Of a stretch of DNA of 64,000 nt, positions 1-64,000 are shown one piece after another; position 1 is the first letter of the stretch, and each line of letters begins with the position of its first letter. Under the pieces are notes generated by a model. That model saw only the letters and a program-made list of their open reading frames with translations. It searched no databases and had not been told where the DNA came from. The stretch comes from a virus: positions 2,332-66,331 of IMG/VR virus record IMGVR_UViG_3300047440_000580; one strand, written 5' to 3'. The translations under genes were made by a program, and so were the position numbers.

Positions 1-1
1 C

Positions 2-121
2 GTACGTTTCATCGTCCCCGTCCTGTGCCAGACGGACGAGCGCTTCCTCGTACTTCTTGCGGGTCGAGAACCTGAACTCCGGTGTCTTTTGGTCCTGGTC
101 TTCCATCTCTAGAGCTTGCAT
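2..121 (-). CDS. hypothetical protein, partial (runs off left edge)
   Basis: ATG at 121 with GAGG RBS, directly downstream of 127..1533; open to window edge (MQALEMEDQDQKTPEFRF...). Confidence 0.55.
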   Translation of the reverse strand, partial: MQALEMEDQDQKTPEFRFSTRKKYEEALVRLAQDGDDETY

Positions 122-126
122 TGTCC

Positions 127-1533
127 TCACGTTATCCTGAACTTGAATCCCCGGTCGATGATCTGCTTCCGACCGTCTTGATCAAATAGGAAGACAACGC
201 GATAGACCTGCCCCGGTGCGAGGCAACTCATGAAGAACGAGAAGTAGTTTCCGTTCCCATCGTAGCTGAGACGGGTCCAGTCGGTCCCGCCCTGGTACGA
301 TCCCGTGCCGAAAGGCACGACCTGCTCCTTCGTCCGATCGTTGTCGATCCTGTAGTAGCCGCGGTTGATGATGGTCCCCACCGGCGAGACCGACCCGGTA
401 TTCACGACGGCCGGGTTGTAGTCGAACGGACGGACGAAGACCCGCAGCTCGGGATCTTCATCGACCGAGTACTCATTCTTGAGGTTCGGCATGTCCACTT
501 CGAACCGGCCCGTAGACAACGTGGGCTGGGCGAAGTTGTCTGTCGGCATGAAGTTGCCGGTCATGTAGGCCCGGTTGCCGAGGAACCAGATGTCCGAGAA
601 CACCGATCCCGAGTAGGAGCCGGTCGGCAGCAACATGCTGCAGCTGTAGATTCCAGGCTGACCGGTCCAGCTTGCGGAAGCGACCAACAACGTCCCGCTC
701 AGATCCTCGATGCGGACGGTCAGGCAGTCCGGACCGGACGTGATCCCCGGGATGTTGACCGGCTGGCCGCGCACCTCGTTGTAGAGGTAGAGCGTGCCGG
801 AGTTGTCGAACACGAAGTTCGAACGGTCGTCCCTGATGGAGTCGTCCCAACGCGCCTCGAGGTACGGGCGACGGTCCAGGAAGTTGGTGGACCGACCGTG
901 GAACTTCTTGACGAAGTAGTCAAACGGGTCTACCTCCTGCGAGGATGACACACGAAGCAGGAACCCGTTGTTCCCATTGGTCGGATTGAGCGGAAGCGGG
1001 TTGATGCCCAACCAGCGTTCTACCTGGGTGGAGACATCCGCATCGACGTTCTCCGGTCCTTGGTCGACGTGGAAGGTGTCGATCAGTCCGGTCTCCACGT
1101 CGCCGCCGGGAGTGGTCCAGTAGGTGGTCTTCTTGGCCTGCACCCAGTTCGCCTGTCCGAGGTCGAGGAAAGTCTCCTCGTCGAAGCCCGGACCCTCGTC
1201 CCAGGCGGTCGTCACCGAGAGAATCTCGATGTCGTAGCTGGAAGGCAGGGTCTCGGCGTGGCGAGCATCCTTCAGATTCAGCCGCCACATCGGGTGTTCC
1301 GGAGCCTGCAACGATGCGGTCAGGTCCTGGAAGGCTCCCAGGTCGAACTGCATCAGGATGTGACCGAGACTCGAGCTCCCGTTCCATCCGAGAGCGCCGG
1401 AGACTCCAGCCTTCTTGAAGAGGTCGAGGATCTCGCTGGCGCCGAAGTTGGAGCCGGTGACCGGGACAGTCGGGAACTGGCGGACCAGGTTGGTGATCCA
1501 CGTGTCCTTCTGTGGGAAGATTCTGAAGATCAT
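127..1533 (-). CDS. putative virion structural protein next to baseplate wedge
   Basis: Start reassigned to MIFRIFPQKDTWITN (TAATG overlap with upstream stop); beta-rich; synteny with gp6-like gene. Confidence 0.6.
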   Translation of the reverse strand: MIFRIFPQKDTWITNLVRQFPTVPVTGSNFGASEILDLFKKAGVSGALGWNGSSSLGHILMQFDLGAFQDLTASLQAPEHPMWRLNLKDARHAETLPSSYDIEILSVTTAWDEGPGFDEETFLDLGQANWVQAKKTTYWTTPGGDVETGLIDTFHVDQGPENVDADVSTQVERWLGINPLPLNPTNGNNGFLLRVSSSQEVDPFDYFVKKFHGRSTNFLDRRPYLEARWDDSIRDDRSNFVFDNSGTLYLYNEVRGQPVNIPGITSGPDCLTVRIEDLSGTLLVASASWTGQPGIYSCSMLLPTGSYSGSVFSDIWFLGNRAYMTGNFMPTDNFAQPTLSTGRFEVDMPNLKNEYSVDEDPELRVFVRPFDYNPAVVNTGSVSPVGTIINRGYYRIDNDRTKEQVVPFGTGSYQGGTDWTRLSYDGNGNYFSFFMSCLAPGQVYRVVFLFDQDGRKQIIDRGFKFRIT

Positions 1534-3401
1534 TACTGCGACACTCCCTGGATGTCCACCATCGGGTACTTCACCTCGAAGATCGAGTCCTGCGGGCAGT
1601 AGATGATCTCGTTCTGACGCTGGTGAGAGACGTCGAACCTCGTGGTGGAGTAGGGCAGGGTGATCTGACTGCCCGGCAGCGGAGCGTTTCCGATCACGTT
1701 GGTGAAGGTCAGCTCGTACACCGAGATGACTCCCTGGACCGCCTGCAGGTTGGCCGACAGCTCGGAGACCACGATGGGGTGACCGATCTGCTGCGAGTCG
1801 ATGTCGAAGTAGTCCTGCACCACCGCGAGGCACTTGGCCAGCACCTCGGTCCGGTTCACCTTCGGGGAGACGGTCACGCCGAACTTCACCCGCAGGTTGA
1901 TGATCTTGGCGTCCAGGATGTTGATCCCGTCCGTGATCATCCGATACGGAGTCAGGTAGGTAGCGATGTTCGCCTTCAGGTTGGCGGACGCCAGCTGCAG
2001 GTGGTTGTCCGCGTCACGCGCCAGGACGTGAACGTCGATGGCGAGCGGGTTGATGCTGTCCCGGCGGACGTACACCTTGTCCGGCTTGCCGAACTTGGCC
2101 GGCAGGGTCAGGATGCGGGCGATATAGTCTTCCCTGGTGACGACGCGGTTCTGCGCCGCGAAGAAGGCGGCCGAGTTCGCCTTGACCTCTCCGATGGTCT
2201 CCTCCGGAGATCCACCGTCCGTCTTCTGGACGTTGATGCACTCCAGCGACTGGACCACGGCGCCCTTCTTGGTGGCGTCCAACGAGGTGGTCGAGAAGTC
2301 CAGCTCGGCGTTCGTGACCGTCTTGATGCTGCCGGCGATCACGTTCGTCTGCGGTCCGCCACCCACTCTATAGGAGACGGTGAGCGTCGTGTTGTACGGG
2401 CTGAGTCCCAGAGTCTGGGTCTTCAGGAAGTTCTGCGGGTCGATCGCGAAGGAGGCGAAGGTCCGACGACCGGCCAGCGGTAGGGCGTAGTCGGCCAGGT
2501 TCGGGATGAGCTCGTCGTCGAAGTTGACGCCGTCACCCGAGCCGAAGATCAGGGAGGTGGTGCTGTCCGTCGGGTCTCGGTCGGTGACGTACCGACGGGG
2601 GACGGTAACCAGCTTGAGCAGGTAGGGCACGTCCGTGTTGTCGGTCAGGTCCGAGTTCACGTCGGCGTCGAACACCGCTTCCTGGGCCAGGTAGTCCACC
2701 TCGGTCCAGGGGTTCCCCTCGGAGTCATAGACAGAGAGGACCTCGATCACGTCCGGGTTGCTGAGCTTGATCTGGAGGAACTGCTCGAAGTTGGTGATCT
2801 TGAAGGTCTCGACGATCGTCTGACCGGCCGTGATCTCCATGTCCTTGCGGATGGCGTAGTGGGTCGGGAGTCCGGTCGCCGAGTCGAACTGGGAGCCGGT
2901 AACGAGACGGGGGTAGTCCGGGCTGGAGGCGCTGAAGACCACATCGTCCAGCGTCTCGAAGATGGTGTTGCTCGGTCCCTGGACCTGGGCACCGGCTCGG
3001 AGGATCGGGGCGAACGAGTCATCCGGGATGGACTGGCCGTTGACGGTGATGGCCGGGACCTCGACGAAGAACGTCTCCTTGCCTCGAGCGGCGCGCTTTC
3101 CCTGCGGACGGTAGCCGAGGGACTTGGCGAACGACACGACGTTCTCGATCTGCTGGGCCGACTCCTGCTTCACTTCCTCGAACTGCATGTCCTGGTAGAG
3201 CGAGAGGATGTCCCCGATGAACGCCTGGAGTTCCAGGATCGCCATACCGGGCGATGACTCGTTGTAGTCCTGGAAGACGCCCGAGTGGTGCGCCTGCGAG
3301 AACTGCATGAGGTCGCGCTTGAACCCCTGGAAGTCCTTGTTCAGGTACTTGACAGTCTGGTCCTTGGTGAAGGCGGTCTTGTTCTGCTTCGGTGCCGGCA
3401 T
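1533..3401 (-). CDS. baseplate wedge subunit (T4 gp6-like)
   Basis: YLNKDFQGFKRDL...SSPGMAILEL...IGDILSLYQD N-terminus; GG.PEET...FAAQNRVVTREDY motif. Confidence 0.9.
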   Translation of the reverse strand: MPAPKQNKTAFTKDQTVKYLNKDFQGFKRDLMQFSQAHHSGVFQDYNESSPGMAILELQAFIGDILSLYQDMQFEEVKQESAQQIENVVSFAKSLGYRPQGKRAARGKETFFVEVPAITVNGQSIPDDSFAPILRAGAQVQGPSNTIFETLDDVVFSASSPDYPRLVTGSQFDSATGLPTHYAIRKDMEITAGQTIVETFKITNFEQFLQIKLSNPDVIEVLSVYDSEGNPWTEVDYLAQEAVFDADVNSDLTDNTDVPYLLKLVTVPRRYVTDRDPTDSTTSLIFGSGDGVNFDDELIPNLADYALPLAGRRTFASFAIDPQNFLKTQTLGLSPYNTTLTVSYRVGGGPQTNVIAGSIKTVTNAELDFSTTSLDATKKGAVVQSLECINVQKTDGGSPEETIGEVKANSAAFFAAQNRVVTREDYIARILTLPAKFGKPDKVYVRRDSINPLAIDVHVLARDADNHLQLASANLKANIATYLTPYRMITDGINILDAKIINLRVKFGVTVSPKVNRTEVLAKCLAVVQDYFDIDSQQIGHPIVVSELSANLQAVQGVISVYELTFTNVIGNAPLPGSQITLPYSTTRFDVSHQRQNEIIYCPQDSIFEVKYPMVDIQGVSQ

Positions 3402-3406
3402 CTACT

Positions 3407-3814
3407 TTACCCTCCCCCGGGGCCGGGGACGACTTGGAACAGAGACGCCACGTTGGTCGGCTTGCTGACCAGGAAGAACTTCATGGCGACCCCCACCCCG
3501 TTGGCTGGGACTCTCGAATCATCCTCGTGGAACGTGATCACCAGGTCCTGGAGCCTGACGAAAGGAAGCCACTTCTGGAGCTGGTCCACCACCCGGTCGG
3601 ACATCTTCTGACGGAGCACGTCGTTCTTCAAGGGCTCGAAGAGGAACTCCACGAAGTTGCAGCCGAGGTGGAAATGCATGGGCCTATCGCCCCAGTTCGT
3701 GACCAGGAGCGACTTGATGTTCTGCTTGGCCGCTTCTACCTCGTCGTCCGTGAAGGCGAGAACGCCCAGCGAACCGGTAGACTGCGTGAAGGGAACTGTC
3801 AATCCAATAGGCAT
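3407..3814 (-). CDS. baseplate protein, GPW/gp25 family
   Basis: MPIGLTVPF...KQNIKSLLVTNWGDRPM..LGCNFVEFLFE. Confidence 0.85.
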   Translation of the reverse strand: MPIGLTVPFTQSTGSLGVLAFTDDEVEAAKQNIKSLLVTNWGDRPMHFHLGCNFVEFLFEPLKNDVLRQKMSDRVVDQLQKWLPFVRLQDLVITFHEDDSRVPANGVGVAMKFFLVSKPTNVASLFQVVPGPGGG

Positions 3815-3821
3815 CTTAGTC

Positions 3822-4340
3822 TTAAGCCGGTACACCCGTTGCCAGCGGCAGCGTCGTCGGAGTTGGCGACGGTGGGACTGGCACCAGAATGTAGATCAGC
3901 TGGTTTGTAGCTTTAAATAGAACGCCCGCAATCTTATCTGCCACATCGTCCAAAGAAGGTTCCTGTCCCTTCTTCGCGAAGTCCAGCATGATCTGGGCCA
4001 TGTCGGCTGGTATCGTGGCTCCAGCGGTGGCGGAGGTGGGACCCATGAGCCCCGAGGTGGTGGCCGGGACGGTGACCGTAGAACCTGTCCAGTAGGAAAT
4101 GAAGCCCGGTCCCCACCCCGCGAACATCGGAGCGGAGAGAGCGGACTTCAGAGCGGACTTCTGGACGACTGGGCTGAAGGCCTTGAGGGGAAGCATTGCC
4201 CAATCGTCGTAGGCAGTTGCCAGGGCGTCGCAGGACTCGTCGTTCGGAACGGGAGCCGTCGAGCTCTTGTCCTTGGAATCCTTGAGCTTTTGGAGGGCAT
4301 CCTTGATCTTGGACTTGAGATCTGCCTGTACGTACGGCAT
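3822..4340 (-). CDS. hypothetical (probable structural) protein
   Basis: 172 aa ORF in coupled baseplate operon. Confidence 0.6.
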   Translation of the reverse strand: MPYVQADLKSKIKDALQKLKDSKDKSSTAPVPNDESCDALATAYDDWAMLPLKAFSPVVQKSALKSALSAPMFAGWGPGFISYWTGSTVTVPATTSGLMGPTSATAGATIPADMAQIMLDFAKKGQEPSLDDVADKIAGVLFKATNQLIYILVPVPPSPTPTTLPLATGVPA

Positions 4341-5110
4341 TAGGGAATCACGATCTCTGGCTTGTTGGAAGCTCCCGTCGAGGCAAGTTGGTCCTTCTGG
4401 GGCTTCAGTGGCTCGAGCGGAGGACCAGAAGGACCGACGCCGGTCGGATGCTTGTGGTTGTCGAACTTGTCGAGGAAAGCCTCGGCCTGAAGGATGTGGT
4501 TGGCGGCGCCCTCGGACAGCTCGATCTTGCCAGACTTGTCCACGTCGATGGTGACCTTCTTCCCGCCGCCGTCGATGACGACCTTGGCGGCAGAGCCGAT
4601 CTTCATCGTGGTCTTGTCCTTCTCGACCTTGATGTAGTTCTTTCCGTCCGCGATGCTGATGATGGCCGAGTCCTTGTCGACGAACACGAAGTTCGTGCTG
4701 TCCTCGATCACGATCATGGCGTTCTTGCGGAACATGACCCGGACGTTGTCGGACTTCATGACGCCAGCCGGGACGTCGTTGTCCTTGGGGACCTTGGCGT
4801 CGCCCTTGGTGGAGATGTTCAGGTTGTCGTCGAGCTTGGTCTTCATGGCCAAGTACAGGAACGACATGTCCTTGGAGAAGTCCGGATCCCCGTTCTTGTC
4901 CTTGCGACCGGCGACCAGGTGGGCCACTCCGGTGCCCTTCCCCTTTCCGCCATCGTCGACGGTTCCAAGCCCGTCGTCGACCGTGGCCGGACCGTTCTTG
5001 GCACGATCGCGACCGAGGATCAGTGAACTGTTGTTGGAACCGTGGACGGCGTAGTCACCGACACGGACCTGAAACGGAGGGACGTCCTCCTCGACCATGT
5101 CGTAGGACAT
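4340..5110 (-). CDS. baseplate central spike C-terminal part (gp5/gpV-like)
   Basis: beta-repeat region followed by NHKHPTGVGPSGPP (HxH metal-binding tip motif). Confidence 0.7.
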   Translation of the reverse strand: MSYDMVEEDVPPFQVRVGDYAVHGSNNSSLILGRDRAKNGPATVDDGLGTVDDGGKGKGTGVAHLVAGRKDKNGDPDFSKDMSFLYLAMKTKLDDNLNISTKGDAKVPKDNDVPAGVMKSDNVRVMFRKNAMIVIEDSTNFVFVDKDSAIISIADGKNYIKVEKDKTTMKIGSAAKVVIDGGGKKVTIDVDKSGKIELSEGAANHILQAEAFLDKFDNHKHPTGVGPSGPPLEPLKPQKDQLASTGASNKPEIVIP

Positions 5111-5760
5111 TAGCCCCCGCCCTTGGTGTCATCGAACTTGTCGGCGAGGCGACCGTCCTTGATCCCGGACATACTGGCCTCGAGCTCGGTGTTGTACTTC
5201 GGACCGTCTCCGCTGCCTGCTCCCGCCGTGTCGTCGAACTTGGAGGCCAGTGTGTCATCGTCGTCCGTCTTGTAGGTGGACTGGCCGGACTTGAAGTTGA
5301 CACCCTCGTGCCCCGGCATCTTGCCCACCCACAGGCCGTGTGTCATGTCACGGTCCTCAAACAGGACGTACACATGCTCACCGGGCTTGATGGGGACGCT
5401 GACGTGTTCCGGGAAAAAGGGCCAGAACACTCGGAGGTTCTGATCTGAGAAGAACTGGTCTCGACCGCCTGTCAGCAGCCTGGCCTTGATGGAGTTCTTG
5501 GGATTGAGCGGGCCGACCTGTGCCTTGACGTCGACCGACTGACCGTTGGGAAGGACGTGCTTGACCTTGTCGTTGTTGCCTGGCTGCGGACTCTCGAGCT
5601 TGCCGCCTACCACATCGACGGCAACGACGAGCGCACGATACAGGACCGGTGCGGCCTCGCCGTGTTCCACCAGCTCGCCACGCATGTACTTCTGCAGGAG
5701 CTCTGCGAGAAATACTTCCGGGCGCCGGTAGTAGTCATTATACTGTGGTTGACGTGGCAT
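5110..5760 (-). CDS. putative spike N-terminal OB-fold-like protein (gp5 N-terminus-like)
   Basis: VFWPFFP..VSVPIKPGEHVYVLFED motif; translationally coupled to 4340..5110. Confidence 0.55.
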   Translation of the reverse strand: MPRQPQYNDYYRRPEVFLAELLQKYMRGELVEHGEAAPVLYRALVVAVDVVGGKLESPQPGNNDKVKHVLPNGQSVDVKAQVGPLNPKNSIKARLLTGGRDQFFSDQNLRVFWPFFPEHVSVPIKPGEHVYVLFEDRDMTHGLWVGKMPGHEGVNFKSGQSTYKTDDDDTLASKFDDTAGAGSGDGPKYNTELEASMSGIKDGRLADKFDDTKGGG

Positions 5761-5947
5761 CCTTTCCGGGATCGAGATCGATCCCCCTCTTCTTCATTTC
5801 CTCGACGACCGTCGCAGCCTCGAAGCGATCGTCCGAGATCTTCTTGAGCATGGGCGCGACGTACTTGAGATTGTAGTCCAGGCGCTTCAGGAGCGCGTCC
5901 AGGCGCACCCTCAGTTCGTCGTCACTTGTCTTGCTGAAATCCGCCAT
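5738..5947 (-). CDS. hypothetical coiled-coil protein
   Basis: 69 aa ORF, coupled. Confidence 0.6.
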   Translation of the reverse strand: MADFSKTSDDELRVRLDALLKRLDYNLKYVAPMLKKISDDRFEAATVVEEMKKRGIDLDPGKDATSTTV

Positions 5948-6279
5948 CAGTTGCTCCCGTCGTCTTCCGCTTCCTCTCCTTCGATCTCATCGAACATGGT
6001 GTCCGCCTCGTCCTCGTCGAAGCCCTCACCCTTTCCCTTGGTGACGGACTCCTTCTTGGCACGTAGCTTCGCCAGCTCGATGAGCAGGGAGTTGTTCTTG
6101 GTGAGTTCGCCCGTGAGCCGGGCGAAGGATTCTGCGAGGGCGATCTTGGCGAGTGGGTCGACGTCTTCGCCGACAGAGATGGCCTTGTTCAGGAGTTCGG
6201 TGAACTCCTTGATCTTGGCACGATCCTCCCCTAGGTTGCCGTGCGCCTCGTCGATGAGATCTTCGGATTGCTTTGACAC
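5947..6279 (-). CDS. hypothetical helical protein with acidic tail
   Basis: 110 aa ORF, coupled. Confidence 0.6.
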   Translation of the reverse strand: MSKQSEDLIDEAHGNLGEDRAKIKEFTELLNKAISVGEDVDPLAKIALAESFARLTGELTKNNSLLIELAKLRAKKESVTKGKGEGFDEDEADTMFDEIEGEEAEDDGSN

Positions 6280-6956
6280 TCTTCACTTTCTCCGGTAGAC
6301 AAGTACCTGTCCTTCCACTCGTTGAACAGGCCCTTGATCTTCTTCAGGTTCACCACGACCTGCTTGGTGTTCAGCCCGGTCATCTCCCGGAGGTACAGGT
6401 AGACGGCCTTCTTGTTGTAAATAGTGACTAGATCTGAGTTTCGCATGAGGAAGATGACTGCTTCGAGAACCTGGGTCTCGGTCTTCTTCGTAAGCTTCTT
6501 CCTCCAGGACTCCAACTCCTTGTAGAAGGCGACCCAGAACTCACGTTCCTCGACCTTGTCCTCGTGGGGAGAGAGAGTGAAGTTGGGGTCGGAGCGGACC
6601 ATCTCGTGGTCGAGATCATAGTACAGGTCCGACTCGAGCCGGTTGCGCTTGTTCTTCTCACGGGTCTTCTGGATGAACCAGTTCTTCGCGATGACGTTGA
6701 AGTACGAGAATCCCTTGGTCCCCTTGTTCGGATCGAACTTCGGGATCATCTCGTACAGGTTCGCCAGGCAGTCCTTCTTCAAGGTCTCGACGTCGTCGAT
6801 GCTGAAGAAGCCGTACACGTAGATCAGGTTCTCCACCAGCTTCTCGAAAGCCGGGCGGATGTGTACGTCGAAGACCTCGTGCTTCTCCTCGACCACCGTC
6901 GAATTGATGAACTTCGCGAGGTACTCGTCCGTCTGCTTCGTGAAATACTGGGCCAT
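6231..6956 (-). CDS. phage sigma factor (T4 gp55/sigma70 region 2-like)
   Basis: YFT...LVENLIYVYGF...DCLANLYEMIPKFDPNKGTKGFSYFNVIAKNWF. Confidence 0.75.
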   Translation of the reverse strand: MAQYFTKQTDEYLAKFINSTVVEEKHEVFDVHIRPAFEKLVENLIYVYGFFSIDDVETLKKDCLANLYEMIPKFDPNKGTKGFSYFNVIAKNWFIQKTREKNKRNRLESDLYYDLDHEMVRSDPNFTLSPHEDKVEEREFWVAFYKELESWRKKLTKKTETQVLEAVIFLMRNSDLVTIYNKKAVYLYLREMTGLNTKQVVVNLKKIKGLFNEWKDRYLSTGESEECQSNPKISSTRRTAT

Positions 6957-6967
6957 CGTGGACCTTT

Positions 6968-7297
6968 CTAGCCTACCGCTACGGGTGGCTTCGGAACCGT
7001 GAGCTTTCGGACCTTCGTCCCTGTAAGTTCTTCGAAGCGACTGAGGTACTCGTCGAGCCGTGCCGACATGGTCGCCATGTTCTTGTTGGCGTCCATGATC
7101 TCTGGCGCGTTGGACAGCACCGGAGTGTTGGTCAGCTCATCGAAGTACCTGACGTTGGTCTCCACGTCGTCGACCAGGTAGTTCACCAGATCGTCGAACT
7201 GGAGGAGCTTCTGGCTCGCTCGGACCAGAAGCCAGGACGCGACGGCACCGTATGCAACCGCGAGTCCCAACAGGATTCCCAAAACTACACCGATCAT
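6968..7297 (-). CDS. membrane-anchored hypothetical protein
   Basis: Start reassigned to MIGVVLGILLGLAVAYG (TM helix); ATGA overlap with upstream gene. Confidence 0.65.
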   Translation of the reverse strand: MIGVVLGILLGLAVAYGAVASWLLVRASQKLLQFDDLVNYLVDDVETNVRYFDELTNTPVLSNAPEIMDANKNMATMSARLDEYLSRFEELTGTKVRKLTVPKPPVAVG

Positions 7298-7485
7298 CTG
7301 CCTCTTCCTTTCGAGTACCCGTCCTTGGCCCACCCGCCGCCCTGGAGGGCGAAGGAGGTGGACTGGATCACACGGTACATGTTCTCCCCGCATGAAGGAC
7401 AAGGGTACCCCGGCTTGTCCTTGATGGACTGGACGACCTCCATCGTCTGTTGACAGGGGTCACAGCCGTAGATGTACGTGGGCAT
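7294..7485 (-). CDS. FmdB-family zinc-ribbon protein
   Basis: MPTYIYGCDPC...CPSCG...FALQGGGWAKDGY. Confidence 0.85.
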   Translation of the reverse strand: MPTYIYGCDPCQQTMEVVQSIKDKPGYPCPSCGENMYRVIQSTSFALQGGGWAKDGYSKGRGR

Positions 7486-7670
7486 CAGTAGAGGTCCGGG
7501 TCGGAGTCCCTACGATCCACGTACGCCTGGGTCAGCTCGATCGTGCCGTCCGACGGATCGTCGAGCTCGATGTCCCGAAGCTGCTGGGAGATGTCGATCC
7601 CCTGCGTCAGTCCCCGCTGGACGATCGCCACGATCTCCACCAGGACCGTCTTTCCAAGTTTCAGCGCCAT
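7485..7670 (-). CDS. hypothetical protein
   Basis: 61 aa; AGGAGG RBS and extended -10 promoter upstream. Confidence 0.7.
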   Translation of the reverse strand: MALKLGKTVLVEIVAIVQRGLTQGIDISQQLRDIELDDPSDGTIELTQAYVDRRDSDPDLY

Positions 7671-7690
7671 GTACTCCTCCTTACAGTTCC

Positions 7691-7702
7691 ATTATATCAC
7701 AG
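7691..7702 (-). promoter_or_regulatory. extended -10 early-type promoter
   Basis: CTGTGATATAAT on minus strand. Confidence 0.7.
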
Positions 7703-8623
7703 GTAGGCGACAGATGTACCAAACTTTTGGACCACCTGCGCTGCTGCCGAGTTCGCAAACTTCACTGCCGATCGGACGTCCCGAGTCTTCAGCGCACAGA
7801 AGGCCATGGCGGCCGTGTGGGTGTCCCCACAGCCGGTCACATCCTTGACCATCGCTTGAATCACTGGGAACTCCTCGGAGTGATTCACGTAGGAATCCCC
7901 GATGATCCTACCAGGGGCCAGGTCCGCCTTCACCGTCTTGGCGTGGTCACACATGATGAGGGTCGCACCCTCACTACCGCGGGTGACCACCACGTACTGG
8001 AAGAACTCGGTGAAGTTGGTGTAGAGCTTGCTGGAGACCTGGGAGGAGTACTCCTTCTCGTTCACCTTCAGGATGTTGATCCCGTCGAAGATCCGGAGGT
8101 CCTCTCGCTTGGAGTCCACGATCGTCATGGGCGCCAGCTTCCTGAAAACCTCCATGACCTTCGGGGTGATGGTCCCCTTGTCGTAGTCGGAGAAGATGAC
8201 GCAGTCGAAGCTCTGCTCCCAGTAGTCCATCATCATCTCGAAGAACTCTACCTCGGGCTGGTCGAACTTCCTGAAGTTGTCGAGACGCATGACGAAGTTG
8301 TTGTTCTCGTCCACGAACCGACGCTTGACCATCGTCTCATGCCCAAGCATCCGGTCGTGCTTGATCCCAAGCTCGCGCAGACGATGGATGACCACCAACG
8401 ATCCGCAGATGCCGGCGAGGTGCACTTCCACTTCCGCTCCTCCGAGCGCCTTCAGGTTGTGAGCCACGTTGGCCGCCCCACCGAGACGGTACTCCTGGCG
8501 CAGCTCATCCCAGACGGGGATCTTGGCCTCCTCGGCCTGTCGCACCGTCTTGACGTACGTGTACTGGTCGAGCATGATGTCCCCGACCACGAGAACCTTG
8601 TAGACCTTGTCAGGAGATTCCAC
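7697..8623 (-). CDS. HldE/RfaE-type heptose kinase (PfkB family), copy 1
   Basis: VLVVGDIMLDQY, LGGAANVAHNL, FSDYDKGTIT, DVTGCGDT. Confidence 0.85.
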   Translation of the reverse strand: MESPDKVYKVLVVGDIMLDQYTYVKTVRQAEEAKIPVWDELRQEYRLGGAANVAHNLKALGGAEVEVHLAGICGSLVVIHRLRELGIKHDRMLGHETMVKRRFVDENNNFVMRLDNFRKFDQPEVEFFEMMMDYWEQSFDCVIFSDYDKGTITPKVMEVFRKLAPMTIVDSKREDLRIFDGINILKVNEKEYSSQVSSKLYTNFTEFFQYVVVTRGSEGATLIMCDHAKTVKADLAPGRIIGDSYVNHSEEFPVIQAMVKDVTGCGDTHTAAMAFCALKTRDVRSAVKFANSAAAQVVQKFGTSVAYL

Positions 8624-9101
8624 GGATCTTCTCCACGATGTTGGAGGTCGAGTTGCCGTCCAGGAACGGACAGGTCACGACCAGGGCGAGATCAGAGCCT
8701 ACCACCGTCTTGGGATCATAGTCTCCACCCTTGACGATCACATGCGGCTGCAGCGCTCTGATGAGCTCGTAGGGTGTGTCTTCCTCGAACGTAATGACGT
8801 GGTCGACCATCCTGAGATGGATGAGCAGGAGGGCGCGGGTGTGCTCATCCTGGATCGGGCGGTCCTGTCCCTTCAGGCGCTTGATCCCCTCGTCGGAGTT
8901 CAGACCTACCACCACGGTTCCCCGGGCTCCCGCCACGCTCCTGGCGTAGTTCAGGACGTCGAGGTGCCCACGGTGGAGGAGGTCGAAGCAGCCGTTGGTG
9001 AAGACGATTCGATCGTACCCCGTCTCGGGAAACAGGTACAGCCCGGCCTCCCTGATGGACCGGGCGAACCGTTCGTATGTCTCAGACGCCTGCGAATTCA
9101 T
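8610..9101 (-). CDS. HldE domain II-type sugar-1-phosphate nucleotidyltransferase
   Basis: VFTNGCFDLLHRGH, VGLNSDEGIKRLKGQDRPI, VKGGDY. Confidence 0.9.
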   Translation of the reverse strand: MNSQASETYERFARSIREAGLYLFPETGYDRIVFTNGCFDLLHRGHLDVLNYARSVAGARGTVVVGLNSDEGIKRLKGQDRPIQDEHTRALLLIHLRMVDHVITFEEDTPYELIRALQPHVIVKGGDYDPKTVVGSDLALVVTCPFLDGNSTSNIVEKIRGIS

Positions 9102-9429
9102 CCGGCCTCAGACTCCTGTCGTCGACGTACCTGTCACCCGGGGGCTTCCCGAAGATCAGCTCGTGGAACCACACTCCGTTGTCGATCAGCCAGTCCCGAG
9201 TCTTTTCTTCGTAGAGCTCGATGATCTTCTTCACGTCACCGTTGTGGGTTCGCATTCCACGAGCCGTGTGAATGGTGACGTGCCACCCCTCGTCATAGCA
9301 GCGGTTGACCCGGGCGATGACGTCCTTCTTCGGCTGGGCGGTCCAATAGGCGTCACCCCCTGCGGTCTGTTCGCAGAGGGTGCCGTCGAGGTCCATCACC
9401 AGACGTCGGTCGTGAAAGGGATCATTCAT
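9082..9429 (-). CDS. HAD-family (capsule biosynthesis-type) phosphatase
   Basis: MDLDGTLC, IHTARGM, FGKPPGDRYVDDRS. Confidence 0.8.
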   Translation of the reverse strand: MNDPFHDRRLVMDLDGTLCEQTAGGDAYWTAQPKKDVIARVNRCYDEGWHVTIHTARGMRTHNGDVKKIIELYEEKTRDWLIDNGVWFHELIFGKPPGDRYVDDRSLRPDEFAGV

Positions 9430-10369
9430 CGATGACCGCACGATCCTTCATCTTCTCCCAGTCGTGGTCCTCCCGGATCTCGTTGTTCCGGTCGATCACG
9501 GCGGTGAAGAGCTTCTCGGGAACGCCCTGCTGACGGCAGACGTTCCGGAGGTTGTTGATGTCCTTCGGGAAGCAATGGCCTCCCGCGCCCAGAGAACCGT
9601 CGTGACCGGGGACGTAGGTGTGACTCACCCCGATCCGGAAGTCCAGCGTCGCCAGGGTGCGGACCTCCTCGTAGTCGATGCCCATCTTCTGGCAGAGCTG
9701 GTACATCTCGTTGCAGAAGAGGACCTTCGTCATCAGGATGCCGTTGGTGAAGAGCTTCGCCATCTCGGCTTCCTTCGACTCGCAGCCGACGATGACGACC
9801 TGGTTCATGAGGATCTTCTCGTAGAGCCGAGCCTCGAAGAACTTGAAGGCGACGCGCCCGTCCTCCGTGTCACCACCCAGGAGGACGCGGTTCGTGTTCT
9901 CGAAGTCGGCCACCGAGTTCTTCTCCGTGAGGAACTCGGGAGAGAAGAGCAGCCTGATCGGCATCTTCTTCCGCATCTCGTCGGTGAAGCCCGGATAGAC
10001 CGTGCTCTTGACGACGACGACGAATGAGCTCGGGCTTCTTCCCTGACGCTCTGCCTCGTTCAAGATGTCCTTGAGCACCGACTCCACGATGCCCGTGTGG
10101 CAGGAGCCGTCCTTGCGCATCGGGGTGGGCACGCAGACGAAGATGATCTCCGCCTTCCCGACCACGTCGGCCAGGGTGTCCATCTCGGGCTTGGCCTTGT
10201 CGAAGACCTTGACGTCGAAGAGCTGCGCGGGGTTCCCCTTCTCGTCCGTCTTCCAGCGGAAGAACTGCTCGACGGCGCGCCCGACGTACCCATAGCCAAC
10301 CACTCCGACCGTTCCCTTGGTGGAATCGAACTTGGCTACGAAATCGGTAGCGTTGATGTCAATGCTCAT
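9422..10369 (-). CDS. UDP-glucose/GDP-mannose dehydrogenase family, short form
   Basis: GYGYVG, CVPTP, KSTVYPG, SPEFL, GAGGHCFPKD; C-terminal domain absent. Confidence 0.85.
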   Translation of the reverse strand: MSIDINATDFVAKFDSTKGTVGVVGYGYVGRAVEQFFRWKTDEKGNPAQLFDVKVFDKAKPEMDTLADVVGKAEIIFVCVPTPMRKDGSCHTGIVESVLKDILNEAERQGRSPSSFVVVVKSTVYPGFTDEMRKKMPIRLLFSPEFLTEKNSVADFENTNRVLLGGDTEDGRVAFKFFEARLYEKILMNQVVIVGCESKEAEMAKLFTNGILMTKVLFCNEMYQLCQKMGIDYEEVRTLATLDFRIGVSHTYVPGHDGSLGAGGHCFPKDINNLRNVCRQQGVPEKLFTAVIDRNNEIREDHDWEKMKDRAVIDE

Positions 10370-10371
10370 GC

Positions 10372-11397
10372 CTACTCTCCCTTGAACCTTTGATTGAATC
10401 TTTCCGCTTGGACCTGCCAGCTTTCCGAAACCGCCTGGTCCACCGCGTTCCTACAGATCTGAGAAGCCGCCGGGGTGCCGACCAGCTCTACTATCTTGTC
10501 GATCCATTGGTTGACAGGCCGCATGACGCCCGTCTCCATGTCTCTGACGTACTCTGAGGGGGTGCCCATGCCCGGTGGATAGAGGACCAGGCTGCCGGCG
10601 GCCTGCGCCTGGCGAGCGGCTCGTGAACTCGGCTCTTGGAAGGTCGACGAGTACGGCAGGATGCCCGTCTCATTGAAAAGCTTCCAGAGTTCCGGTCCGT
10701 TGCTCACGTTTCCGTGCCAGACGATCGACGGATGGACGATCGGGGACATGTTGGTGTAGTCCGGATGGCAGACGTGAAGCTTGAACCGACGGTCCCTGGC
10801 GTGCAGTTTCACGGCCAATTGCACCGCCCCGATCAGCCCGCGGCCCGGATCCGAGCTCCAGAGCATGGCGTGGGGGTCCTTGGAGGGCGACGGATGGTAG
10901 ATCTCCGGGTCCACGCCGAAGGTTAGCTCCGTTTCGATCAGGTTCAGGCACTGGGAAGGGTCCAGACCGAGCTCTACACCGACCTGGTTCGCGTGCCAGC
11001 CCTTGTAGCAGATGATCTTCTTCAGCTTCCCCGAAGAGAGAGCCGCCCGGACGTCCCGCTTCCAGTCTTCTGGGTAGGTGTGGTCACAGGTGTGGAGGAC
11101 ATTGATGGCGTCCTTGTGGTAGAGCTCCGGAAAGAACTTCCGCCAGTGTACCACCACGTCGTAGCGGTGATGGTCGTGGCCGCCCATGTAGCTCAGCTCG
11201 GCGTCGTTGCGGAACTTGCCGCCAGACAGAAACTCCTCGGAGGCTCCGATGTAGTTCGTGGTCGTGACCGTGACGTCGTTCCCACCAAGCTCCGCGTAGT
11301 AGAACGGGATCTCCAGGTGGTACTTGTTGAACATGCGGACGTAGCCAGCTCCGAGCTTCTGGTAGTCCCGCTTGACCCCGACGAACGCGATCTTCAC
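10372..11397 (-). CDS. glycosyltransferase, GT-B (GT4-like)
   Basis: WSSDPGRGL...YSSTFQEPSSRAARQAQAAG. Confidence 0.7.
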   Translation of the reverse strand: MKIAFVGVKRDYQKLGAGYVRMFNKYHLEIPFYYAELGGNDVTVTTTNYIGASEEFLSGGKFRNDAELSYMGGHDHHRYDVVVHWRKFFPELYHKDAINVLHTCDHTYPEDWKRDVRAALSSGKLKKIICYKGWHANQVGVELGLDPSQCLNLIETELTFGVDPEIYHPSPSKDPHAMLWSSDPGRGLIGAVQLAVKLHARDRRFKLHVCHPDYTNMSPIVHPSIVWHGNVSNGPELWKLFNETGILPYSSTFQEPSSRAARQAQAAGSLVLYPPGMGTPSEYVRDMETGVMRPVNQWIDKIVELVGTPAASQICRNAVDQAVSESWQVQAERFNQRFKGE

Positions 11398-11999
11398 TGG
11401 TCACCCCAGGTCAGTTCAGCCTTGGTGGCTCTGAGCTTGATGTTCCAGTTCGCCTGCTGGTGATCGTGTTCCAGGGCGTGGATGTTGGCGAAACCGTTCT
11501 TCTCCAGGAGCCTGCCCAACACCTCCTCGGTGAAGGCGGTGTAGTGCCAGTTCCCTTGGACGTCCTGCCCCCCATAGAGCCTATGGATGGCGGCGTCCTG
11601 GATGTCTGCGATGCTCTGGCCACACTTCGAGCACCCATGGCCGTCCGACCCCAGCATCCAGTTGCCACACCGGTTGCACTGGTAGTCCAGACCGTCGTCG
11701 TCCAGCACGGCGTAGGCGCAGTGTTGGAAGTCCGGCACCTGGATGTCCACCGTCCCGCCGGGAAGCAGGACTCGCCAGACTTCCTGCAGGATCTTCTCCG
11801 TCTGCTTGTACGGGAAGTGTTCGAGGAAGTCCAACATGAGGATCTCCTCGGCCGACTCATCCTCCCACGGCCAAGGCAGCTTGGACAGGTCCGTCAGCAG
11901 GAACCCGACGTCGGCCGGGATCCACTTCGGACCCAGGAAGTCAACATTGAGATATCCGGGCCGGAGGTCCGACCCGCATCCGAGATTGAGCTTCATCAC
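11394..11999 (-). CDS. class I SAM methyltransferase
   Basis: KLNLGCGSD..GYLNVD, FLEHFP, RVLLPGG. Confidence 0.85.
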   Translation of the reverse strand: MMKLNLGCGSDLRPGYLNVDFLGPKWIPADVGFLLTDLSKLPWPWEDESAEEILMLDFLEHFPYKQTEKILQEVWRVLLPGGTVDIQVPDFQHCAYAVLDDDGLDYQCNRCGNWMLGSDGHGCSKCGQSIADIQDAAIHRLYGGQDVQGNWHYTAFTEEVLGRLLEKNGFANIHALEHDHQQANWNIKLRATKAELTWGDQ

Positions 12000-12886
12000 A
12001 GGCTCCTGATGAAATCGACCATCTGCTGGGCGCGATGCTCCGGCTTGTGGCCGGCCATCATCTCACCGTAGAGGTCATGGGCCAGCTGCTGACGGTGGCC
12101 CGGGTCGGCGAGCAGGTAGCGGACCTGGTCCTGGAGGTCCTGCTCGCTGGAGAAGAACCAGAAGCTCTTGATCCCGTCTCGAGCAGTCTCGTTTGAAACG
12201 ACGTTCGACAGGACGCAGGAGCGTGTCATGCCCGCCTCGAAGTGTCGGCACTGGTAGCCGTAGCCGAAACCGAACTCCTGCCCCACGTCGGTCGCGTGGT
12301 TCAGGATGATCTTCGAGCGGTTGTACATCAGGTTCAGTTGCTCGATGTCGTAGATCGCACCGTGGAAGAAGGTGTGCACTCCCGGCATGTTGTTGACGAT
12401 CTGGCACATCCTGACCCGGCTCTTGTGGTTGGCACCTGGTGTCAGGCTTCCAATGAAGCAGACGTCGATGTCCTTCTCTACCTGAGGGAGCGGGCGGTAG
12501 AGCGTGTCATCTGCCGTCAGGAGCAAACGCTCCGCCTTCTTGTACCCGTACTCCCGGGCCAGCTGGGCGCCGTCTTCGTCGAACGTGAAGGCGAAGTCAC
12601 AGTACTTCCGCATGTCCAGCATCATCTGCTTGATGTGCGGGAAGCGAAGATCGTCGGGCTGGTAGACGATCTTCTTGCCCTTGGTGATGGCCAGGTCATG
12701 CCAGTAGCCCTGCATGGTCTTGAAGACCACCGTGGCGTCGGCGTCGTAGTCCCAGACCTGACCGGGCTGGCTGTCGTCGATGACATTCACCAGGTGCTCG
12801 CCGAGACGGTCGAAGCCTTTCTTGAAGGCGATCTCCGTCCCGAACGGGGCGTTCCTGATGAATGCTCCGACGAGGTTGATACGCAT
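11996..12886 (-). CDS. glycosyltransferase (CgeB/Glyco_trans_1_2-like)
   Basis: DIDVCFIGS, YNRSKIILN, RHFEAG, HKPEHRAQQM. Confidence 0.75.
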   Translation of the reverse strand: MRINLVGAFIRNAPFGTEIAFKKGFDRLGEHLVNVIDDSQPGQVWDYDADATVVFKTMQGYWHDLAITKGKKIVYQPDDLRFPHIKQMMLDMRKYCDFAFTFDEDGAQLAREYGYKKAERLLLTADDTLYRPLPQVEKDIDVCFIGSLTPGANHKSRVRMCQIVNNMPGVHTFFHGAIYDIEQLNLMYNRSKIILNHATDVGQEFGFGYGYQCRHFEAGMTRSCVLSNVVSNETARDGIKSFWFFSSEQDLQDQVRYLLADPGHRQQLAHDLYGEMMAGHKPEHRAQQMVDFIRSL

Positions 12887-13090
12887 CTACTCGTCCTGGG
12901 TGCTCACGTAGCCGAGGACCTTGAGGACGCGCTGGCTAAGCTTCTTGAACTGCTCATCGATCAGCGCGTCTTCCTTCTCGGTCCGACCCTCGTCACCCTC
13001 GACGGAGCCGATGTTGAGGACAGCGTCGACCAGGACTTCCTTCGCCAGATCCTTGGGAGAGCACTTCTCGCCCTTCTTGTTCTTGATCAT
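12887..13090 (-). CDS. hypothetical protein
   Basis: MIKNKKGEK..., 67 aa, RBS AAGGG. Confidence 0.55.
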   Translation of the reverse strand: MIKNKKGEKCSPKDLAKEVLVDAVLNIGSVEGDEGRTEKEDALIDEQFKKLSQRVLKVLGYVSTQDE

Positions 13091-13091
13091 T

Positions 13092-13463
13092 TCAGTTCCC
13101 CTTTTCGACTCGGTATGAGTCGGATTCTTCGTGCATGGTGCTGAACTCGAACAGGTCCGACTCCTCGATGGCGCCGATCTGGTGGACCAGACCACGGTCG
13201 ATGAGGATGGACTCACCCGGCAGGAGGTCGACGTAGTACGGCGCCCCCTTCTCCGGGTCAATCAGTTTCAGACGGACGTGTCCCTTCTGCAAGTACATCG
13301 TCTCCATCTTGTTCATGTGGAAGTGCAGGCTGCAGCACTTGTCCTTGTAGATGTGGAGGAGCTTGCCACAGTACTCCGGCTCGTTCTCGATCCAGAGCTC
13401 GTAGCCCCACCCGCGCTCGACGCGCTTGATGTCGGACGCGGTCCTCTTCTTTACTTCAGCCAT
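13092..13463 (-). CDS. cupin (mannose-6-P isomerase-like) protein
   Basis: RGWGYELWIEN..YCGKLL...CSLHFHMNKMETMY...VHQI. Confidence 0.8.
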   Translation of the reverse strand: MAEVKKRTASDIKRVERGWGYELWIENEPEYCGKLLHIYKDKCCSLHFHMNKMETMYLQKGHVRLKLIDPEKGAPYYVDLLPGESILIDRGLVHQIGAIEESDLFEFSTMHEESDSYRVEKGN

Positions 13464-14164
13464 GAGTCGATGTCCTCCTGGAATTGCTTGACCGCCTTGT
13501 CCGTCTGGGGATGGGCGATCACCTGCTTGATGATCGACAGGGAAGCCGTCACGATGTCCGCCCCGTTCAGCCAGCAGTCCTGCAGGTCTTCCGGCTTCCG
13601 GATGCTGCCACAGATGATACGGCAGTTTCGGTTCAGATCGTTGGCGAACAGGCTCAGCTCCATGTCGGCGTCCAGATCCCCGTCCTTCATCCGATTGTAG
13701 AAGAACGAGACGATGGGAGCGCCGGCATCGTGGGCCAGCTTCGCCTGAAGGGCTGTCATGGCCGCGGTGGCGTTCACCTTGACCCCGTCGTCGCCAAGTC
13801 TCGAGATCACCTCGAGTGACTCGAAGAGGATCGGGATCTTGACGTGCAGCTGCACCTTGTCGTACTTCCCGAGGGCGTCCCGAAGACGGTGCGCCTGATC
13901 GTACATCTCCTGGGGATCGAGGGTGATGACCTCGACCGAGAGGTGCTTCCTGGCCCGCGCACGAGTCTGGAAGACCTGGCAGACGTCGTCCAGTCGCTTG
14001 ACGTAGTGGTCCCACTTCTCCTTCGAGAAGCGAGGTTCCAGCGAGACGACCTTGGTCTCCTTGGCCATGAGTGACGGGTTGGTCGTCACACCGGCCACGG
14101 CGTCCGTCCGGACCGCGAGGGAGATGTCGTCCAGGTTCGCGCTGTCGAGGAAGAGCTCTTTCAT
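13451..14164 (-). CDS. tal: transaldolase (TalC/Fsa type)
   Basis: LFLDSAN, GVTTNPSL, HVKIP (Schiff-base Lys), VNAT, GSIRKP. Confidence 0.85.
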   Translation of the reverse strand: MKELFLDSANLDDISLAVRTDAVAGVTTNPSLMAKETKVVSLEPRFSKEKWDHYVKRLDDVCQVFQTRARARKHLSVEVITLDPQEMYDQAHRLRDALGKYDKVQLHVKIPILFESLEVISRLGDDGVKVNATAAMTALQAKLAHDAGAPIVSFFYNRMKDGDLDADMELSLFANDLNRNCRIICGSIRKPEDLQDCWLNGADIVTASLSIIKQVIAHPQTDKAVKQFQEDIDSWLK

Positions 14165-15081
14165 GGGCGCTCCTTGGGAACGATCGTCCCCTTATAAGTA
14201 GTGCTCAGGCCGGCCCACCTGTTGGCGAAGTCGAGGTCTTCCGACACGGCGTAGGCGGCCAGGAAAGCGTCCCCGGCCCCGCAGGTGTCCACGGCCCGGA
14301 CATCGTATGCTTCCGACTCGTGGTACTCGTCCGAGTCCTTGAACATGGTGGCCGAACCGTGGTGTCCCAGCTTCAGGGTGATCCCAGAGTGGAGGCGTTC
14401 CTTGGCCCGTTGGACACGGTCCACGATGCAGTCCACCTCACGGGGACGACCGACCACGGCCTCCAGCTCCTTGAGGTTCAGGAACATCATGTCGGCGCCG
14501 GCGTAGTTGCTGTGGTTGCTTTCCTTCTGGGAGACCTGGCTGTCCACGAAGAGCTTCCCGCCGTAGCGTTCCTTCTTCTGCCGGATGAGGTCCATCAGGC
14601 TGTAGTCCATCGTCCCGTGGCGGTTGTCGCAGACCACCACGGCGTCAGCCACGTTGCGGGCCTGGACATAGGCGTCGGCCATGATCTGCTTCAGGTCCTG
14701 GGAGTAGTACGCCTCGTTCCGAACGTCGTACTGCACCATCTTGTAGTCGTCGACGTAGAACCGACGCTTCTCCGTCCACTTCCATCCCTTGCCCACGATC
14801 GGGCTGTAGTCGAGCCGGTTGAGCTCGTCCTGGGTGGGGGCGTCAGTGGACTCCACCAGCCGGGTCCAGAGGCTCTCGTCGCCGCCGACAGTCAGGAGCC
14901 GGACGTTGGCACCCAACCTGAGGAGATGTCTGACGACGAGGGCCGCACCTCCGATGAAGCGTTCCGTTCGCTCGTAGTCGGCCACGATGGTCGGAGTCTC
15001 AGCGGAGACACCGAGCTTCTTTCCGTGGGTGTACTCGTCGAGGATCACGTCCCCGACCACCAGGATGTTCTTATTCGTCAC
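14161..15081 (-). CDS. HldE/RfaE-type sugar kinase (PfkB family), copy 2
   Basis: GTG start; ILVVGDVILDEY, GVSAETP, DTCGAGDAF. Confidence 0.8.
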   Translation of the reverse strand: MTNKNILVVGDVILDEYTHGKKLGVSAETPTIVADYERTERFIGGAALVVRHLLRLGANVRLLTVGGDESLWTRLVESTDAPTQDELNRLDYSPIVGKGWKWTEKRRFYVDDYKMVQYDVRNEAYYSQDLKQIMADAYVQARNVADAVVVCDNRHGTMDYSLMDLIRQKKERYGGKLFVDSQVSQKESNHSNYAGADMMFLNLKELEAVVGRPREVDCIVDRVQRAKERLHSGITLKLGHHGSATMFKDSDEYHESEAYDVRAVDTCGAGDAFLAAYAVSEDLDFANRWAGLSTTYKGTIVPKERP

Positions 15082-15520
15082 CGAGGTACCCCAGCTTCTC
15101 CACCCTGGCGATGTGACGGCCTTCCTCGAAGGCGGTCTCCAGGAAGGTGTGGATGAGCTCGTCCATGGAACCCAGGGGAGTGCGCCACTGGCCGAGGACG
15201 AGGACATTGCAGTCGTTGTGCTGGCGCATGAGCTCGGCCGTGGCGCGATCCGTCGCCAGGCCGGCGCGGATGGAACGGAACCGGTTGGCGGCGATCAGCA
15301 TGCCCGTCCCCGTACCGCAGATCAGGATGCCGGTGGCGTCGTCCTTCATGACGCCCTTGCACAGCTTCTCGGCGATGTCCGTGTAGTCGACCTTGTGCTC
15401 GTAGTCGTCCCCGTTGACGTCGCACACGCAGTAGCCAGCGGCCAGCAGGAGCTTCATGATGTAGCCCCGGGCCGCGTTCCCGTTGTGGTCTGAACCGAGG
15501 TAGATGGTGTTACTGTCCAT
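15071..15520 (-). CDS. rpiB: ribose-5-phosphate isomerase B family
   Basis: IYLGSDHNG, GILICGTGTGM.IAANRF, RQHNDCNVLVLG, FEEGRH..RV. Confidence 0.9.
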   Translation of the reverse strand: MDSNTIYLGSDHNGNAARGYIMKLLLAAGYCVCDVNGDDYEHKVDYTDIAEKLCKGVMKDDATGILICGTGTGMLIAANRFRSIRAGLATDRATAELMRQHNDCNVLVLGQWRTPLGSMDELIHTFLETAFEEGRHIARVEKLGYLGDE

Positions 15521-16154
15521 AGGTCGTGTTGTACCTTTTGTGCCAGGCCTTGACATCTTCGCCGTGCATCAGGCGACAGTTGCCACCGTTGAGGGTGTGG
15601 GCGATGTAGTTCTTCTGAGCGATGTTCTCCAAGGCGGCCGCCAGCTCCACAGCCTTGTTTGGAGTGTCGCCGAAGGTCAGGACACCGTGCTGGTAGAGCA
15701 GCACCGCCTTCTCATCCGGATCCAAGAGCAGCTCGTCTCCCCACCGGTCGATGTCCGGCCTTCCGGTCGTCCGGATGTCGTGACCGAAGTAGTCGGCATG
15801 CTCCGTGCACCTGACCTCGAGGTCCCTACCCGAGATGGCGTAGCCGACGGCGTAGGGCGAGTGGGTGTGGCAGATGGAGTGGACGTGAGGATATTTCCGA
15901 TAGATCGCCAGGTGATGGGGAAGGTCCACGGAGGGCTTCCGCTTGCCCATCAGGATCTCGCCGTCTGAGATCGCCACGCAGACGACGTCTTCGACCTGGA
16001 TCTGCTCGTACGGCATGCCGCTCGGCTTGATGCAGACGACTCCACCGGGAGCCAGCACGGAGAGGTTCCCGTGGGTGTCCCGGATCACGTCATTCATCTT
16101 GGCCATCCTGCGCAGCCCGCTGACGAGGGCCGCTACGAACACAGAGGTAGTCAC
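15510..16154 (-). CDS. class II aldolase / AraD-like epimerase
   Basis: GNLSV, IKPSG, PSVDLPHHLAIY, HTHSPYA, HGVLTFG. Confidence 0.85.
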   Translation of the reverse strand: MTTSVFVAALVSGLRRMAKMNDVIRDTHGNLSVLAPGGVVCIKPSGMPYEQIQVEDVVCVAISDGEILMGKRKPSVDLPHHLAIYRKYPHVHSICHTHSPYAVGYAISGRDLEVRCTEHADYFGHDIRTTGRPDIDRWGDELLLDPDEKAVLLYQHGVLTFGDTPNKAVELAAALENIAQKNYIAHTLNGGNCRLMHGEDVKAWHKRYNTTYGQ

Positions 16155-17056
16155 AGCAGCTCCTTGATCTTGGTAAATACTTCCTCCACCGTGATGGGGG
16201 TATCTATGCCCTCTACGACCCGATACTCCTGACACCAGGGATGTGCCTTGACGGAGGAGTTCCACATCTTGAAGATCCCCACGACCTTCTTGTCTTGGGC
16301 TGCCGCCACGTGCATCATGCCGGTGTCATTCCCGACGTACATGTGACAGGAGTTCACGACCTCTAGAGAATGGATCAGGTTCGTCGGGATGAGCTGGAGA
16401 CGGAGGTCGTCCACCATCTTCATGATCGGCATGATGGAAAGCTGGATGTCGGCCATGTCACCCGTGGTCACGATCTCGCAGTCTGGAATCTCCGCCAGGA
16501 TCCGCTTGCAGAGCTCAGCGTAGTTCTCATTCCCCCAGTGCTTCACCTTCCAGAATCCGGCGGCGTCCTTCTTGTACCCGACCCCGAGGTAGATCCTGAA
16601 CTTGGCGTTCGGGGGAGGGAGCCACTTCGGCATGAACGAGCAGTCCGGGGTCACGTGGTTGTAGCCCATGACCCGGGCGTTCTCCATCTGGTACTCGACC
16701 TCGTGCTTCTTCCAGGAAACAAGACCAGTGGTGGAGGGATCTGGTCTGGTCCTGCCGTCCATCATCTGGAAGGCGTGATAGTGGGTCCCGTTGTGCCAGC
16801 GGCCGTCGAAGGGGATCGACATGATCGCCATCTTGTACATCGGGTCTTCCACGGGTTGCGCCCGATCCACCCAGATGTTTTTGATGCAGCGGTAATGGGT
16901 CTTCAAGGACCGCAGCACTTCCAGGGCGCCGACGTCATCCCGTGTGCTGCCGACCAGGACGTCGAGCTCACAGCCGATGTGGTGGAGCGCCTTGATGGCC
17001 GGGACCGCCATGACGGCGTTTCCGAGCCCAAAGACCTTCCCGAAGAGGGTCCTCAC
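16151..17056 (-). CDS. GT9 (heptosyltransferase-like) glycosyltransferase
   Basis: GLGNAVMAVPAIKAL, KHWG.ENY, YVGNDTGMMHVAAA. Confidence 0.85.
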   Translation of the reverse strand: MRTLFGKVFGLGNAVMAVPAIKALHHIGCELDVLVGSTRDDVGALEVLRSLKTHYRCIKNIWVDRAQPVEDPMYKMAIMSIPFDGRWHNGTHYHAFQMMDGRTRPDPSTTGLVSWKKHEVEYQMENARVMGYNHVTPDCSFMPKWLPPPNAKFRIYLGVGYKKDAAGFWKVKHWGNENYAELCKRILAEIPDCEIVTTGDMADIQLSIMPIMKMVDDLRLQLIPTNLIHSLEVVNSCHMYVGNDTGMMHVAAAQDKKVVGIFKMWNSSVKAHPWCQEYRVVEGIDTPITVEEVFTKIKELL

Positions 17057-18096
17057 TTGAGCACCGCGTACATCTGGAGCATGCGAGCCCGAAGGGTGTG
17101 ATGAGCCATGGCGTGAGAGTGTCCCTGCCAGGCGATCCACTGGGCCCGCTTCTCCGACTCCAGGGCGAACTCGATCTGCTCGTCCAGCCGCTTCAGGTCC
17201 TTGAAGTAGAGACAGTGTCTCCGGTCGAGGAACGGTTCGATCTGGACGGCGCCGGAGTCCTGGGTCAGCATCAGGCTGCCGACGTAGGGGATCTCGTAGA
17301 ACCGCAGGGTCTTCCCGTTCTCGGCCGCTCCCCTGAGGTTGAGGCAGATCCGGGACTGGGCCATCACGTCGAAGTACACGTTCTTGCGGACGTAGGCCCG
17401 CATCGTGTTCGGCTCACGTTCCAGATCGATCTTCAGCCGGAGGTGTCCCCACTTCGAGAGGACGTGATCGATGATCCTGGCCCGATCGGGATGGCTGTTG
17501 TAGCCCTGAAAGGAGATGTCGTACTTCTTCTCCTGGGTCCGGTGCGGCGTCCAGTACTGGTCGAAATTGATGCACCAGTTGTAGACATGGGCCTTGGGGA
17601 TGCTGTCGTACTCCGGACGCCAGTTGTCGAGGAACATGGCCTCGAGCCTGGTGCCGTAGCGGGCGGCCACGAACTCGGGGCTCCTGTTCCAGAACCTGTC
17701 GTGACCGGCCACCACGACCACGGGGACATCGTAGAAGTTCGCCCGAAGCTTCATGTAGAGGGCGTAGGTCTCGTCCCGTTCGTCCAGGAAGATCCGCTTG
17801 ATGTTCCCCCGGCTCAGCTCGTCTCGGAGCTCTTCTTCAGAGTACATCGAGACCCGCTTGTTCTCGGGGGTGAACCCGAGCATCCCGCGCTCCCGTCCCC
17901 AGTCCTTCTCCGGATCTCCCGTGAAGGTGAGGTCCCACCGGTGCTTCCAGTGGTATGGGTGGTCGATGACCTTGGCCGGACCGAGCAGCTGCACATGTCC
18001 GGCGAACAACAGGTCCTGTCCCCAGTCGCTGCCCTCCCGGGCGTCGATGAGCAGGGTCTTCCGTTCGTTCTCGGGTAGCGGCAGCTTGGGGATCAT
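17053..18096 (-). CDS. glycosyltransferase (CgeB/Glyco_trans_1_2-like)
   Basis: YDISFQG, SRICLNLRGA...RFYEIP..GSLMLT. Confidence 0.75.
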   Translation of the reverse strand: MIPKLPLPENERKTLLIDAREGSDWGQDLLFAGHVQLLGPAKVIDHPYHWKHRWDLTFTGDPEKDWGRERGMLGFTPENKRVSMYSEEELRDELSRGNIKRIFLDERDETYALYMKLRANFYDVPVVVVAGHDRFWNRSPEFVAARYGTRLEAMFLDNWRPEYDSIPKAHVYNWCINFDQYWTPHRTQEKKYDISFQGYNSHPDRARIIDHVLSKWGHLRLKIDLEREPNTMRAYVRKNVYFDVMAQSRICLNLRGAAENGKTLRFYEIPYVGSLMLTQDSGAVQIEPFLDRRHCLYFKDLKRLDEQIEFALESEKRAQWIAWQGHSHAMAHHTLRARMLQMYAVLK

Positions 18097-18653
18097 TTTC
18101 CGACCAACGCGACCAGCTCCCCGGCATTCTCCTGGCCGGGATCGAAGAAGGTCTTGAGGGTCATCCCCAGCTCGAAGATGTGGTCCTTGGTCACGTAGTT
18201 CCGATGGACCTCGTTGGGGTTCCCGTCTTCTTCACCCTGCGGCCACGAGCCCCATGGGCAGCAGTAGACGAGCGCCTTGCCGGCGTAGTCCAGGAGCTTG
18301 GGGGTGCACTCCTTGAGCTCTTCCCAGGTCACGTGCTCGGGACCGTGGTCCCAGAAGATGACGTCCCAGAACCCCTTGACCAGAGCGGAACCCGGGTCAC
18401 GAGCGTCACCAGCGATGACGGAGTCTACCTGGTAGCGACCGTTCCAGACGGCGTGCTCCAGGTCCGAGATGTTCTTCGGGAAGATCTCCAGCACTCCCAG
18501 CGGACCTCCGAGCTGCTTTGCCATGTAGTCATGCCACCACGGCTTGCAGTCATGGCGCCAGCCGACGTAGAGCATCGACTTGCATCCCGCCTTCTGCAGG
18601 AGAGGGATGACATTTGATTCGAAAAAGTCGAACGCGACCTTGTTGTGGGGCAT
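18093..18653 (-). CDS. putative SAM methyltransferase
   Basis: MLYVGW, LEIF, DVIFWDHGPEH. Confidence 0.6.
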   Translation of the reverse strand: MPHNKVAFDFFESNVIPLLQKAGCKSMLYVGWRHDCKPWWHDYMAKQLGGPLGVLEIFPKNISDLEHAVWNGRYQVDSVIAGDARDPGSALVKGFWDVIFWDHGPEHVTWEELKECTPKLLDYAGKALVYCCPWGSWPQGEEDGNPNEVHRNYVTKDHIFELGMTLKTFFDPGQENAGELVALVGK

Positions 18654-19255
18654 CAGTCCTCCGTCTTCCTCAGAGCCGCGGTGTCCTGTAGCTCGTGTGG
18701 AGGGACGTAGAACCTGTCCACGATCTCCATGTTGCGTTCCTTGATGGCCTTCTCGTAGGCCTGCAGGATGCACTCCTCGTAGAGGTCATCGAAGATGATG
18801 TATCCGCCCTTCTTCACGAAGCGGTAGTAGAGATCGAAGTCTCCCCACACCGCCTCGAACGGATGATGGCAACCGTCGATGACGAGGATGTCGGCCTGTC
18901 GGCCGGCCAGGTGCCTCTCCACGCTCTCGATGACGTCTGGCCACATGGAGCACCCGACGACGAGCTCGATCGGAAAATCCTGTGTCCGACGCCTGAACAG
19001 GTTGATCTTGTCCTGGTTGGGGGAAAGATCCTGTACGACGTCCCCACGCTTCCGGCTGTCGATGTCCGGACGGTCGGCGACCATCGGATCGACGCAGATG
19101 ACCTTGGAGCAGAAACCGGCATAGCGCTGGGTTCCCTGCCCGTCGGCGCATCCGATCTCGATGACGAGAGGACGGCGCCTGTTCTCTTGGTTGCAGCGGG
19201 AGATGCACTCCATCACCATCCCACAGACCCTGCAATAGATGTTTGGTTCGATCAT
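18653..19255 (-). CDS. class I SAM methyltransferase (Methyltransf_24-like)
   Basis: VIEIGCADG, DILVIDGCH.FEAVWGDF, KKGGYIIFDD. Confidence 0.8.
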   Translation of the reverse strand: MIEPNIYCRVCGMVMECISRCNQENRRRPLVIEIGCADGQGTQRYAGFCSKVICVDPMVADRPDIDSRKRGDVVQDLSPNQDKINLFRRRTQDFPIELVVGCSMWPDVIESVERHLAGRQADILVIDGCHHPFEAVWGDFDLYYRFVKKGGYIIFDDLYEECILQAYEKAIKERNMEIVDRFYVPPHELQDTAALRKTED

Positions 19256-19262
19256 GTGTCCC

Positions 19263-19931
19263 CTACATTATACCACAGATTTTGGAAAGGAACAGGTCCA
19301 AGTGCTCGAAGCCGATATTTTTTTCCCACGTCCAGTGGAGACCGATCACGAGCGGACCATGTGAATTATATGGGTTTTCACGTGCTTTAGATTCCGAGAT
19401 GATGGCGTTGACCGACCCTCCGGCCATCATCTCGTCCGACCTGCCATAGTAGGGAGGGAAGCTGGGGAACGTCTGCAGCCCGTTCTCGCAGGCGTACATG
19501 GCCACGTCGAAGTCCGTCCCCGGTCCCGAGTGGAGCATCGTGAACCCCGCCTTGAGGAGGGCATTCACCGTCTTTCGGTCGATGACATTGTGCGGCGGGA
19601 TGTAGGCGTGCACCGGCTTCCCCGTCTCCTCCTCCAGGATGGCCTTCTCGTTGCGGAGGATGGCGTACACCTCCGCCTCGGTCTGGTGGTCCCTGAACTC
19701 GTTCGGGAAGCGCTCGTCGTGGTTCACGCCGTGCATGGCCACCCGGATGTTCGGCTGTTGGCCGAGCCACCGGAGAGCCTCGTCTGAACTGTAGACCGGG
19801 ATGACTCCCAGGTCGTAGCTCAGGCTGTACTTCGACATGACCTGGTGGAACTCCTTGAAGGTCTCCAGGTTGTGCCGGTAGAACTCGTTGGGCTTGGTGC
19901 CCGGGAAGTCATCAACCCGAAAGAGGGTCAT
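19263..19931 (-). CDS. polysaccharide deacetylase-like (NodB fold)
   Basis: FRVDD, AMHGVNH, YIPPHN, IGLHW. Confidence 0.7.
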   Translation of the reverse strand: MTLFRVDDFPGTKPNEFYRHNLETFKEFHQVMSKYSLSYDLGVIPVYSSDEALRWLGQQPNIRVAMHGVNHDERFPNEFRDHQTEAEVYAILRNEKAILEEETGKPVHAYIPPHNVIDRKTVNALLKAGFTMLHSGPGTDFDVAMYACENGLQTFPSFPPYYGRSDEMMAGGSVNAIISESKARENPYNSHGPLVIGLHWTWEKNIGFEHLDLFLSKICGIM

Positions 19932-20931
19932 AGCCGAACTCCTGCGTCAGGTAGTTCAGCCAGTTCTGGCGGAAGACTTCCACCGAGAAGCGAGCAGCGA
20001 ACTCCCTGGCCTTCTCCCCCATGGTCGGACCGAGGATGACGTGCTCCAGGCAGGAGCGGGTCCCGTTGAGGGTGTATTCCTTGTCGTAGCCCTTGCGGTC
20101 GAGGATGCGTCCGAAGTCTCCCTGGAGCCCTTCCTCGAGAGCCTGGTACATCAGGCCCACGTTGTAGCTGACGATGGGAACTCCCGAGGCCAGCGTCTCC
20201 AGGACGAAGTAGCTGTTCCCCTCGTGGGCTGAAGGGTGGACGACCAGGTCGGCCTGGGAGAGGGCCGGATACTTGGGCAGCCCGAAGTAGGCCGGTGCCT
20301 CGTCCAGGAGGAGGATGGTCGCGTCGATGTTCCGACCGAGGTACTCGATGTGAGATGAGCCCTTGTTGGCCGTCGTGGTCCCGTGGATGATGATGGGACG
20401 GTCACGCTTCTTCCGGTCCGTCGTGGGGACAAACCTCTTCATATCGATCCCGTTGTTGATGACCGGGAAGTCGAAGCCCCACTGGAGCTTGCACTGGTTG
20501 GCGATGAAGTCGGACACGGCCACGATCTTTCCGCCACGCTCGACCATCTTCTTCCGATAGTCCAGTTGGACGGCGGCATGCAGCGGGAACTCCGGCGCGA
20601 CTCCGTTTGCCACGTCGTCTGCCGTGGTGTGGCTCCAGTTGCCGTGGGCCACGCTGACCACGTTCTTGTGGTCCTCCAGGCCCAGACCCCAGAAGCCGTC
20701 GGCGATAACGATGTCGTCCGGCTTGATCCGCTTGGTGGCCTTGAGCCAGCCGTTGAGGGCACGTGCCTTGTCCCACTCATGGATGTTGGCGTCCGGTCGA
20801 CGGAGCTCCTTCAGCATGTCGAACCAGGAGTAGTGCTTACTTTTGGGAAGAGCATACATGAGGTCGCGGTTGAAACGAGGAACGCCACCACCGGCGCCGA
20901 TCTGGGTGTAGGACACGAGGATTACGTTCAT
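19912..20931 (-). CDS. GT4 glycosyltransferase
   Basis: VINNGID, VHPSAHEGNSYFVLETLASGVPIV. Confidence 0.85.
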   Translation of the reverse strand: MNVILVSYTQIGAGGGVPRFNRDLMYALPKSKHYSWFDMLKELRRPDANIHEWDKARALNGWLKATKRIKPDDIVIADGFWGLGLEDHKNVVSVAHGNWSHTTADDVANGVAPEFPLHAAVQLDYRKKMVERGGKIVAVSDFIANQCKLQWGFDFPVINNGIDMKRFVPTTDRKKRDRPIIIHGTTTANKGSSHIEYLGRNIDATILLLDEAPAYFGLPKYPALSQADLVVHPSAHEGNSYFVLETLASGVPIVSYNVGLMYQALEEGLQGDFGRILDRKGYDKEYTLNGTRSCLEHVILGPTMGEKAREFAARFSVEVFRQNWLNYLTQEFGYDPLSG

Positions 20932-21692
20932 CCGAGTTCCCTTCTGACGTTGAGCTTGTCCGAGTCTGACTCGGGCATCTCACGTCCGTTCTGGAGCCAA
21001 GTGCTCTTGTCGTAGCCTGCGTGCACCATCATACCAGGAAACACCAGGTTGGTGCGCCCAGTCTTGCAGACAGAGTTTGGGTGATTGCGGATGAACCACC
21101 AGTCGACTCCCGATCCCATGCCGTCGTTGGGCTTGGCCCGCACTCGGCTGGTCTCCCAGTCGAGTCGGGGGATCGGGAACATGCTCATCCAGTATTCTCT
21201 ACGGGCGAACATGTTGGCCGCCCGGATCCAGTCCTTGAGGATCATGCCGTTCCCGATGTCTTTCCGGACGACGTGCTCGATGGACTCGATCCCGGAGGCG
21301 AAGCCGAGCTTGTACTGCTTCTCGAAGAGGAGGAAGAACTTGGCCATCTTCGGGAGCCAGCCCTTGGTGACCAGCACATCGTCTTGGATGTAGCAGACGA
21401 ACGCCGCCACCTGAGCCTTGTCGCCGTGGGTCGGGTGGGCGTACCACTCGTTCAGGGCGTTGATGTGGGCCAAGGCCTGGTTGATGGATGGACCCAGCCC
21501 CAGGTTCTCGGTGTGGATCAGGGTGTGGTCGGGGAGGGTCCGGAGGAGCGGGGCGACGGAAGAACCGTCGACGACGAGGTGGAGGCGGTACTGGTCTCGC
21601 TCAGTGTTCTCAGCGATGGCCTTCAGGCACTTTTCGAGGAGGTCCGTCCGACCGGGCTTGTGGGTGACGAAGATGTCCGCGATGAGGGCCAT
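20928..21692 (-). CDS. GT2-like glycosyltransferase
   Basis: LLEKCLKAI, VVDGS, NLGLGPSINQAL, YIQDDV. Confidence 0.7.
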   Translation of the reverse strand: MALIADIFVTHKPGRTDLLEKCLKAIAENTERDQYRLHLVVDGSSVAPLLRTLPDHTLIHTENLGLGPSINQALAHINALNEWYAHPTHGDKAQVAAFVCYIQDDVLVTKGWLPKMAKFFLLFEKQYKLGFASGIESIEHVVRKDIGNGMILKDWIRAANMFARREYWMSMFPIPRLDWETSRVRAKPNDGMGSGVDWWFIRNHPNSVCKTGRTNLVFPGMMVHAGYDKSTWLQNGREMPESDSDKLNVRRELG

Positions 21693-21707
21693 ACACTAAC
21701 TATTATA

Positions 21708-24700
21708 TCACACTTCCATCCTGGCGATCCACTCTTTCATCACGGCAGGATTTGAACGCTTCAGCTCGAAGACCGGCGCCTTCTGGTGCTCTCCGCCCTG
21801 GGCCTTCATCTCGGCCGCCTTCTTCAGGACGTCTTCCTCGGTCTTCACCTCGGGAAAGCGGGGCTGCGGCGCCGGATCGTTGTAGAGGTTGCTCCAGCAC
21901 TTGTCCCAGAAGTCCCGGAAGTTCCGGATCTTGCGGGGGATGTCCGCCCACGAGTAGTGGTAGACTGACGGGAGCTCTCCATAGATCTGGTTCATCTTCT
22001 CGCCAAAGGCCTCCGGGTTGGAACGACGGAGCATCTCCATACCCTTGTCGTAGAAGCCGATGTGCGGGACGAAGTCGTAGTTCATCATGTCGATGTACTC
22101 GCAACCGTCCGACATGCCCTTCCGGGCGAAGGTCTTGCCGGTCTTCTCGTCCACCACCCGAGCGTCCTTGAAGATGCCGTGGGTGATGTTGAAGACGTTC
22201 CGGCTGAGGCGCCACTTCCAGGTGTGACGGTCCGTGCGACAGTGCTTGCTGTCGCCCCAGAGCTCCACCACCGGAAGGTGGACCAGGCTGACTTCCTTCG
22301 GGAAGCGCTTGACGAGCGCCCTGACCTTGTCGTAGTCTTCCTCGTGGACGACCTCGTCGCAGTCCTGCTGCCAGAGGAAGTCCCCGGTGCAGAGGGCCCG
22401 ACCGAACGCCTTCTGCTGTCCGTCCATTCCCGGCTCTTCCCAGTCCCACGGGCGGACCGAGACCTCGAGCCGCGGCTCTTCCTTCGCCCAGGCCTGGAGC
22501 TTCTCCAGGGTCTCGTCCTGGGATCCACCGTCCACCACGACCACCTGGTCGCAGAAGCCGAGCATGGACTGGATGGACTCCTTCCACGGGTACCCCTGCT
22601 TGCTGGGGTTCAGGATGTGGGTGTAGCCGCTGATGGTCGGGCGGTACTCCTTGTAGTCCGTCATCTTCTCCATGATGACCGAGGAGTTGGAGTGCATCGC
22701 GATGACGCGAAGAGTCTCCTCCACGACCTTCTTCGGAGAGATCTCGTTGACGCAGGGATGGTCCTTGTCCACCGAGCAGGTGTACTTGTAGCAGGCCCGG
22801 TCGCAGGAATAGCGGTCCGGCGTGTCCAGCAGGACGGCCAGCTTCTTCTTGTTGACCGGACCCGTGGACGTGGCGTAGGAGCTCCCGTAGAGGGAGACCT
22901 GTGGAACGTCCAGACCGTCCGCCAGGTGGGACGTGACCGAGTCGATGCTGAGGAGGAGCTTGGCGCCCTTGACCACGGAGGCCAGCTGGTTGTAGCTGGT
23001 CTTGCCACGGAAGTCGACGACGTCCTTGTACTCCGGATCGTCCGGCATTCCGACCTGGACGACCGGAAGTCCCGTCATGGCCCGCAGGTTGCTGATGACC
23101 TCCTGCCAGTGCAGGTAGTTCCGTGCCTCCCACTGTCCCTTACCCGATCCGGGGTTGAGGACGATGTACTCCTCGGGGAGCCCGTCGACCTTGTCCAGGG
23201 CGATCCGGTACTCTCCGAACTCCACGTCGCAGAGGTGCGCCATCTCGTTTCCGAGGAGGCGTCCCTTGCCACGCTTGACCCAGTTGGCCGCCGTGGTCTG
23301 GATGGCCAGGTTGGGTGTGAAGACGTCGTCGAAGACCTGCTCGCAGAGCGGGACGTTCTGCATCCAGCCCTCGAACTGGACGCCCTGGTCGATGTCCGGG
23401 TTGTCCCGGATGATCGAGGCGTACTGCTCGTTCGTGGCGAAGAAGATCTTGTGTTCCGGGAACTTCTTCCGGAGGGAGTTCACGACCGCCGTGGAGATGT
23501 AGACGTCCCCGGCCGACATGGGCATCGTGTAGAGGAGGGTCTTCTTCCCGTCCCCCGAGAAGCGCTTCTTGAGGAGAGCGACCGCCTCCGCCTCCGAGCG
23601 GGGGTTCTGGGCGGTGTGGAGCTTCAGGAACTCCCCGATGGACTGGTAGAGCGTGTAGCCGGTCTTCTGCTCGGAGAAGTTCTCGGCCACGTGCTTGGCC
23701 AGTTCGGCCGCCCACTCCTTCGGCTTCTCGTAGCTGAGGGTCAGCTTCTTCAGCTTCAGCTTTACGTCGTCTTCCTTGGGGTTGGCCCACTGGCTCCCCT
23801 TCTCCATGACGCCGTTCCAGATGCAGGACTCGGGGATCTCCTTGAGCTCGTACTCCAGGGGAACGAACTTCTTCCGTCCGTCGATCTGGAGGAAGTCCAG
23901 GTGACCCGACCAGGCGGTGGCCACGACCGGCAGGCCGCAGGCGGCGGCCTCCAGGAGCGGCAATCCGAAGCCCTCTCCGTGGGTCAGGGACACCAGCGCC
24001 TTGACCTGGGGATGCTTATACAGGCCCGCCATCTCGGCATCACTCAGACGTCCGTGGATGAGCTGGATGCGGGGGAACTTCTCGCATCCGACCAGCTTCT
24101 TGATCTCCTTGAGCCGGTGGACCATCGTGTCGTAGTCCATGAGGGACCCGTTGACGATGCCCGCCTTCAGGACCAGACCCACATTCGGGTCATCCTTGAA
24201 GCGCTCGCAGAACCACTTGACGAGGTTGCCGAGGTTCTTCCGGTCCTCGCCCAGCGGCTTGTCCAGCCCCAGCCCCACGAAGAGGTAGTTGAAGGGTGCG
24301 TCGAGCTCGAACTTCCGGACGTCCTCGGGGACGGGATCCGTGTTGTAGTACCGGACGTCCACGCCCTCGTGGCAGACCGCCAGGGGCTTGGTGACCCTGA
24401 GCTGTCCTTCGGGGGTGTTGTACCCCACGTTGAGCATGGTGTTCTTGGAATGCTCCGAGGGGACGACGATGAGGTCGATCTTCTCGTTGATCTTCTTGAT
24501 CCACTCCGGGGAGACGCGGTCGACCTCGATGCCGGCCGTGATGCCGATGTTCACCCGGGCCATCTTCTCGAACTCGTTCGGGATGGTGACCTGGACGGAC
24601 ACGTCGTACTGCGTGTTCCCCTGGGCCTTCTCCATCTCGTACTTGACGATGAGGTCCTTGATCTTGGCGAAGAACGGGGTCTGGTCGAGGATATACGAGG

Positions 24701-24833
24701 TATTGCCCCAGTTGCAGGCCATCACACTGACGTCGTACTCCCCGCAGGCCAGGAGGGCCTTGAGTACCTGTCGGGAGTGGACACCGTAGCCCGAGGCCGT
24801 GAGGACCGGGGCGCGGAGGAGGAGCTTGAGCAT
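21708..24833 (-). CDS. tri-modular glycosyltransferase (GT4 + GT9 + GT2)
   Basis: N: RKNLG, HGEGFGLPLLEAAACG; middle: SAGDVYIST, LSIDSVTSHLA; C: FCDQVVVVDGGSQD, QQDCDEVVH. Confidence 0.85.
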   Translation of the reverse strand: MLKLLLRAPVLTASGYGVHSRQVLKALLACGEYDVSVMACNWGNTSYILDQTPFFAKIKDLIVKYEMEKAQGNTQYDVSVQVTIPNEFEKMARVNIGITAGIEVDRVSPEWIKKINEKIDLIVVPSEHSKNTMLNVGYNTPEGQLRVTKPLAVCHEGVDVRYYNTDPVPEDVRKFELDAPFNYLFVGLGLDKPLGEDRKNLGNLVKWFCERFKDDPNVGLVLKAGIVNGSLMDYDTMVHRLKEIKKLVGCEKFPRIQLIHGRLSDAEMAGLYKHPQVKALVSLTHGEGFGLPLLEAAACGLPVVATAWSGHLDFLQIDGRKKFVPLEYELKEIPESCIWNGVMEKGSQWANPKEDDVKLKLKKLTLSYEKPKEWAAELAKHVAENFSEQKTGYTLYQSIGEFLKLHTAQNPRSEAEAVALLKKRFSGDGKKTLLYTMPMSAGDVYISTAVVNSLRKKFPEHKIFFATNEQYASIIRDNPDIDQGVQFEGWMQNVPLCEQVFDDVFTPNLAIQTTAANWVKRGKGRLLGNEMAHLCDVEFGEYRIALDKVDGLPEEYIVLNPGSGKGQWEARNYLHWQEVISNLRAMTGLPVVQVGMPDDPEYKDVVDFRGKTSYNQLASVVKGAKLLLSIDSVTSHLADGLDVPQVSLYGSSYATSTGPVNKKKLAVLLDTPDRYSCDRACYKYTCSVDKDHPCVNEISPKKVVEETLRVIAMHSNSSVIMEKMTDYKEYRPTISGYTHILNPSKQGYPWKESIQSMLGFCDQVVVVDGGSQDETLEKLQAWAKEEPRLEVSVRPWDWEEPGMDGQQKAFGRALCTGDFLWQQDCDEVVHEEDYDKVRALVKRFPKEVSLVHLPVVELWGDSKHCRTDRHTWKWRLSRNVFNITHGIFKDARVVDEKTGKTFARKGMSDGCEYIDMMNYDFVPHIGFYDKGMEMLRRSNPEAFGEKMNQIYGELPSVYHYSWADIPRKIRNFRDFWDKCWSNLYNDPAPQPRFPEVKTEEDVLKKAAEMKAQGGEHQKAPVFELKRSNPAVMKEWIARMEV

Positions 24834-24843
24834 CGGATGCCTT

Positions 24844-25782
24844 TCAGCGAGCCAGGATGATGCTGGGTTGGTTTCGCTTCTCGTAGAGGTCCAGGACCTC
24901 CAGACCCTGCTTCAGACTGAGCTGGGGCTTCCACCCCAGGACGTCCCGGGCCTTGCTGTTGTCGGCCAGGGTGACCATCGCCTCGGCCGGACGGTCGGGG
25001 ATGTAGGTCTTCTCGCCGCCGACCATGTCGGCTACCTGGTTGATCGAGTAGTTCACGCCGGTCCCGATGTTGAACACACCGGTCGCGTTGCGGTTCATGG
25101 CTGCCAGCATGTTGGCCCGGACCACGTCGCCGACGAAGGTGAAGTCCCGGCGCTTCTCGCCGGTCCCCACGACCGTCAGCGGCAGGCCTTCCCGCAGCTG
25201 CTTCCTGAAGATGGCGATGACGGTGGCGTACGAGCCCTCTTCCTGGTGGCGGGGGCCGTAGACGTTGAAGTAGCGGAGGGCCACAGTGGAGAGCCCGTAG
25301 AGTTTGGTGTAGACCTCACAAACGTCCTCACCGAACTTCTTCCCCAGGGCGTAGGGGTTGAGGCAGTCGGAAGGCATCGTCTCCTTGAGGGGAGGCTTGT
25401 TCTTCAGACCGTAGCAGCTGGAGCTGGCCGAGTAGACGACCCGCTTGACCCCGCCCTGACGGCAGGCCTCGAGGACGTTGGCCGACCCCATGCAGTTCTG
25501 GCTGAACGCCAGAAGGGGGTCGGTGATGCTCGGCTGGATCCGGCTCATGGCCGCCAGGTGGAACACCCAGTCCTTGTGGTCCACCACCCGCCGAACCATG
25601 TCGAAGTCCCGGATGTCTCCCCGGACGACCTCGAGTCTGGGCTCGTCTTTCCAACGGTAGAGGTTCTCGATCTTCCCTTCCGAGAAGTTGTCGAGGACCA
25701 TGACCTCGTGTCCCTGCACCAGGAGCTCGTCGACCAGGTGCGACCCGATGAAACCCGCTCCTCCGAGAACTGCAACCGGCAT
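24844..25782 (-). CDS. NAD-dependent epimerase/dehydratase (extended SDR)
   Basis: GGAGFIGSHL, SASSSCYG, YALGK, LRYFNVYGP, RDFTFVGD. Confidence 0.9.
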   Translation of the reverse strand: MPVAVLGGAGFIGSHLVDELLVQGHEVMVLDNFSEGKIENLYRWKDEPRLEVVRGDIRDFDMVRRVVDHKDWVFHLAAMSRIQPSITDPLLAFSQNCMGSANVLEACRQGGVKRVVYSASSSCYGLKNKPPLKETMPSDCLNPYALGKKFGEDVCEVYTKLYGLSTVALRYFNVYGPRHQEEGSYATVIAIFRKQLREGLPLTVVGTGEKRRDFTFVGDVVRANMLAAMNRNATGVFNIGTGVNYSINQVADMVGGEKTYIPDRPAEAMVTLADNSKARDVLGWKPQLSLKQGLEVLDLYEKRNQPSIILAR

Positions 25783-25790
25783 GTCTTCTC

Positions 25791-27113
25791 CTAGACTGAG
25801 GCCAGGCGGACGTTCTGACGTCCGCGCCCCTTGTAAATATTGATCTGACCTTCCAGGACCTTGTCCCAGTCGTCGATCATCTTTTGCTCGCCGAAGTTCT
25901 CGGCGACCCACTGACGAGCCTCGAGACCGAGAGCCCTCCGCTTCTGCCTTCCCATCTCGTAGAGCCGGACGAGGCCGGAGACCACGTCGTCGTGGTTCAC
26001 CTTGTCGTCGTAGATGTAGGGGATCGGCTGGCTGCCCGTGCAGGAGCGGGAGGCCGTGAAGACGGGGCTGCCCCACCACTTGCCCTTGCCGGCGCGGTAC
26101 ATCTTCTTGGCATGGGCCGTGAGCTTCTCCTGGTCACGAAAGTCCTTGAGATCCTTCCACCAGTCGCCCATCTGGTACTGGAGACCACCTGTCATGTGGA
26201 CGATGATGGGGGTCCCTGAGGAGAGAGACTCCAGGGTGCCCAGACCGAACCCCTCGTTGGAGGCGATGTTGATCGTGGCGTCGCAGACGTTGAGGAGCAT
26301 GTTCAGCTTGGCCGGTTCGATTCGGGCCTCGCTGATGATGAGGTTGTTGTCGATGTTGAACCGTTCGGCTACCGCCGAGATGTCCTGCCCTTCGGGATCG
26401 TGCACGTTGGTGTGCATGAAGAGGGCGACGTTCTGCTTGCCCACCTTCTCGGCGAACTTGGCGAAGGTGGCCACCACGTCTCCGGTCTGCTTCCGGCGGG
26501 CGTTGCGGTTGTTCCAGAAGAGGATGAACTTCTTGTCCGCGTGGGGACCGAGATGCTCCCGCTTGAACTTCTGGATCTCTTCCTCGTCGAGAGGCTTGAA
26601 GTTGTCCATGGAGACCGAGTGGGGGATGTAGCTGCAGCGCTCGTACCCCATGTCATCCAGGAGGCCCTTCGTCTTCATCGACAGGGCCACAATGTGGTCG
26701 GTCGACTCGTACAGGACCTTGTTGAACTTCGGGGTCGGATCGTTGTCCCAGACGTGCCAGTAGACGATCGGGCACTCGGCGCGGACCTCGTCCTCGATCT
26801 CCCAGAGCCACATAAAGAAGCGTGGATCGGTGAAGATGAAGACCGCGTCCGGACGTTCGGCCATGATCATCTGCCGGATCGTGTTCTTGTCGCCGTGGCC
26901 CTCGACCGGGAAGATGATCCAGTCGTCCCCGAACTTGTCGGGAGCCACCTTCTGCGGTCTCATGTCGGGGTGCTTGATCGCGCCACCGAGACAGATGAAC
27001 TTGTACTTTCCGGTGGCGAGCAGCCCCTCGATGAGGTACTTCGCCTGGGTGCCGACACCCGAGGGAACGAGGGGGTGATCGGAGAGAAAGAGGATCTTGC
27101 GCTTCTCGGCCAT
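25791..27113 (-). CDS. GT4 glycosyltransferase
   Basis: WNNRNARRKQ, ASNEGFGLGTLESLSSGTPII. Confidence 0.85.
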   Translation of the reverse strand: MAEKRKILFLSDHPLVPSGVGTQAKYLIEGLLATGKYKFICLGGAIKHPDMRPQKVAPDKFGDDWIIFPVEGHGDKNTIRQMIMAERPDAVFIFTDPRFFMWLWEIEDEVRAECPIVYWHVWDNDPTPKFNKVLYESTDHIVALSMKTKGLLDDMGYERCSYIPHSVSMDNFKPLDEEEIQKFKREHLGPHADKKFILFWNNRNARRKQTGDVVATFAKFAEKVGKQNVALFMHTNVHDPEGQDISAVAERFNIDNNLIISEARIEPAKLNMLLNVCDATINIASNEGFGLGTLESLSSGTPIIVHMTGGLQYQMGDWWKDLKDFRDQEKLTAHAKKMYRAGKGKWWGSPVFTASRSCTGSQPIPYIYDDKVNHDDVVSGLVRLYEMGRQKRRALGLEARQWVAENFGEQKMIDDWDKVLEGQINIYKGRGRQNVRLASV

Positions 27114-27120
27114 GTGTTAC

Positions 27121-28068
27121 CTAGGCTTTCGGGGGTGGCACAGGGGCGTCACAGTGCTCAGTCCCCAGGTATGGGCAACGTTCGTTCCAGTCGTCGATGC
27201 AGTTCTTGTGGTTCTTGATGAGGGTGCCGGCGTCGAACCTCTTCTTCAGCTGGGTGATGTCCTTGTTTAGAGACTCCACCGCCCTGCCGACGGAGACAGG
27301 ACCCGCTGAGATAGGGAGGAATTCGATCGGCTTCACCAGCTCCTTCGATCCCCTGGACACGGGACGTGGAGCCCTGAGGAGGAGGACGAAGGCGGTACGG
27401 ACGTTGGCGGGATCCAGCCCGTGCTTCTTGCAGAAGAAATGCTTGTAGAGCAGGATCTGGTAGTGGAGCTCGTGGTCCGTCTTCTTGTCCATCGGCCAGC
27501 CCCAGCCCGCGGTCTTGAAGTCGATGATGTACAGGATGGTCTCGCCGCGCTTCGACTTGGTCTTGACCACCATGTCGATGTAGCCCTTGAACTTGATGTC
27601 CAGACCGTCGGTCCGGGCGATGGGCTCCTCGAGCTTGTACTCGTTCCAGAGCACCTGGGCCGTGGCCAGCTCCTCACACTCGTGGAACCGTCTCAGGACC
27701 CGCTCACCGGCCTCCAGGAAGGTCTCGGGGCGGAGGGCGGACTTGTTCGGCTTCCCGTTCTCGTCGTGGGTCGGGGTCCAGAGACGGACCTGTTCCTTCT
27801 CCTGGTACTTGAGGACGTTGGACCAGAACAGCCACTCGAACTTCTTCTTGAAGTAGAAGACGGCGATCTCGATGTCGGTGATGATGGGGTTGCGAGCGTG
27901 GCAGAGCTCGATGGTCTCGTGCAGGGCTGTCCCGAAGTCCATGTAGATCCCATAGACCTTGTGGTACAGCTTGTCGATGGAGTTGAGCTTCCACCGCCAC
28001 TGGCAGTGGTTGCGAGCTTCCATCCAGCCCGAGTAGCTGATCTTCTTGGGGAACTCTACGTCAGACAG
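27121..28068 (-). CDS. PD-(D/E)XK nuclease, Cas4/AddB-like with 1+3 Cys pattern
   Basis: ISYS..C, GTALHE, KGYIDMV, IIDFKT, QILLY, C-terminal C..C..C; CTG start proposed behind GGAGG. Confidence 0.85.
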   Translation of the reverse strand: MSDVEFPKKISYSGWMEARNHCQWRWKLNSIDKLYHKVYGIYMDFGTALHETIELCHARNPIITDIEIAVFYFKKKFEWLFWSNVLKYQEKEQVRLWTPTHDENGKPNKSALRPETFLEAGERVLRRFHECEELATAQVLWNEYKLEEPIARTDGLDIKFKGYIDMVVKTKSKRGETILYIIDFKTAGWGWPMDKKTDHELHYQILLYKHFFCKKHGLDPANVRTAFVLLLRAPRPVSRGSKELVKPIEFLPISAGPVSVGRAVESLNKDITQLKKRFDAGTLIKNHKNCIDDWNERCPYLGTEHCDAPVPPPKA

Positions 28069-28069
28069 G

Positions 28070-28420
28070 TTAGCCTCCCGTCTTTGTGATTACAACGACG
28101 GTGGCGTTCGGATCGAGCGATCCCGTCTGGAGATTCTGCAGGGTGCTGCGCCAGAGAACATCGTAGCTCTGGCCGTCGATGGCGACGTGGTTCGGGTTGG
28201 CCGACAGCAGGAGGGCGGCGTTGGAAGCCTTCTTCTCCGTATCGGCCAGCTTCTTCTTCAGGTCGGTGATCTGACCGTTGGAAGCCGAGAGCGCCTGGTG
28301 GTGGAAGGCCAACGATCCCGACAGTCTCTGCCGGTCCGCCCTCAGGGAGGCGATGGTCGCCTGCAGCACGGCCGGATCTAGACTTCCCGAACCGAGACTT
28401 CCGGAACCGTGCGTTGGCAT
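28070..28420 (-). CDS. coiled-coil hypothetical protein (paralog A)
   Basis: C-terminal NHVAIDGQSYDVLWRST...VVITKTGG. Confidence 0.7.
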   Translation of the reverse strand: MPTHGSGSLGSGSLDPAVLQATIASLRADRQRLSGSLAFHHQALSASNGQITDLKKKLADTEKKASNAALLLSANPNHVAIDGQSYDVLWRSTLQNLQTGSLDPNATVVVITKTGG

Positions 28421-28423
28421 GCC

Positions 28424-28807
28424 TTACCCTCCGGACTTGACGATGACGACCGCGGTCTGGTCCTCGTGGACGTTCCGCTTCTGGTAGCCCTCGACAGCCA
28501 GGTCTCTCACTGTCGATCTCCAGATTATATCATACTTCCCACCGTCGATGAACACATGATTGCCATCGCAGAGCGGGAGACCCGCATCCTTGTCCTCGGA
28601 GGCCTTGAGCTTCGCCTTCAGCTCCTTGACGTCCGACTTCCAGCCGTTCTTGGCGGCCTTCAGCGAGTTGTCCGAAGCTGCGAGCTTCGAAGTGGCGTCT
28701 TCCAGCGCTGCCTGCAGTTCGGCGACCTGGGCCTGGAGGGCGGTCTTCTCGGGATCTGCCTCGGGTACGCTCGCGTCCGCGGGAGCAGCAGTCTGATCTT
28801 CAGCCAT
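28424..28807 (-). CDS. coiled-coil hypothetical protein (paralog B)
   Basis: C-terminal NHVFIDGGKYDIIWRST...VVIVKSGG; GAGG RBS. Confidence 0.7.
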   Translation of the reverse strand: MAEDQTAAPADASVPEADPEKTALQAQVAELQAALEDATSKLAASDNSLKAAKNGWKSDVKELKAKLKASEDKDAGLPLCDGNHVFIDGGKYDIIWRSTVRDLAVEGYQKRNVHEDQTAVVIVKSGG

Positions 28808-28851
28808 CTTCCTCTTTCTCCTCTACTCTCTTCTCTAGAAGAAGTAGTATA

Positions 28852-28895
28852 AAGCTATATAGCTTAAAGGCTATAGTAGCTGTAGGCGCCTACAG
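28852..28895. repeat. two perfect palindromes in AT-rich strand-switch region
   Basis: AAGCTATATAGCTT (28852-28865) and CTGTAGGCGCCTACAG (28880-28895). Confidence 0.8.
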
Positions 28896-28991
28896 TTTCT
28901 TATAAGTAGAGACTCTCACGCTTTCTGACCAAATCTAGTTGTCGTGTGATAGGTATCTTGTACCCAGTCCACCTGAAAGGAGGTGACTTTC

Positions 28992-29144
28992 ATGCAAATG
29001 TTGACGCTAGCAGTACTACTAGGCCTTGCCGCGGGCGCGGCCTACCTCGGAGGTTCCAGACTCTGGGGATGGCTGAAGGGAGCGGAGGAGAAGGTCGTCG
29101 AGGAAGCGAAGAAGGTCGAGGAAGAGGTGAAGAGCAAGCTCTGA
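28992..29144 (+). CDS. small membrane protein, 50 aa (not in ORF track)
   Basis: AAAGGAGGTG RBS; MQMLTLAVLLGLAAGAAYLGGSRLWGWLKGAEEKVVEEAKKVEEEVKSKL; terminator follows. Confidence 0.75.
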   Translation: MQMLTLAVLLGLAAGAAYLGGSRLWGWLKGAEEKVVEEAKKVEEEVKSKL

Positions 29145-29161
29145 TCCGATCCCTGAAACAG

Positions 29162-29207
29162 AAAAAGCCCCTGAGAGAGAGAGTGGTCTCCTCAGGGGCT
29201 TTTGTTT
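29162..29207. terminator. bidirectional intrinsic terminator
   Basis: AAAAGCCCCTGAG...CTCAGGGGCTTTT with A/T tracts on both sides; closes the tRNA array and the small + gene. Confidence 0.85.
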
Positions 29208-29282
29208 TGGTAGCGCGTAGGGGTTTTGATCCCCTTCCTTCAGGTTGAGAACCTGACAACCTAGCCAGTAGTCGAACGCGCC
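29208..29282 (-). tRNA. tRNA-Glu(CTC)
   Basis: loop TT-CTC-AA; T-loop ATCAAAA; CCA encoded. Confidence 0.85.
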
Positions 29283-29288
29283 GTAAGA

Positions 29289-29400
29289 TGTGCCGTCGTG
29301 GAGTCGAACCACGAACCAGTGGCAGCAGTCCGTTCCTTTTCGCCTCCCAAGGCTACTTCAGGACAGAAAGTGGGATCTGTTGCTGGCCCGCCGGGCGGAC
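29289..29400 (-). ncRNA. tRNA-like RNA: T-arm plus long irregular helix, no anticodon arm
   Basis: CGTGG-TTCGACT-CCACG T-arm; CCAG/CAACAG pairs with CTGCTG/CTGG; imperfect acceptor. Confidence 0.45.
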
Positions 29401-29402
29401 TT

Positions 29403-29475
29403 TGGAGGCCATCCAGGGAGTCGAACCCTGCCCACGTGGTTTGCAATCACGTTTGCCCAGCCAGGACTGACGGCC
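29403..29475 (-). tRNA. tRNA-Cys(GCA)
   Basis: loop TT-GCA-AA; U73; CCA. Confidence 0.85.
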
Positions 29476-29489
29476 AATGTTGACGATGT

Positions 29490-29564
29490 TGGAGCCCCCT
29501 CGGAGAATCGAACTCCGACCGCCTGATTACGAAACAGGCATGCTACCATTAGCACCAAGAGGGC
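29490..29564 (-). tRNA. tRNA-Thr(CGT)
   Basis: loop TT-CGT-AA; CCA. Confidence 0.9.
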
Positions 29565-29565
29565 G

Positions 29566-29652
29566 TGGCGGAAAGTAGAGGAATCGAACCTCAGTCGTAA
29601 GACCCAAACGCTTAGCAAGCGCCGCTGGAGTTCCCAGGCCAGATTACTTTCC
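29566..29652 (-). tRNA. tRNA-Ser(GCT)
   Basis: loop TT-GCT-AA; long V-arm; G73; CCA. Confidence 0.9.
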
Positions 29653-29710
29653 AAACCTACCTGGCCTGCGAGCCAGGTGTCCTAGAAGTCGCAGCCCCTA
29701 GGATCTTCAG

Positions 29711-29778
29711 TCGCTCAGGTGAGAATCGAACTCACTGCGCTGGGCTTATGAGGCTCAGCTGGTTCCAAACCCAGAGCG
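29711..29778 (-). tRNA. tRNA-Met/Ile2(CAT)
   Basis: loop CT-CAT-AA; D-arm GGTT-TGG-AACC; no CCA. Confidence 0.7.
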
Positions 29779-29867
29779 GTTGCGGGGGTAGGAGTTGAAC
29801 CTACCATTGCAAGCGTTAGCTCGCGAGGGGTATGAGCCCTCATTGGCCACCTGGGCCTGTCCCCGCT
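29779..29867 (-). tRNA. initiator-type tRNA(CAT) with long variable arm
   Basis: A1:A72 mismatch, GGG/CCC anticodon stem, loop CT-CAT-AC, extra arm GCGAGC-TAAC-GCTTGC. Confidence 0.75.
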
Positions 29868-29879
29868 ATAACTTGAAAC

Positions 29880-29953
29880 TGGAGCCCCGGGAGAGAGTCG
29901 AACTCTCGATTCCTCCTTACCAAGGAGGCGGTTTGCCGTTGACCTACAGGGGC
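29880..29953 (-). tRNA. tRNA-Thr(GGT)
   Basis: loop TT-GGT-AA; CCA. Confidence 0.9.
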
Positions 29954-30036
29954 ATTCTCGAACACCTACGAACGCTTCAGAGCCTTCCCAACCACCTAGG
30001 CCATGGATGTACCTGGCCTGGTGTCACAACACTTCG

Positions 30037-30112
30037 TGGAGCCCCCGGTGAGAATCGAACTCACGTCCCAGGTTTACAAGGCCCGTATTCTTAGCCACTG
30101 AACTACGGGGGC
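30037..30112 (-). tRNA. tRNA-Thr(TGT)
   Basis: loop CT-TGT-AA; CCA. Confidence 0.9.
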
Positions 30113-30172
30113 GATGCGGCTGGGTTCGCGGGCAAGACCACGACCACTTAGCTCCCTGGCGTCGGGAGTACC

Positions 30173-30247
30173 TGGAGCGGGTAGCGGGAATCGAACCCGC
30201 CATTTCTGGTTGGAAGCCAGACGTGTTGCCACTAGCACTACACCCGC
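30173..30247 (-). tRNA. tRNA-Gly(TCC)
   Basis: loop CT-TCC-AA; U73; CCA. Confidence 0.9.
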
Positions 30248-30252
30248 AAAAT

Positions 30253-30350
30253 TGGGAAGATCGGCCGGTATCGCACCGGGCCAGGACGTCTCCCGGCTCA
30301 TCGCGTTTTCGGATTCACAATCCGCTGACTTTTCGTAGTCCACGACCTTC
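30253..30350 (-). tRNA. atypical tRNA-His(GTG) with about 29-nt variable region
   Basis: G-1:C73 8-bp acceptor GAAGGTCG/CGATCTTC, loop TT-GTG-AA, extra hairpin GCCGGGA-GACG-TCCTGGC, T-loop TGCGATA, CCA. Confidence 0.7.
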
Positions 30351-30423
30351 AGAGCGGGATGCGGGAATCGAACCCGCGCTTCAGGCTTGGGAAGCCCGTT
30401 CGCTACCACTACAACAATCCCGC
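30351..30423 (-). tRNA. tRNA-Gly(CCC)
   Basis: loop TT-CCC-AA; no CCA. Confidence 0.85.
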
Positions 30424-30544
30424 AACGTGTGACAACCGGCTTTGACCCCTTGCAAGGGGGTTCCCACGCCACATCCCGCTGGATAATCGCGAATCACCAG
30501 ACGAGAAGGCCGGCCAAGCTTTAAGACCTCCAAAAGGGCCACAC

Positions 30545-30618
30545 TGGTGCGGGTAGAGAGAATCGAACTCTCGCTTCGGACTTGGCAAGCCCGTTCGCTA
30601 CCATTACAACATACCCGC
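30545..30618 (-). tRNA. tRNA-Gly(GCC)
   Basis: loop TT-GCC-AA; A73; CCA. Confidence 0.9.
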
Positions 30619-30622
30619 GAAA

Positions 30623-30690
30623 TGGAGGGGACCCGACGGCTCTCACGTCTTCGAGCGGTTGGGCGCCGCCAGGTGTTTCCCACTGTCCCC
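30623..30690 (-). ncRNA. highly degenerate tRNA-Gly-like cloverleaf with CCA
   Basis: GGGGAC/GTCCCC acceptor, U73, CCA; loop CG-CCC-AA; T-loop TGAGAGC. Confidence 0.5.
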
Positions 30691-30691
30691 G

Positions 30692-30766
30692 TGGTCTGAG
30701 AGGTGGGATTCGAACCCACGGCCTCCTGGCTCCAGACCAGGCCGTCTACCGCTGACTTACTCCCAG
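30692..30766 (-). tRNA. tRNA-Pro(TGG)
   Basis: loop TC-TGG-AG; CCA. Confidence 0.85.
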
Positions 30767-30823
30767 ATGATGCCCTGTTCGTCCCACCACACTGCGTGGG
30801 CACTGCGTCCAGGCTACGTAGAG

Positions 30824-30896
30824 TCGGGATGGTGAGTTTCGATCTCACGACCTCGTGTCCCCCAGACACGCGCGCTCCCAGCTGCGCCACACCCCG
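30824..30896 (-). tRNA. tRNA-Pro(GGG)
   Basis: loop CT-GGG-GG; T-loop ATCGAAA; no CCA. Confidence 0.85.
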
Positions 30897-30905
30897 TTGC
30901 TGAAT

Positions 30906-30980
30906 TGGTCTGGATGGGTGGAATCGAACCACCTACGTCCTCGCTCCGAAGGAGGGTGTCTACCAATGACTTACATCCAG
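30906..30980 (-). tRNA. tRNA-Pro(CGG)
   Basis: loop TT-CGG-AG; CCA. Confidence 0.8.
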
Positions 30981-30981
30981 A

Positions 30982-31050
30982 TGGTCCCGAATGCCGAGTT
31001 GAACGGCTCCCCCGGTTTGACCCGGTGTGCTGACGTTACACTAACTAAGG
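30982..31050 (-). pseudogene. degenerate tRNA (Asp-like, 6-nt anticodon loop)
   Basis: T-arm GCCG-TTCAACT-CGGC, CCA, mismatched acceptor, loop GTCAAA. Confidence 0.5.
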
Positions 31051-31052
31051 GA

Positions 31053-31129
31053 TGGTCGGAAATACACGATTCGAACGTGCGGCCTCTCGGACCCGAACCG
31101 AGCGCTCTACCAGGCTGAGCTAATTTCCG
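31053..31129 (-). tRNA. tRNA-Pro(CGG), second copy
   Basis: loop TT-CGG-GT; CCA. Confidence 0.9.
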
Positions 31130-31133
31130 GGAC

Positions 31134-31511
31134 TTACAACTTTGAAGGCATCAGAGGGGGGAGGGCTGGAGGGACATTGTCTGTTGCAACGCTCCCGTCC
31201 GTTTCGCTTGGCCCTTCCCAGATGGTGCCGTATCCTTGCCTGTACGCCATGTCCAGGACCTTCTGCATCTTGGCGCAGTTTTCCTTGGTCATGCTCGTGC
31301 AGTCCCACCCCATGTCGTGCTCCCAGCCGAGCTGGAACACGTACTTGAAGGCGGTCCAGACTCGCTTCCAGAATCCCTTCCAGTTGCGGTGCTGGTAGTG
31401 AAGAGTCATGCCGATCTCGACGTCGTACTCGGCGACGGCCATGTGACCCTTGGTCCCACAGTCGCACTCGATGTACTCACGCGTGATCTCTACTTGAGGC
31501 TTCACTTTCAT
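31134..31511 (-). CDS. hypothetical protein inside tRNA array
   Basis: 125 aa; A of ATG is the terminal A of tRNA-Gln CCA. Confidence 0.7.
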   Translation of the reverse strand: MKVKPQVEITREYIECDCGTKGHMAVAEYDVEIGMTLHYQHRNWKGFWKRVWTAFKYVFQLGWEHDMGWDCTSMTKENCAKMQKVLDMAYRQGYGTIWEGPSETDGSVATDNVPPALPPLMPSKL

Positions 31512-31585
31512 GGTTCCCCCACAACGGTTCGAACGTTGATCGTCTGAGTCAGAGTCAGGTGTCCTGCCAGTTGGACGATAGGGGA
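31511..31585 (-). tRNA. tRNA-Gln(CTG)
   Basis: loop CT-CTG-AC; CCA. Confidence 0.9.
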
Positions 31586-31589
31586 ATAA

Positions 31590-32402
31590 CTATTCTTCTA
31601 CGAGCTCCGAGAAATCCTCGGGCTTGGCATTCTTCGCGTCTTCGCAGCTCTTCATGAGCTCCTTCTCCTTCTCGTCGCGACGATTGGGAGACCAGAAGAA
31701 GCAGAGCTCGTTGAAGAGTCCGTAGAGGAACTCGCCGAGCTCGTAGGTGACGCGGACGTCCGTGTTCTCGTAGCCGTCCGTCGTCCTGTCCGAGACCCAA
31801 CTGAGCCCGCGCTCAAACTTCTTGGAGCCCTTCCGCTTGAAGCCCATCTTCTTGGGCTTCTGCTTCTTCCACTTGTGCTTGCACAGCACCACGGTCTGCT
31901 TCATCGTGAGAGGCAGGTTGAGCAGGTAGGCCCAGGGCGTGAATTCGATCGCGTAGGAGTTTCCACGCTTCTCCAAGGGTACGTCCTCGCATCCTTCCTC
32001 CCAGTATGCTCCGATTCCGTGAGCAGAGACCGTATGGTCCTGCATGTCCCATTTCTCGATGTCGTCGTAGTTCGACATCTCGTAGTACTTGTAGACTTCG
32101 ATCGCCGTCAGCTTCGACTTGCGGTCGGGGTCGCGCTTGGCCACCACGTTCTCGTCCTTGAGGTACTCGTCCAGGTTCGCGTGACAGAGCTTCGCGACCA
32201 GGTCCAGCACCAGCGGATCGAACTTCTTGAGGACGGCGACCAGATCCTTCAGCCGGACCTTGCCCTTGATCTCCAGGCCGTGGTGCCAGGCTTCGAGGAA
32301 GAGGTGAGTCGTGGTGTTGATCTTCCACGTCTTGTACTTCTTCTTCTTGCCGTCCCACTCGCTGGCCCAGAACCCGTCCTTCTTGAGGATGACTTTGTCC
32401 AT
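31590..32402 (-). CDS. hypothetical protein inside tRNA array
   Basis: 270 aa, phage-like codon pattern; ATG abuts tRNA-Arg CCA. Confidence 0.75.
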   Translation of the reverse strand: MDKVILKKDGFWASEWDGKKKKYKTWKINTTTHLFLEAWHHGLEIKGKVRLKDLVAVLKKFDPLVLDLVAKLCHANLDEYLKDENVVAKRDPDRKSKLTAIEVYKYYEMSNYDDIEKWDMQDHTVSAHGIGAYWEEGCEDVPLEKRGNSYAIEFTPWAYLLNLPLTMKQTVVLCKHKWKKQKPKKMGFKRKGSKKFERGLSWVSDRTTDGYENTDVRVTYELGEFLYGLFNELCFFWSPNRRDEKEKELMKSCEDAKNAKPEDFSELVEE

Positions 32403-32478
32403 TGGTACTCCTATCCAGAGTCGAACTGGAATCCCACCCTTAGGAGGGGCGTGCTCGGATCCATTGAGCTATAGGAGC
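32403..32478 (-). tRNA. tRNA-Arg(CCT)
   Basis: loop CT-CCT-AA; CCA. Confidence 0.9.
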
Positions 32479-32492
32479 ATTATACCACAGAT

Positions 32493-32939
32493 TCATTTCT
32501 TTGTAACGGCAATCGCATACATTTCGCCGTTTGGCTTACGCCACCTGCGGAGAAGGCCTCTGATATCTAGTACGTGGATACCATTTTCCCGCTTGTTCTT
32601 TTTCGTCCGCTCGGAGTCCACGATCAAGAACCTGTCCCCGATCGTGCAGGCGATCACCGCCCAGTGGGTGTCCCCGTCGCAGGCCATGATGAGAGGGCAT
32701 CCCTTGCCGAGGTACTTCTTCAGGGCCGCCTTGGCGTGGGTGGCCTTGGTCGTCTCGTACACCTCTGAAGTGTAGCCGAGGTGATCCAAGGCATTCAACA
32801 CCCCTGCCTCCGTGGTGCCGTCGTCGTCCGTGCCGGCGAGCTGGCGTAGACGGTGTTCCCCGACATTCTTCCCGAAGAGCTTCAGGACGTTCCGGATGGA
32901 CGCCGCCCCGCATGAGTTCTTCGTCTCCTGGAACCTCAT
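32493..32939 (-). CDS. C39-family cysteine peptidase
   Basis: QE..NSCGAAS, GTT, HWAVI, LIVDS catalytic pattern. Confidence 0.8.
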   Translation of the reverse strand: MRFQETKNSCGAASIRNVLKLFGKNVGEHRLRQLAGTDDDGTTEAGVLNALDHLGYTSEVYETTKATHAKAALKKYLGKGCPLIMACDGDTHWAVIACTIGDRFLIVDSERTKKNKRENGIHVLDIRGLLRRWRKPNGEMYAIAVTKK

Positions 32940-32949
32940 ACGATAAATA

Positions 32950-33025
32950 TGGTCTCCTCGGAGGGATTCGAACCCCCACCCCTGGGCTTAGAAGTCCCGG
33001 ATCTGGCCACTTGAATTACGAGGAG
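32950..33025 (-). tRNA. tRNA-Arg(TCT)
   Basis: loop CT-TCT-AA; CCA. Confidence 0.85.
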
Positions 33026-33026
33026 G

Positions 33027-33101
33027 TGGTGGAGCCACCGGGAATCGAACCCGGGTCTGAACCTTGCGAAGGTCCCGTTCTACCGCTGTCACTATGGCCC
33101 C
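33027..33101 (-). tRNA. tRNA-Ala(CGC)
   Basis: loop TT-CGC-AA; G3:U70; CCA. Confidence 0.9.
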
Positions 33102-33337
33102 GTGAAGAACTCTTCGAACTTGTCCAGAACCAGACTTTCCGAGCGGTCGTACTTCTCGCAGAAACCGTCTTGGTGGACGCTGAGGAACCGCGTCTCTTTG
33201 TGCTTCGCGTGTTCGTAGGTGTTCTCGGCGCAGTAGCCGAAGTTCCCTAGGGGGAAGTCACCGTGTCGACATGTTTTGCACGTAGGACTGATTCGGTACT
33301 TCAACTCCCGCAACACTTTCAGCTTGTTCTGGTCCAT
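33092..33337 (-). CDS. Cys-rich hypothetical protein inside tRNA array
   Basis: 81 aa CKTCRH..C..C; ATG overlaps tRNA-Val CCA; stop inside tRNA-Ala 5' end. Confidence 0.65.
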   Translation of the reverse strand: MDQNKLKVLRELKYRISPTCKTCRHGDFPLGNFGYCAENTYEHAKHKETRFLSVHQDGFCEKYDRSESLVLDKFEEFFTGP

Positions 33338-33812
33338 GGTGTCCCCGGATGGAATCGAACCATCGTCTCCACCTTGTCACGGTGGTGTGCTCCCATTTTA
33401 CCACGGGGACTTCTTTTTGTACAACGGTCATGATGATCGGCTCGAACCCGTTGTGCTTCAGGAGTCGCGCGGTCTTGATCGTCAGATCTACACATCCTCG
33501 CCAGATGCCTGGGTCGGACGCCTTCCTCTTGATCACCCAGCGTCTTCCGACGTTGGCGCCGTAGGGCCCGTGGTCGACCACCTTGGCCACTACCACCTTG
33601 CCTGTCCGGGGGTTTTCGAGCTTCACCCGGGTGCCGCAGGGGAGGTCCCTGTGGGCGATCCCGATGTCGTCCGGTCCGAGCTCTCTGTGGAGGCAGACTG
33701 CTTCGCCTCCCTTCAGTTCGTCGTCCTCCCATCCGAAGATCGATGCGTTGCACGGAGTCGGGGGAGGGGGCGCGCTCATGAAGAGAGCGATCAAAGCTGT
33801 CAGTAGATCCAC
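33258..33812 (-). CDS. RlpA-like (DPBB) lytic transglycosylase family protein
   Basis: AHRDLPCGTRVKLEN..GKVVVAKVVDHGPY...VDLT; N-terminal hydrophobic segment; frame runs through tRNA-Val. Confidence 0.7.
   Translation of the reverse strand: MDLLTALIALFMSAPPPPTPCNASIFGWEDDELKGGEAVCLHRELGPDDIGIAHRDLPCGTRVKLENPRTGKVVVAKVVDHGPYGANVGRRWVIKRKASDPGIWRGCVDLTIKTARLLKHNGFEPIIMTVVQKEVPVVKWEHTTVTRWRRWFDSIRGHHGPEQAESVAGVEVPNQSYVQNMSTR
33337..33410 (-). tRNA. tRNA-Val(GAC)
   Basis: loop GT-GAC-AA; CCA. Confidence 0.85.
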
Positions 33813-33838
33813 ATCGGACCAGCCTTTCTGCCTGAGAG

Positions 33839-33913
33839 TGGTGGAGCTAACGGGGGTCGAACCCGTAATACCGGTCTGCCGAACCAGCGTGTTCCCATTA
33901 GCACTATAGCCCC
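33839..33913 (-). tRNA. tRNA-Ala(GGC)
   Basis: loop TC-GGC-AG; G3:U70; CCA. Confidence 0.85.
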
Positions 33914-33942
33914 ATTGTAACACGGAAACTTCTAAAAGTAAA

Positions 33943-34017
33943 TGGTGCCCTCCCACGGAACCGACCCGTGATCCCTGGGGTTTCAATCCAGTGCTCTTCC
34001 GATTGAGCTAAGAGGGC
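33943..34017 (-). tRNA. tRNA-Phe(GAA)
   Basis: loop TT-GAA-AC; T-loop GTCGGTT; CCA. Confidence 0.8.
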
Positions 34018-34026
34018 ATGATGAAG

Positions 34027-34102
34027 TGGTGACGCGTATGGGTTTTGATCCCATTCCTCCTGCTTGAAAGGCAGGCCACCTAGCCAGTAGTAAGAACGCG
34101 CC
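34027..34102 (-). tRNA. tRNA-Glu(TTC)
   Basis: loop CT-TTC-AA; T-loop ATCAAAA; CCA. Confidence 0.85.
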
Positions 34103-34103
34103 G

Positions 34104-34181
34104 TGGCCCCACGTACGGGAATCGAACCCGTCTTCCTCTTCCGTGACAGGGAAGTGCCGCCTGCCAGGCGGCTCACATGGG
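34104..34181 (-). tRNA. tRNA-Asp(GTC)
   Basis: loop CT-GTC-AC; G73; CCA. Confidence 0.85.
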
Positions 34182-34187
34182 AAATCT

Positions 34188-34286
34188 TGGTACCCCCGTA
34201 GGGAATCGAACCCTAGTCGTCACGCTTAAAAGGCGTGCTTCCGTCGCTGCCCTTAGGTGAGCAGGCCGTATCCATCGGGCGGGGGC
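34188..34286 (-). tRNA. tRNA-Lys(TTT) with greatly expanded D region
   Basis: loop CT-TTT-AA; about 42 nt between acceptor and anticodon stems incl. hairpin CTGCTC-ACCTAA-GGGCAG; CCA. Confidence 0.75.
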
Positions 34287-34287
34287 A

Positions 34288-34377
34288 TGGTACACGCGCT
34301 AGGGATCGAACCTAGTCTGAGCCGGTAATCTGCCGGAAAGGATCTATAAGGTCCCTCTGACTCCAAGTCTCGCGTGC
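34288..34377 (-). tRNA. tRNA-Ile(TAT) with extra arm carrying a GAT loop
   Basis: loop CT-TAT-AG; second arm CCGG-CAGATTA-CCGG; D-arm GACT-TGG-AGTC; CCA. Confidence 0.7.
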
Positions 34378-34378
34378 G

Positions 34379-34454
34379 TGGTGAACCAGGTGGGGGTCGA
34401 ACCCACAGCCAATGGATTAAGAATCCACTGCTCTGCCAGTTGAGCTTCTGGTCC
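34379..34454 (-). tRNA. tRNA-Lys(CTT), canonical
   Basis: loop TT-CTT-AA; CCA. Confidence 0.9.
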
Positions 34455-34457
34455 AAA

Positions 34458-34545
34458 TGGTCCCCCGACTGGGAATCGAACCCAGATCACACGGCTTAAG
34501 AGGCCGGTCGATGTGCCGTTAGGCTTCCAATCATCGGGCCAGGGG
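34458..34545 (-). tRNA. tRNA-Lys(CTT) with expanded D region
   Basis: loop CT-CTT-AA; CGATG/CATCG stem enclosing GCC-TAAC-GGC hairpin; CCA. Confidence 0.75.
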
Positions 34546-34548
34546 ATG

Positions 34549-34627
34549 TGGCGTATCCTCTAGGAATCGAACCTAGCTTGACGTGAGTTAACAGCTCACC
34601 GCAATCAACCAGACATGCCAAGGATAC
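34549..34627 (-). tRNA. tRNA-Asn(GTT)
   Basis: loop CT-GTT-AA; G73; CCA. Confidence 0.85.
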
Positions 34628-34631
34628 AAAG

Positions 34632-34707
34632 TGGCTCCAGGGGCAGGCTTCGAACCCGCATCTTCTCCATTAACAGTGGAGCGGCTTACCAGTTAGCCTA
34701 CCTTGGA
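34632..34707 (-). tRNA. tRNA-Asn(GTT), second copy
   Basis: loop CT-GTT-AA; CCA. Confidence 0.9.
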
Positions 34708-34708
34708 A

Positions 34709-34786
34709 TGGTACCCCAGACGGGATTCGAACCCGCACATCCTGCGGTCTGAACGCAGTGACTCCTACCAATTGGTCTACCGGGGC
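34709..34786 (-). tRNA. tRNA-Leu(CAG), short variable loop
   Basis: loop TT-CAG-AC; CCA. Confidence 0.85.
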
Positions 34787-34789
34787 AAA

Positions 34790-34866
34790 TGCAGGGGCGT
34801 GCTACACATCATACACCAACTCGTGCATAGAGGTCACGAGTCCTGGGTCGGTCCAGGTTCTCCCCT
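34790..34866 (-). ncRNA. cloverleaf-like RNA of unclear identity
   Basis: AGGGG/CCCCT closing stem, CCTGG/CCAGG arm, ACTCGTG-ACCTCTATG-CACGAGT arm; no TTC T-loop. Confidence 0.4.
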
Positions 34867-34868
34867 TC

Positions 34869-34945
34869 TGTGCTCTTGATGAGATTCGAACTCACACCTG
34901 TCAGCCTTCTCAGGACTGTGCCTCTACCAATTGGGCTACAAGAGC
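34869..34945 (-). tRNA. tRNA-Leu(GAG), short variable loop
   Basis: loop CT-GAG-AA. Confidence 0.85.
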
Positions 34946-34984
34946 GTCGCCGGTGTTTTAGCTGCTTTACCGGTAGCAGTATAG

Positions 34985-35063
34985 TGGTACACCCGGCGGG
35001 ATTCGAACCCACACTGTTCCTGATTCGTAGTCAGGTGGCCTATCCAGTTGGCCGGACGGGTGC
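34985..35063 (-). tRNA. tRNA-Arg(ACG)
   Basis: loop CT-ACG-AA; CCA. Confidence 0.9.
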
Positions 35064-35064
35064 A

Positions 35065-35142
35065 TGGTGTCCCTGGCGAGATTCGAACTCGCACTGATCC
35101 ACCTTCGGAGGGTGGTGGCCTATCCAGTTGGCCGACAGGGAC
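35065..35142 (-). tRNA. tRNA-Arg(CCG)
   Basis: loop CT-CCG-AA; CCA. Confidence 0.9.
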
Positions 35143-35146
35143 AAAT

Positions 35147-35430
35147 TGAAGTGGAACGTAAGCGGGGTTCTGTTCAAGAACGATCATTCGTCTGGGATGA
35201 CTGTCACCAGTCACCTCTAGCTCTCAACCCGTCAGCATCGGCCGGACCAGCCCCTGACTGCTCGAGATTGCTCCAGATGGACTCCCCCGTTTCAGCCGAG
35301 CATTACCTCGGTTCGTCTCTGTTGAGAGTATCTCCAGGTCACCCCGGACCAGTCGTTAGCTGGCATCCTGTCCTATGGAGCCCCGACTTTCCTCTGGTTT
35401 GCGAAGCCAGCGATCGTTGCATCCACTTCA
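35147..35430 (-). ncRNA. rnpB: RNase P RNA, compact bacterial A-type
   Basis: P1 TGAAGTGGA/TCCACTTCA; CR-I GAGGAAAGTCGGGG; CR-V ACAGAACCCCGCTTA (P4 covaries); P2, P3, P5, P7-P9, P12, P15-P18 identifiable; P13/P14/P19 absent. Confidence 0.92.
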
Positions 35431-35435
35431 AAACT

Positions 35436-35509
35436 TGGTAGTCCCTGAGGGAGTTGAACCCACGTAGACGGTTTGTAGGACCGCCACTCTACCGTTGAGT
35501 TAAGGGACC
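35436..35509 (-). tRNA. tRNA-Val(TAC)
   Basis: loop CC-TAC-AA; CCA. Confidence 0.85.
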
Positions 35510-35517
35510 GAAAAAAT

Positions 35518-35610
35518 GCAGGTTGGCTCGCCGTCGACGTTGTCCCGAAGGAGACGGTAGAGCGGATTACCCGGATGCTCTGCATCCCAGACTCACGAGG
35601 TCTGACCTGC
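35518..35610 (-). ncRNA. unknown multibranch structured RNA
   Basis: GCAGGT/ACCTGC closing stem; CAGAC-CTCGTGA-GTCTG; GGATGC/GCATCC; CCGTC..TCC-TTCG-GGA..GACGG. Confidence 0.45.
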
Positions 35611-35614
35611 AAAT

Positions 35615-35688
35615 TGGTACGCCATGAAGGAATCGAACCCTCGTCACCCGGTAATCGGCCAGGCGCACTACCATTGTGCTAACGGCGC
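35615..35688 (-). tRNA. tRNA-Ile(GAT)
   Basis: loop CC-GAT-TA; CCA. Confidence 0.8.
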
Positions 35689-35702
35689 ATGAGAGAAAAG
35701 AC

Positions 35703-35773
35703 GGCCGGCGTCCTTCCGCTAGACTACCAGGGACCGAGGTCCCCGGGCGGGATTCGAACCCGCGTTTCCGGCC
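35703..35773 (-). ncRNA. circularly permuted tRNA / YrlA-like tRNA-mimic module
   Basis: GGCCGG-AAAC-[GCGGG TTCGAAT CCCGC]-[CCGGGGAC CTCG GTCCCTGG]-TA-[GTCT AGCGGA AGGAC]-G-CCGGCC. Confidence 0.8.
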
Positions 35774-35776
35774 CAG

Positions 35777-35850
35777 TGCTTGCAGAGAGATTCGAACTCT
35801 CAGGAAGGTAGGTTTGAGCTACCTATGTCTACCTGTTGCATCATGCAAGC
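35777..35850 (-). tRNA. tRNA-Leu(CAA), short variable loop
   Basis: loop CT-CAA-AC; no CCA. Confidence 0.85.
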
Positions 35851-35931
35851 GATGCGAATACCCGGCCCCAACCCGTCGCCGGTATTCTGACAGTCCCCAC
35901 CCTAGACTGTCTTGCCCAGTGCTGAGGAAAT

Positions 35932-36003
35932 TGGCATGTGCTGTAGGAATCGAACCCACTCCTGGAGTTTTGGAGACTCTTTGGACACCATGTCCTAGCA
36001 CAT
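35932..36003 (-). tRNA. tRNA-Trp(CCA)
   Basis: loop CT-CCA-AA; short D-loop; G73; CCA. Confidence 0.85.
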
Positions 36004-36004
36004 A

Positions 36005-36080
36005 TGGGGTGATCGACGGGGTTCGAACCCGCGCTACGTGATCCACAATCACGCGTGCTTCCTGTTACACTACGAACACC
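36005..36080 (-). tRNA. tRNA-His(GTG), canonical
   Basis: G-1:C73; loop TT-GTG-GA; CCA. Confidence 0.9.
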
Positions 36081-36083
36081 ATA

Positions 36084-36169
36084 TGGTGCGCGGGCTGAGA
36101 GTCGAACTCAGCTGCCACGAGGGAACCGGTTTACAGCCGGCCCAGGGAACCGTCCCTGTCGTCCCGCGC
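36084..36169 (-). tRNA. tRNA-Tyr(GTA)
   Basis: loop CT-GTA-AA; long V region; CCA. Confidence 0.9.
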
Positions 36170-36226
36170 ATATGCGGCCCGAAGGCCGCTTCATCGTCAA
36201 CTATTCGATTGTCAAGTACTGCTCAG

Positions 36227-36297
36227 TGGAGCCGACGGGAATCGAACCCGCCACGGTCTGCTTGCAAGGCAGTCCTGTCACCTTGAATCTCGACCCC
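36227..36297 (-). tRNA. tRNA-Ala(TGC)
   Basis: loop CT-TGC-AA; G3:U70; weak D-arm; no CCA. Confidence 0.8.
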
Positions 36298-36310
36298 AAG
36301 AAACCAAATC

Positions 36311-36401
36311 TGGCGGAAGAAGGAGGTCTCGATCCCCAGCCGACTCACGCCGACCACACCGCTTTCGAAACGGGTCCCAGTCCAAACCGGGTTCTTCTTC
36401 C
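36311..36401 (-). tRNA. tRNA-Ser(CGA)
   Basis: loop TT-CGA-AA; long V-arm; T-loop ATCGAGA; CCA. Confidence 0.85.
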
Positions 36402-36403
36402 AG

Positions 36404-36491
36404 TGGCGGAGAGAGGAGGTATCGATCCCCAGGCGCTTTCACGCTCGAGCCGCCTTCCAAGCGGTCCCGGTCCCTGACCGGTTCTCTCTCC
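36404..36491 (-). tRNA. tRNA-Ser(GGA)
   Basis: loop TT-GGA-AG; long V-arm; T-loop ATCGATA; CCA. Confidence 0.85.
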
Positions 36492-36492
36492 G

Positions 36493-36578
36493 TGGCGGAG
36501 GGCGGAGGATTCGAACCCCTGCCTGACGGTACCATCCCGGTGTTCAAAGCCGGTCGCAGTCCAACTGCGGCACCCTCC
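36493..36578 (-). tRNA. tRNA-Ser(TGA)
   Basis: loop TT-TGA-AC; long V region; CCA. Confidence 0.85.
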
Positions 36579-36583
36579 GTTTT

Positions 36584-36757
36584 TTATTCTCCGATCACCC
36601 CCTTCGCTTCATCATCCAGCGGCAGCAGTCTGTCCCGGTGCCGCGCCATCTTTCGTTTTCCGTCCGTGACGATGAAGAGTCCGGTCGAGGTCGGTCCACT
36701 GAGGATCTCGACCTCGATGTTCCCTTCATCATCCACCCCGAAGGTTAGGGCCTTCAT
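36584..36757 (-). CDS. small hypothetical protein
   Basis: MKALTFGVDDEG..., TGATG coupling with upstream gene. Confidence 0.55.
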   Translation of the reverse strand: MKALTFGVDDEGNIEVEILSGPTSTGLFIVTDGKRKMARHRDRLLPLDDEAKGVIGE

Positions 36758-37248
36758 CAGGACCTCGCGAGGTACCCCTTCACGATGTGGTCGGCAGCGT
36801 GGCTTGCAGCCCATGCGTCCGGCTTGATCACCGCGTTGAAGCCCTGCCCGAGAACCAGGCCCACCATCTCCTGCACGACATCCGAGGACTTGTACTGCGT
36901 GTCCGGGTTGGCGTCGATGTGGATGGTCAGCTTGTTGGCCTCCGGGATCTCCGAGTTGAGCTCCATGCCGAGCTCGACGGACATCCAGGCTTCCTTCAAG
37001 AGCCTCTCCCTCAGCGACCGGATACGAGTCATCCGCTCACGGCTGAAGAAGCACCGACCTCCCTTGCCCGGGGTGAGGATGATCACCACCGTGATGTACT
37101 CCGTCACGTTCCCCGCGTTCTGCGAGTCCGTGCCGATGACGAGTTCACGGTCCGGCGATTCAGCCATCAGGGCCCGTATCTCGGCCTTGAGGTCCACCGT
37201 CTTCTTTCCTACCATCGTCTTCCAGGTCTTCTCGATCATGGTCGCCAC
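36757..37248 (-). CDS. RNase H-like YkuK (DUF458) family protein
   Basis: LVIGTDSQ, RLLKEAWMS, IHIDAN, IKPDAWAASHAADH. Confidence 0.85.
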   Translation of the reverse strand: MATMIEKTWKTMVGKKTVDLKAEIRALMAESPDRELVIGTDSQNAGNVTEYITVVIILTPGKGGRCFFSRERMTRIRSLRERLLKEAWMSVELGMELNSEIPEANKLTIHIDANPDTQYKSSDVVQEMVGLVLGQGFNAVIKPDAWAASHAADHIVKGYLARS

Positions 37249-37269
37249 CTTTCCTGTGTAGCCTGGTAC

Positions 37270-37344
37270 TGGTTCCGAGAGAGGGACTCGAACCCCCGCC
37301 GCCCTGGTTCAAAGCCAGGTGTCCTGCCGTTAGACCATCCCGGA
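37270..37344 (-). tRNA. tRNA-Gln(TTG)
   Basis: loop CT-TTG-AA; CCA. Confidence 0.9.
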
Positions 37345-37372
37345 AAACTAAAAAGGCCCCCTTTCGGGAGCC
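37345..37372 (-). terminator. terminator-like hairpin directly before first tRNA
   Basis: GGCTCCC-GAAA-GGGGGCC followed by TTTTTAGTTT. Confidence 0.6.
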
Positions 37373-37403
37373 CTCCATCAGAACCTATCTTAATTCTTGC
37401 CTA

Positions 37404-37559
37404 GGTTTGGAGGGCGTTGGACCTGGCAAGATCCCACTTGATCGAATTGGCCTGCTGCGGCTTGATGCTACCGCGCTCGGCCGTCCGATACACAAAGGAC
37501 GAGCGTCCGGTCATGCCGGCGGCTTCGAACTTCGTATGTAGGGTTGACTGTGTCACAAC
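37404..37559 (-). CDS. possible small protein (51 aa) at head of array
   Basis: AGGAG RBS, GTG start, VTQSTLHTKFEAAG...; downstream of TATAAATA. Confidence 0.35.
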
Positions 37560-37621
37560 GATGCTCCTGTTTATTTACCTAGTTGTCTCAGAAAGTTTTT
37601 GCCCAACAAAAGTGAGCGACC

Positions 37622-37629
37622 TATTTATA
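37622..37629 (-). promoter_or_regulatory. T4-type late promoter motif TATAAATA
   Basis: exact match in intergenic DNA pointing toward the tRNA array; gp55-like sigma present in window. Confidence 0.5.
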
Positions 37630-37665
37630 CCAAACGACCAAAACGGAAATTCCGAGGCAGCTCCC

Positions 37666-38139
37666 ATGATCCTGGCGATCCTCATCACCGCCGCCCTTTC
37701 CTTCCTCCTAGTGGAGGTCGTGGGCTTCAGCGTGCATCGCCTGGCCCACTCTCCCAAGAGTGGAAAGCTGTTCCGGGACCATCTCCACCATCACGCCCAA
37801 GCCTACCCCCCGAGCCGCTACCAGACCGAAAAGTACCTGGGAGACCTGAAGACCTCGTTCCTGCCGGTGTTCGTCCCCCTGTTCGTGGGGATGAACCTGC
37901 TGATGGTCTCCGTCCTGCCTTGGCCTCTGTACCTGACCTTCTTCGTGGTCACGTCAGCCTTCAGCCTGGCCAACAACTACCTGCACGACTCGTTCCACAT
38001 CTCGACCCACTGGCTCCGGAGGTTCTCCTGGCACAAGCGGCTGACCGCTGTCCACCAGGTTCACCACCAGAACGTGAAGAAGAATCTCGGGATCTACTGG
38101 TACGGGTTCGACCGTCTCTTCGGTTCCTACCGCACCTAA
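37666..38139 (+). CDS. fatty acid hydroxylase / sterol desaturase superfamily membrane enzyme
   Basis: His boxes HRLAH, HLHHH, HDSFH, HQVHH; N-terminal TM segment; C-terminal GIYWYGFDRLFGSY. Confidence 0.85.
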   Translation: MILAILITAALSFLLVEVVGFSVHRLAHSPKSGKLFRDHLHHHAQAYPPSRYQTEKYLGDLKTSFLPVFVPLFVGMNLLMVSVLPWPLYLTFFVVTSAFSLANNYLHDSFHISTHWLRRFSWHKRLTAVHQVHHQNVKKNLGIYWYGFDRLFGSYRT

Positions 38140-38197
38140 CCGCGACTTGTGAATCCATTATAAGTGGACTCACACGGGTTGTAAAGGAAAAAGTGCT

Positions 38198-38425
38198 TTA
38201 GGCGGGAAGAGGCGGGAAGACGATCTCGGGGTCGTTCCCGTTCACGAGCTTCAGGTAGTATCCCCCGAAGTGCTGGATGTGGCCCGCTGCGCATTCCGAG
38301 GCGTAGCTCTCCGAGCCGTCGTCTAGCTTGTAGACATTCGCCCGGTTCATGCACATGATGTGCCCGGCGTGGTTCCGTCCGAGGTGCTGAGGACAGGGAC
38401 AGGTTCCGACGTAACTCTTGGCCAT
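38198..38425 (-). CDS. Cys/His-rich hypothetical protein
   Basis: 75 aa. Confidence 0.55.
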   Translation of the reverse strand: MAKSYVGTCPCPQHLGRNHAGHIMCMNRANVYKLDDGSESYASECAAGHIQHFGGYYLKLVNGNDPEIVFPPLPA

Positions 38426-38435
38426 TTCCGATCTC

Positions 38436-38780
38436 CTAGAAGCTGACGGACTTCCCGCACCCGCAGGAAGAGGTCGCCTTCGGGTTGTCGAAGATGAATC
38501 CTTTCAGGGGCTTGAAGTCCAGGGTCATGTCACCGACGAACTTGTAGCTCTTGTGGTCGACGAAGATCCAGGCCTTCCGGAAGTTCCACTGTCCGTCCAC
38601 CTGGACGGGCGGCGGCTCCAGCAGGTGGTTGTCGTTCGTGAAGGCGACCATCGGGTCCATCCAGCCCATGTAATACTGGAAGCCGTTGCATCCCCCGCCA
38701 CGGACGAAGAACTGGACCCAGCGCTGCTTGCCGGCGTCCTGCCTGATGATCTCCTGCCAGGCTGATTCGGTGACGTTCAT
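38436..38780 (-). CDS. iscA: HesB/IscA A-type Fe-S carrier
   Basis: VRGGGCNGFQY, FDNPKATSSCGCGKS. Confidence 0.9.
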   Translation of the reverse strand: MNVTESAWQEIIRQDAGKQRWVQFFVRGGGCNGFQYYMGWMDPMVAFTNDNHLLEPPPVQVDGQWNFRKAWIFVDHKSYKFVGDMTLDFKPLKGFIFDNPKATSSCGCGKSVSF

Positions 38781-38789
38781 AGGGGATAA

Positions 38790-39272
38790 TTAGTCCAGGT
38801 GCTTGGAAAAGACCTTCCTGTAGGTCCCGACGAACTTCGTCCGACTCTTCTTCATCCAGACTTCATCCATCTCGATCTTCAGCTTCTTCAGGATGTTCTC
38901 CCCACGGGTCCAGGCCGCTTCCTCTAGATCTATGATGACCCGTCGGAGCTTCCGAAGATACTTCTTCGAGATGGAGACTTCTCCGAGTCGCCACATGTTG
39001 AAGAGCCCGACACACTGCATGTGCCGGTAACATTCCCTCTTTCCCATGTCGTCGAAGTCTGAAGCGTGACCGAGCTCGTGGGCCAGGCTGTGGATGAGGT
39101 GGCGTTCTTCCCGATGGGTCTTGAGGTCAGGAGAGAGGGTGACGACACGCGCAGGGATGTTGTAGTAGCCCGAAAGCTTTATGGTTCCAAGAGGATGTCT
39201 GGAGCTGAAGCGGACGCGGACCTTCTTCTTCTTGGCGTAGTCCTTCAGCTTCTTGAGGTCACTTCTTCTCAT
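38790..39272 (-). CDS. HExxH metallopeptidase-like protein (ImmA/IrrE-like)
   Basis: HSLAHELGHASD ... EEAAWTRG. Confidence 0.55.
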   Translation of the reverse strand: MRRSDLKKLKDYAKKKKVRVRFSSRHPLGTIKLSGYYNIPARVVTLSPDLKTHREERHLIHSLAHELGHASDFDDMGKRECYRHMQCVGLFNMWRLGEVSISKKYLRKLRRVIIDLEEAAWTRGENILKKLKIEMDEVWMKKSRTKFVGTYRKVFSKHLD

Positions 39273-39441
39273 CCATCGCCCTCAGGATCTTGAGGACGCC
39301 GTCTACCATTCGGTAGAACCAGTCGTCTGTGGGCCAGCCCTCACGTTCCCACTTGCGCATGGGATAGGCTTCGGCGTAGATGCATCCCTCGAGGTGCAGC
39401 CTACGGGCTACCTCCTCCACAAGAGGTGGGAGTTCGAGCAT
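39259..39441 (-). CDS. hypothetical protein
   Basis: 60 aa, coupled. Confidence 0.5.
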   Translation of the reverse strand: MLELPPLVEEVARRLHLEGCIYAEAYPMRKWEREGWPTDDWFYRMVDGVLKILRAMDEKK

Positions 39442-39444
39442 CTG

Positions 39445-39810
39445 TCATCGACCCCCGCTTGCCTTTCCGACAAGCCAGTCTGGGAGGGCATCGTTCGGAC
39501 AGTGTGAGGCGCAACACTCACACAGGTACCAGCGGTGGGAACCGACCGGCACCTCAGATCTCACGGTGCCTCCGTAGAGGCGCTTGTGTTGGGGGTGGGG
39601 GCACATGATGCCCCAGTTGGAAAGCTCATCGGCGTACACCACGTAGGGGTCACGCTTCTGCTTGTCGACGAAGAGAGCTTGGAAGAAGGAGGTGGAGAAC
39701 TGGTTCTTTTCGAAGTCGGAGAGGTCCTTCCACGGGATCAGGGGGTGCTTCCCCTCCGCGGCGCAGTACTTGAGCCTATGCAGCTCAAGTCTTGTAGGAC
39801 GCTTCGCCAT
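39445..39810 (-). CDS. hypothetical zinc-binding protein
   Basis: MAKRPTRL...CPHP...CECC. Confidence 0.6.
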   Translation of the reverse strand: MAKRPTRLELHRLKYCAAEGKHPLIPWKDLSDFEKNQFSTSFFQALFVDKQKRDPYVVYADELSNWGIMCPHPQHKRLYGGTVRSEVPVGSHRWYLCECCASHCPNDALPDWLVGKASGGR

Positions 39811-40243
39811 GTCTTTCGTTCCAGCCCACTCCTGATAAGTAGCAACGGCCTTCCTGATCAACCAGGAAAAATTTCTTTTTGAGATCCACAGCATGTGTCA
39901 CCGTATTTTCTGTGCCGCCCTTCCGGTTGGGATGCACGAGCGCGAATAGAAGACTAGAGTCGACCACGATATCTTTGTTTCGAGAGAAGGCCCTGAAGAC
40001 GAAGTCCTGCTTGGAGGTGATGGGCGGGTCACGGGGGATGGGATGGTCCTTGTACTCCAGGCCGTAGAGAGCCGCGGCTTCCTTGGCGAAGGAGTCCGGA
40101 CCCTCGGCCCCTCCTGAGACGATGACGATGTGTTTGTCAGGAAATGCTACCGTCGCGGACCGGACGATGTCGATGACGATCTGCCGGTCCTTCAGGGTGT
40201 TCCGCCGGCGGGAGCCGACGATCCCTATGCGGAGCTCCCCCAT
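39785..40243 (-). CDS. SLOG-family (DUF2493/DprA-like) protein
   Basis: IGIVGSRR, IVSGGAEGPD, RNKDIV, GGTENT. Confidence 0.8.
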   Translation of the reverse strand: MGELRIGIVGSRRRNTLKDRQIVIDIVRSATVAFPDKHIVIVSGGAEGPDSFAKEAAALYGLEYKDHPIPRDPPITSKQDFVFRAFSRNKDIVVDSSLLFALVHPNRKGGTENTVTHAVDLKKKFFLVDQEGRCYLSGVGWNERHGEASYKT

Positions 40244-40244
40244 G

Positions 40245-41849
40245 CTAGAAGGGCTCTTCCATCTCCATGTCGCTGGTCAGGTGCTTCGGGAACATGTGCC
40301 CCCACTTCTCGAGCATGTCGAGGTAGCACTCGTCCAGGATGTAGGTGGCCGTGAAGTCCGTCTCCGAGCGGACGCAGCGTCCCATGGCCTGGGCGAGCGC
40401 CCGGACGGTCCGCCAGTTGTACCACTCCCGGTCCGAGCTCATCTTGGCCTTGACGACCGGGTCTCCCATGTTCGGGTACGGGACCTTGCAGATGATCTGG
40501 AAGCGACCGAGGTCGTCCCGAAGGTCGAGCCCCTCAGTCATGCCGGGAGAGACGATGACGGTCGGGTCCGGGCTCTTCATGTGCCGATTGATGATGTCCT
40601 TCCGGTCGTTCGCGTTCTTCTGGACCAGGAGCCGCTTGTTCGTGATCTTGCCGACTTCCTTGGTGATCTCGTAGTTGGCGGTGTGGATGATCCCCTTCTC
40701 ATTGGGGTGGGCGTCCAGGATGCGCTTGATGGCCCTGCCGATGAGCGGGAGGGACTGGTCGATCCCCTGCCTGGACATCTTACCCACCGGTCGGAAGTGC
40801 ACACCGAACGACTTCGGTGAGAACGGGGTGGGGATGGAGATGAAGCCCGCGTCCGCCGGAAGACCGGCGCTCCGGGTGAAGACGTCCTTGTCGAGGATCG
40901 TTGCCGACATGAGGAGGACGCGTTGCGCCTGGCTGTAGAGGATGTCGTTTGCCAGCCCCGCAACCTCCAGCGGCTGGTAGGAGATCGTCTGCCCGCCCTG
41001 GTCCCAGTTCGTCAGGATGGTGCCACCCTTGTCCAGGATGCGGTTGATCTGGCACAGACGCTTGTCCAGCATCTCGTTGTCCTCGGCGATCTTCTCGAGC
41101 GCCCCGGGACCGAGGTTCTTGCCGAACATCTCGATGAGCTTCTTGGCCACCTTCTCCATCTTGTCGAGAATGGTCTTCTTGTACTCGCCGCCCAGCCAGT
41201 CGATCAGCTTCTGGGGAGAGGTGCCGAACTTGGGGAGCTCCAGGTTGAGCTTGCCCGCGTCCTTCCAGTCGACGTTCACGGTCGCCCAGCGACGGACCTC
41301 GTCCTCGATGTTGTGGGCCTCGTCGAGCACGAGCAGGTGCCGCTTCGGCAGTTGACCGGCGTAGACGGACTCCGAGAAGAAATAGGAGTAGTTCGTGATC
41401 CCGAGGGGACCTTCAGCGAACGCTTTCTTGGCCTCTCGGTACGGGCAGCTGCTGCAGGCCAGTCGAGGATCGAAAGTCTCGCCCTGGACCTTCATGAAGG
41501 CCGTCCGGACTCGGGAAGTGGCCGCGCAAGTCGGACCGAGCTTGGGATGGACGCAGGGGAAGTTCGCCGCGGACCGCAGGTCTCGCGCGTGGGAGAAGTC
41601 CTTGACGTACTGGTCCTGAAGGATCTTCTGCGAGGTGAGGACGACGGCCCCGGGCTTGTAGGGATCCACCGGTTCCTCGATGGACGCCAGCCACCCGGCC
41701 ATCGTCACCGCGATGGCGGACTTGCCGACACCCGTGCCAAGCTCAGCGAGGAGGACCCGCTTGCCGGCTAGAGCGTCTTCGCAGAGTTGATCGAGCGCCC
41801 GAGCCTGGTCGGGACGTGGTTCCTTGAGCGGAAAGTATGGTCTCCACAT
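40245..41849 (-). CDS. DinG/Rad3-like SF2 helicase
   Basis: Q motif RPDQ, GTGVGKS, DEAH, MSAT, GLDLRDD..RFQII.KVPYP, QAMGRCVRS. Confidence 0.9.
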   Translation of the reverse strand: MWRPYFPLKEPRPDQARALDQLCEDALAGKRVLLAELGTGVGKSAIAVTMAGWLASIEEPVDPYKPGAVVLTSQKILQDQYVKDFSHARDLRSAANFPCVHPKLGPTCAATSRVRTAFMKVQGETFDPRLACSSCPYREAKKAFAEGPLGITNYSYFFSESVYAGQLPKRHLLVLDEAHNIEDEVRRWATVNVDWKDAGKLNLELPKFGTSPQKLIDWLGGEYKKTILDKMEKVAKKLIEMFGKNLGPGALEKIAEDNEMLDKRLCQINRILDKGGTILTNWDQGGQTISYQPLEVAGLANDILYSQAQRVLLMSATILDKDVFTRSAGLPADAGFISIPTPFSPKSFGVHFRPVGKMSRQGIDQSLPLIGRAIKRILDAHPNEKGIIHTANYEITKEVGKITNKRLLVQKNANDRKDIINRHMKSPDPTVIVSPGMTEGLDLRDDLGRFQIICKVPYPNMGDPVVKAKMSSDREWYNWRTVRALAQAMGRCVRSETDFTATYILDECYLDMLEKWGHMFPKHLTSDMEMEEPF

Positions 41850-41869
41850 CCTACCATTATACCACAGCT

Positions 41870-42148
41870 TCAGTTCAAGGTGTTGTTCTTTGCGTTCTTG
41901 TCCGCCAGCTGCTGGGCGAGCGCTTCGGCTGCTGCTTTGGTGAAGTCGGCCGAGAGGGCGGCCATGTAGTAGAACTCCTGCGCCGAGAGCATGTAGTTGT
42001 GCTCGTCGACCTTGCTCTGAGTCCTGTCGTACCGACGCTTGGCGGCCAGGGCTCTGAGCTTTGCCCGGCGGACCAACCGCTTCAGGGCTTCCAACGCGTC
42101 CTTGACCGAGTCTCCTGCTTCAGAGACGATGCTGAGCTTCTTGTCCAT
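41870..42148 (-). CDS. hypothetical helical protein
   Basis: 92 aa. Confidence 0.6.
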   Translation of the reverse strand: MDKKLSIVSEAGDSVKDALEALKRLVRRAKLRALAAKRRYDRTQSKVDEHNYMLSAQEFYYMAALSADFTKAAAEALAQQLADKNAKNNTLN

Positions 42149-42572
42149 TGGGATACTTAGATGCCCACTCGACGTAGTTCCGGAGTTCCTTGTCCTTCAC
42201 GTCTGGGACGATCTCTCCTTTGACGAACATGTTGTAGGAGTCTGCGGCGTACTTCCCGACTCCATAGAGGGAGAGTGGGTCGTTGCCGTCCCACTTCAGA
42301 AAATCTCCGGTCATGCACAGGACCCTCGTGGCTCTCCTATTTTGGAACCCCAAGGGGCGAAATAGGACCGTCATGTCGGCCAACGCCGTGGACGTCGGAG
42401 CATCATGCAGGGACTGGGCTGTGGGGTACATCTCGAAGAACTTCTGCCAGATCGGCTTGGCGACCTTGGCGGAGACCTGGTTGAGGAGGATGCATCCGAC
42501 GAGCAGCTTCCACGGCTCGTTCCGGAACTCCTCCTGCATGAGGGCGTAGGGCGAGATCTCAGTCGGGATCAA
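42120..42572 (-). CDS. MBD4-like HhH-GPD DNA glycosylase
   Basis: TTG start; LMQE..RNEPWKLLVGCILLNQ, PLGFQNRRA, LYGVGKYAADSY. Confidence 0.85.
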   Translation of the reverse strand: MIPTEISPYALMQEEFRNEPWKLLVGCILLNQVSAKVAKPIWQKFFEMYPTAQSLHDAPTSTALADMTVLFRPLGFQNRRATRVLCMTGDFLKWDGNDPLSLYGVGKYAADSYNMFVKGEIVPDVKDKELRNYVEWASKYPNGQEAQHRL

Positions 42573-43135
42573 TTGTTCTCCTTCTTCGGCTTCCGGACCC
42601 GCTTGACATGCGGGCTTTCCTTGTCCCGATGGGAGATGACCTTCACCCCATTCTTGTTGATCTCCCGCATCCGTCGGCTGAACTCCTTGTCGGCCTTGTC
42701 CGCCTTCGCCTCCACCTCGGGCCACATCTCCGCCATGGTCTGCAGGACGATGTCTCGCTGGTCCGGGGTGAACACGACGCAGTGGAGCCAGCCGTGGATC
42801 TTGTAGTACTTCTGTCCGTCGGGAGTGGTCCGCTCGGGGGCGTCGATGAGCTTCCTGACGAAGTACTGGAAGTCCTGGGATGGGATGTCGAGGTGGAAGG
42901 TGTCGATCTTGATCTTCTCGATCGGACGATCGACCATGATCATACCGGGACGGTCGCACCAGCCGGTGTCGGTCCCTGAGACATCGACCACTTCCCCGGC
43001 CCCCTCTTCCTCGTGCTCACGGGTGGTGAGGTCCTGGATGATGGCGGCGACCAGCTGTTTCGGTACGTAGTGGGCCTTGTAGCCCGTCACGTGGACGAAG
43101 GCCCAGAGGTGGTCGCTCAGGTCATCAGTTTTCAT
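42569..43135 (-). CDS. hypothetical protein
   Basis: 188 aa, coupled. Confidence 0.65.
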   Translation of the reverse strand: MKTDDLSDHLWAFVHVTGYKAHYVPKQLVAAIIQDLTTREHEEEGAGEVVDVSGTDTGWCDRPGMIMVDRPIEKIKIDTFHLDIPSQDFQYFVRKLIDAPERTTPDGQKYYKIHGWLHCVVFTPDQRDIVLQTMAEMWPEVEAKADKADKEFSRRMREINKNGVKVISHRDKESPHVKRVRKPKKENN

Positions 43136-43328
43136 TGCTCGGATCGCGCGTCAAGTCCTGGACCTCGGGCAGTCCGAAGATGAGCGTCCCTTCGTCGAAG
43201 ATGTCCTTCTGGCGGAGCATGCGGATCCCGTCCTCCTTGAAGAGCTCGAGAGCCCGCTCGTACTCGGACTCGTCGAAGGAGGCGTAGCCGGACCCACTCT
43301 TGAAGACGACCTTGTAGCGCATGTTCAT
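43125..43328 (-). CDS. hypothetical protein
   Basis: MNMRYKVVF..., ATGA overlap with rtcB stop. Confidence 0.55.
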   Translation of the reverse strand: MNMRYKVVFKSGSGYASFDESEYERALELFKEDGIRMLRQKDIFDEGTLIFGLPEVQDLTRDPSNEN

Positions 43329-44488
43329 CCCTTCACGCAGAGCACTTGCTTCAGCTCTGCCACGATCTCCACCAGGTCGGACTGGTTCGCCATGACCTGA
43401 TCGATGTCCTTGTAGGCGCCCGGGATCTCGTCCAGGACCGCCTCGTCCTTCCGGCACTCGACGCCCGCCGTCTGGGCGATCATGTCGTCCAGCGTGAACG
43501 AACGCTTGGCCTTGCCGCGGCTCATCCGGCGGCCCGCCCCGTGGGACGCGCTGCAGAACGACTCCGGGTTACCGACTCCCCGAACGATGTAGGACTTGGT
43601 TCCCATCGATCCCGGGATGATGCCGAGCTCTCCGGCCTGGGCCGAGATCGCCCCCTTGCGGGTCACGATCAGGTCCTCACCGAAGTGGTTCTCCTCCGAC
43701 ACGTAGTTGTGGTGACAGAGGATCGGCTTCTCGAACTTCACCTTCCCGAAGTGCTCGATCATGATCTGCTTGTAGATTTCGAACATGGCCTTGCGGTTCA
43801 GGAACGCGTACTCTTGCGCCCAGTACAGGTCGTGCCGGTACGCCTCCATCTCCGGGGTCCCAGCCAGGAAGACCGCGAGGTCCTTGTCCGGGAGGCCCGT
43901 GTTGTGGGTCAGCTTCTGGGCGACCGCCATGTGGATCTCGGCCAGGGTCTTGCCGATGTTCCGGCTGCCCGAGTGGAGCATCATCCACACGTTTCCCTCG
44001 GTGTCCAGGCAGAGCTCGATGAAGTGGTTTCCGCCACCGAGCGTACCCACCTGCTTCCGGGCCTTGCCCTCGAGGTCACGGACCCCACGGCTCAGGTCGC
44101 CGAACTTCCTGAAGAGGTCGTTGGACGCCTTGACCACGGCGTTGGTGTGCTCGTTGAACCCGACCGGGATCCGCTCCTCGAGGTCGAGGCGGATGCGCTT
44201 CAGGCTGTCCGGCAGGTCGCTGGCCTTCAGGTCCGTCTTGATCGCTCCCATGCCGCAGCCGATGTCGACTCCCACGGCCGCCGGCGAGACCGCGCCCTTC
44301 ATGGCGATGACGGACCCGACGGTCGCGCCCTTGCCGAAGTGGACGTCGGCCATCGAGGCCACGTGGTGGAAGACCCACGGCAGGGCCGCGATGTTCTTCA
44401 GTTGGTCGAGGGCGACCGACTCTACCTCGTGGATCGGTGCCCAGAGGTGGATCGGTACGTTCTTCCCGTTCAGCAATGCGATTGACAT
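43325..44488 (-). CDS. rtcB: RtcB RNA ligase
   Basis: ADVHFGKGATVG, VGVDIGCG, GTLGGGNHFIE, HSGSR, HNY, SHGAGR, DEIPGAYK. Confidence 0.97.
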   Translation of the reverse strand: MSIALLNGKNVPIHLWAPIHEVESVALDQLKNIAALPWVFHHVASMADVHFGKGATVGSVIAMKGAVSPAAVGVDIGCGMGAIKTDLKASDLPDSLKRIRLDLEERIPVGFNEHTNAVVKASNDLFRKFGDLSRGVRDLEGKARKQVGTLGGGNHFIELCLDTEGNVWMMLHSGSRNIGKTLAEIHMAVAQKLTHNTGLPDKDLAVFLAGTPEMEAYRHDLYWAQEYAFLNRKAMFEIYKQIMIEHFGKVKFEKPILCHHNYVSEENHFGEDLIVTRKGAISAQAGELGIIPGSMGTKSYIVRGVGNPESFCSASHGAGRRMSRGKAKRSFTLDDMIAQTAGVECRKDEAVLDEIPGAYKDIDQVMANQSDLVEIVAELKQVLCVKG

Positions 44489-44541
44489 GTCCGTTGCTCC
44501 TGTCCTATTATACCACAGAATTGCGTAAGATGATACCTAGG

Positions 44542-45375
44542 TTACTTCTGGCAGGACGGGCAAAAATACGTTGAACGACCGCGCAAGTCCTTCTTTTCGA
44601 TGAAACCTTCACAGCGGGCGCAGTCCTTGCGCCGGTAGCACCAGAGTCCCGAGTAGTCCAGCTTCCGCATCAGCGCCTCTCGGAGGACCAGCTGTCCGGA
44701 CTCGAAGAGCCGTTGCCACTCGTCAGTGGTCAGCTTCTTGACGATCTTGAACGGGTTGATCCCGGCGGCGTGGAGCGCCTCACAGGCATAGATGTTCCCG
44801 AAGCCGGCGACGGCCTCCTGGTCCATCATGGCGTGCTTGACCTCGACCTTCTGGTTGAAGAGCATGGCCGCGTCCAGGACGTTCCACTCCCGCTTGGACT
44901 TGTCGATGCTCATGTCCACATTCACCGTGTTGAACGCCTCGGGTCCCATGTTGGCGAAGGTCCCGATGTCCTCGATGCTCCGGCACGGCTGGTAGTAGCG
45001 GAAAGAGCCAAAGAGCCGGGCGTCGTGGAACCGGACGGTCTTCAGCTCCTTGTCACACAGGACGTCGAACTCCATGCGGACGTCGCTGTCCTTGGCCGTC
45101 CTGGCGCCCTCGACGTAGTCGAAGCACCACTCGTCGCCCTTGATGTCCCAGTAGCCGGACATGGCGTTGTGGGCCACGGCGATCCCGTTGCTGAGGTGGA
45201 ACGTCATGTACTTCCCGCGACGGCCCACCGTGTGGAGGGTCTGGCCCACCATGGCGGTCGCCTGGTCGTACCGGCCACCGGGACTGCGGAGCACCCGGAC
45301 AGCCTTGACTTCCCCGTCGATGGCCCGCTCCCGCAGGTAGGCCACCATCGTCTCTACTTCAGGAAGCTCGGGCAT
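44542..45375 (-). CDS. mutM: Fpg/MutM DNA glycosylase
   Basis: MPELPEVE, RRGKY, AMSG, DARLFG, GFGNIYACE, C4 zinc finger with RSTYFCPSCQ. Confidence 0.92.
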   Translation of the reverse strand: MPELPEVETMVAYLRERAIDGEVKAVRVLRSPGGRYDQATAMVGQTLHTVGRRGKYMTFHLSNGIAVAHNAMSGYWDIKGDEWCFDYVEGARTAKDSDVRMEFDVLCDKELKTVRFHDARLFGSFRYYQPCRSIEDIGTFANMGPEAFNTVNVDMSIDKSKREWNVLDAAMLFNQKVEVKHAMMDQEAVAGFGNIYACEALHAAGINPFKIVKKLTTDEWQRLFESGQLVLREALMRKLDYSGLWCYRRKDCARCEGFIEKKDLRGRSTYFCPSCQK

Positions 45376-45376
45376 G

Positions 45377-45958
45377 TCACTTCTTCTTTCGGATGAAGTT
45401 GGCGATCTCGATGCGCTTCCGCTCGGGGAGAGCGTCGACGAACAGCTTCCCGTCGAGGTGGTCGATCTCGTGCTGGAAGACCTGCGCCCAGAAACCCTTG
45501 TAGGTCTCCTCGACGTGCTTGACTTCCCAGCGTCCGTCGATCCTCAGCATCGTGCTGTACTTGACCTTGACGGCCCGGTGGCGACGGACCTTCATGCCGA
45601 ATCCCGGGAAGGAGAGGCACGCCTCGTCCAGCATGTCAGTCTCGGGAGACTTCTTCAGGATCTCCGGGTTGATGACGAACGGCGGGATCGCCATGACGAC
45701 CGGGTCGTCCTTCCCCATCCTGGCAGTGGTCGTCTGGTTCATGGCGACCACCCGCATGTCGACGCCGATCTGATTGGCCGCCAACGCGGCTCCGAGATCT
45801 GACTCTTCGAGTGTGTCTTCCATGTCCGTGAACAGCTTCTCGAGACAGATCAGGATGGTGCCCCCGATCTCCTGGTCTTCCAGGTCCTCGAGGACGACGG
45901 GCTTGCACTTCTGCCGGAGGATCTTGTCGGGGTACTTTATGATCGTTCTGACGGCCAT
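45377..45958 (-). CDS. def: peptide deformylase
   Basis: GAALAANQIG, EACLSFPG, QHEIDHLDG. Confidence 0.92.
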   Translation of the reverse strand: MAVRTIIKYPDKILRQKCKPVVLEDLEDQEIGGTILICLEKLFTDMEDTLEESDLGAALAANQIGVDMRVVAMNQTTTARMGKDDPVVMAIPPFVINPEILKKSPETDMLDEACLSFPGFGMKVRRHRAVKVKYSTMLRIDGRWEVKHVEETYKGFWAQVFQHEIDHLDGKLFVDALPERKRIEIANFIRKKK

Positions 45959-45970
45959 GGAACCATTATA

Positions 45971-46804
45971 TCACACGTCGTGGAGTCCGAGGACGTAATT
46001 TGCGTCGACCCTGTCCTCGATCCCCCTGAACCAGACGTGACACACCTCGGGCAGGTGGATCTGTCCCTTCTCGAAAGAGAAGAGGTCGAAGTGTGCTCCG
46101 AAGATCCCGCCGCCCGTGTCGGTCACGGTGATCCAGCCGTCGTGGACGAAGCCACCGACCGTCATCCCGTCGAGCTCCTTGATGTAGCACTTCGTCCCCA
46201 CGGGGACCAGTCCACCCTTCCCCTTGAAGCGGGGGTCGTCCTTGGGAGTGCGTCCGATGTCCGCGGCGACCGTGCGGAACGGGTCCAATGGAAACCCATT
46301 GGCAGAGCCGTAGCCCTTCCCTGCGGCCTCTCCTGTGACGACCACGTAGGCGAAAGCCTTGACCACCCGGTCGTTCACGACCATGAGACCGGAGTAGCCG
46401 GGGCTACGCTTCGAGAGGTACTTCTTGTGGTAGTCCCACACCGGCTGGTACTTGTCGGCGTCGACTGGGACGTACTTCCCTGAGACGTTGATGAGCTTCC
46501 CGTTCGCCAGGATTCCGGTGCCCTCCAGCGAGAGAGAGCTGAAGAACGAGGGTGAGGCGTAGCCGAGGACTACCCCGTCCGTCCGAAGCACGGGAACGGT
46601 CTGCGAGCCGGCATGGTTCTTCTGGTCTGAGACGTAGTACTGCGTGATCCGCCACTTACGGAGCTGGGCGTCGGTGGGCTTGGCCTCGGGGGGAGCGGTC
46701 GGGGCGGCTGCGGGGCCCTGCGTAGACTGAACAGCATCGGCTACCTGGACCACATTCGGTGGCCAGTGGGTGAAGATGTTGAGGATTTGTTCGATGATGT
46801 CCAT
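45971..46804 (-). CDS. 3D-domain (MltA-like) cell-wall protein
   Basis: TVAAD, VPVGTKCYIKEL, TDTGGGI..AHFDLF. Confidence 0.75.
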   Translation of the reverse strand: MDIIEQILNIFTHWPPNVVQVADAVQSTQGPAAAPTAPPEAKPTDAQLRKWRITQYYVSDQKNHAGSQTVPVLRTDGVVLGYASPSFFSSLSLEGTGILANGKLINVSGKYVPVDADKYQPVWDYHKKYLSKRSPGYSGLMVVNDRVVKAFAYVVVTGEAAGKGYGSANGFPLDPFRTVAADIGRTPKDDPRFKGKGGLVPVGTKCYIKELDGMTVGGFVHDGWITVTDTGGGIFGAHFDLFSFEKGQIHLPEVCHVWFRGIEDRVDANYVLGLHDV

Positions 46805-46831
46805 GGCCTAAGTAGCCACGGACGTAAGAAA

Positions 46832-47011
46832 TCAGAGCTCTTGGAAGAGTTCGATGAGCCCCTTGGTGCAGTCGGCGATCCCTCCGCCGATGATCTCGAA
46901 GATGTCTGCCGCCCCTCGGAGGATGCGGACAGTGAGGGCGAAGGCCAGGATCACCACGACCATCAAGAGCCAGATCGGGGTGAGAACTATATTGATGATG
47001 CGACCGAGCAT
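46832..47011 (-). CDS. small membrane protein
   Basis: MLGRIINIVLTPIWLLMVVVILAFAL. Confidence 0.55.
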   Translation of the reverse strand: MLGRIINIVLTPIWLLMVVVILAFALTVRILRGAADIFEIIGGGIADCTKGLIELFQEL

Positions 47012-47787
47012 GGGGGCACCTCTTCTTTCTTGAGACTTTCCTGGAACTGTGAACGTCCGGCCAGCACGTCTCCGAGGCACTTGCTGCAGAAGTCGTGTGG
47101 CATGATGTCGATCCCTGGCTTCCCGTCGAGGGAGGGTCCGATGTTCATGACACAGGGGATGACCTCGGTCTTGGTGTCGTGGTGGGTGAGCCCCAGCGTA
47201 TGCCCGACCTCGTGGACGACCAGCTTCACCAGCCGGCTCCACGGGATGTGAGTGCTCCCGAGCTTCCCGATCCCGAACGTGGAGACCACGCAGACGGGGA
47301 GCGCCATGCTGCCGTAGCCGTAGACCCAGATGTTGTTCTTCTGGGCGGCGTACAGCTCCTGGTCCGTGACCATCACCACCCGGCCGTGCTTGAGAAACTC
47401 GGCGCCCTTCTCCAGGACCGCCCCGGCTTCCGCCCTCCTGCGGTTGGGATCGTAGACTTCCGGCCAGAGGGTGCGACGACGCAGGACCTTCACGGGGACT
47501 CCGAAGATGTCCCAGGCGATCCGGCAGATGACGTCGATGGTGAGGACAGACACTTCCCCGATGGGGACGATGACGATGGCCGGTCCCTTCCCCTGCGCCA
47601 TGTCCAGCATGCGTGGCGAGAATCGGAGGGAGGCTTCCTCGACAAACCCCTTGGGGATCCCACGGCCGGCACGCATGAACTCGTGCAAGGCCAGGCGACC
47701 AAGCAGGGCGGTGTGTTCGTAGAAAGAATCGGCTGAGTCTGAGCCGACATCTACACAGATGCTGAGGCCGAGGTCTCGCAAGCGCAT
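46987..47787 (-). CDS. archaemetzincin-like (M54) zinc metalloprotease
   Basis: VMVTDQELY, VYG, VVST, KLVVHEVGHTLGLTHH, CVMN. Confidence 0.8.
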   Translation of the reverse strand: MRLRDLGLSICVDVGSDSADSFYEHTALLGRLALHEFMRAGRGIPKGFVEEASLRFSPRMLDMAQGKGPAIVIVPIGEVSVLTIDVICRIAWDIFGVPVKVLRRRTLWPEVYDPNRRRAEAGAVLEKGAEFLKHGRVVMVTDQELYAAQKNNIWVYGYGSMALPVCVVSTFGIGKLGSTHIPWSRLVKLVVHEVGHTLGLTHHDTKTEVIPCVMNIGPSLDGKPGIDIMPHDFCSKCLGDVLAGRSQFQESLKKEEVPPCSVASSI

Positions 47788-47800
47788 CTCCGAAATTTTC

Positions 47801-48298
47801 CTAGGCTCCTGTCGCCTGCTCGTTCTCTGGGATGTACGGCGCGATCTTCTCGACGACGGTGGCCAGCTTGGCGGCGATCTCGGTGGTGGAAGCCCCGTTG
47901 GCCGCCAGCTCGTGGATGATGCCGATCATGCCGAGCGCCCAGGTCATCACGGCCTGGGCCTTTCCCACCTGCTGGAGGATGTCGGAGTTCAGCCAGCCAT
48001 AGGACCAGGAGGCGGACTCATCCGAGTCCGGATCGTGGGGATTGTCTTCCAACGTGGCCCCGCGGTTGGCTGCCTCACGACCGCTCTTCTCGGCCTCGAG
48101 GATCTTCTCTTGGACTCGGACCTGCTCGAGGTAGAGCTCGATCTTCCCCTCGAGCAGGAGGTTCTTGTCGGACAGCTCCTGGTTCTTGTTCCTGAGGAGC
48201 TGGACCTCCTGCACGATCTTCTCGGCGCAGGTGACACATGTCCCAATCTTCTGCTCCATCCCGGTGACGAGAGGAGCTCCGCAGGTGAGGCACGGCAT
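47801..48298 (-). CDS. Zn-ribbon/coiled-coil protein with Rmf-like segment
   Basis: C..C...C..C, coiled coil, GREAANRG...NPH....SWSYGW. Confidence 0.55.
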   Translation of the reverse strand: MPCLTCGAPLVTGMEQKIGTCVTCAEKIVQEVQLLRNKNQELSDKNLLLEGKIELYLEQVRVQEKILEAEKSGREAANRGATLEDNPHDPDSDESASWSYGWLNSDILQQVGKAQAVMTWALGMIGIIHELAANGASTTEIAAKLATVVEKIAPYIPENEQATGA

Positions 48299-48552
48299 TA
48301 GTTGAGCTTGTCCTTGTCGTCCGGCGGGGACTCGTCATCCGTCTCATGCTTCGGCATGTAGATGACGCCGTCACGCACGGTCGCTCCGAAGAACTGTGCC
48401 ACCGCCTGATTGACGCAGTTGGCAAAATTCATTCTCCAGATGAGGTCCAGCTTCCAGAGCTGGCGACGCCACCACCAGATGGGGGCGACTACGCCGGCCA
48501 CAAAGCCAGCGAAAATCCAGACGATCGCAGTGAGGACGGGTCCCATGTTCAC
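48298..48552 (-). CDS. small membrane protein
   Basis: TM helix VLTAIVWIFAGFVAGVVAPIWWW; CTAAATA motif upstream. Confidence 0.6.
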   Translation of the reverse strand: MNMGPVLTAIVWIFAGFVAGVVAPIWWWRRQLWKLDLIWRMNFANCVNQAVAQFFGATVRDGVIYMPKHETDDESPPDDKDKLN

Positions 48553-48581
48553 CTCTTATATTTAGAACATCTCCCGGCTTT

Positions 48582-48893
48582 TTACCGATTGGCCCAGAGG
48601 AGATCTCTGGCCGCCACGAGGGTGTCCAGCTTCTTCGTGATGGTCCCGTCCGGTCTTTCCTTGGCGATGTCCCGGATGGCGACTTCCAGCCCGAGGATGA
48701 TGAGGTCCTTGGCTTTCGGGTCCGCGTTCTTCCAGTTCTCGGCGGCCATCTCGGCAGAGGTCTTCCGGCCGGCCTCGTCCTTGAACTTGGCTTCCTCGTC
48801 CGAGACGTCGAACTTCTCGCTCGGAGCACCGCCCAGAGCCTTTTCCTTCTTGCGACGGAAGAGGCCCGGGATGACTGACGACGGGAAGCCCAT
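48582..48893 (-). CDS. hypothetical protein
   Basis: MGFPSSVIPG..., TGATG coupling. Confidence 0.55.
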   Translation of the reverse strand: MGFPSSVIPGLFRRKKEKALGGAPSEKFDVSDEEAKFKDEAGRKTSAEMAAENWKNADPKAKDLIILGLEVAIRDIAKERPDGTITKKLDTLVAARDLLWANR

Positions 48894-49306
48894 CAGCCGC
48901 CCGCTTTCTTGAGCTCTGCCAGCTCCGCTTCCGCGGCCGCCAGGCGAAAGCCCATGGGCTCGAGCTGGTCCCGCAGGACAGCGAACTCCTTGATGAGCCG
49001 GATGGTGCAGTCGACGGGCGATTCTTCCTTGCCGACCTCCTCCGGGAGGTAGAGGATGATGGCCTGGGTGATCTCCCCGAACGCCATCTCCATCTCCTGC
49101 TTGATCGCGCTGAGCTGGACGATCTGCTGGCCGTAGCCGAGGAACAGGGTCTTCAGGTCGCGTACCCACGCCGGCAGGCCCTTCAGCGGACCCTCGGCGA
49201 TGGGGGTGTTGTCCGGAACGTACATCTGGGGCTGGTCGGACTCGAGTTCCTCGGGAGACGCTTCCTGCGTCTCCACTTCCAGCTCGGGCGGCGTCTCTTC
49301 GCTCAT
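48893..49306 (-). CDS. hypothetical protein
   Basis: 137 aa; AAGGAG RBS. Confidence 0.65.
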   Translation of the reverse strand: MSEETPPELEVETQEASPEELESDQPQMYVPDNTPIAEGPLKGLPAWVRDLKTLFLGYGQQIVQLSAIKQEMEMAFGEITQAIILYLPEEVGKEESPVDCTIRLIKEFAVLRDQLEPMGFRLAAAEAELAELKKAGG

Positions 49307-49315
49307 CGTATCTCC

Positions 49316-49606
49316 TTAGCTTGCCTGACCCGGCTTGATCCGCGGCATCCTGTCGATGAGGGCCTCGGTCAGCCGGATGTTTTCTGCCTTGATGTCTTCG
49401 AACATCTTCATGAGCTTTTTGGCGGCCACGTCCGTCTTCTGGGCGAGCTGCTCGTACTCGTCGTTCAGGGCGATGAGACGCTCACGTTCGTTCTTCAGCC
49501 AGAGCAAGGTCTTGTTGAGCTCGTTGACCGTGAGGGCCCAGTCCTCCAAGAGCTTCTTCTTGATGAGAACGTAGTCCCCGATGTTCAAAGCGTCCTTGGC
49601 GTCCAT
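49316..49606 (-). CDS. coiled-coil hypothetical protein (leaderless)
   Basis: ATG 7 nt after TATAAT. Confidence 0.65.
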   Translation of the reverse strand: MDAKDALNIGDYVLIKKKLLEDWALTVNELNKTLLWLKNERERLIALNDEYEQLAQKTDVAAKKLMKMFEDIKAENIRLTEALIDRMPRIKPGQAS

Positions 49607-49626
49607 AGATCCCATTATATCACAGA

Positions 49627-50016
49627 TCAGGGAACGATGTCATACCCCGTTTCGTAGCAGGCGTCCCTGGTGGCATCCTTGCGGTCCCCATAGATGCCTT
49701 CGACCTTCGTCGAGTGAGGCGGAACCCGGACGTCCAGGTTCACCATGGTCTTGCAGTCGAAGTGCACCACGACGGTCCGGGAGTAGGGGTTGTCGACGAA
49801 GAGCAGCTTCTCGCAGAGGTCGTGGCTGTCGTCGGCCCAGCGGACGAACTGCTCGTGGGTCTGCGGCTGGTTCTCCTTGCCCAGGTAGGGCTTGATCGTC
49901 GAGCAGCCGAACAGGGCGGCGCCCAGGACGACGATGGTGAACAGGCCGAGGATGACGGCGATGAGCGCCGCTCCGACCTGATGCAGGGTGATCTTGGGTC
50001 TCAGTTCTCGGTCCAT
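49627..50016 (-). CDS. putative lipoprotein/membrane protein
   Basis: TM helix ending LFGC lipobox-like motif. Confidence 0.6.
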   Translation of the reverse strand: MDRELRPKITLHQVGAALIAVILGLFTIVVLGAALFGCSTIKPYLGKENQPQTHEQFVRWADDSHDLCEKLLFVDNPYSRTVVVHFDCKTMVNLDVRVPPHSTKVEGIYGDRKDATRDACYETGYDIVP

Positions 50017-50019
50017 GGG

Positions 50020-50214
50020 TCATTCCTTTCGGGTGGGCTTCTCGGGTTGCTCCTCGAGCGGAAACTCGAAGGGTGTGACGGTTCCGTAGAGCGCCTTCAC
50101 TTCCGCGGGCTTGGCACACAGGAAGTGGGCCATGGAGACCCTCTCGCCCTTCACTTCGACGATGATGCAGGAGCCGAACCCCAGGTCCTTCTTACAGCGT
50201 ACGCACTGGTCCAT
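50020..50214 (-). CDS. small Zn-finger protein
   Basis: CVRC...HFLC. Confidence 0.5.
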   Translation of the reverse strand: MDQCVRCKKDLGFGSCIIVEVKGERVSMAHFLCAKPAEVKALYGTVTPFEFPLEEQPEKPTRKE

Positions 50215-50377
50215 CCGGGCCTCCCCATACGAGGCGGACACCTTCCGCCTTCGTGATCTTCTTGCGGTTGACCATCTTGAGGATCTTCACTGCGTGATTG
50301 TGGCAGTCGAAGCAGAACCCGCTGCCGGGACCGTACTTCTCCTCGCCACAGATCGTGCAGGGTTCGATGTTACTCAT
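50192..50377 (-). CDS. small Zn-finger protein
   Basis: CTIC...CFDC. Confidence 0.55.
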   Translation of the reverse strand: MSNIEPCTICGEEKYGPGSGFCFDCHNHAVKILKMVNRKKITKAEGVRLVWGGPDGPVRTL

Positions 50378-50612
50378 AGGTCGGTTCCTTTTCCTCGCCC
50401 TCGTCCTTCGGGCGACGCTTCCGGCGCATGTACTCGAGGTAGGTCACCTCAGCCAGCGCCCGGTCATCCTGAAGGTACTTCAGGCGGCTCTTCGCGAGGT
50501 ACGGGTAGAGCCCGTCCCACTTGATGACGAAGAGCTCCGTGGAGACCTGGTTCTCCGGTTTCTCCAGGTGGTTGTACACGTCCTGGACGCAGGTGAACCC
50601 GGGATCAGCCAC
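50370..50612 (-). CDS. hypothetical protein
   Basis: 80 aa, coupled. Confidence 0.55.
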   Translation of the reverse strand: MADPGFTCVQDVYNHLEKPENQVSTELFVIKWDGLYPYLAKSRLKYLQDDRALAEVTYLEYMRRKRRPKDEGEEKEPTYE

Positions 50613-50835
50613 GGATTACCTCGAACCAGTCGTAGTAGTCCTCCTCGTAGTACACCCCGAAACGGATGCGCTTCGCGGGGTCTTCTCCCACGAAGAACGA
50701 GTAGGCCGCGTCGAACTCGTTGGAACCAGGTTGGATGTCCAGGACTGTCAAGATGTCCTCCTTGTTCTCCGGTTGCGTCGGGGGGCACCAGTCGGAGTAT
50801 CCGAACTGGGGCATCTCTGTTCCAAGAACGCTCAT
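50605..50835 (-). CDS. hypothetical protein
   Basis: MSVLGTEMPQ..., ATGA overlap. Confidence 0.55.
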   Translation of the reverse strand: MSVLGTEMPQFGYSDWCPPTQPENKEDILTVLDIQPGSNEFDAAYSFFVGEDPAKRIRFGVYYEEDYYDWFEVIRG

Positions 50836-51077
50836 TGCTTTCTTCCGGTCTGCCCCAGCTTCTTGAGTCTTGAGGCGACGTCGCCCAGCTTCCAGCCCTT
50901 GGCCTCCGCCTCGTCGGCAGAGAAGACCACGACCGAGCCGCAGGTGCACAGCATCTCCACTGACGCCTTGGAGATCGTGGCCCCGTCCACCGTGTGCATG
51001 GCATGGTCCGGGTCGGCCGCCTCCAGGATGTCCCGAGACGTGGCCGTGTCGATTGGGAAAATCGGATTTTTCTCCAT
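50832..51077 (-). CDS. hypothetical protein (leaderless)
   Basis: ATG 6 nt after TATAAT; HxMH..CTC. Confidence 0.6.
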   Translation of the reverse strand: MEKNPIFPIDTATSRDILEAADPDHAMHTVDGATISKASVEMLCTCGSVVVFSADEAEAKGWKLGDVASRLKKLGQTGRKQ

Positions 51078-51109
51078 GGTCCTATTATACCACAGAAAAT
51101 TACTGGTTG

Positions 51110-51333
51110 TCACCAAATGGTCGACCGCAGTGACCACAACGCTTCATGAGCGTCGCGCAACCCCCGCAGAGACGGCAGCCGCCGTCCTGGCTGAGGTTCA
51201 TGCGGTTGATCTCGTTCCCGCAGTTCCGGCAGGCGAACTTGTCGTTCGGCGGTGCCATGTCTTCCTGGGGGTGACGGACGCCACGGCAGCAGCGGGGGTT
51301 CTTGCAGTTCGATTCGACCTGGGGCATTGTCAT
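51110..51333 (-). CDS. Cys-rich small protein
   Basis: multiple CxxC pairs. Confidence 0.55.
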
Positions 51334-51620
51334 ATCCTCTTTCTGGAGAAACGCCGGACGACCGGCTTGGGTGGGTTGGGCGGGCCGTCGAGGACGGCGT
51401 AGTACTCGTGGTAGGTGATCGCGGTGGCGGTCCCCATGGCATCGAAACGGATCTCGATGCCACAGCCGTCGTCCCAGTCGGCGGTGATGATGTCCGGCGA
51501 CAGGACATACTTCCGGACCTTGTAGCCGCGGTTCTTCAGCTGCCACTCCACAGAGTCCTGAGAAGTGCCGAAGAGCAGCTGGAAGAAGCGCTCGTGCTCG
51601 TAGAAGATCCCGTGATCCAT
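51330..51620 (-). CDS. hypothetical protein
   Basis: MDHGIFYEHE..., TGATG coupling. Confidence 0.55.
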   Translation of the reverse strand: MDHGIFYEHERFFQLLFGTSQDSVEWQLKNRGYKVRKYVLSPDIITADWDDGCGIEIRFDAMGTATAITYHEYYAVLDGPPNPPKPVVRRFSRKRI

Positions 51621-51829
51621 CAGTTCACCGTCGGGAGCGACCCGTTGGCCTGGATGAGCACGATGATCTTGTCCTTGCCGGACTCCTCCATGCTCCGCAT
51701 GAACTCCTGGATCTTCTCCTTCGAAAAGGCGAAGACGACGTCCCCGTTCTCGTTGCGGACGTACGCGGCCCCGTTCCGGGCCAGGCTGTCGTTGAAGCGG
51801 TCCATGGCGTCCTTCTGGTCGTCTTTCAC
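51620..51829 (-). CDS. hypothetical protein
   Basis: 69 aa, coupled. Confidence 0.6.
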   Translation of the reverse strand: MKDDQKDAMDRFNDSLARNGAAYVRNENGDVVFAFSKEKIQEFMRSMEESGKDKIIVLIQANGSLPTVN

Positions 51830-52026
51830 TGGAGTCCCTCGCAGTCTTTGTGGTCTGCCACGGCATAGGTGCTACACCGCACGCACAGGATGAGGTCGAT
51901 CATCTTCCCTTCCGCCTCGGCGAACTCCTCGAGGTAGGGGATGAGGGCGACGGCTGTCTGCACGTCGATGAAGACGCGCGCCGGACCGTGCTCGGTCAGA
52001 AGGGGGACGACGAGGATGCGGCTCAC
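51826..52026 (-). CDS. hypothetical protein
   Basis: 66 aa, coupled. Confidence 0.55.
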   Translation of the reverse strand: MSRILVVPLLTEHGPARVFIDVQTAVALIPYLEEFAEAEGKMIDLILCVRCSTYAVADHKDCEGLQ

Positions 52027-52628
52027 TTGTAGTACCCGTCGTAGAACGGCTTGTACTTCGCCACGTCGGCCTCCAACTCCTTGATCTTGGCTTCCGCCTC
52101 GTTCAGCTGGTCCTTGACGGACTTTCCGGAGCGGCGCTGCACCACGACGTCGAACTGCTCCCCGTGGTAGTTCATGACGCAGGTGATGTTGTTCCAGTAG
52201 GACTTGTCGTCCTTCCGGAGCAGGTCGGCGATGCTGGCCGCGATGACCATCATGGCCCAGTTGTTCCGCCAGGAGATCTCGAACGGCGTGCCGTGCTCCC
52301 AGTGGATCTTGGCCAGCTCTGGCTTCAGCTTGCCGGTCTTCAGGCCCTTGACGAAGGCGGAGAAGCCCTCCTTGATCCGCTTGGACATGCGTCCACCGAT
52401 CGTGGCCTCGTCCTTGGGCAGGTAGATCTCGGCGATCCTGAGGAAGGACTGCGCCTGGTCCAGGAGCTCCTTCTCGCGGTCGTACTGCTTCTTCAGGTAG
52501 TTGCCGGTGTCAAACAGGATGCCGGCCATCTGCTCCACGAGCTCGTTGCCCTCTTCCCGGGCCTGGAGCTCGATCCGCTCGATCTCGGCCTCGTCGAAGG
52601 GCTTCGTCCTGTCACGCTTGAAATCCAT
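52023..52628 (-). CDS. hypothetical protein
   Basis: MDFKRDR..., 201 aa. Confidence 0.65.
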   Translation of the reverse strand: MDFKRDRTKPFDEAEIERIELQAREEGNELVEQMAGILFDTGNYLKKQYDREKELLDQAQSFLRIAEIYLPKDEATIGGRMSKRIKEGFSAFVKGLKTGKLKPELAKIHWEHGTPFEISWRNNWAMMVIAASIADLLRKDDKSYWNNITCVMNYHGEQFDVVVQRRSGKSVKDQLNEAEAKIKELEADVAKYKPFYDGYYK

Positions 52629-52635
52629 GGGATAT

Positions 52636-52833
52636 CTATCCCTTCCCCTCGAGGGTGGGCAGACCATCGCACCACGCGATGAACGCGCGGAGATGTTCGA
52701 GGGTCAGCTCGTCATCCGACCCGTTCAGGATGCGCAGGTGGTGGGGTCGGCCGTTCTCCCACCAGACCTGGAAGCTAATCGCGCCGACTTTCACGTTGTC
52801 GGCCCGGTGCGTGGGGGTCACTTTCAGCGCCAT
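52636..52833 (-). CDS. hypothetical protein
   Basis: 65 aa. Confidence 0.55.
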   Translation of the reverse strand: MALKVTPTHRADNVKVGAISFQVWWENGRPHHLRILNGSDDELTLEHLRAFIAWCDGLPTLEGKG

Positions 52834-52985
52834 CCTTCCACTTCTTCCTGGAGGTCGTGCAAGGTGACCTCCCCGTTGTTCAGAGCGATGGAAAGCTCCA
52901 CCAGGCGTTCGGCGTATGCCACTTCTTCGGTCTTCTTGGGCTCAGGCCTTCGGGACCGAAACTCGAGGAGGATTCCCGTCTTCAT
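52824..52985 (-). CDS. small hypothetical protein (leaderless; not in ORF track)
   Basis: ATG 6 nt after TATAAT; MKTGILLEFRSRRPEPKK..., 53 aa. Confidence 0.55.
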   Translation of the reverse strand: MKTGILLEFRSRRPEPKKTEEVAYAERLVELSIALNNGEVTLHDLQEEVEGWR

Positions 52986-52991
52986 GATACC

Positions 52992-53062
52992 ATTATATCA
53001 CAAGTTGTGAGCACGGGAACACACAAGTTTCCTATTTACTTTGGAACTCCGTGTGATATAAT
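52992..53062. promoter_or_regulatory. back-to-back extended -10 promoters
   Basis: TGTGATATAAT on both strands (TATAAT at 52992-52997 minus, 53057-53062 plus); TTTACT at -35 of the + promoter. Confidence 0.8.
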
Positions 53063-53069
53063 GGTATCC

Positions 53070-53585
53070 ATGGTTGACACCAAACAGGAGAAAAACTCGA
53101 TGGACAATCAAGCATTTGTTCAGGACGCGACCGTCATGTTGGCGGCCGGCCTCGTGGAGCGCAGCGCGGACCTCATCCGCGACGGCTGGATCCGCGGAAC
53201 CTTCTACAAGATGGTGGAAGGGAAGACCCCGGTGGCCTTCTGCATCCTCGGAGCCCTCGAAGAGGCGCTGAACGAGCTGATGCCCCGTAGCCAGTACGTG
53301 GAGGACGCCAGGCACCAGGTCCACGACGTGGCGTGCGCCTTCATCCTCGACGAGGTCGAGGAGCAGACCCGCGAGAAGACCTCCAGCATCCCCGGCTGGA
53401 ACGACTCCGGCACCCGCACCCAGGAAGAGGTCGTGAGCGTCATGGAGGCGGCGGCCAGCCGGCTCTGGGACATCAGCCTCGACTCCAGCGAGAAGCTCGC
53501 AGACATCACTCGCCTCGTTTCGTCGGCGGCCCAGCGTGGTGCTGGTCTGCGTACGGCGGAGCTCACCCTGTCCGACAACAACTAG
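53070..53585 (+). CDS. DUF6197-like protein (leaderless)
   Basis: ERSADLIRDGWIRG...CILGAL...GWNDSGTRTQEEVVSVM. Confidence 0.65.
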   Translation: MVDTKQEKNSMDNQAFVQDATVMLAAGLVERSADLIRDGWIRGTFYKMVEGKTPVAFCILGALEEALNELMPRSQYVEDARHQVHDVACAFILDEVEEQTREKTSSIPGWNDSGTRTQEEVVSVMEAAASRLWDISLDSSEKLADITRLVSSAAQRGAGLRTAELTLSDNN

Positions 53586-53599
53586 CGAAAGGCCTCACC

Positions 53600-54607
53600 A
53601 TGAAGGTCCCCCACGTTCAGCCCGCGCCGATGAAGCGCCTGTCGACCGTGATCGTACCCCCGGATGCCCCGCGCATCTCGACGGGGTTGCCTTCCCTCGA
53701 CACTTGCCTTGCCGGCAGTGACGAGGAGCCGGCCGGGCTGCCCGAAGGGGCGTCCGTCCTCATCAGCGGCGCGCCAGGAGGTGGCAAGTCCACCCTGGCC
53801 GCCCTGATGGCCAACGCCTCCGCCCTCTCCCTCATCCTCCACGGCGAGGAGCCCGAGCGGAACGTGAAGAAGCGGTGGGAGCGCCTGAAGCTCACCCAGG
53901 ACCCGTACCTGGCCTCCCTGAGGGACGTCGAGGTGGCGCTGGACAACGTCCGTGACGCCCAGGCCAACCTGGTGGTGGTCGACTCGGTCCAGACGCTGGT
54001 CCGCGAAGGCAAGCGTCGGCACGACTACCAGGCCATGGCCGCTGAGGAGCTCGTCGGTACCATCTGCGGCTCGGGCGGGGTGGCGGTGCTTGTCTGCCAC
54101 GTCTCCAAGGACGGCACGGCTCACGCCGGCGACCAGAGCCTGGCCCACCTCGTCGACGTGCACCTCCACGTCACGACGAACGCCAAGAAGGGTGAGCGGA
54201 AGCTGGAAATCCGGAAGAACCGCCACGGGCGGGCCGGCTTCGAGGTTCCGCTCACCATCACCCAGTTCGGGGTGGACGTCGGCACCCCCTCAGCGATGGG
54301 GAGCCTCGCCTCGGCCCGGTCGGGGCTGGAGAAGGCCGCTGAGAAGGCCATCGAGCTCCTGCTCATCGGAAAGACGCTGACGGGGTACGACTTCGACCTG
54401 GCGGGCGTCTCCGGCGGCATCTGGCGGGCCGGTCTCGAGATGGGGGCCAAGCGCCTCCAGCGAGACGGCAAGGAGATCGAGTGCATCAAGGTGCAGGGCC
54501 GCCGTGGCTTCCGCATCAAGGTGGAAGGCCCTCTCCCCGAGGGCGCCATCGTAATCCCCTTCCCGGTGAACACCGTGCCGGGAGAAGAAGACAACGTGAA
54601 CGAATGA
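53600..54607 (+). CDS. RadA/Sms-like RecA-family ATPase
   Basis: STGLPSLD, GAPGGGKST, VVDSVQT, HVSKDG..AG...LAHLVD, KNRHG. Confidence 0.85.
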   Translation: MKVPHVQPAPMKRLSTVIVPPDAPRISTGLPSLDTCLAGSDEEPAGLPEGASVLISGAPGGGKSTLAALMANASALSLILHGEEPERNVKKRWERLKLTQDPYLASLRDVEVALDNVRDAQANLVVVDSVQTLVREGKRRHDYQAMAAEELVGTICGSGGVAVLVCHVSKDGTAHAGDQSLAHLVDVHLHVTTNAKKGERKLEIRKNRHGRAGFEVPLTITQFGVDVGTPSAMGSLASARSGLEKAAEKAIELLLIGKTLTGYDFDLAGVSGGIWRAGLEMGAKRLQRDGKEIECIKVQGRRGFRIKVEGPLPEGAIVIPFPVNTVPGEEDNVNE

Positions 54608-54942
54608 CCCGAGACGACGAGGGGCACCGGGCCCTGTTTGCCCTCCTTTTCCTGGCCCTCTTCTGGATCTGCCTGGGCTGCTGCCACGGGTGCTCCTCGT
54701 CGAACGCGGGCGAAGCCCCGTTGGACATGGGGGTTTCCCAGAGCGTAGACCAGCACCCCGAGCGGTGCCGGGGACCGCAGGACTCCGGCAAGGTCATCTG
54801 GTGGGTCTTCCGGCCCGACCAGGGGATCAACGAGCTCGTGCTGGAGCCGGTGGAGGCCATCGTCCGGCAGGTCGGCTCGAAGTACGTCTGCAAGAACCAC
54901 GCCAAGGAGCAGCACGGCTTCTGGTGGGAGCAGAGCAGATGA
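54604..54942 (+). CDS. putative lipoprotein
   Basis: hydrophobic N-terminus ending CLGC. Confidence 0.55.
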   Translation: MTRDDEGHRALFALLFLALFWICLGCCHGCSSSNAGEAPLDMGVSQSVDQHPERCRGPQDSGKVIWWVFRPDQGINELVLEPVEAIVRQVGSKYVCKNHAKEQHGFWWEQSR

Positions 54943-55238
54943 GCTCGGACCGGATGATCGACCCGTACGACCCGGTCCCCGAGGCTGCGGCGGCGGCCGA
55001 TGTTTCACCGAATCTACAGGCAGATTCGGCCGAAAGCATCGTCCTCGCGCTGGCAGCGGCGGACCCGCTCGCCTTCGTGGCGGCGGTCCCGAAGGAGGAG
55101 GGGCTGGGGGTCATCTTCCACCGGAAGTACACGGCCTTCCTCGAGTGCGTCCTCTGCCACGGGGAGATCCCCCACGGCCACACGGACTCCTGCCCCTGGT
55201 GGCGGGCGGAATGCTACAAGAAGGAGCGGGGACTATGA
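54939..55238 (+). CDS. hypothetical protein
   Basis: C..CH...H...CPW; coupled. Confidence 0.55.
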   Translation: MSSDRMIDPYDPVPEAAAAADVSPNLQADSAESIVLALAAADPLAFVAAVPKEEGLGVIFHRKYTAFLECVLCHGEIPHGHTDSCPWWRAECYKKERGL

Positions 55239-55501
55239 TCAAGGTGCAAGACATCATCGGGCACGGGCCACGGAACGCGGACGCCGCCCAGGTCCAGACG
55301 GTCGTCGACCTCATCAAGGGAAGCTCGGAGCTCCAGACGAACTTCTTCCTCAACTTCCAGGGGCTGGCGGCCGAGCTGCTCGTCCAGTCGAAGCAGGGGA
55401 AGGGGACCGCCACCCAGGACTTCCGGGACACCTGCGCCTGGCAGGCGGCGAACATCAACCGGTTCGTGGCGGCCGTGAAGAAGAAGCTGGGGGCCACGTA
55501 G
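55235..55501 (+). CDS. hypothetical protein
   Basis: 88 aa, coupled. Confidence 0.55.
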   Translation: MIKVQDIIGHGPRNADAAQVQTVVDLIKGSSELQTNFFLNFQGLAAELLVQSKQGKGTATQDFRDTCAWQAANINRFVAAVKKKLGAT

Positions 55502-55663
55502 ATGTTGGACGCGTTCATCATCGACGAGATCCGGCGCCGGGAGGAAGTGGAAGACCGTCCGACCGTGGACATCCCCTACTGGGACCCGGACTGGACCCCG
55601 CCCGAGCCGATGGACACCGGCAGCTCGGACCGGGGCGTCACAATCATCGACATGAACCCCTAA
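55502..55663 (+). CDS. small acidic protein (not in ORF track)
   Basis: MLDAFIIDEIRRRE...RGVTIIDM, 53 aa; TAGATG coupling. Confidence 0.65.
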   Translation: MLDAFIIDEIRRREEVEDRPTVDIPYWDPDWTPPEPMDTGSSDRGVTIIDMNP

Positions 55664-55682
55664 CCTGTGGTATAATGGTACC

Positions 55683-55859
55683 ATGGCGACAACGGATCGG
55701 CTCGGCAAGGCGTCTGTCCTGGTGACCATCCTCCTCGGGCTGAACACCCTCTACGAGGGGCACGTCAACCGGCGGCGGAACCGGGAGCTGGACGAGAAGG
55801 ACCGGAAGATCCGGGACCTAGAGGACCGGCTCAAGAAGCTGGAGCGGGAGAAGAAGTGA
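55683..55859 (+). CDS. small TM/coiled-coil protein (leaderless; not in ORF track)
   Basis: CTGTGGTATAAT-GGTACC-ATG; MATTDRLGKASVLVTILLGL... Confidence 0.6.
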   Translation: MATTDRLGKASVLVTILLGLNTLYEGHVNRRRNRELDEKDRKIRDLEDRLKKLEREKK

Positions 55860-56434
55860 TGGGCGAGGCGCTGCACAAGCTGGTCTTTCTGGACATCGAC
55901 GGGGTCGTGAACTCGGGGCGGAACTACCACGAGTGGAACGCGGCCCACGACGAGGCCCTTCAGCGGAAGCGGGAGCAGGGGACCGTCGGGATGACGGGCG
56001 GGGACGACCGGTGGGTGACCCCGGCCGACGACCCGTTCGTCCTCAAGCTCTTCGACGAGGAGAACGTCGGCTACCTGAACCGCATCACCCAGGAGGCCGG
56101 GGCGAAGATCGTGGTCTCGAGCTCCTGGCGGATGTTCTACGCCCGGCACTTCGACCACCTGGTAGGAATCCTGGCCGGGGCGGGCGTCACCGCCGAGGTG
56201 ATCGCGCCGACCCCCTGTCACATCCCCCACCGCGGGGCGGCCATCGACGGCTTCCTCCAGTCGAACTTCAAGGGGAAGTCGGTCCACATGGTCATCCTGG
56301 ACGACGAGCCGAAGTACAGCTTCACCCAGAACTGCGACCCCTGGCTGGTCCAGACGGACGGGGCGAAGGGGCTGCAGGAGAAGGACATCGCCCGGGCCCT
56401 CAAGGTCCTGAACGGAAGACGATGGAACGGATGA
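55856..56434 (+). CDS. HAD-domain protein (Swiss Army Knife RNA-repair-like)
   Basis: VFLDIDGVVN, IVVSSSWR, VILDD, VQTD. Confidence 0.85.
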   Translation: MMGEALHKLVFLDIDGVVNSGRNYHEWNAAHDEALQRKREQGTVGMTGGDDRWVTPADDPFVLKLFDEENVGYLNRITQEAGAKIVVSSSWRMFYARHFDHLVGILAGAGVTAEVIAPTPCHIPHRGAAIDGFLQSNFKGKSVHMVILDDEPKYSFTQNCDPWLVQTDGAKGLQEKDIARALKVLNGRRWNG

Positions 56435-56571
56435 GCCTGGAGCTCCACGACGAGCTGAAGACGGCCCGGCGGCTGGCCTGGATCAACGTGGCTGAGTACG
56501 AGGACCCGGGCGACTACGACGACAACGACCCCCTGCTTGACTGCAGGGATCCAGACGAGGGAGACCGATGA
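56431..56571 (+). CDS. small hypothetical protein
   Basis: 46 aa, ATGA coupling on both sides. Confidence 0.45.
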   Translation: MSLELHDELKTARRLAWINVAEYEDPGDYDDNDPLLDCRDPDEGDR

Positions 56572-56906
56572 AGAACGAGATGCCGCAGGCCGCGATCGTG
56601 CTGGTGGACCGGGAGGGCCGGAAGACCGCCCCGAACATCAGCAACCCGGTGCACAGCACCCTGGACATGGAGCTCGTCCTCAAGGAGGAGATGATCCACA
56701 TCAAGATGTGGGCCATGGCGGCCGCCCAGGGGAACGGCTCGGCCGGCTGCGAGGTGACCGACCTCCGGACCGGGGAGGTCGTCTACGCCGGGGGCGGGAG
56801 CTACTTCAGCCTCGGGGAGGGGTCGAAGCCGAGGATCTACGTCCCGGGTCCCTGGGAGAAGGTCATCCTGGACCGGGCCAAGCAGTACACGGAGCGTCTC
56901 CGATGA
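56568..56906 (+). CDS. hypothetical protein
   Basis: 112 aa, coupled. Confidence 0.6.
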   Translation: MKNEMPQAAIVLVDREGRKTAPNISNPVHSTLDMELVLKEEMIHIKMWAMAAAQGNGSAGCEVTDLRTGEVVYAGGGSYFSLGEGSKPRIYVPGPWEKVILDRAKQYTERLR

Positions 56907-57202
56907 AGTCGACGCGGAAGATCCGGCTGACCTCGGACGTGCGCCCCCTCACGGAGGAGCAGATCAAGGGTCTCAGCGACCATGGCCTGAAGGCCTACCG
57001 GACGAAGGTCCTGGCCTTCCGGGACCTGGCCCACGACGCGGCGAACGAGTACTGCTGCGGCCAGCGGGCGGGGTGCAACGTGGTGGTGAACACCCGGCCC
57101 CGGGAGGAGCTCACCGAACGGGAGGTGGCCCGTATCCGGAAGATGGACTTTCTGGCGGCGGCCTGTAACCGGGAGTGGCGGAAGCGGGACCTCGGGCGAT
57201 GA
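56903..57202 (+). CDS. hypothetical protein
   Basis: 99 aa, coupled. Confidence 0.55.
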   Translation: MKSTRKIRLTSDVRPLTEEQIKGLSDHGLKAYRTKVLAFRDLAHDAANEYCCGQRAGCNVVVNTRPREELTEREVARIRKMDFLAAACNREWRKRDLGR

Positions 57203-57474
57203 AGCTCGTAGAGGTACCGGTCTGGGAGCACCCCTTCACCTGCGAGCACTGCCTCGCGAAGGCGGTGGCCACCCGGGGAGACCTCGAGCTGGCCCGGATC
57301 GGGAGCTACGACGAGATCGACTACGAGTACTACTACGTCGAGTGCCCGAACTGCAAGTCCCACGTCATGCTGGACGGGGACAAGGAACCGATGAAGGGGA
57401 AGACGAAGGTCTTCGTGCCGCAGGACGAGAAGTCGGCGGCCCACGCCAGACGGAACAAGAAGTGGGGAAGATGA
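57199..57474 (+). CDS. Zn-ribbon hypothetical protein
   Basis: CEHC...CPNC. Confidence 0.6.
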   Translation: MKLVEVPVWEHPFTCEHCLAKAVATRGDLELARIGSYDEIDYEYYYVECPNCKSHVMLDGDKEPMKGKTKVFVPQDEKSAAHARRNKKWGR

Positions 57475-57848
57475 TGAGCCGAAACGTCCAGAGCCTCTAC
57501 GTGACCCGCACCTACGGGGGCTTCCTCGAGGGGACCTACGAGATGTGCAACCGGCACCTGAGGAACTCCATCCCGAACCAGGCCAAGCGCCTCTGGGGGG
57601 AACGGGCGACCCACGTCTTCTGGCCGGAGACGGACCCGACGAAGAAGTGGCCCGAGCATGTCTACTACGCCTGGCTGGACGACCCGCTGACGGGCCCGGT
57701 CTCGGGATGGCGGCCGGACGACCCGGACGGGCGGGAGCTGGTGGTCGTCTGGTTCTCGGACGAGCCGGTCGGGGAGATCGAGCACGACCTGGCTGCCCTC
57801 GTGACGGATGAGCTCTTCCGGGAGAAGGGGAAGGACTACCAGATATGA
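57471..57848 (+). CDS. hypothetical protein
   Basis: 125 aa, coupled. Confidence 0.6.
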   Translation: MMSRNVQSLYVTRTYGGFLEGTYEMCNRHLRNSIPNQAKRLWGERATHVFWPETDPTKKWPEHVYYAWLDDPLTGPVSGWRPDDPDGRELVVVWFSDEPVGEIEHDLAALVTDELFREKGKDYQI

Positions 57849-58078
57849 TCGACCTCCTGAAGAGGGCCCGGAAGCTGCTGGACGGGGCCATGATCCGCTA
57901 CACGAGCTCTGAGACGGAAGCGGAGCGCAAGCTAGTCTTCCAGGAGCTGTCCAACCTGATCTCCTCCTCCGAGGCGGAGCTGGCCGCCCTGGACGCCTAC
58001 GTGTCGCAAAAAGAAGAAGAGTCGCTCCAGGAGAAGCCGGCCCCAGGGGCGGTGGTCCGCCTGCCGGTGATCCAGTGA
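57845..58078 (+). CDS. hypothetical protein
   Basis: 77 aa, coupled. Confidence 0.55.
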   Translation: MIDLLKRARKLLDGAMIRYTSSETEAERKLVFQELSNLISSSEAELAALDAYVSQKEEESLQEKPAPGAVVRLPVIQ

Positions 58079-58623
58079 TCCGAGGGGTGTGCCGGGTGGC
58101 CCGGGCCCTGCCCGGACTCGCACTGTTCCTCCTGTTCTGGCCGTGGAAGCCGCGCTGGACATGGATCTGAGGTGGTGGGAGACGGCCTACCCGACCGGAA
58201 GCTTCGCGTACCGGCACGCCGCGTGGACGGAGGCCGCCTGGCTGGCCGACGTCCTGCGCCTCCGCCGGTTCTGGGACGCCGCCGGTCCGGAGCAGTACTT
58301 CGGATGCGCCCTCTAGTCACTCTAGTGACGCTCCGAGGCCCTTTCCACGTGCGGGTGGTAGGATTCCATGGTCCCGTCCTCTGACCTCCCTGGGGCCCTC
58401 CTGGGGACCGAGCTCTGGCTCTGGGGCGGGATCCTGGCCCTTACCCTCTGGATCGTCCTCTCCGACCTGCCCCGGAAGCCCCCTAAGTAACCCTTAGCTA
58501 ACAAAATCAATGGCTTAGGCGAAAACCTGGGCTGGAAAAATGGGCCTCGCATCTCGGGAGCAGATCAAGCCGGGCCTAAATGCCTAATATTCCATATGAA
58601 CCCCAATACCCCTTTCCTTTATA

Positions 58624-58718
58624 ATATCATAGGCTTATAGGACGGCTCATATTCCTTAATGGTTCCAATAGGATACACGCCTATGCACTATCTGCATACC
58701 GCCGTAAGCCTATGATAT
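58624..58718. repeat. 14-bp inverted repeat in AT-rich intergenic region
   Basis: ATATCATAGGCTTA (58624-58637) / TAAGCCTATGATAT (58705-58718); inner TATGCA-CTATC-TGCATA. Confidence 0.75.
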
Positions 58719-58850
58719 CGTTATGTTCTTAGGCCTGTTTTTAAAAATGGAATTTGATATAATAGGTTCATAAGGCAAGGAAGGATGGAAAGGAAAAGGC
58801 CGGAATCATCCGGTCCCCTCCCCCTCCCCTCGCCCCAACGGAGCCAACAC

Positions 58851-59285
58851 ATGAAGACCAACGTCACCTACATCGACGCCGCGAAGTTCGAGACCCTCAT
58901 CACCGCCTCGGGCCTCCCGATGTCGGGACAGAAGGGGTTCGTCAAGGTCACCGGTCCCAAGGGGCGTCAGGTCTACGTGGCCTCCACGAAGCGGGTCGGT
59001 CGGGTGGACATCAGCGGGTTCACGATGGAGGGCCCCGGCTACGTCTCCCCCCACTGCGGTCCCTTCGGGAACGTGAAGCAGCAGCTCGACTTCTCCCTCC
59101 CCGAGGACGAGGTGCTCAGCAACTTCGCCGCCCTCCTCGAGCACATGAAGACCCTGGCCCCGGTCGAGAAGGCGGTCCGCGCCCCGGCCACCCCGAAGGC
59201 GGACGAGCCCAAGGGCTGGTCGGGCAAGGCGGAGCGGGCCAAGAAGATCGCGGCCAAGTCCAAGGCCTCTTCGCCGGCCGCCTAG
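58851..59285 (+). CDS. early protein with K/A-rich tail (paralog 1)
   Basis: MKTNVTYIDAAKFE...VYVASTKRVGRVDISGF...HCGPFGNVKQQLDFS; TGATATAAT upstream. Confidence 0.8.
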   Translation: MKTNVTYIDAAKFETLITASGLPMSGQKGFVKVTGPKGRQVYVASTKRVGRVDISGFTMEGPGYVSPHCGPFGNVKQQLDFSLPEDEVLSNFAALLEHMKTLAPVEKAVRAPATPKADEPKGWSGKAERAKKIAAKSKASSPAA

Positions 59286-59294
59286 TCCGGTCCC

Positions 59295-59335
59295 GAGGTG
59301 GCCTCCTCTACGCCGGGAGGCCACCTCTTCTTCTT
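59295..59335 (+). terminator. intrinsic terminator
   Basis: GAGGTGGCCTCC..GGAGGCCACCTC + TTCTTCTT. Confidence 0.7.
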
Positions 59336-59586
59336 CCACCCGAGGCGGCCCGGTGAGGCGAGGAGAAGAGGAGCCCCAGGGAGCTGCCCTCTCCGCCACC
59401 GGACCACCGCCTCTTTTCCGGAGGGGTAGACACCAACGGGACTCCTGGGGCCTCGGCCTGTCCCGCCTCCCCTCCTCTTCTGGCCTCGGCTGCCTGGTGG
59501 CAGAGGGTAACCACTCCCTGCTGGGTTCGATCCCCGGTCTTGGCCCTACTGTTTGGCTGTCCAACCCGTACCACGGAGGTTCCTCT

Positions 59587-59688
59587 ATGCGTAGAAGCAA
59601 CACGACCGACTGGCTCCTGGCCGCCATGGTGGCCTGCCTCACCGCCTCATGGGCCTGCCTCTGCGCCAGCCAGGCGGTGGCCCGATGA
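59587..59688 (+). CDS. possible small hydrophobic peptide
   Basis: GGAGG RBS; MRRSNTTDWLLAAMVACL...; ATGA coupled to next gene. Confidence 0.4.
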   Translation: MRRSNTTDWLLAAMVACLTASWACLCASQAVAR

Positions 59689-59996
59689 AGACCTACAGCC
59701 GCAAAGAGATCCGGCACGACCAGTGGGAGATCCTTCAGCTGAAGGCCTACGCCTCCCTGCGGTTCCTCCGGGCCCGCCTCATCGAGGAGGAGACCACGGA
59801 CGAGGAGGACATCGTGGAGCTGGTCGACCGCATCCTCCGCTGGGAGGGCGTCCTCTCCGCCACCTGCCGGCTCCTGGGCGCCTCCTCGGAGATCGACCTC
59901 CAGGACTACCAGGCCTCCCTGTGGCAGGACCCGTCGGAGCACCAGGTCGACCACATGATGGCCCTCGCGGCCGCCTCCTCGCCGGACCTCCAGTAA
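59685..59996 (+). CDS. hypothetical protein
   Basis: MKTYSRKE..., 103 aa. Confidence 0.6.
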   Translation: MKTYSRKEIRHDQWEILQLKAYASLRFLRARLIEEETTDEEDIVELVDRILRWEGVLSATCRLLGASSEIDLQDYQASLWQDPSEHQVDHMMALAAASSPDLQ

Positions 59997-60052
59997 CGTG
60001 ACGGCCCCCGGTCATCTCCTCTCGGGGGCCCCTCCCGCCCGCCACTCCCTTC

Positions 60053-60155
60053 ATTATACCACGTATGCCTCCGGTTGTACACCCCTTTTTGCCGCGAAAA
60101 AAAGTGCGTCCCTCGTCACTTTTTCCTTTACGTTCGGTCCGAAGTTTGGTATAAT
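60053..60155. promoter_or_regulatory. divergent promoter pair
   Basis: minus: TGTACA-17-TATAAT (GTGGTATAAT); plus: TTTACG-17-TATAAT. Confidence 0.7.
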
Positions 60156-60229
60156 GGTTATATCAAGTGGCGGAAATGGTTCGAGGAATTATCCTCCGGC
60201 CATCGAAGCCAAGAAAAACGGAGAACGAG

Positions 60230-60655
60230 ATGAAGACCAACGTGACGTATGTGGACGCGGCGAAGTTCGAGACCATCATCCTGGCGAGCGAGCTCCCCAT
60301 GACGGGCCAGAAGGGGTTCGTCAAGGTCCAGGGGCCGACCGGGCGGGCCGTCTACGTGGCCAGCACCAAGCGGGTCGGCCGGGTGGACATCTCGGGCTTC
60401 GAGGTCTCCTACGGGGTGTCCCCGCACTGCGGACCGTTCGGCAACGTCAAGCAGCAGCTGGACTTCTCGAAGCCGGAAGACGAGATCCTCTCGGACTTCA
60501 CGCAGCTCCTGGCCGACCTGAAGGCCCAGGCCCCGGTCGAGAAGAAGCAGCGTGCGGCCTCGAAGCCCAAGGCCGACGAGCCCAAGGGCTGGACCACCCC
60601 GGCCGCGAAGGCCGCCCGGAAGGCCAAGATCGCGGCCCACAGCTCGCAGGCCTAA
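60230..60655 (+). CDS. early protein with K/A-rich tail (paralog 2)
   Basis: closely similar to 58851..59285; GGAG RBS. Confidence 0.8.
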   Translation: MKTNVTYVDAAKFETIILASELPMTGQKGFVKVQGPTGRAVYVASTKRVGRVDISGFEVSYGVSPHCGPFGNVKQQLDFSKPEDEILSDFTQLLADLKAQAPVEKKQRAASKPKADEPKGWTTPAAKAARKAKIAAHSSQA

Positions 60656-60687
60656 AGCCTACCCTCGAATCACTTAGCCTCCTCTTT

Positions 60688-60720
60688 GCCCCCGGTGGCC
60701 AACGGCTACCGGGGGCTTTT
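60688..60720 (+). terminator. intrinsic terminator
   Basis: GCCCCCGGTGGCC-AAC-GGCTACCGGGGGC + TTTT. Confidence 0.8.
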
Positions 60721-60886
60721 CTATGCCCACGGGACGCCTCGCCTCTAAGCCCTGGCCAGATACCTCTAGCTCGACATAGAACGAGGGGCCCAGCTCTTCT
60801 CCTCCCAGATCCGCCTCTAAGCCCCTGCTACTCTACGCGCGCGCGAGGGGCCGTATCGCGGGCGGGTATCGGGCGAGGCCATCTCT

Positions 60887-61177
60887 TCACCCGCCCCAGT
60901 AGCACCTCCCGTACTGCGCCAGGTAGTCCCGGTGCGCCTGCCCGCTTCTTCCACAGTCGAAGCACGGCCTCTCTAGCTCCTCGAACTTCTCGAGGAAGAG
61001 AGACATGGGCCGGTCCCAGGGCAGGTCCTTCTTGAACTGAGGGGGTGACTCCTCGTAGACGGCCCTCTCCTCCTGGGTCTCGCTGTCCCTTGTCACGCTG
61101 AGGAGCACGTAGGTCTGCCTGGTCTTCAGGTTGACGTACTCTCTCCCTGGCTTGATCGCGTCTCTCCTCATGCTCAT
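60887..61177 (-). CDS. DUF1653-like protein
   Basis: PGREYVNLKTRQTYVLLSV.RDSET.E..VYE....W.RP.S.F.EKF. Confidence 0.7.
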   Translation of the reverse strand: MSMRRDAIKPGREYVNLKTRQTYVLLSVTRDSETQEERAVYEESPPQFKKDLPWDRPMSLFLEKFEELERPCFDCGRSGQAHRDYLAQYGRCYWGG

Positions 61178-61452
61178 GTCTGCCCGACCTCCTCTTCGAT
61201 CTCGTTGTACAGGTCGTAGAACTCCTCTTGCCCGAGGCTGTCCTCCCCGATCAGGTCCATCGTCTTCCTGAGGAGTACCTTCAGCCTCTCGTTCTCCTCT
61301 TCGGCGGTCTCTTTGCTCAGTTCTTTGTTGGCCGCCCGCGCCCTGCCCTTCAGGGGCTTGTCGGACTTCATGATGCCCTTGCAGGTACGGCACCTCCGCT
61401 CCGTCTTCGGGGAGTTGTGTCTGGCCGTCTTTCCCTTGCCGTATTTCTGCAT
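61174..61452 (-). CDS. hypothetical protein
   Basis: 92 aa; CxxC then coiled coil. Confidence 0.6.
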   Translation of the reverse strand: MQKYGKGKTARHNSPKTERRCRTCKGIMKSDKPLKGRARAANKELSKETAEEENERLKVLLRKTMDLIGEDSLGQEEFYDLYNEIEEEVGQT

Positions 61453-61455
61453 GTC

Positions 61456-61854
61456 TTAGCCCACCTTGTTCCAGATGGAGTTGGCTTGCCGCGCCGATTC
61501 CGTCTGGCGATCGTACTCCTCGGCCTGTCTACGTTCCTCCGCCCGACGGACCGGGTCGTGAAAGAACGGGCCCTTGATCTCCTTCCCGGGCTTCAGGGTG
61601 TAGCGTCTGGTCTCGGGGTGCTGGACCATCCAGAGGGAGATCAGGCCCTGGCGGTTGCCCGAGCCGTAGAAGTTCGTGCACCAGAATCCGCGGGTGGTCC
61701 GGCCGCCGGAGCCACGCTCGAAGAAGTCCCAGTCGGGGTGGGCCTTCACGAACACGAAGTGCTGCATCTCGGCGAAGCTCATGCCGCGGTCTCCACGGGC
61801 CTGGATCTCGCGGAGCAGCTGCTCGGTGACGGTGGGGGCCTTGGTTTTATCCAT
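61456..61854 (-). CDS. hypothetical protein (leaderless)
   Basis: TGTACA-17-TATATT then ATG after 6 nt. Confidence 0.65.
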   Translation of the reverse strand: MDKTKAPTVTEQLLREIQARGDRGMSFAEMQHFVFVKAHPDWDFFERGSGGRTTRGFWCTNFYGSGNRQGLISLWMVQHPETRRYTLKPGKEIKGPFFHDPVRRAEERRQAEEYDRQTESARQANSIWNKVG

Positions 61855-61907
61855 GGTCTTAATATATCACGGAGTTTCCCTCGTGTACACAGGAATGTGT
61901 GAAGATT

Positions 61908-62234
61908 CTACCACTCGATGCGGTGCCAAATGGACTTGACCTCGCGCTCCGCCTCCCACTTGGCCATGTTGGCCGTGAGCTCCGCTTCCGAGGCCTTCCA
62001 CCGGGCGTGCTTCTCCGGGTCGTAGACGTAGACCGCGGTCGGGGTGGTCGTGCCGCCGAGCGGGCCTTTCTTGGTGCAGGTGATCATGTGGCCGACGGCG
62101 CCCAGGGCCGACTCGTACGGGGAGCTCGGGCTTCCGCCGAAGTTCTGGTACTTCTTGCCCGCCTCGCCCAGGGTGAACTCCCGGTCCACGGTCTGGACCC
62201 AGTCGGCGAGGCGGGATTTGATGGTGTCGGCCAC
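61908..62234 (-). CDS. hypothetical protein
   Basis: 108 aa. Confidence 0.6.
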   Translation of the reverse strand: MADTIKSRLADWVQTVDREFTLGEAGKKYQNFGGSPSSPYESALGAVGHMITCTKKGPLGGTTTPTAVYVYDPEKHARWKASEAELTANMAKWEAEREVKSIWHRIEW

Positions 62235-62235
62235 G

Positions 62236-62727
62236 TTACTTCGCCGCGGCCAGCAGCTTCGTCTGGAGCTTCAGCTTGAAGCTGTTGATCTGCTCGAGGA
62301 CGGTGCGGCCCTCGTCGGTCTGCTCGAGGAAGCGCTTCAGGATCTCGTTCTTGGCCCGCTGCTTGTTGCCCTCGAGCTCGTTCCGCACGGTGCGGAGGCG
62401 CTGCAGCTCCGCCTGGACGGCGTGCATGCGGCCGACGCGGGCGGTGAGGGCGCCCACGTTCTTCAGCTCGGCCGAGAGGCTCAGCTGGATCTTCGACTTG
62501 TCGTTCCAGCTCTCGCGGATGTTGACGGTGGCGGAGGTCAGGAGGGCGGCCACCTCGCTGAGGGGGAAGTTGCAGATGGTCTTGAGCTCCTCCTCCAGCG
62601 CGTGCTCCTGCGCCTTGAGCTCGGAGCTCATGCTCTCGATGATCAGCTCGATGACCTCGCTCTTGGTGAGCTTGGTCTCGACCGGGAGGGAGGGGGAACC
62701 GATGAGGGAGAGCTCGTTCTTCGACAT
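62236..62727 (-). CDS. coiled-coil hypothetical protein
   Basis: 163 aa; GGAG RBS; TGTACT-17-TATAAT promoter near 62770-62800. Confidence 0.7.
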   Translation of the reverse strand: MSKNELSLIGSPSLPVETKLTKSEVIELIIESMSSELKAQEHALEEELKTICNFPLSEVAALLTSATVNIRESWNDKSKIQLSLSAELKNVGALTARVGRMHAVQAELQRLRTVRNELEGNKQRAKNEILKRFLEQTDEGRTVLEQINSFKLKLQTKLLAAAK

Positions 62728-62817
62728 TTTGTGGGCTCCTCGGGTTGGTTTATTCCAACCTTATAGAATCATTATACTACAGAGTCTACTCGGAGTACAC
62801 AGGAATGAGTGGAGATT

Positions 62818-63054
62818 CTAGAACTCCGGGCACTGGCAGCGGCCGGTGTGCTTCCCTGAAGGGCAGGTCCCCTTCGGCTCGGGCACCGTGATCTGGTGCA
62901 GCTTCCAGTAGAGGGTGCCGCACTCGAAGTCTTCCGACATCTCGTCTTGCATGGCTGCCCGCTGCTGCGCGTCGGTCGGCTTCCGTCGCCAGCCCGTGTC
63001 CAGGACACCCTCGTCCCCGCTCTCGGTGTTCCACGTGATGATCCAGACTTTCAT
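62818..63054 (-). CDS. hypothetical protein
   Basis: MKVWIITWNTESG..., ATGA coupling. Confidence 0.55.
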   Translation of the reverse strand: MKVWIITWNTESGDEGVLDTGWRRKPTDAQQRAAMQDEMSEDFECGTLYWKLHQITVPEPKGTCPSGKHTGRCQCPEF

Positions 63055-63251
63055 TCGGCACGTCCCTCGCGGTATTCGATGCCCTCGTCCTCGGCCCACG
63101 CCATCGCTTCCTCCGCGGCCAGCTCCTGGGAGTCGTAGGCCCCGAGGCCCGTGTCCCAGGGCTCGTAGAATCCACCCATATCTGGATTCCACCAGAGCAT
63201 GACGGCCTTCCACCCGCCGATGGAGAGGTACGTCGTGATGTAGCGCGGCAT
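63051..63251 (-). CDS. hypothetical protein
   Basis: 66 aa. Confidence 0.6.
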   Translation of the reverse strand: MPRYITTYLSIGGWKAVMLWWNPDMGGFYEPWDTGLGAYDSQELAAEEAMAWAEDEGIEYREGRAE

Positions 63252-63656
63252 CTAGTGGATGCTCGGGCTCGGCTCGGGCGGACCGACGTCGTCCAGCGCC
63301 TCGACGGCCGCCATGACCGCGTTGCGGAAGGCGGAGATGTTGGCCCGCGATCCGCCGCCATGTCCGATGTGCCAGTCGTAGACCGGCAGGGCGCGGAACG
63401 TGCGGACGGACGGCAGGTCGCGGTCGTAGCCCCGCGTCTCCTTGTAGTCGTAGATCGTGTAGGTCTGCCCGCCGAAGGTGACGACCCACTCCGTCGAGAC
63501 CTTGTACCCGTCGCCCTCGCAGTTCGGGGGTCCGAGCAGCGTCCGGAGCGCCTTGTACGGCGCGCTCATGTAGCCGGCCAGGGAGCTGCCGTTGTGCTCG
63601 CCGCCGAGGGTGACGCCCGGGATCTTCGTCTTCGTCTTCATTTTGGTCTTCTCCAT
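63252..63656 (-). CDS. hypothetical protein (leaderless)
   Basis: TGTACA-17-TAGAAT then ATG after 6 nt; TIYDYK...WHIGHG. Confidence 0.65.
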   Translation of the reverse strand: MEKTKMKTKTKIPGVTLGGEHNGSSLAGYMSAPYKALRTLLGPPNCEGDGYKVSTEWVVTFGGQTYTIYDYKETRGYDRDLPSVRTFRALPVYDWHIGHGGGSRANISAFRNAVMAAVEALDDVGPPEPSPSIH

Positions 63657-63709
63657 TTTTTAATTCTATCACTAGATGCCCGCGGTGTACACCACTTTGT
63701 TCTACGTCT

Positions 63710-63991
63710 TCAGTCGTTGTAGATGGCGATGATGTACTTCCCGCAGTAGCTGGTGTAGAGCGTGGAGATCAGGTCGTTCTCCGCGTCGTACGTGCGGTCA
63801 ATCAGGGTGAAGAGGACCAGCTTGTCGGTCCGCTGGCTGCGCACCATGAAGCCCAGGTCGCAGGCGTCACTCCAGACCTGGGTGTGCATGATCGGGAAGT
63901 CCGACCGCTCCGCCACGCCGTGGTTTCCCTTCCACGTGAAGAGCGAGCCCATGTGGACGGGGAGCCCCTGCGGTCCGTCGGGCTTCTTCAC
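63710..63991 (-). CDS. hypothetical protein
   Basis: 93 aa. Confidence 0.6.
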   Translation of the reverse strand: MKKPDGPQGLPVHMGSLFTWKGNHGVAERSDFPIMHTQVWSDACDLGFMVRSQRTDKLVLFTLIDRTYDAENDLISTLYTSYCGKYIIAIYND

Positions 63992-64000
63992 TGGATCACC

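What the first reader, a model, noticed from the sequence alone, without database searches (positions are those of the whole stretch)
35703..35773. Circularly permuted tRNA with a closed acceptor stem and no anticodon loop (YrlA-like mimic)
Seen: the tRNA parts are in swapped order. 3' anticodon strand GGCCGG, variable AAAC, perfect T-arm (GCGGG-UUCGAAU-CCCGC), acceptor stem closed as a hairpin (CCGGGGAC-CUCG-GUCCCUGG), UA, D-arm (GUCU-AGCGGA-AGGAC), then 5' anticodon strand CCGGCC. The RNA ends fall where the anticodon loop should be. It sits between tRNA-Leu(CAA) and tRNA-Ile(GAT), so normal processing of its neighbours would release it. Known: this is the topology of the tRNA-mimic domain of bacterial YrlA Y RNAs, which are linked to Rsr/Ro60 and RtcB, and of permuted tRNA genes in red algae. 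No Rsr-binding stem extension is seen here. Inference: either a stand-alone tRNA-elbow decoy that cannot be charged or cut at the anticodon, or a substrate that the phage RtcB circularizes.
Basis: partly seen in the sequence, partly recalled or inferred. Interest (0 to 1): 0.87.

Follow-up and report, generated by a model that had tools for sequence, protein, structure and literature searches.

The report
Handle-less tRNA mimic in phage array
A soil phage carries, in a tRNA slot of its 35-gene tRNA cluster, a small RNA gene shaped like a tRNA with a sealed amino-acid end and no anticodon; it is the tRNA-like "head" of known Y RNAs without the stem that binds their protein partner, which I did not find described in the papers I could search.

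Summary
Window 35703-35773 (minus strand) folds into a permuted cloverleaf: outer stem, 4-nt variable region, T arm, 8-bp loop-closed acceptor stem, U8-A9, D arm, G26, outer stem. It lies 2-3 nt after tRNA-Leu(CAA) and 14 nt before tRNA-Ile(GAT).

It is not a remnant. A distant relative (L004) has the same design in the same slot, with about 11 of 23 pairs changed on both sides. Fifteen such elements from diverse phages pair in 94% of cells, and 22 of 23 pairs show compensatory change.

The head matches YrlA-type Y RNAs. It lacks their basal Ro60-binding stem, because tRNAs abut it. No TROVE gene occurs in the 73.6-kb record, which is only 36% complete. Handle-less copies also occur in complete TROVE-less genomes, for example unannotated in Mycobacterium phage Rey.

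Across phages the class tracks TROVE (5/11 against 2/37), not RtcB (1/11 against 2/37). I found no support for RtcB circularization.

Most likely it is a non-chargeable, non-cleavable tRNA-body decoy released by neighbour processing. That function is inferred. No RNA evidence was obtained.

This scan has noted the class before on other DNA (66 notes, one of the same minimal type). Verdict: a new variant of a known kind.

The parts
35703..35773 (-). The whole permuted tRNA-like element (71 nt)
   Evidence: Sequence. The MFE fold equals the permuted cloverleaf. Covariance models R1 and R2.
35768..35773 (-). Outer stem, 5' strand GGCCGG (equivalent to the 3' strand of an anticodon stem)
   Evidence: Pairs with 35703-35708. 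All 6 outer-stem pairs show compensatory change across 15 elements.
35764..35767 (-). Variable region AAAC. Its last C can form the Levitt pair with G15.
   Evidence: Across 15 elements, R15/Y48 is G:C in 11 and A:U in 2.
35747..35763 (-). T arm GCGGG-UUCGAAU-CCCGC
   Evidence: The T stem is paired in 100% of cells across 15 elements.
35727..35746 (-). Acceptor-like hairpin, 8 bp closed by a CUCG loop (7 bp plus one extra G:C pair)
   Evidence: All 8 pairs covary. Stem length varies among relatives: 7 bp in L002 and 10 bp in L004.
35725..35726 (-). U8-A9 connector
   Evidence: TA in 14 of 15 elements.
35709..35724 (-). D arm GUCU-AGCGGAA-GGAC plus G26
   Evidence: A14, G15 and G18-G19 are present.
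35703..35708 (-). Outer stem, 3' strand CCGGCC
35689..35702 (-). 14-nt U/C-rich trailer (GUCUUUUCUCUCAU) up to the 5' end of tRNA-Ile
   Evidence: The L004 counterpart also has a UUUU run 4 nt after the stem. No terminator was predicted.
35776..35850 (-). Upstream neighbour tRNA-Leu(CAA), with no encoded CCA. Its discriminator is 3 nt from the element.
   Evidence: ARAGORN. Rfam 48.2 bits.
35615..35688 (-). Downstream neighbour tRNA-Ile(GAT), with encoded CCA
   Evidence: ARAGORN. Rfam 53.8 bits.
35143..35430 (-). Context: phage-encoded bacterial class A RNase P RNA, about 270 nt downstream in the same array
   Evidence: Rfam RF00010, 166.9 bits against a gathering score of 100. A 228-nt contig with one differing letter lies in a soil metatranscriptome.
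43325..44488 (-). Context: RtcB RNA ligase gene, 7.6 kb upstream on the same strand
   Evidence: Pfam PF01139, E 9e-125.

Best explanation
This is a real small-RNA gene under selection for its structure. It is the tRNA-like head of a YrlA-type Y RNA (T arm, loop-closed acceptor stem, D arm) closed by a short 6-bp stem instead of the long Ro60-binding handle. It occupies an ordinary tRNA slot in the phage's tRNA operon. Shown here: the fold, the tRNA tertiary-contact nucleotides, and conservation with compensatory changes in a positional counterpart and across many phages. Also shown: the handle is absent, and no TROVE gene lies in the available record. Inferred: it is co-transcribed with the array. 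It would be freed as an RNA of about 75-90 nt when the 3' end of tRNA-Leu and the 5' end of tRNA-Ile are processed by RNase Z or exonucleases and by RNase P. Having no free acceptor end and no anticodon loop, it can be neither charged, decoded nor cut by anticodon nucleases. Most likely it presents a tRNA body (the elbow plus the acceptor/T stack) as a competitor or decoy. The target would be a tRNA-recognising factor in the Ro60/RNA-repair sphere, such as a host tRNA-directed nuclease or whatever partner binds the tRNA-like domain of Y RNAs.
For: Fold and motifs. Positional counterpart in L004 between the same two tRNAs, with roughly 11 of 23 pairs changed on both sides. Class-level covariation: 94.3% of cells paired against 35-45% when partners are slid, and 22 of 23 pairs with double changes. 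Levitt pair kept in 13 of 15 elements. No similarity to the phage's own tRNAs beyond the generic level (best score 25 of 67). Handle-less copies abutting tRNAs occur in complete TROVE-less genomes: Mycobacterium phage Rey (L061, identical to NC_041971 around 57.99-58.06 kb, unannotated) and G037, 176 kb. TROVE-linked phage Y RNAs have the same head on a handle reaching about 45 nt to each side of it. The competitive-inhibitor idea for the YrlA head is in the literature (PMC7790460).
Against: There is no expression evidence. No metatranscriptome contig covers the element, although such libraries rarely capture small structured RNAs. The record is only 36% complete, so a phage Rsr may be encoded elsewhere. 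No binding partner is identified, so the decoy function is pure inference. In one relative (L002) the D loop has lost G18-G19 and the outer stem is poor, so the constraint is not universal.
Confidence: 0.5

Rival explanations
1. It is an ordinary Ro60 (Rsr) partner. The phage encodes Rsr in the unsequenced two thirds of its genome, or uses the host's Rsr. This RNA would work in that particle, either binding through its short stem or acting beside handle-bearing Y RNAs.
For: Across phages the permuted head tracks TROVE. In the pattern-based sample it is 5/11 against 2/37 (p = 0.004). Among known phages, 6 of 6 TROVE-positive genomes have stand-alone heads and 0 of 6 TROVE-negative genomes have a convincing one (KVP40's single weak hit set aside). 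Myrna, Phosso and CcrColossus also keep copies far from their TROVE gene, and those checked (Myrna, Phosso) carry a handle. The record is only 36% complete.
Against: There is no room for a handle: a tRNA lies 3 nt upstream and another 14 nt downstream. The GUUACUUC-type motif seen 5' of the head in TROVE-linked copies is absent. Rey and G037 are complete genomes without TROVE.
Confidence: 0.2
2. It is an RNase P substrate. RNase P nicks the top of the acceptor hairpin, and trimming plus CCA addition then give a two-piece, anticodon-less tRNA-like molecule with a free acceptor end. This happens to M. smegmatis YrlA in vivo.
For: Chen et al. [quoted passage not shown] Here the T stem and acceptor stack to 12 bp plus one extra G:C pair. 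Many family members have exactly 7 bp followed by a loop or bulge. The phage encodes its own RNase P RNA about 270 nt away.
Against: Stem length is not held at 7 bp among close relatives (7, 8 and 10 bp). Some members have continuous hairpins of 18-20 bp. Chen et al. did not see cleavage of Salmonella YrlA or Deinococcus Yrn1. No CCA is encoded.
Confidence: 0.13
3. It is a cis-acting processing or stability element of the operon: a tRNA-shaped spacer that guides or protects maturation of the neighbouring tRNAs and has no function in trans.
For: Handle-less copies sit 1-8 nt after a tRNA, like any array member. The window copy and both counterparts in L004 are followed by a U run.
Against: Full conservation of the D-loop and T-loop tertiary nucleotides is more than a spacer needs. 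The same head occurs outside arrays on Y-RNA handles. No terminator was predicted.
Confidence: 0.09
4. It is a permuted tRNA gene. RtcB joins the two ends to make an anticodon loop, and RNase P with 3' processing then opens the acceptor stem to give a working tRNA.
For: The 3' half precedes the 5' half, as in red-algal permuted tRNA genes. RtcB is encoded 7.6 kb away.
Against: No anticodon-loop nucleotides exist, and the flanks differ between the window and L004. Neighbour processing gives ends that RtcB cannot join (established enzymology). RtcB is not enriched with the element.
Confidence: 0.03
5. It is a decaying remnant of two adjacent or duplicated tRNA genes, with no function.
For: tRNA junctions score with the same covariance model. 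The copy in L002 looks degraded.
Against: Both the acceptor strands and the outer strands are complementary. The same slot in L004 keeps all four helices through double changes. No parent tRNA exists in the array.
Confidence: 0.05

Closest known systems
YrlA-type Y RNAs of bacteria and phages (Rfam RF02553; Chen et al. 2014, PMC4201824; phage examples in Bxz1, Myrna, CcrColossus and Bacillus phage G)
   Same: They share the permuted order (T arm, loop-closed acceptor-like stem, D arm), the tRNA tertiary-contact nucleotides, and ends that lie where the anticodon arm would be. The Rfam model aligns to the head. My model built from this element finds the Y RNAs beside TROVE genes in Bxz1, CcrColossus and Alone3.
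   Different: This element has no basal stem reaching about 45 nt to each side, and no conserved motif 5' of the head. It is not next to a TROVE gene, and none lies in the 73.6-kb record. It is 71 nt long, against roughly 135-160 nt, and it fills a tRNA slot bounded by tRNAs.
Canonical tRNA
   Same: It has all four helices, a 5-bp T stem with a UUCGAAU loop, U8, A14, G18-G19, G15:C48, a 4-nt variable region, and a 12-bp acceptor/T stack.
   Different: The order is rotated. The acceptor end is sealed by a CUCG loop, so there is no discriminator/CCA end. The anticodon loop is missing altogether. ARAGORN and Rfam tRNA do not call it.
Circularly permuted tRNA genes of Cyanidioschyzon merolae and other algae (from my own knowledge: Soma et al. 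2007)
   Same: The 3' half is encoded upstream of the 5' half, joined through a short intervening loop at the acceptor end.
   Different: Those genes keep every tRNA nucleotide and mature through a circular intermediate into a decoding tRNA. Here there is no anticodon loop to restore, and no conserved flank.
Two-piece (permuted) tmRNA genes
   Same: In those genes the acceptor 3' strand precedes the 5' strand and the intervening piece is excised. ARAGORN calls a permuted tmRNA in a related contig (L047).
   Different: This element has no mRNA-like part, no tag reading frame and no pseudoknots. It is only 71 nt long.

Membership tests
YrlA Y RNA (RF02553) | tRNA-like domain with T arm, closed acceptor-like stem-loop and D arm in that 5'-to-3' order | tested here: met
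   MFE fold. Rfam YrlA aligns over model positions 30-81.
YrlA Y RNA (RF02553) | Nucleotides for tRNA tertiary contacts, including a covarying 15:48 Levitt pair | tested here: met
   UUCGAAU, U8-A9, A14, G15:C48 and G18-G19 are present. Across 15 elements the 15:48 pair is G:C in 11 and A:U in 2.
YrlA Y RNA (RF02553) | Basal stem formed by the RNA's 5' and 3' ends that carries the Ro60-binding site (GNCGAAN0-1G motif region) | tested here: not met
   The outer stem is only 6 bp. tRNA-Leu ends 3 nt upstream and tRNA-Ile starts 14 nt downstream. TROVE-linked phage Y RNAs show long handles.
YrlA Y RNA (RF02553) | Encoded next to an rsr/TROVE gene | tested here: not met
   No TROVE match lies in the 73,655-base record. 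The record is 36% complete, so the whole genome remains open.
YrlA Y RNA (RF02553) | Reaches the Rfam gathering score (69 bits) | tested here: inconclusive
   It scores 24.1 bits. The TROVE-linked Y RNAs of phages that the literature lists as having Y RNAs also fail (CcrColossus 42.3, Myrna 40.3, phage G 36.2), as does Alone3 (33.8).
YrlA Y RNA (RF02553) | Binds Ro60/Rsr | not testable with these tools
   This needs immunoprecipitation or gel-shift assays.
Canonical tRNA | Free 5' and 3' acceptor ends and a 7-nt anticodon loop | tested here: not met
   The acceptor stem is closed by CUCG and there is no anticodon loop. There is no ARAGORN call.
Permuted tRNA gene (algal type) | Joining the transcript ends restores a complete tRNA, including the anticodon loop | tested here: not met
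   The flanks (CUG upstream and GUCUUUUC... downstream in the window; CUA and CGCGUUUU... in L004) give no conserved 7-nt loop with U33.
Two-piece tmRNA | mRNA-like segment with a tag peptide | tested here: not met
   The element is 71 nt, and ARAGORN makes no tmRNA call in the window.

The most novel reading that the evidence does not exclude
Handle-less tRNA heads may be a distinct, Ro60-independent class of phage small RNAs. On this reading they are made from tRNA operons by the host's own tRNA-processing enzymes and act as uncleavable, unchargeable tRNA bodies. They would block or distract host tRNA-directed immune nucleases, or the sensors of damaged tRNA. That would be a third layer of defence of translation, beside tRNA replacement (the array) and tRNA repair (RtcB).
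Probability: 0.2. Interest if true: 0.8.

Novelty: new variant of a known kind. Interest (0 to 1): 0.5.

Why it matters
Phage Y RNAs have been treated as partners of a neighbouring Ro60 gene. This case shows the tRNA-like head also exists alone, as a regular member of phage tRNA arrays. It occurs in well-studied, genetically tractable phages that encode no Ro60 (Mycobacterium phage Rey), where it is unannotated. That separates the head's function from Ro60 binding. It also gives a direct way to ask what the tRNA-like domain of Y RNAs binds, which has been open since 2014. In practice these elements are missed by tRNA finders and by Rfam thresholds, and tRNA-tRNA junctions mimic them, so array annotation needs a dedicated model.

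Tried and rejected
- An exact 22-mer of the element found nothing in IMG/VR.
- BLAST of the 1-kb region against GenBank phages found only tRNA-His and RNase P fragments.
- The closest RtcB relatives L001, L003, L005, L047 and L067 have no stand-alone element in their records. The one hit, in L001's record, is a tRNA-Arg/tRNA-Arg junction.
- Covariance-model hits are dominated by junctions of neighbouring tRNAs. Every hit had to be checked against ARAGORN calls.
- MAFFT could not align the window copy with L004 consistently with the structure. I used model-guided alignments instead, and these lean towards the model.
- Four soil runs were laid on the region, three metatranscriptomes and one DNA run. 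No RNA contig covers the element. Only the RNase P RNA is seen.
- RtcB association was rejected.
- Restoring an anticodon loop from the flanks was rejected. The window would give GUCU+CUG with a 6-bp stem, and L004 gives nothing comparable.
- No promoter or terminator is predicted beside the element.
- Neither Rfam YrlA nor RNase P matched the syntenic L004 region at E <= 0.1.
- Pfam and PHROGs gave no Ro60-like hit for the large unannotated ORFs.
- The supplementary phage table of Chen et al. 2014 is not held.

Full report
**What is there.** On the minus strand, 35773 to 35703 reads GGCCGG-AAAC-GCGGG-UUCGAAU-CCCGC-CCGGGGAC-CUCG-GUCCCUGG-UA-GUCU-AGCGGAA-GGAC-G-CCGGCC. RNAfold returns exactly this four-helix junction as its minimum-free-energy and centroid structure, at -39.5 kcal/mol and 77% of the ensemble. 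The shuffle z-score is only -2.6, so folding energy alone proves little. In tRNA terms the RNA starts with the 3' strand of an anticodon stem. It runs through a 4-nt variable region and a canonical T arm into the 3' acceptor strand. It turns back through a tetraloop into the 5' acceptor strand, then continues through U8-A9 and a canonical D arm (A14, G15, G18-G19) and G26. It ends with the 5' strand of the anticodon stem. There is no anticodon loop and no free acceptor end. ARAGORN tRNAs in the window, all on the minus strand. tRNA-Leu(CAA) at 35776-35850 and tRNA-Ile(GAT) at 35615-35688 flank the element, and nothing is called on it. Rfam tRNA sees only its T arm.

**Context.** The window is part of a 73,655-base IMG/VR virus record that CheckV rates 36% complete. 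It comes from soil and rhizosphere metagenomes and has about 60% G+C. The tRNA array also holds a class A RNase P RNA at 35143-35430 (166.9 bits). RtcB lies 7.6 kb upstream. No TROVE (Ro60/Rsr) gene is found in the record. Pfam and PHROGs give no Ro60-like hit for the unannotated ORFs.

**It is conserved, not a remnant.** Loci around RtcB relatives were fetched. L004, whose RtcB is 68% identical, has between its own tRNA-Leu(CAA) and tRNA-Ile(GAT) the sequence GAGGG-AGAC-AUUGG-UUCGAAU-CCAAU-ACUGAGAGUC-GUAA-GACUUUGGGU-UA-GCUU-AGCGGUC-AAGC-G-CCCUC. All four helices are kept. Roughly 11 of 23 pairs are changed on both sides, while the unpaired tRNA nucleotides stay the same. A covariance model built from the window sequence alone found this copy at 38 bits. 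The element resembles none of the phage's own tRNAs beyond the generic level. L002 has a weaker copy with D loop AGAAAAG and a poor outer stem.

**It belongs to a widespread class.** I used a second model and checked every hit against ARAGORN calls, because junctions between neighbouring tRNAs score as false positives. Stand-alone permuted elements appeared in many phage contigs.
- L004 has six and L002 has two.
- Mycobacterium phage Rey (L061, identical to NC_041971) has one right after tRNA-Asn, unannotated in GenBank. Relatives L052, L058 and L059 carry it too.
- The complete or near-complete genomes G002, G017, G037 and G039 also have them.

An alignment of 15 such elements pairs in 94.3% of cells, against 35-45% when partners are slid. 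Twenty-two of 23 pairs show compensatory change. That alignment is model-guided and so leans towards the structure. The 15:48 Levitt pair is G:C in 11 elements and A:U in 2.

**Relation to Y RNAs.** The Rfam YrlA model aligns to the element only over its tRNA-like module, at 24.1 bits against a gathering score of 69. The score alone does not decide membership. The TROVE-linked Y RNAs of CcrColossus, Myrna and Bacillus phage G, and that of Alone3, also reach only 34-42 bits. Mycobacteriophages, CcrColossus and Bacillus phage G are phages already reported to have Y RNAs (PMC4201824; PMC12135203).

I tested twelve known phages. All six with a TROVE gene (Bxz1, Myrna, Alone3, Phosso, CcrColossus and, weakly, Bacillus phage G) have stand-alone permuted heads, several directly upstream of the TROVE gene. 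T4, T5, 44RR, LP65 and RaK2 have none, and KVP40 has one weak, poorly paired hit that I discount. Only CcrColossus has RtcB. Folding with flanks shows that the TROVE-linked copies sit on a basal stem reaching about 45 nt to each side of the head. A recurring GUUACUUC-like motif lies 5' of the head. The window element, L004a/b, L002a, Rey and L089 cannot have such a handle, because tRNAs lie within a few nucleotides.

**Association test.** I scanned IMG/VR with a pattern blind to both proteins: T loop, 20-29 nt, then D-arm motifs. It gave 145 matches in 118 loci, of which 11 were stand-alone permuted elements and 128 were tRNA junctions. Records with a permuted element hold TROVE in 5 of 11 cases, against 2 of 37 junction-only records (Fisher p = 0.004). 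RtcB is present in 1 of 11 against 2 of 37 (p = 0.55). Two RtcB-positive control records have no stand-alone element. So the class belongs with Ro60 biology, not specifically with RtcB. Even so, handle-less copies occur in complete genomes where no TROVE gene is detected, namely Rey and G037.

**How it probably works.**
- Shown: the RNA-level constraint on a tRNA-shaped body, with neither the acceptor end nor the anticodon available.
- Inferred from position: co-transcription with the array, and release by the processing of tRNA-Leu's 3' end and tRNA-Ile's 5' end.
- Inferred function: a tRNA-body mimic that competes for a tRNA-recognising factor. Hughes et al. 2020 proposed that the YrlA head, which the Salmonella anticodon nuclease does not cut, might inhibit that nuclease. 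A phage that invests in 35 tRNAs and RtcB fits this logic, but nothing here tests it.
- RNase P rival: M. smegmatis YrlA, with a 7-bp stem, is nicked by RNase P and receives CCA in vivo. Stem length is not conserved among close relatives, however.
- RtcB circularization into a working tRNA is not supported, for the reasons given above.

**Expression.** No metatranscriptome contig covers the element. One 228-nt contig with a single differing letter covers the RNase P RNA. This neither supports nor refutes a stable RNA.

**Novelty.** YrlA-type Y RNAs in phages have been known since 2014. In the papers I could search I found no description of a handle-less head filling a tRNA slot in phages without Ro60. 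This scan has logged the general class repeatedly: 66 notes in at least 65 genomes. At least one note describes the same minimal type (e1-3433005).

Noticed in passing
window 35143-35430 (-): A class A RNase P RNA (166.9 bits, 288 nt against a 367-position model) lies inside the phage tRNA array. A 228-nt contig with one differing letter (35175-35402) is in a soil metatranscriptome. The syntenic spacer in L004 (4137-4353) gives no RNase P match.
   Followed up: partly
L061 4902-4977 and 4528-4650 (Mycobacterium phage Rey; L061 is identical to NC_041971 over the region compared): There are two unannotated permuted tRNA-like elements. One lies 2 nt after tRNA-Asn. A second, right after the tmRNA, has a long insert in its acceptor hairpin. 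A GOLLD RNA follows at L061 5322-5745.
   Followed up: partly
L004 3039-3118, 3810-3932, 4429-4539, 8581-8656, 8754-8833: This relative (contig rated 6% complete) carries at least six permuted tRNA-like elements in its arrays. Several have long inserts at the tip of the acceptor hairpin.
   Followed up: partly
window 34030-34102 and 36227-36297 (-): Rfam tRNA matches (39.7 and 31.4 bits) that ARAGORN does not call. They may be non-canonical tRNAs.
   Followed up: no
L128, L126, L129, L078, L220, L225, L273 (5' flank of each permuted head): TROVE-linked phage Y RNAs share a GUUACUUC-like motif followed by a small hairpin just 5' of the tRNA-like head. The motif is absent from the handle-less elements.
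   Followed up: partly
L047 790-1165: ARAGORN calls a permuted (two-piece) tmRNA with tag ANDDMFVVALAA in a complete 110-kb phage genome related through RtcB.
   Followed up: no
window 31590-32402 (-): A 270-aa ORF inside the tRNA array has no Pfam or PHROGs match.
   Followed up: partly
G002 (L028 5740-5831, 5934-6024) and G039 (L088): Complete jumbo-phage genomes with no TROVE hit carry permuted heads on long basal stems. This suggests either a Ro60-like protein too divergent for Pfam or another partner.
   Followed up: no
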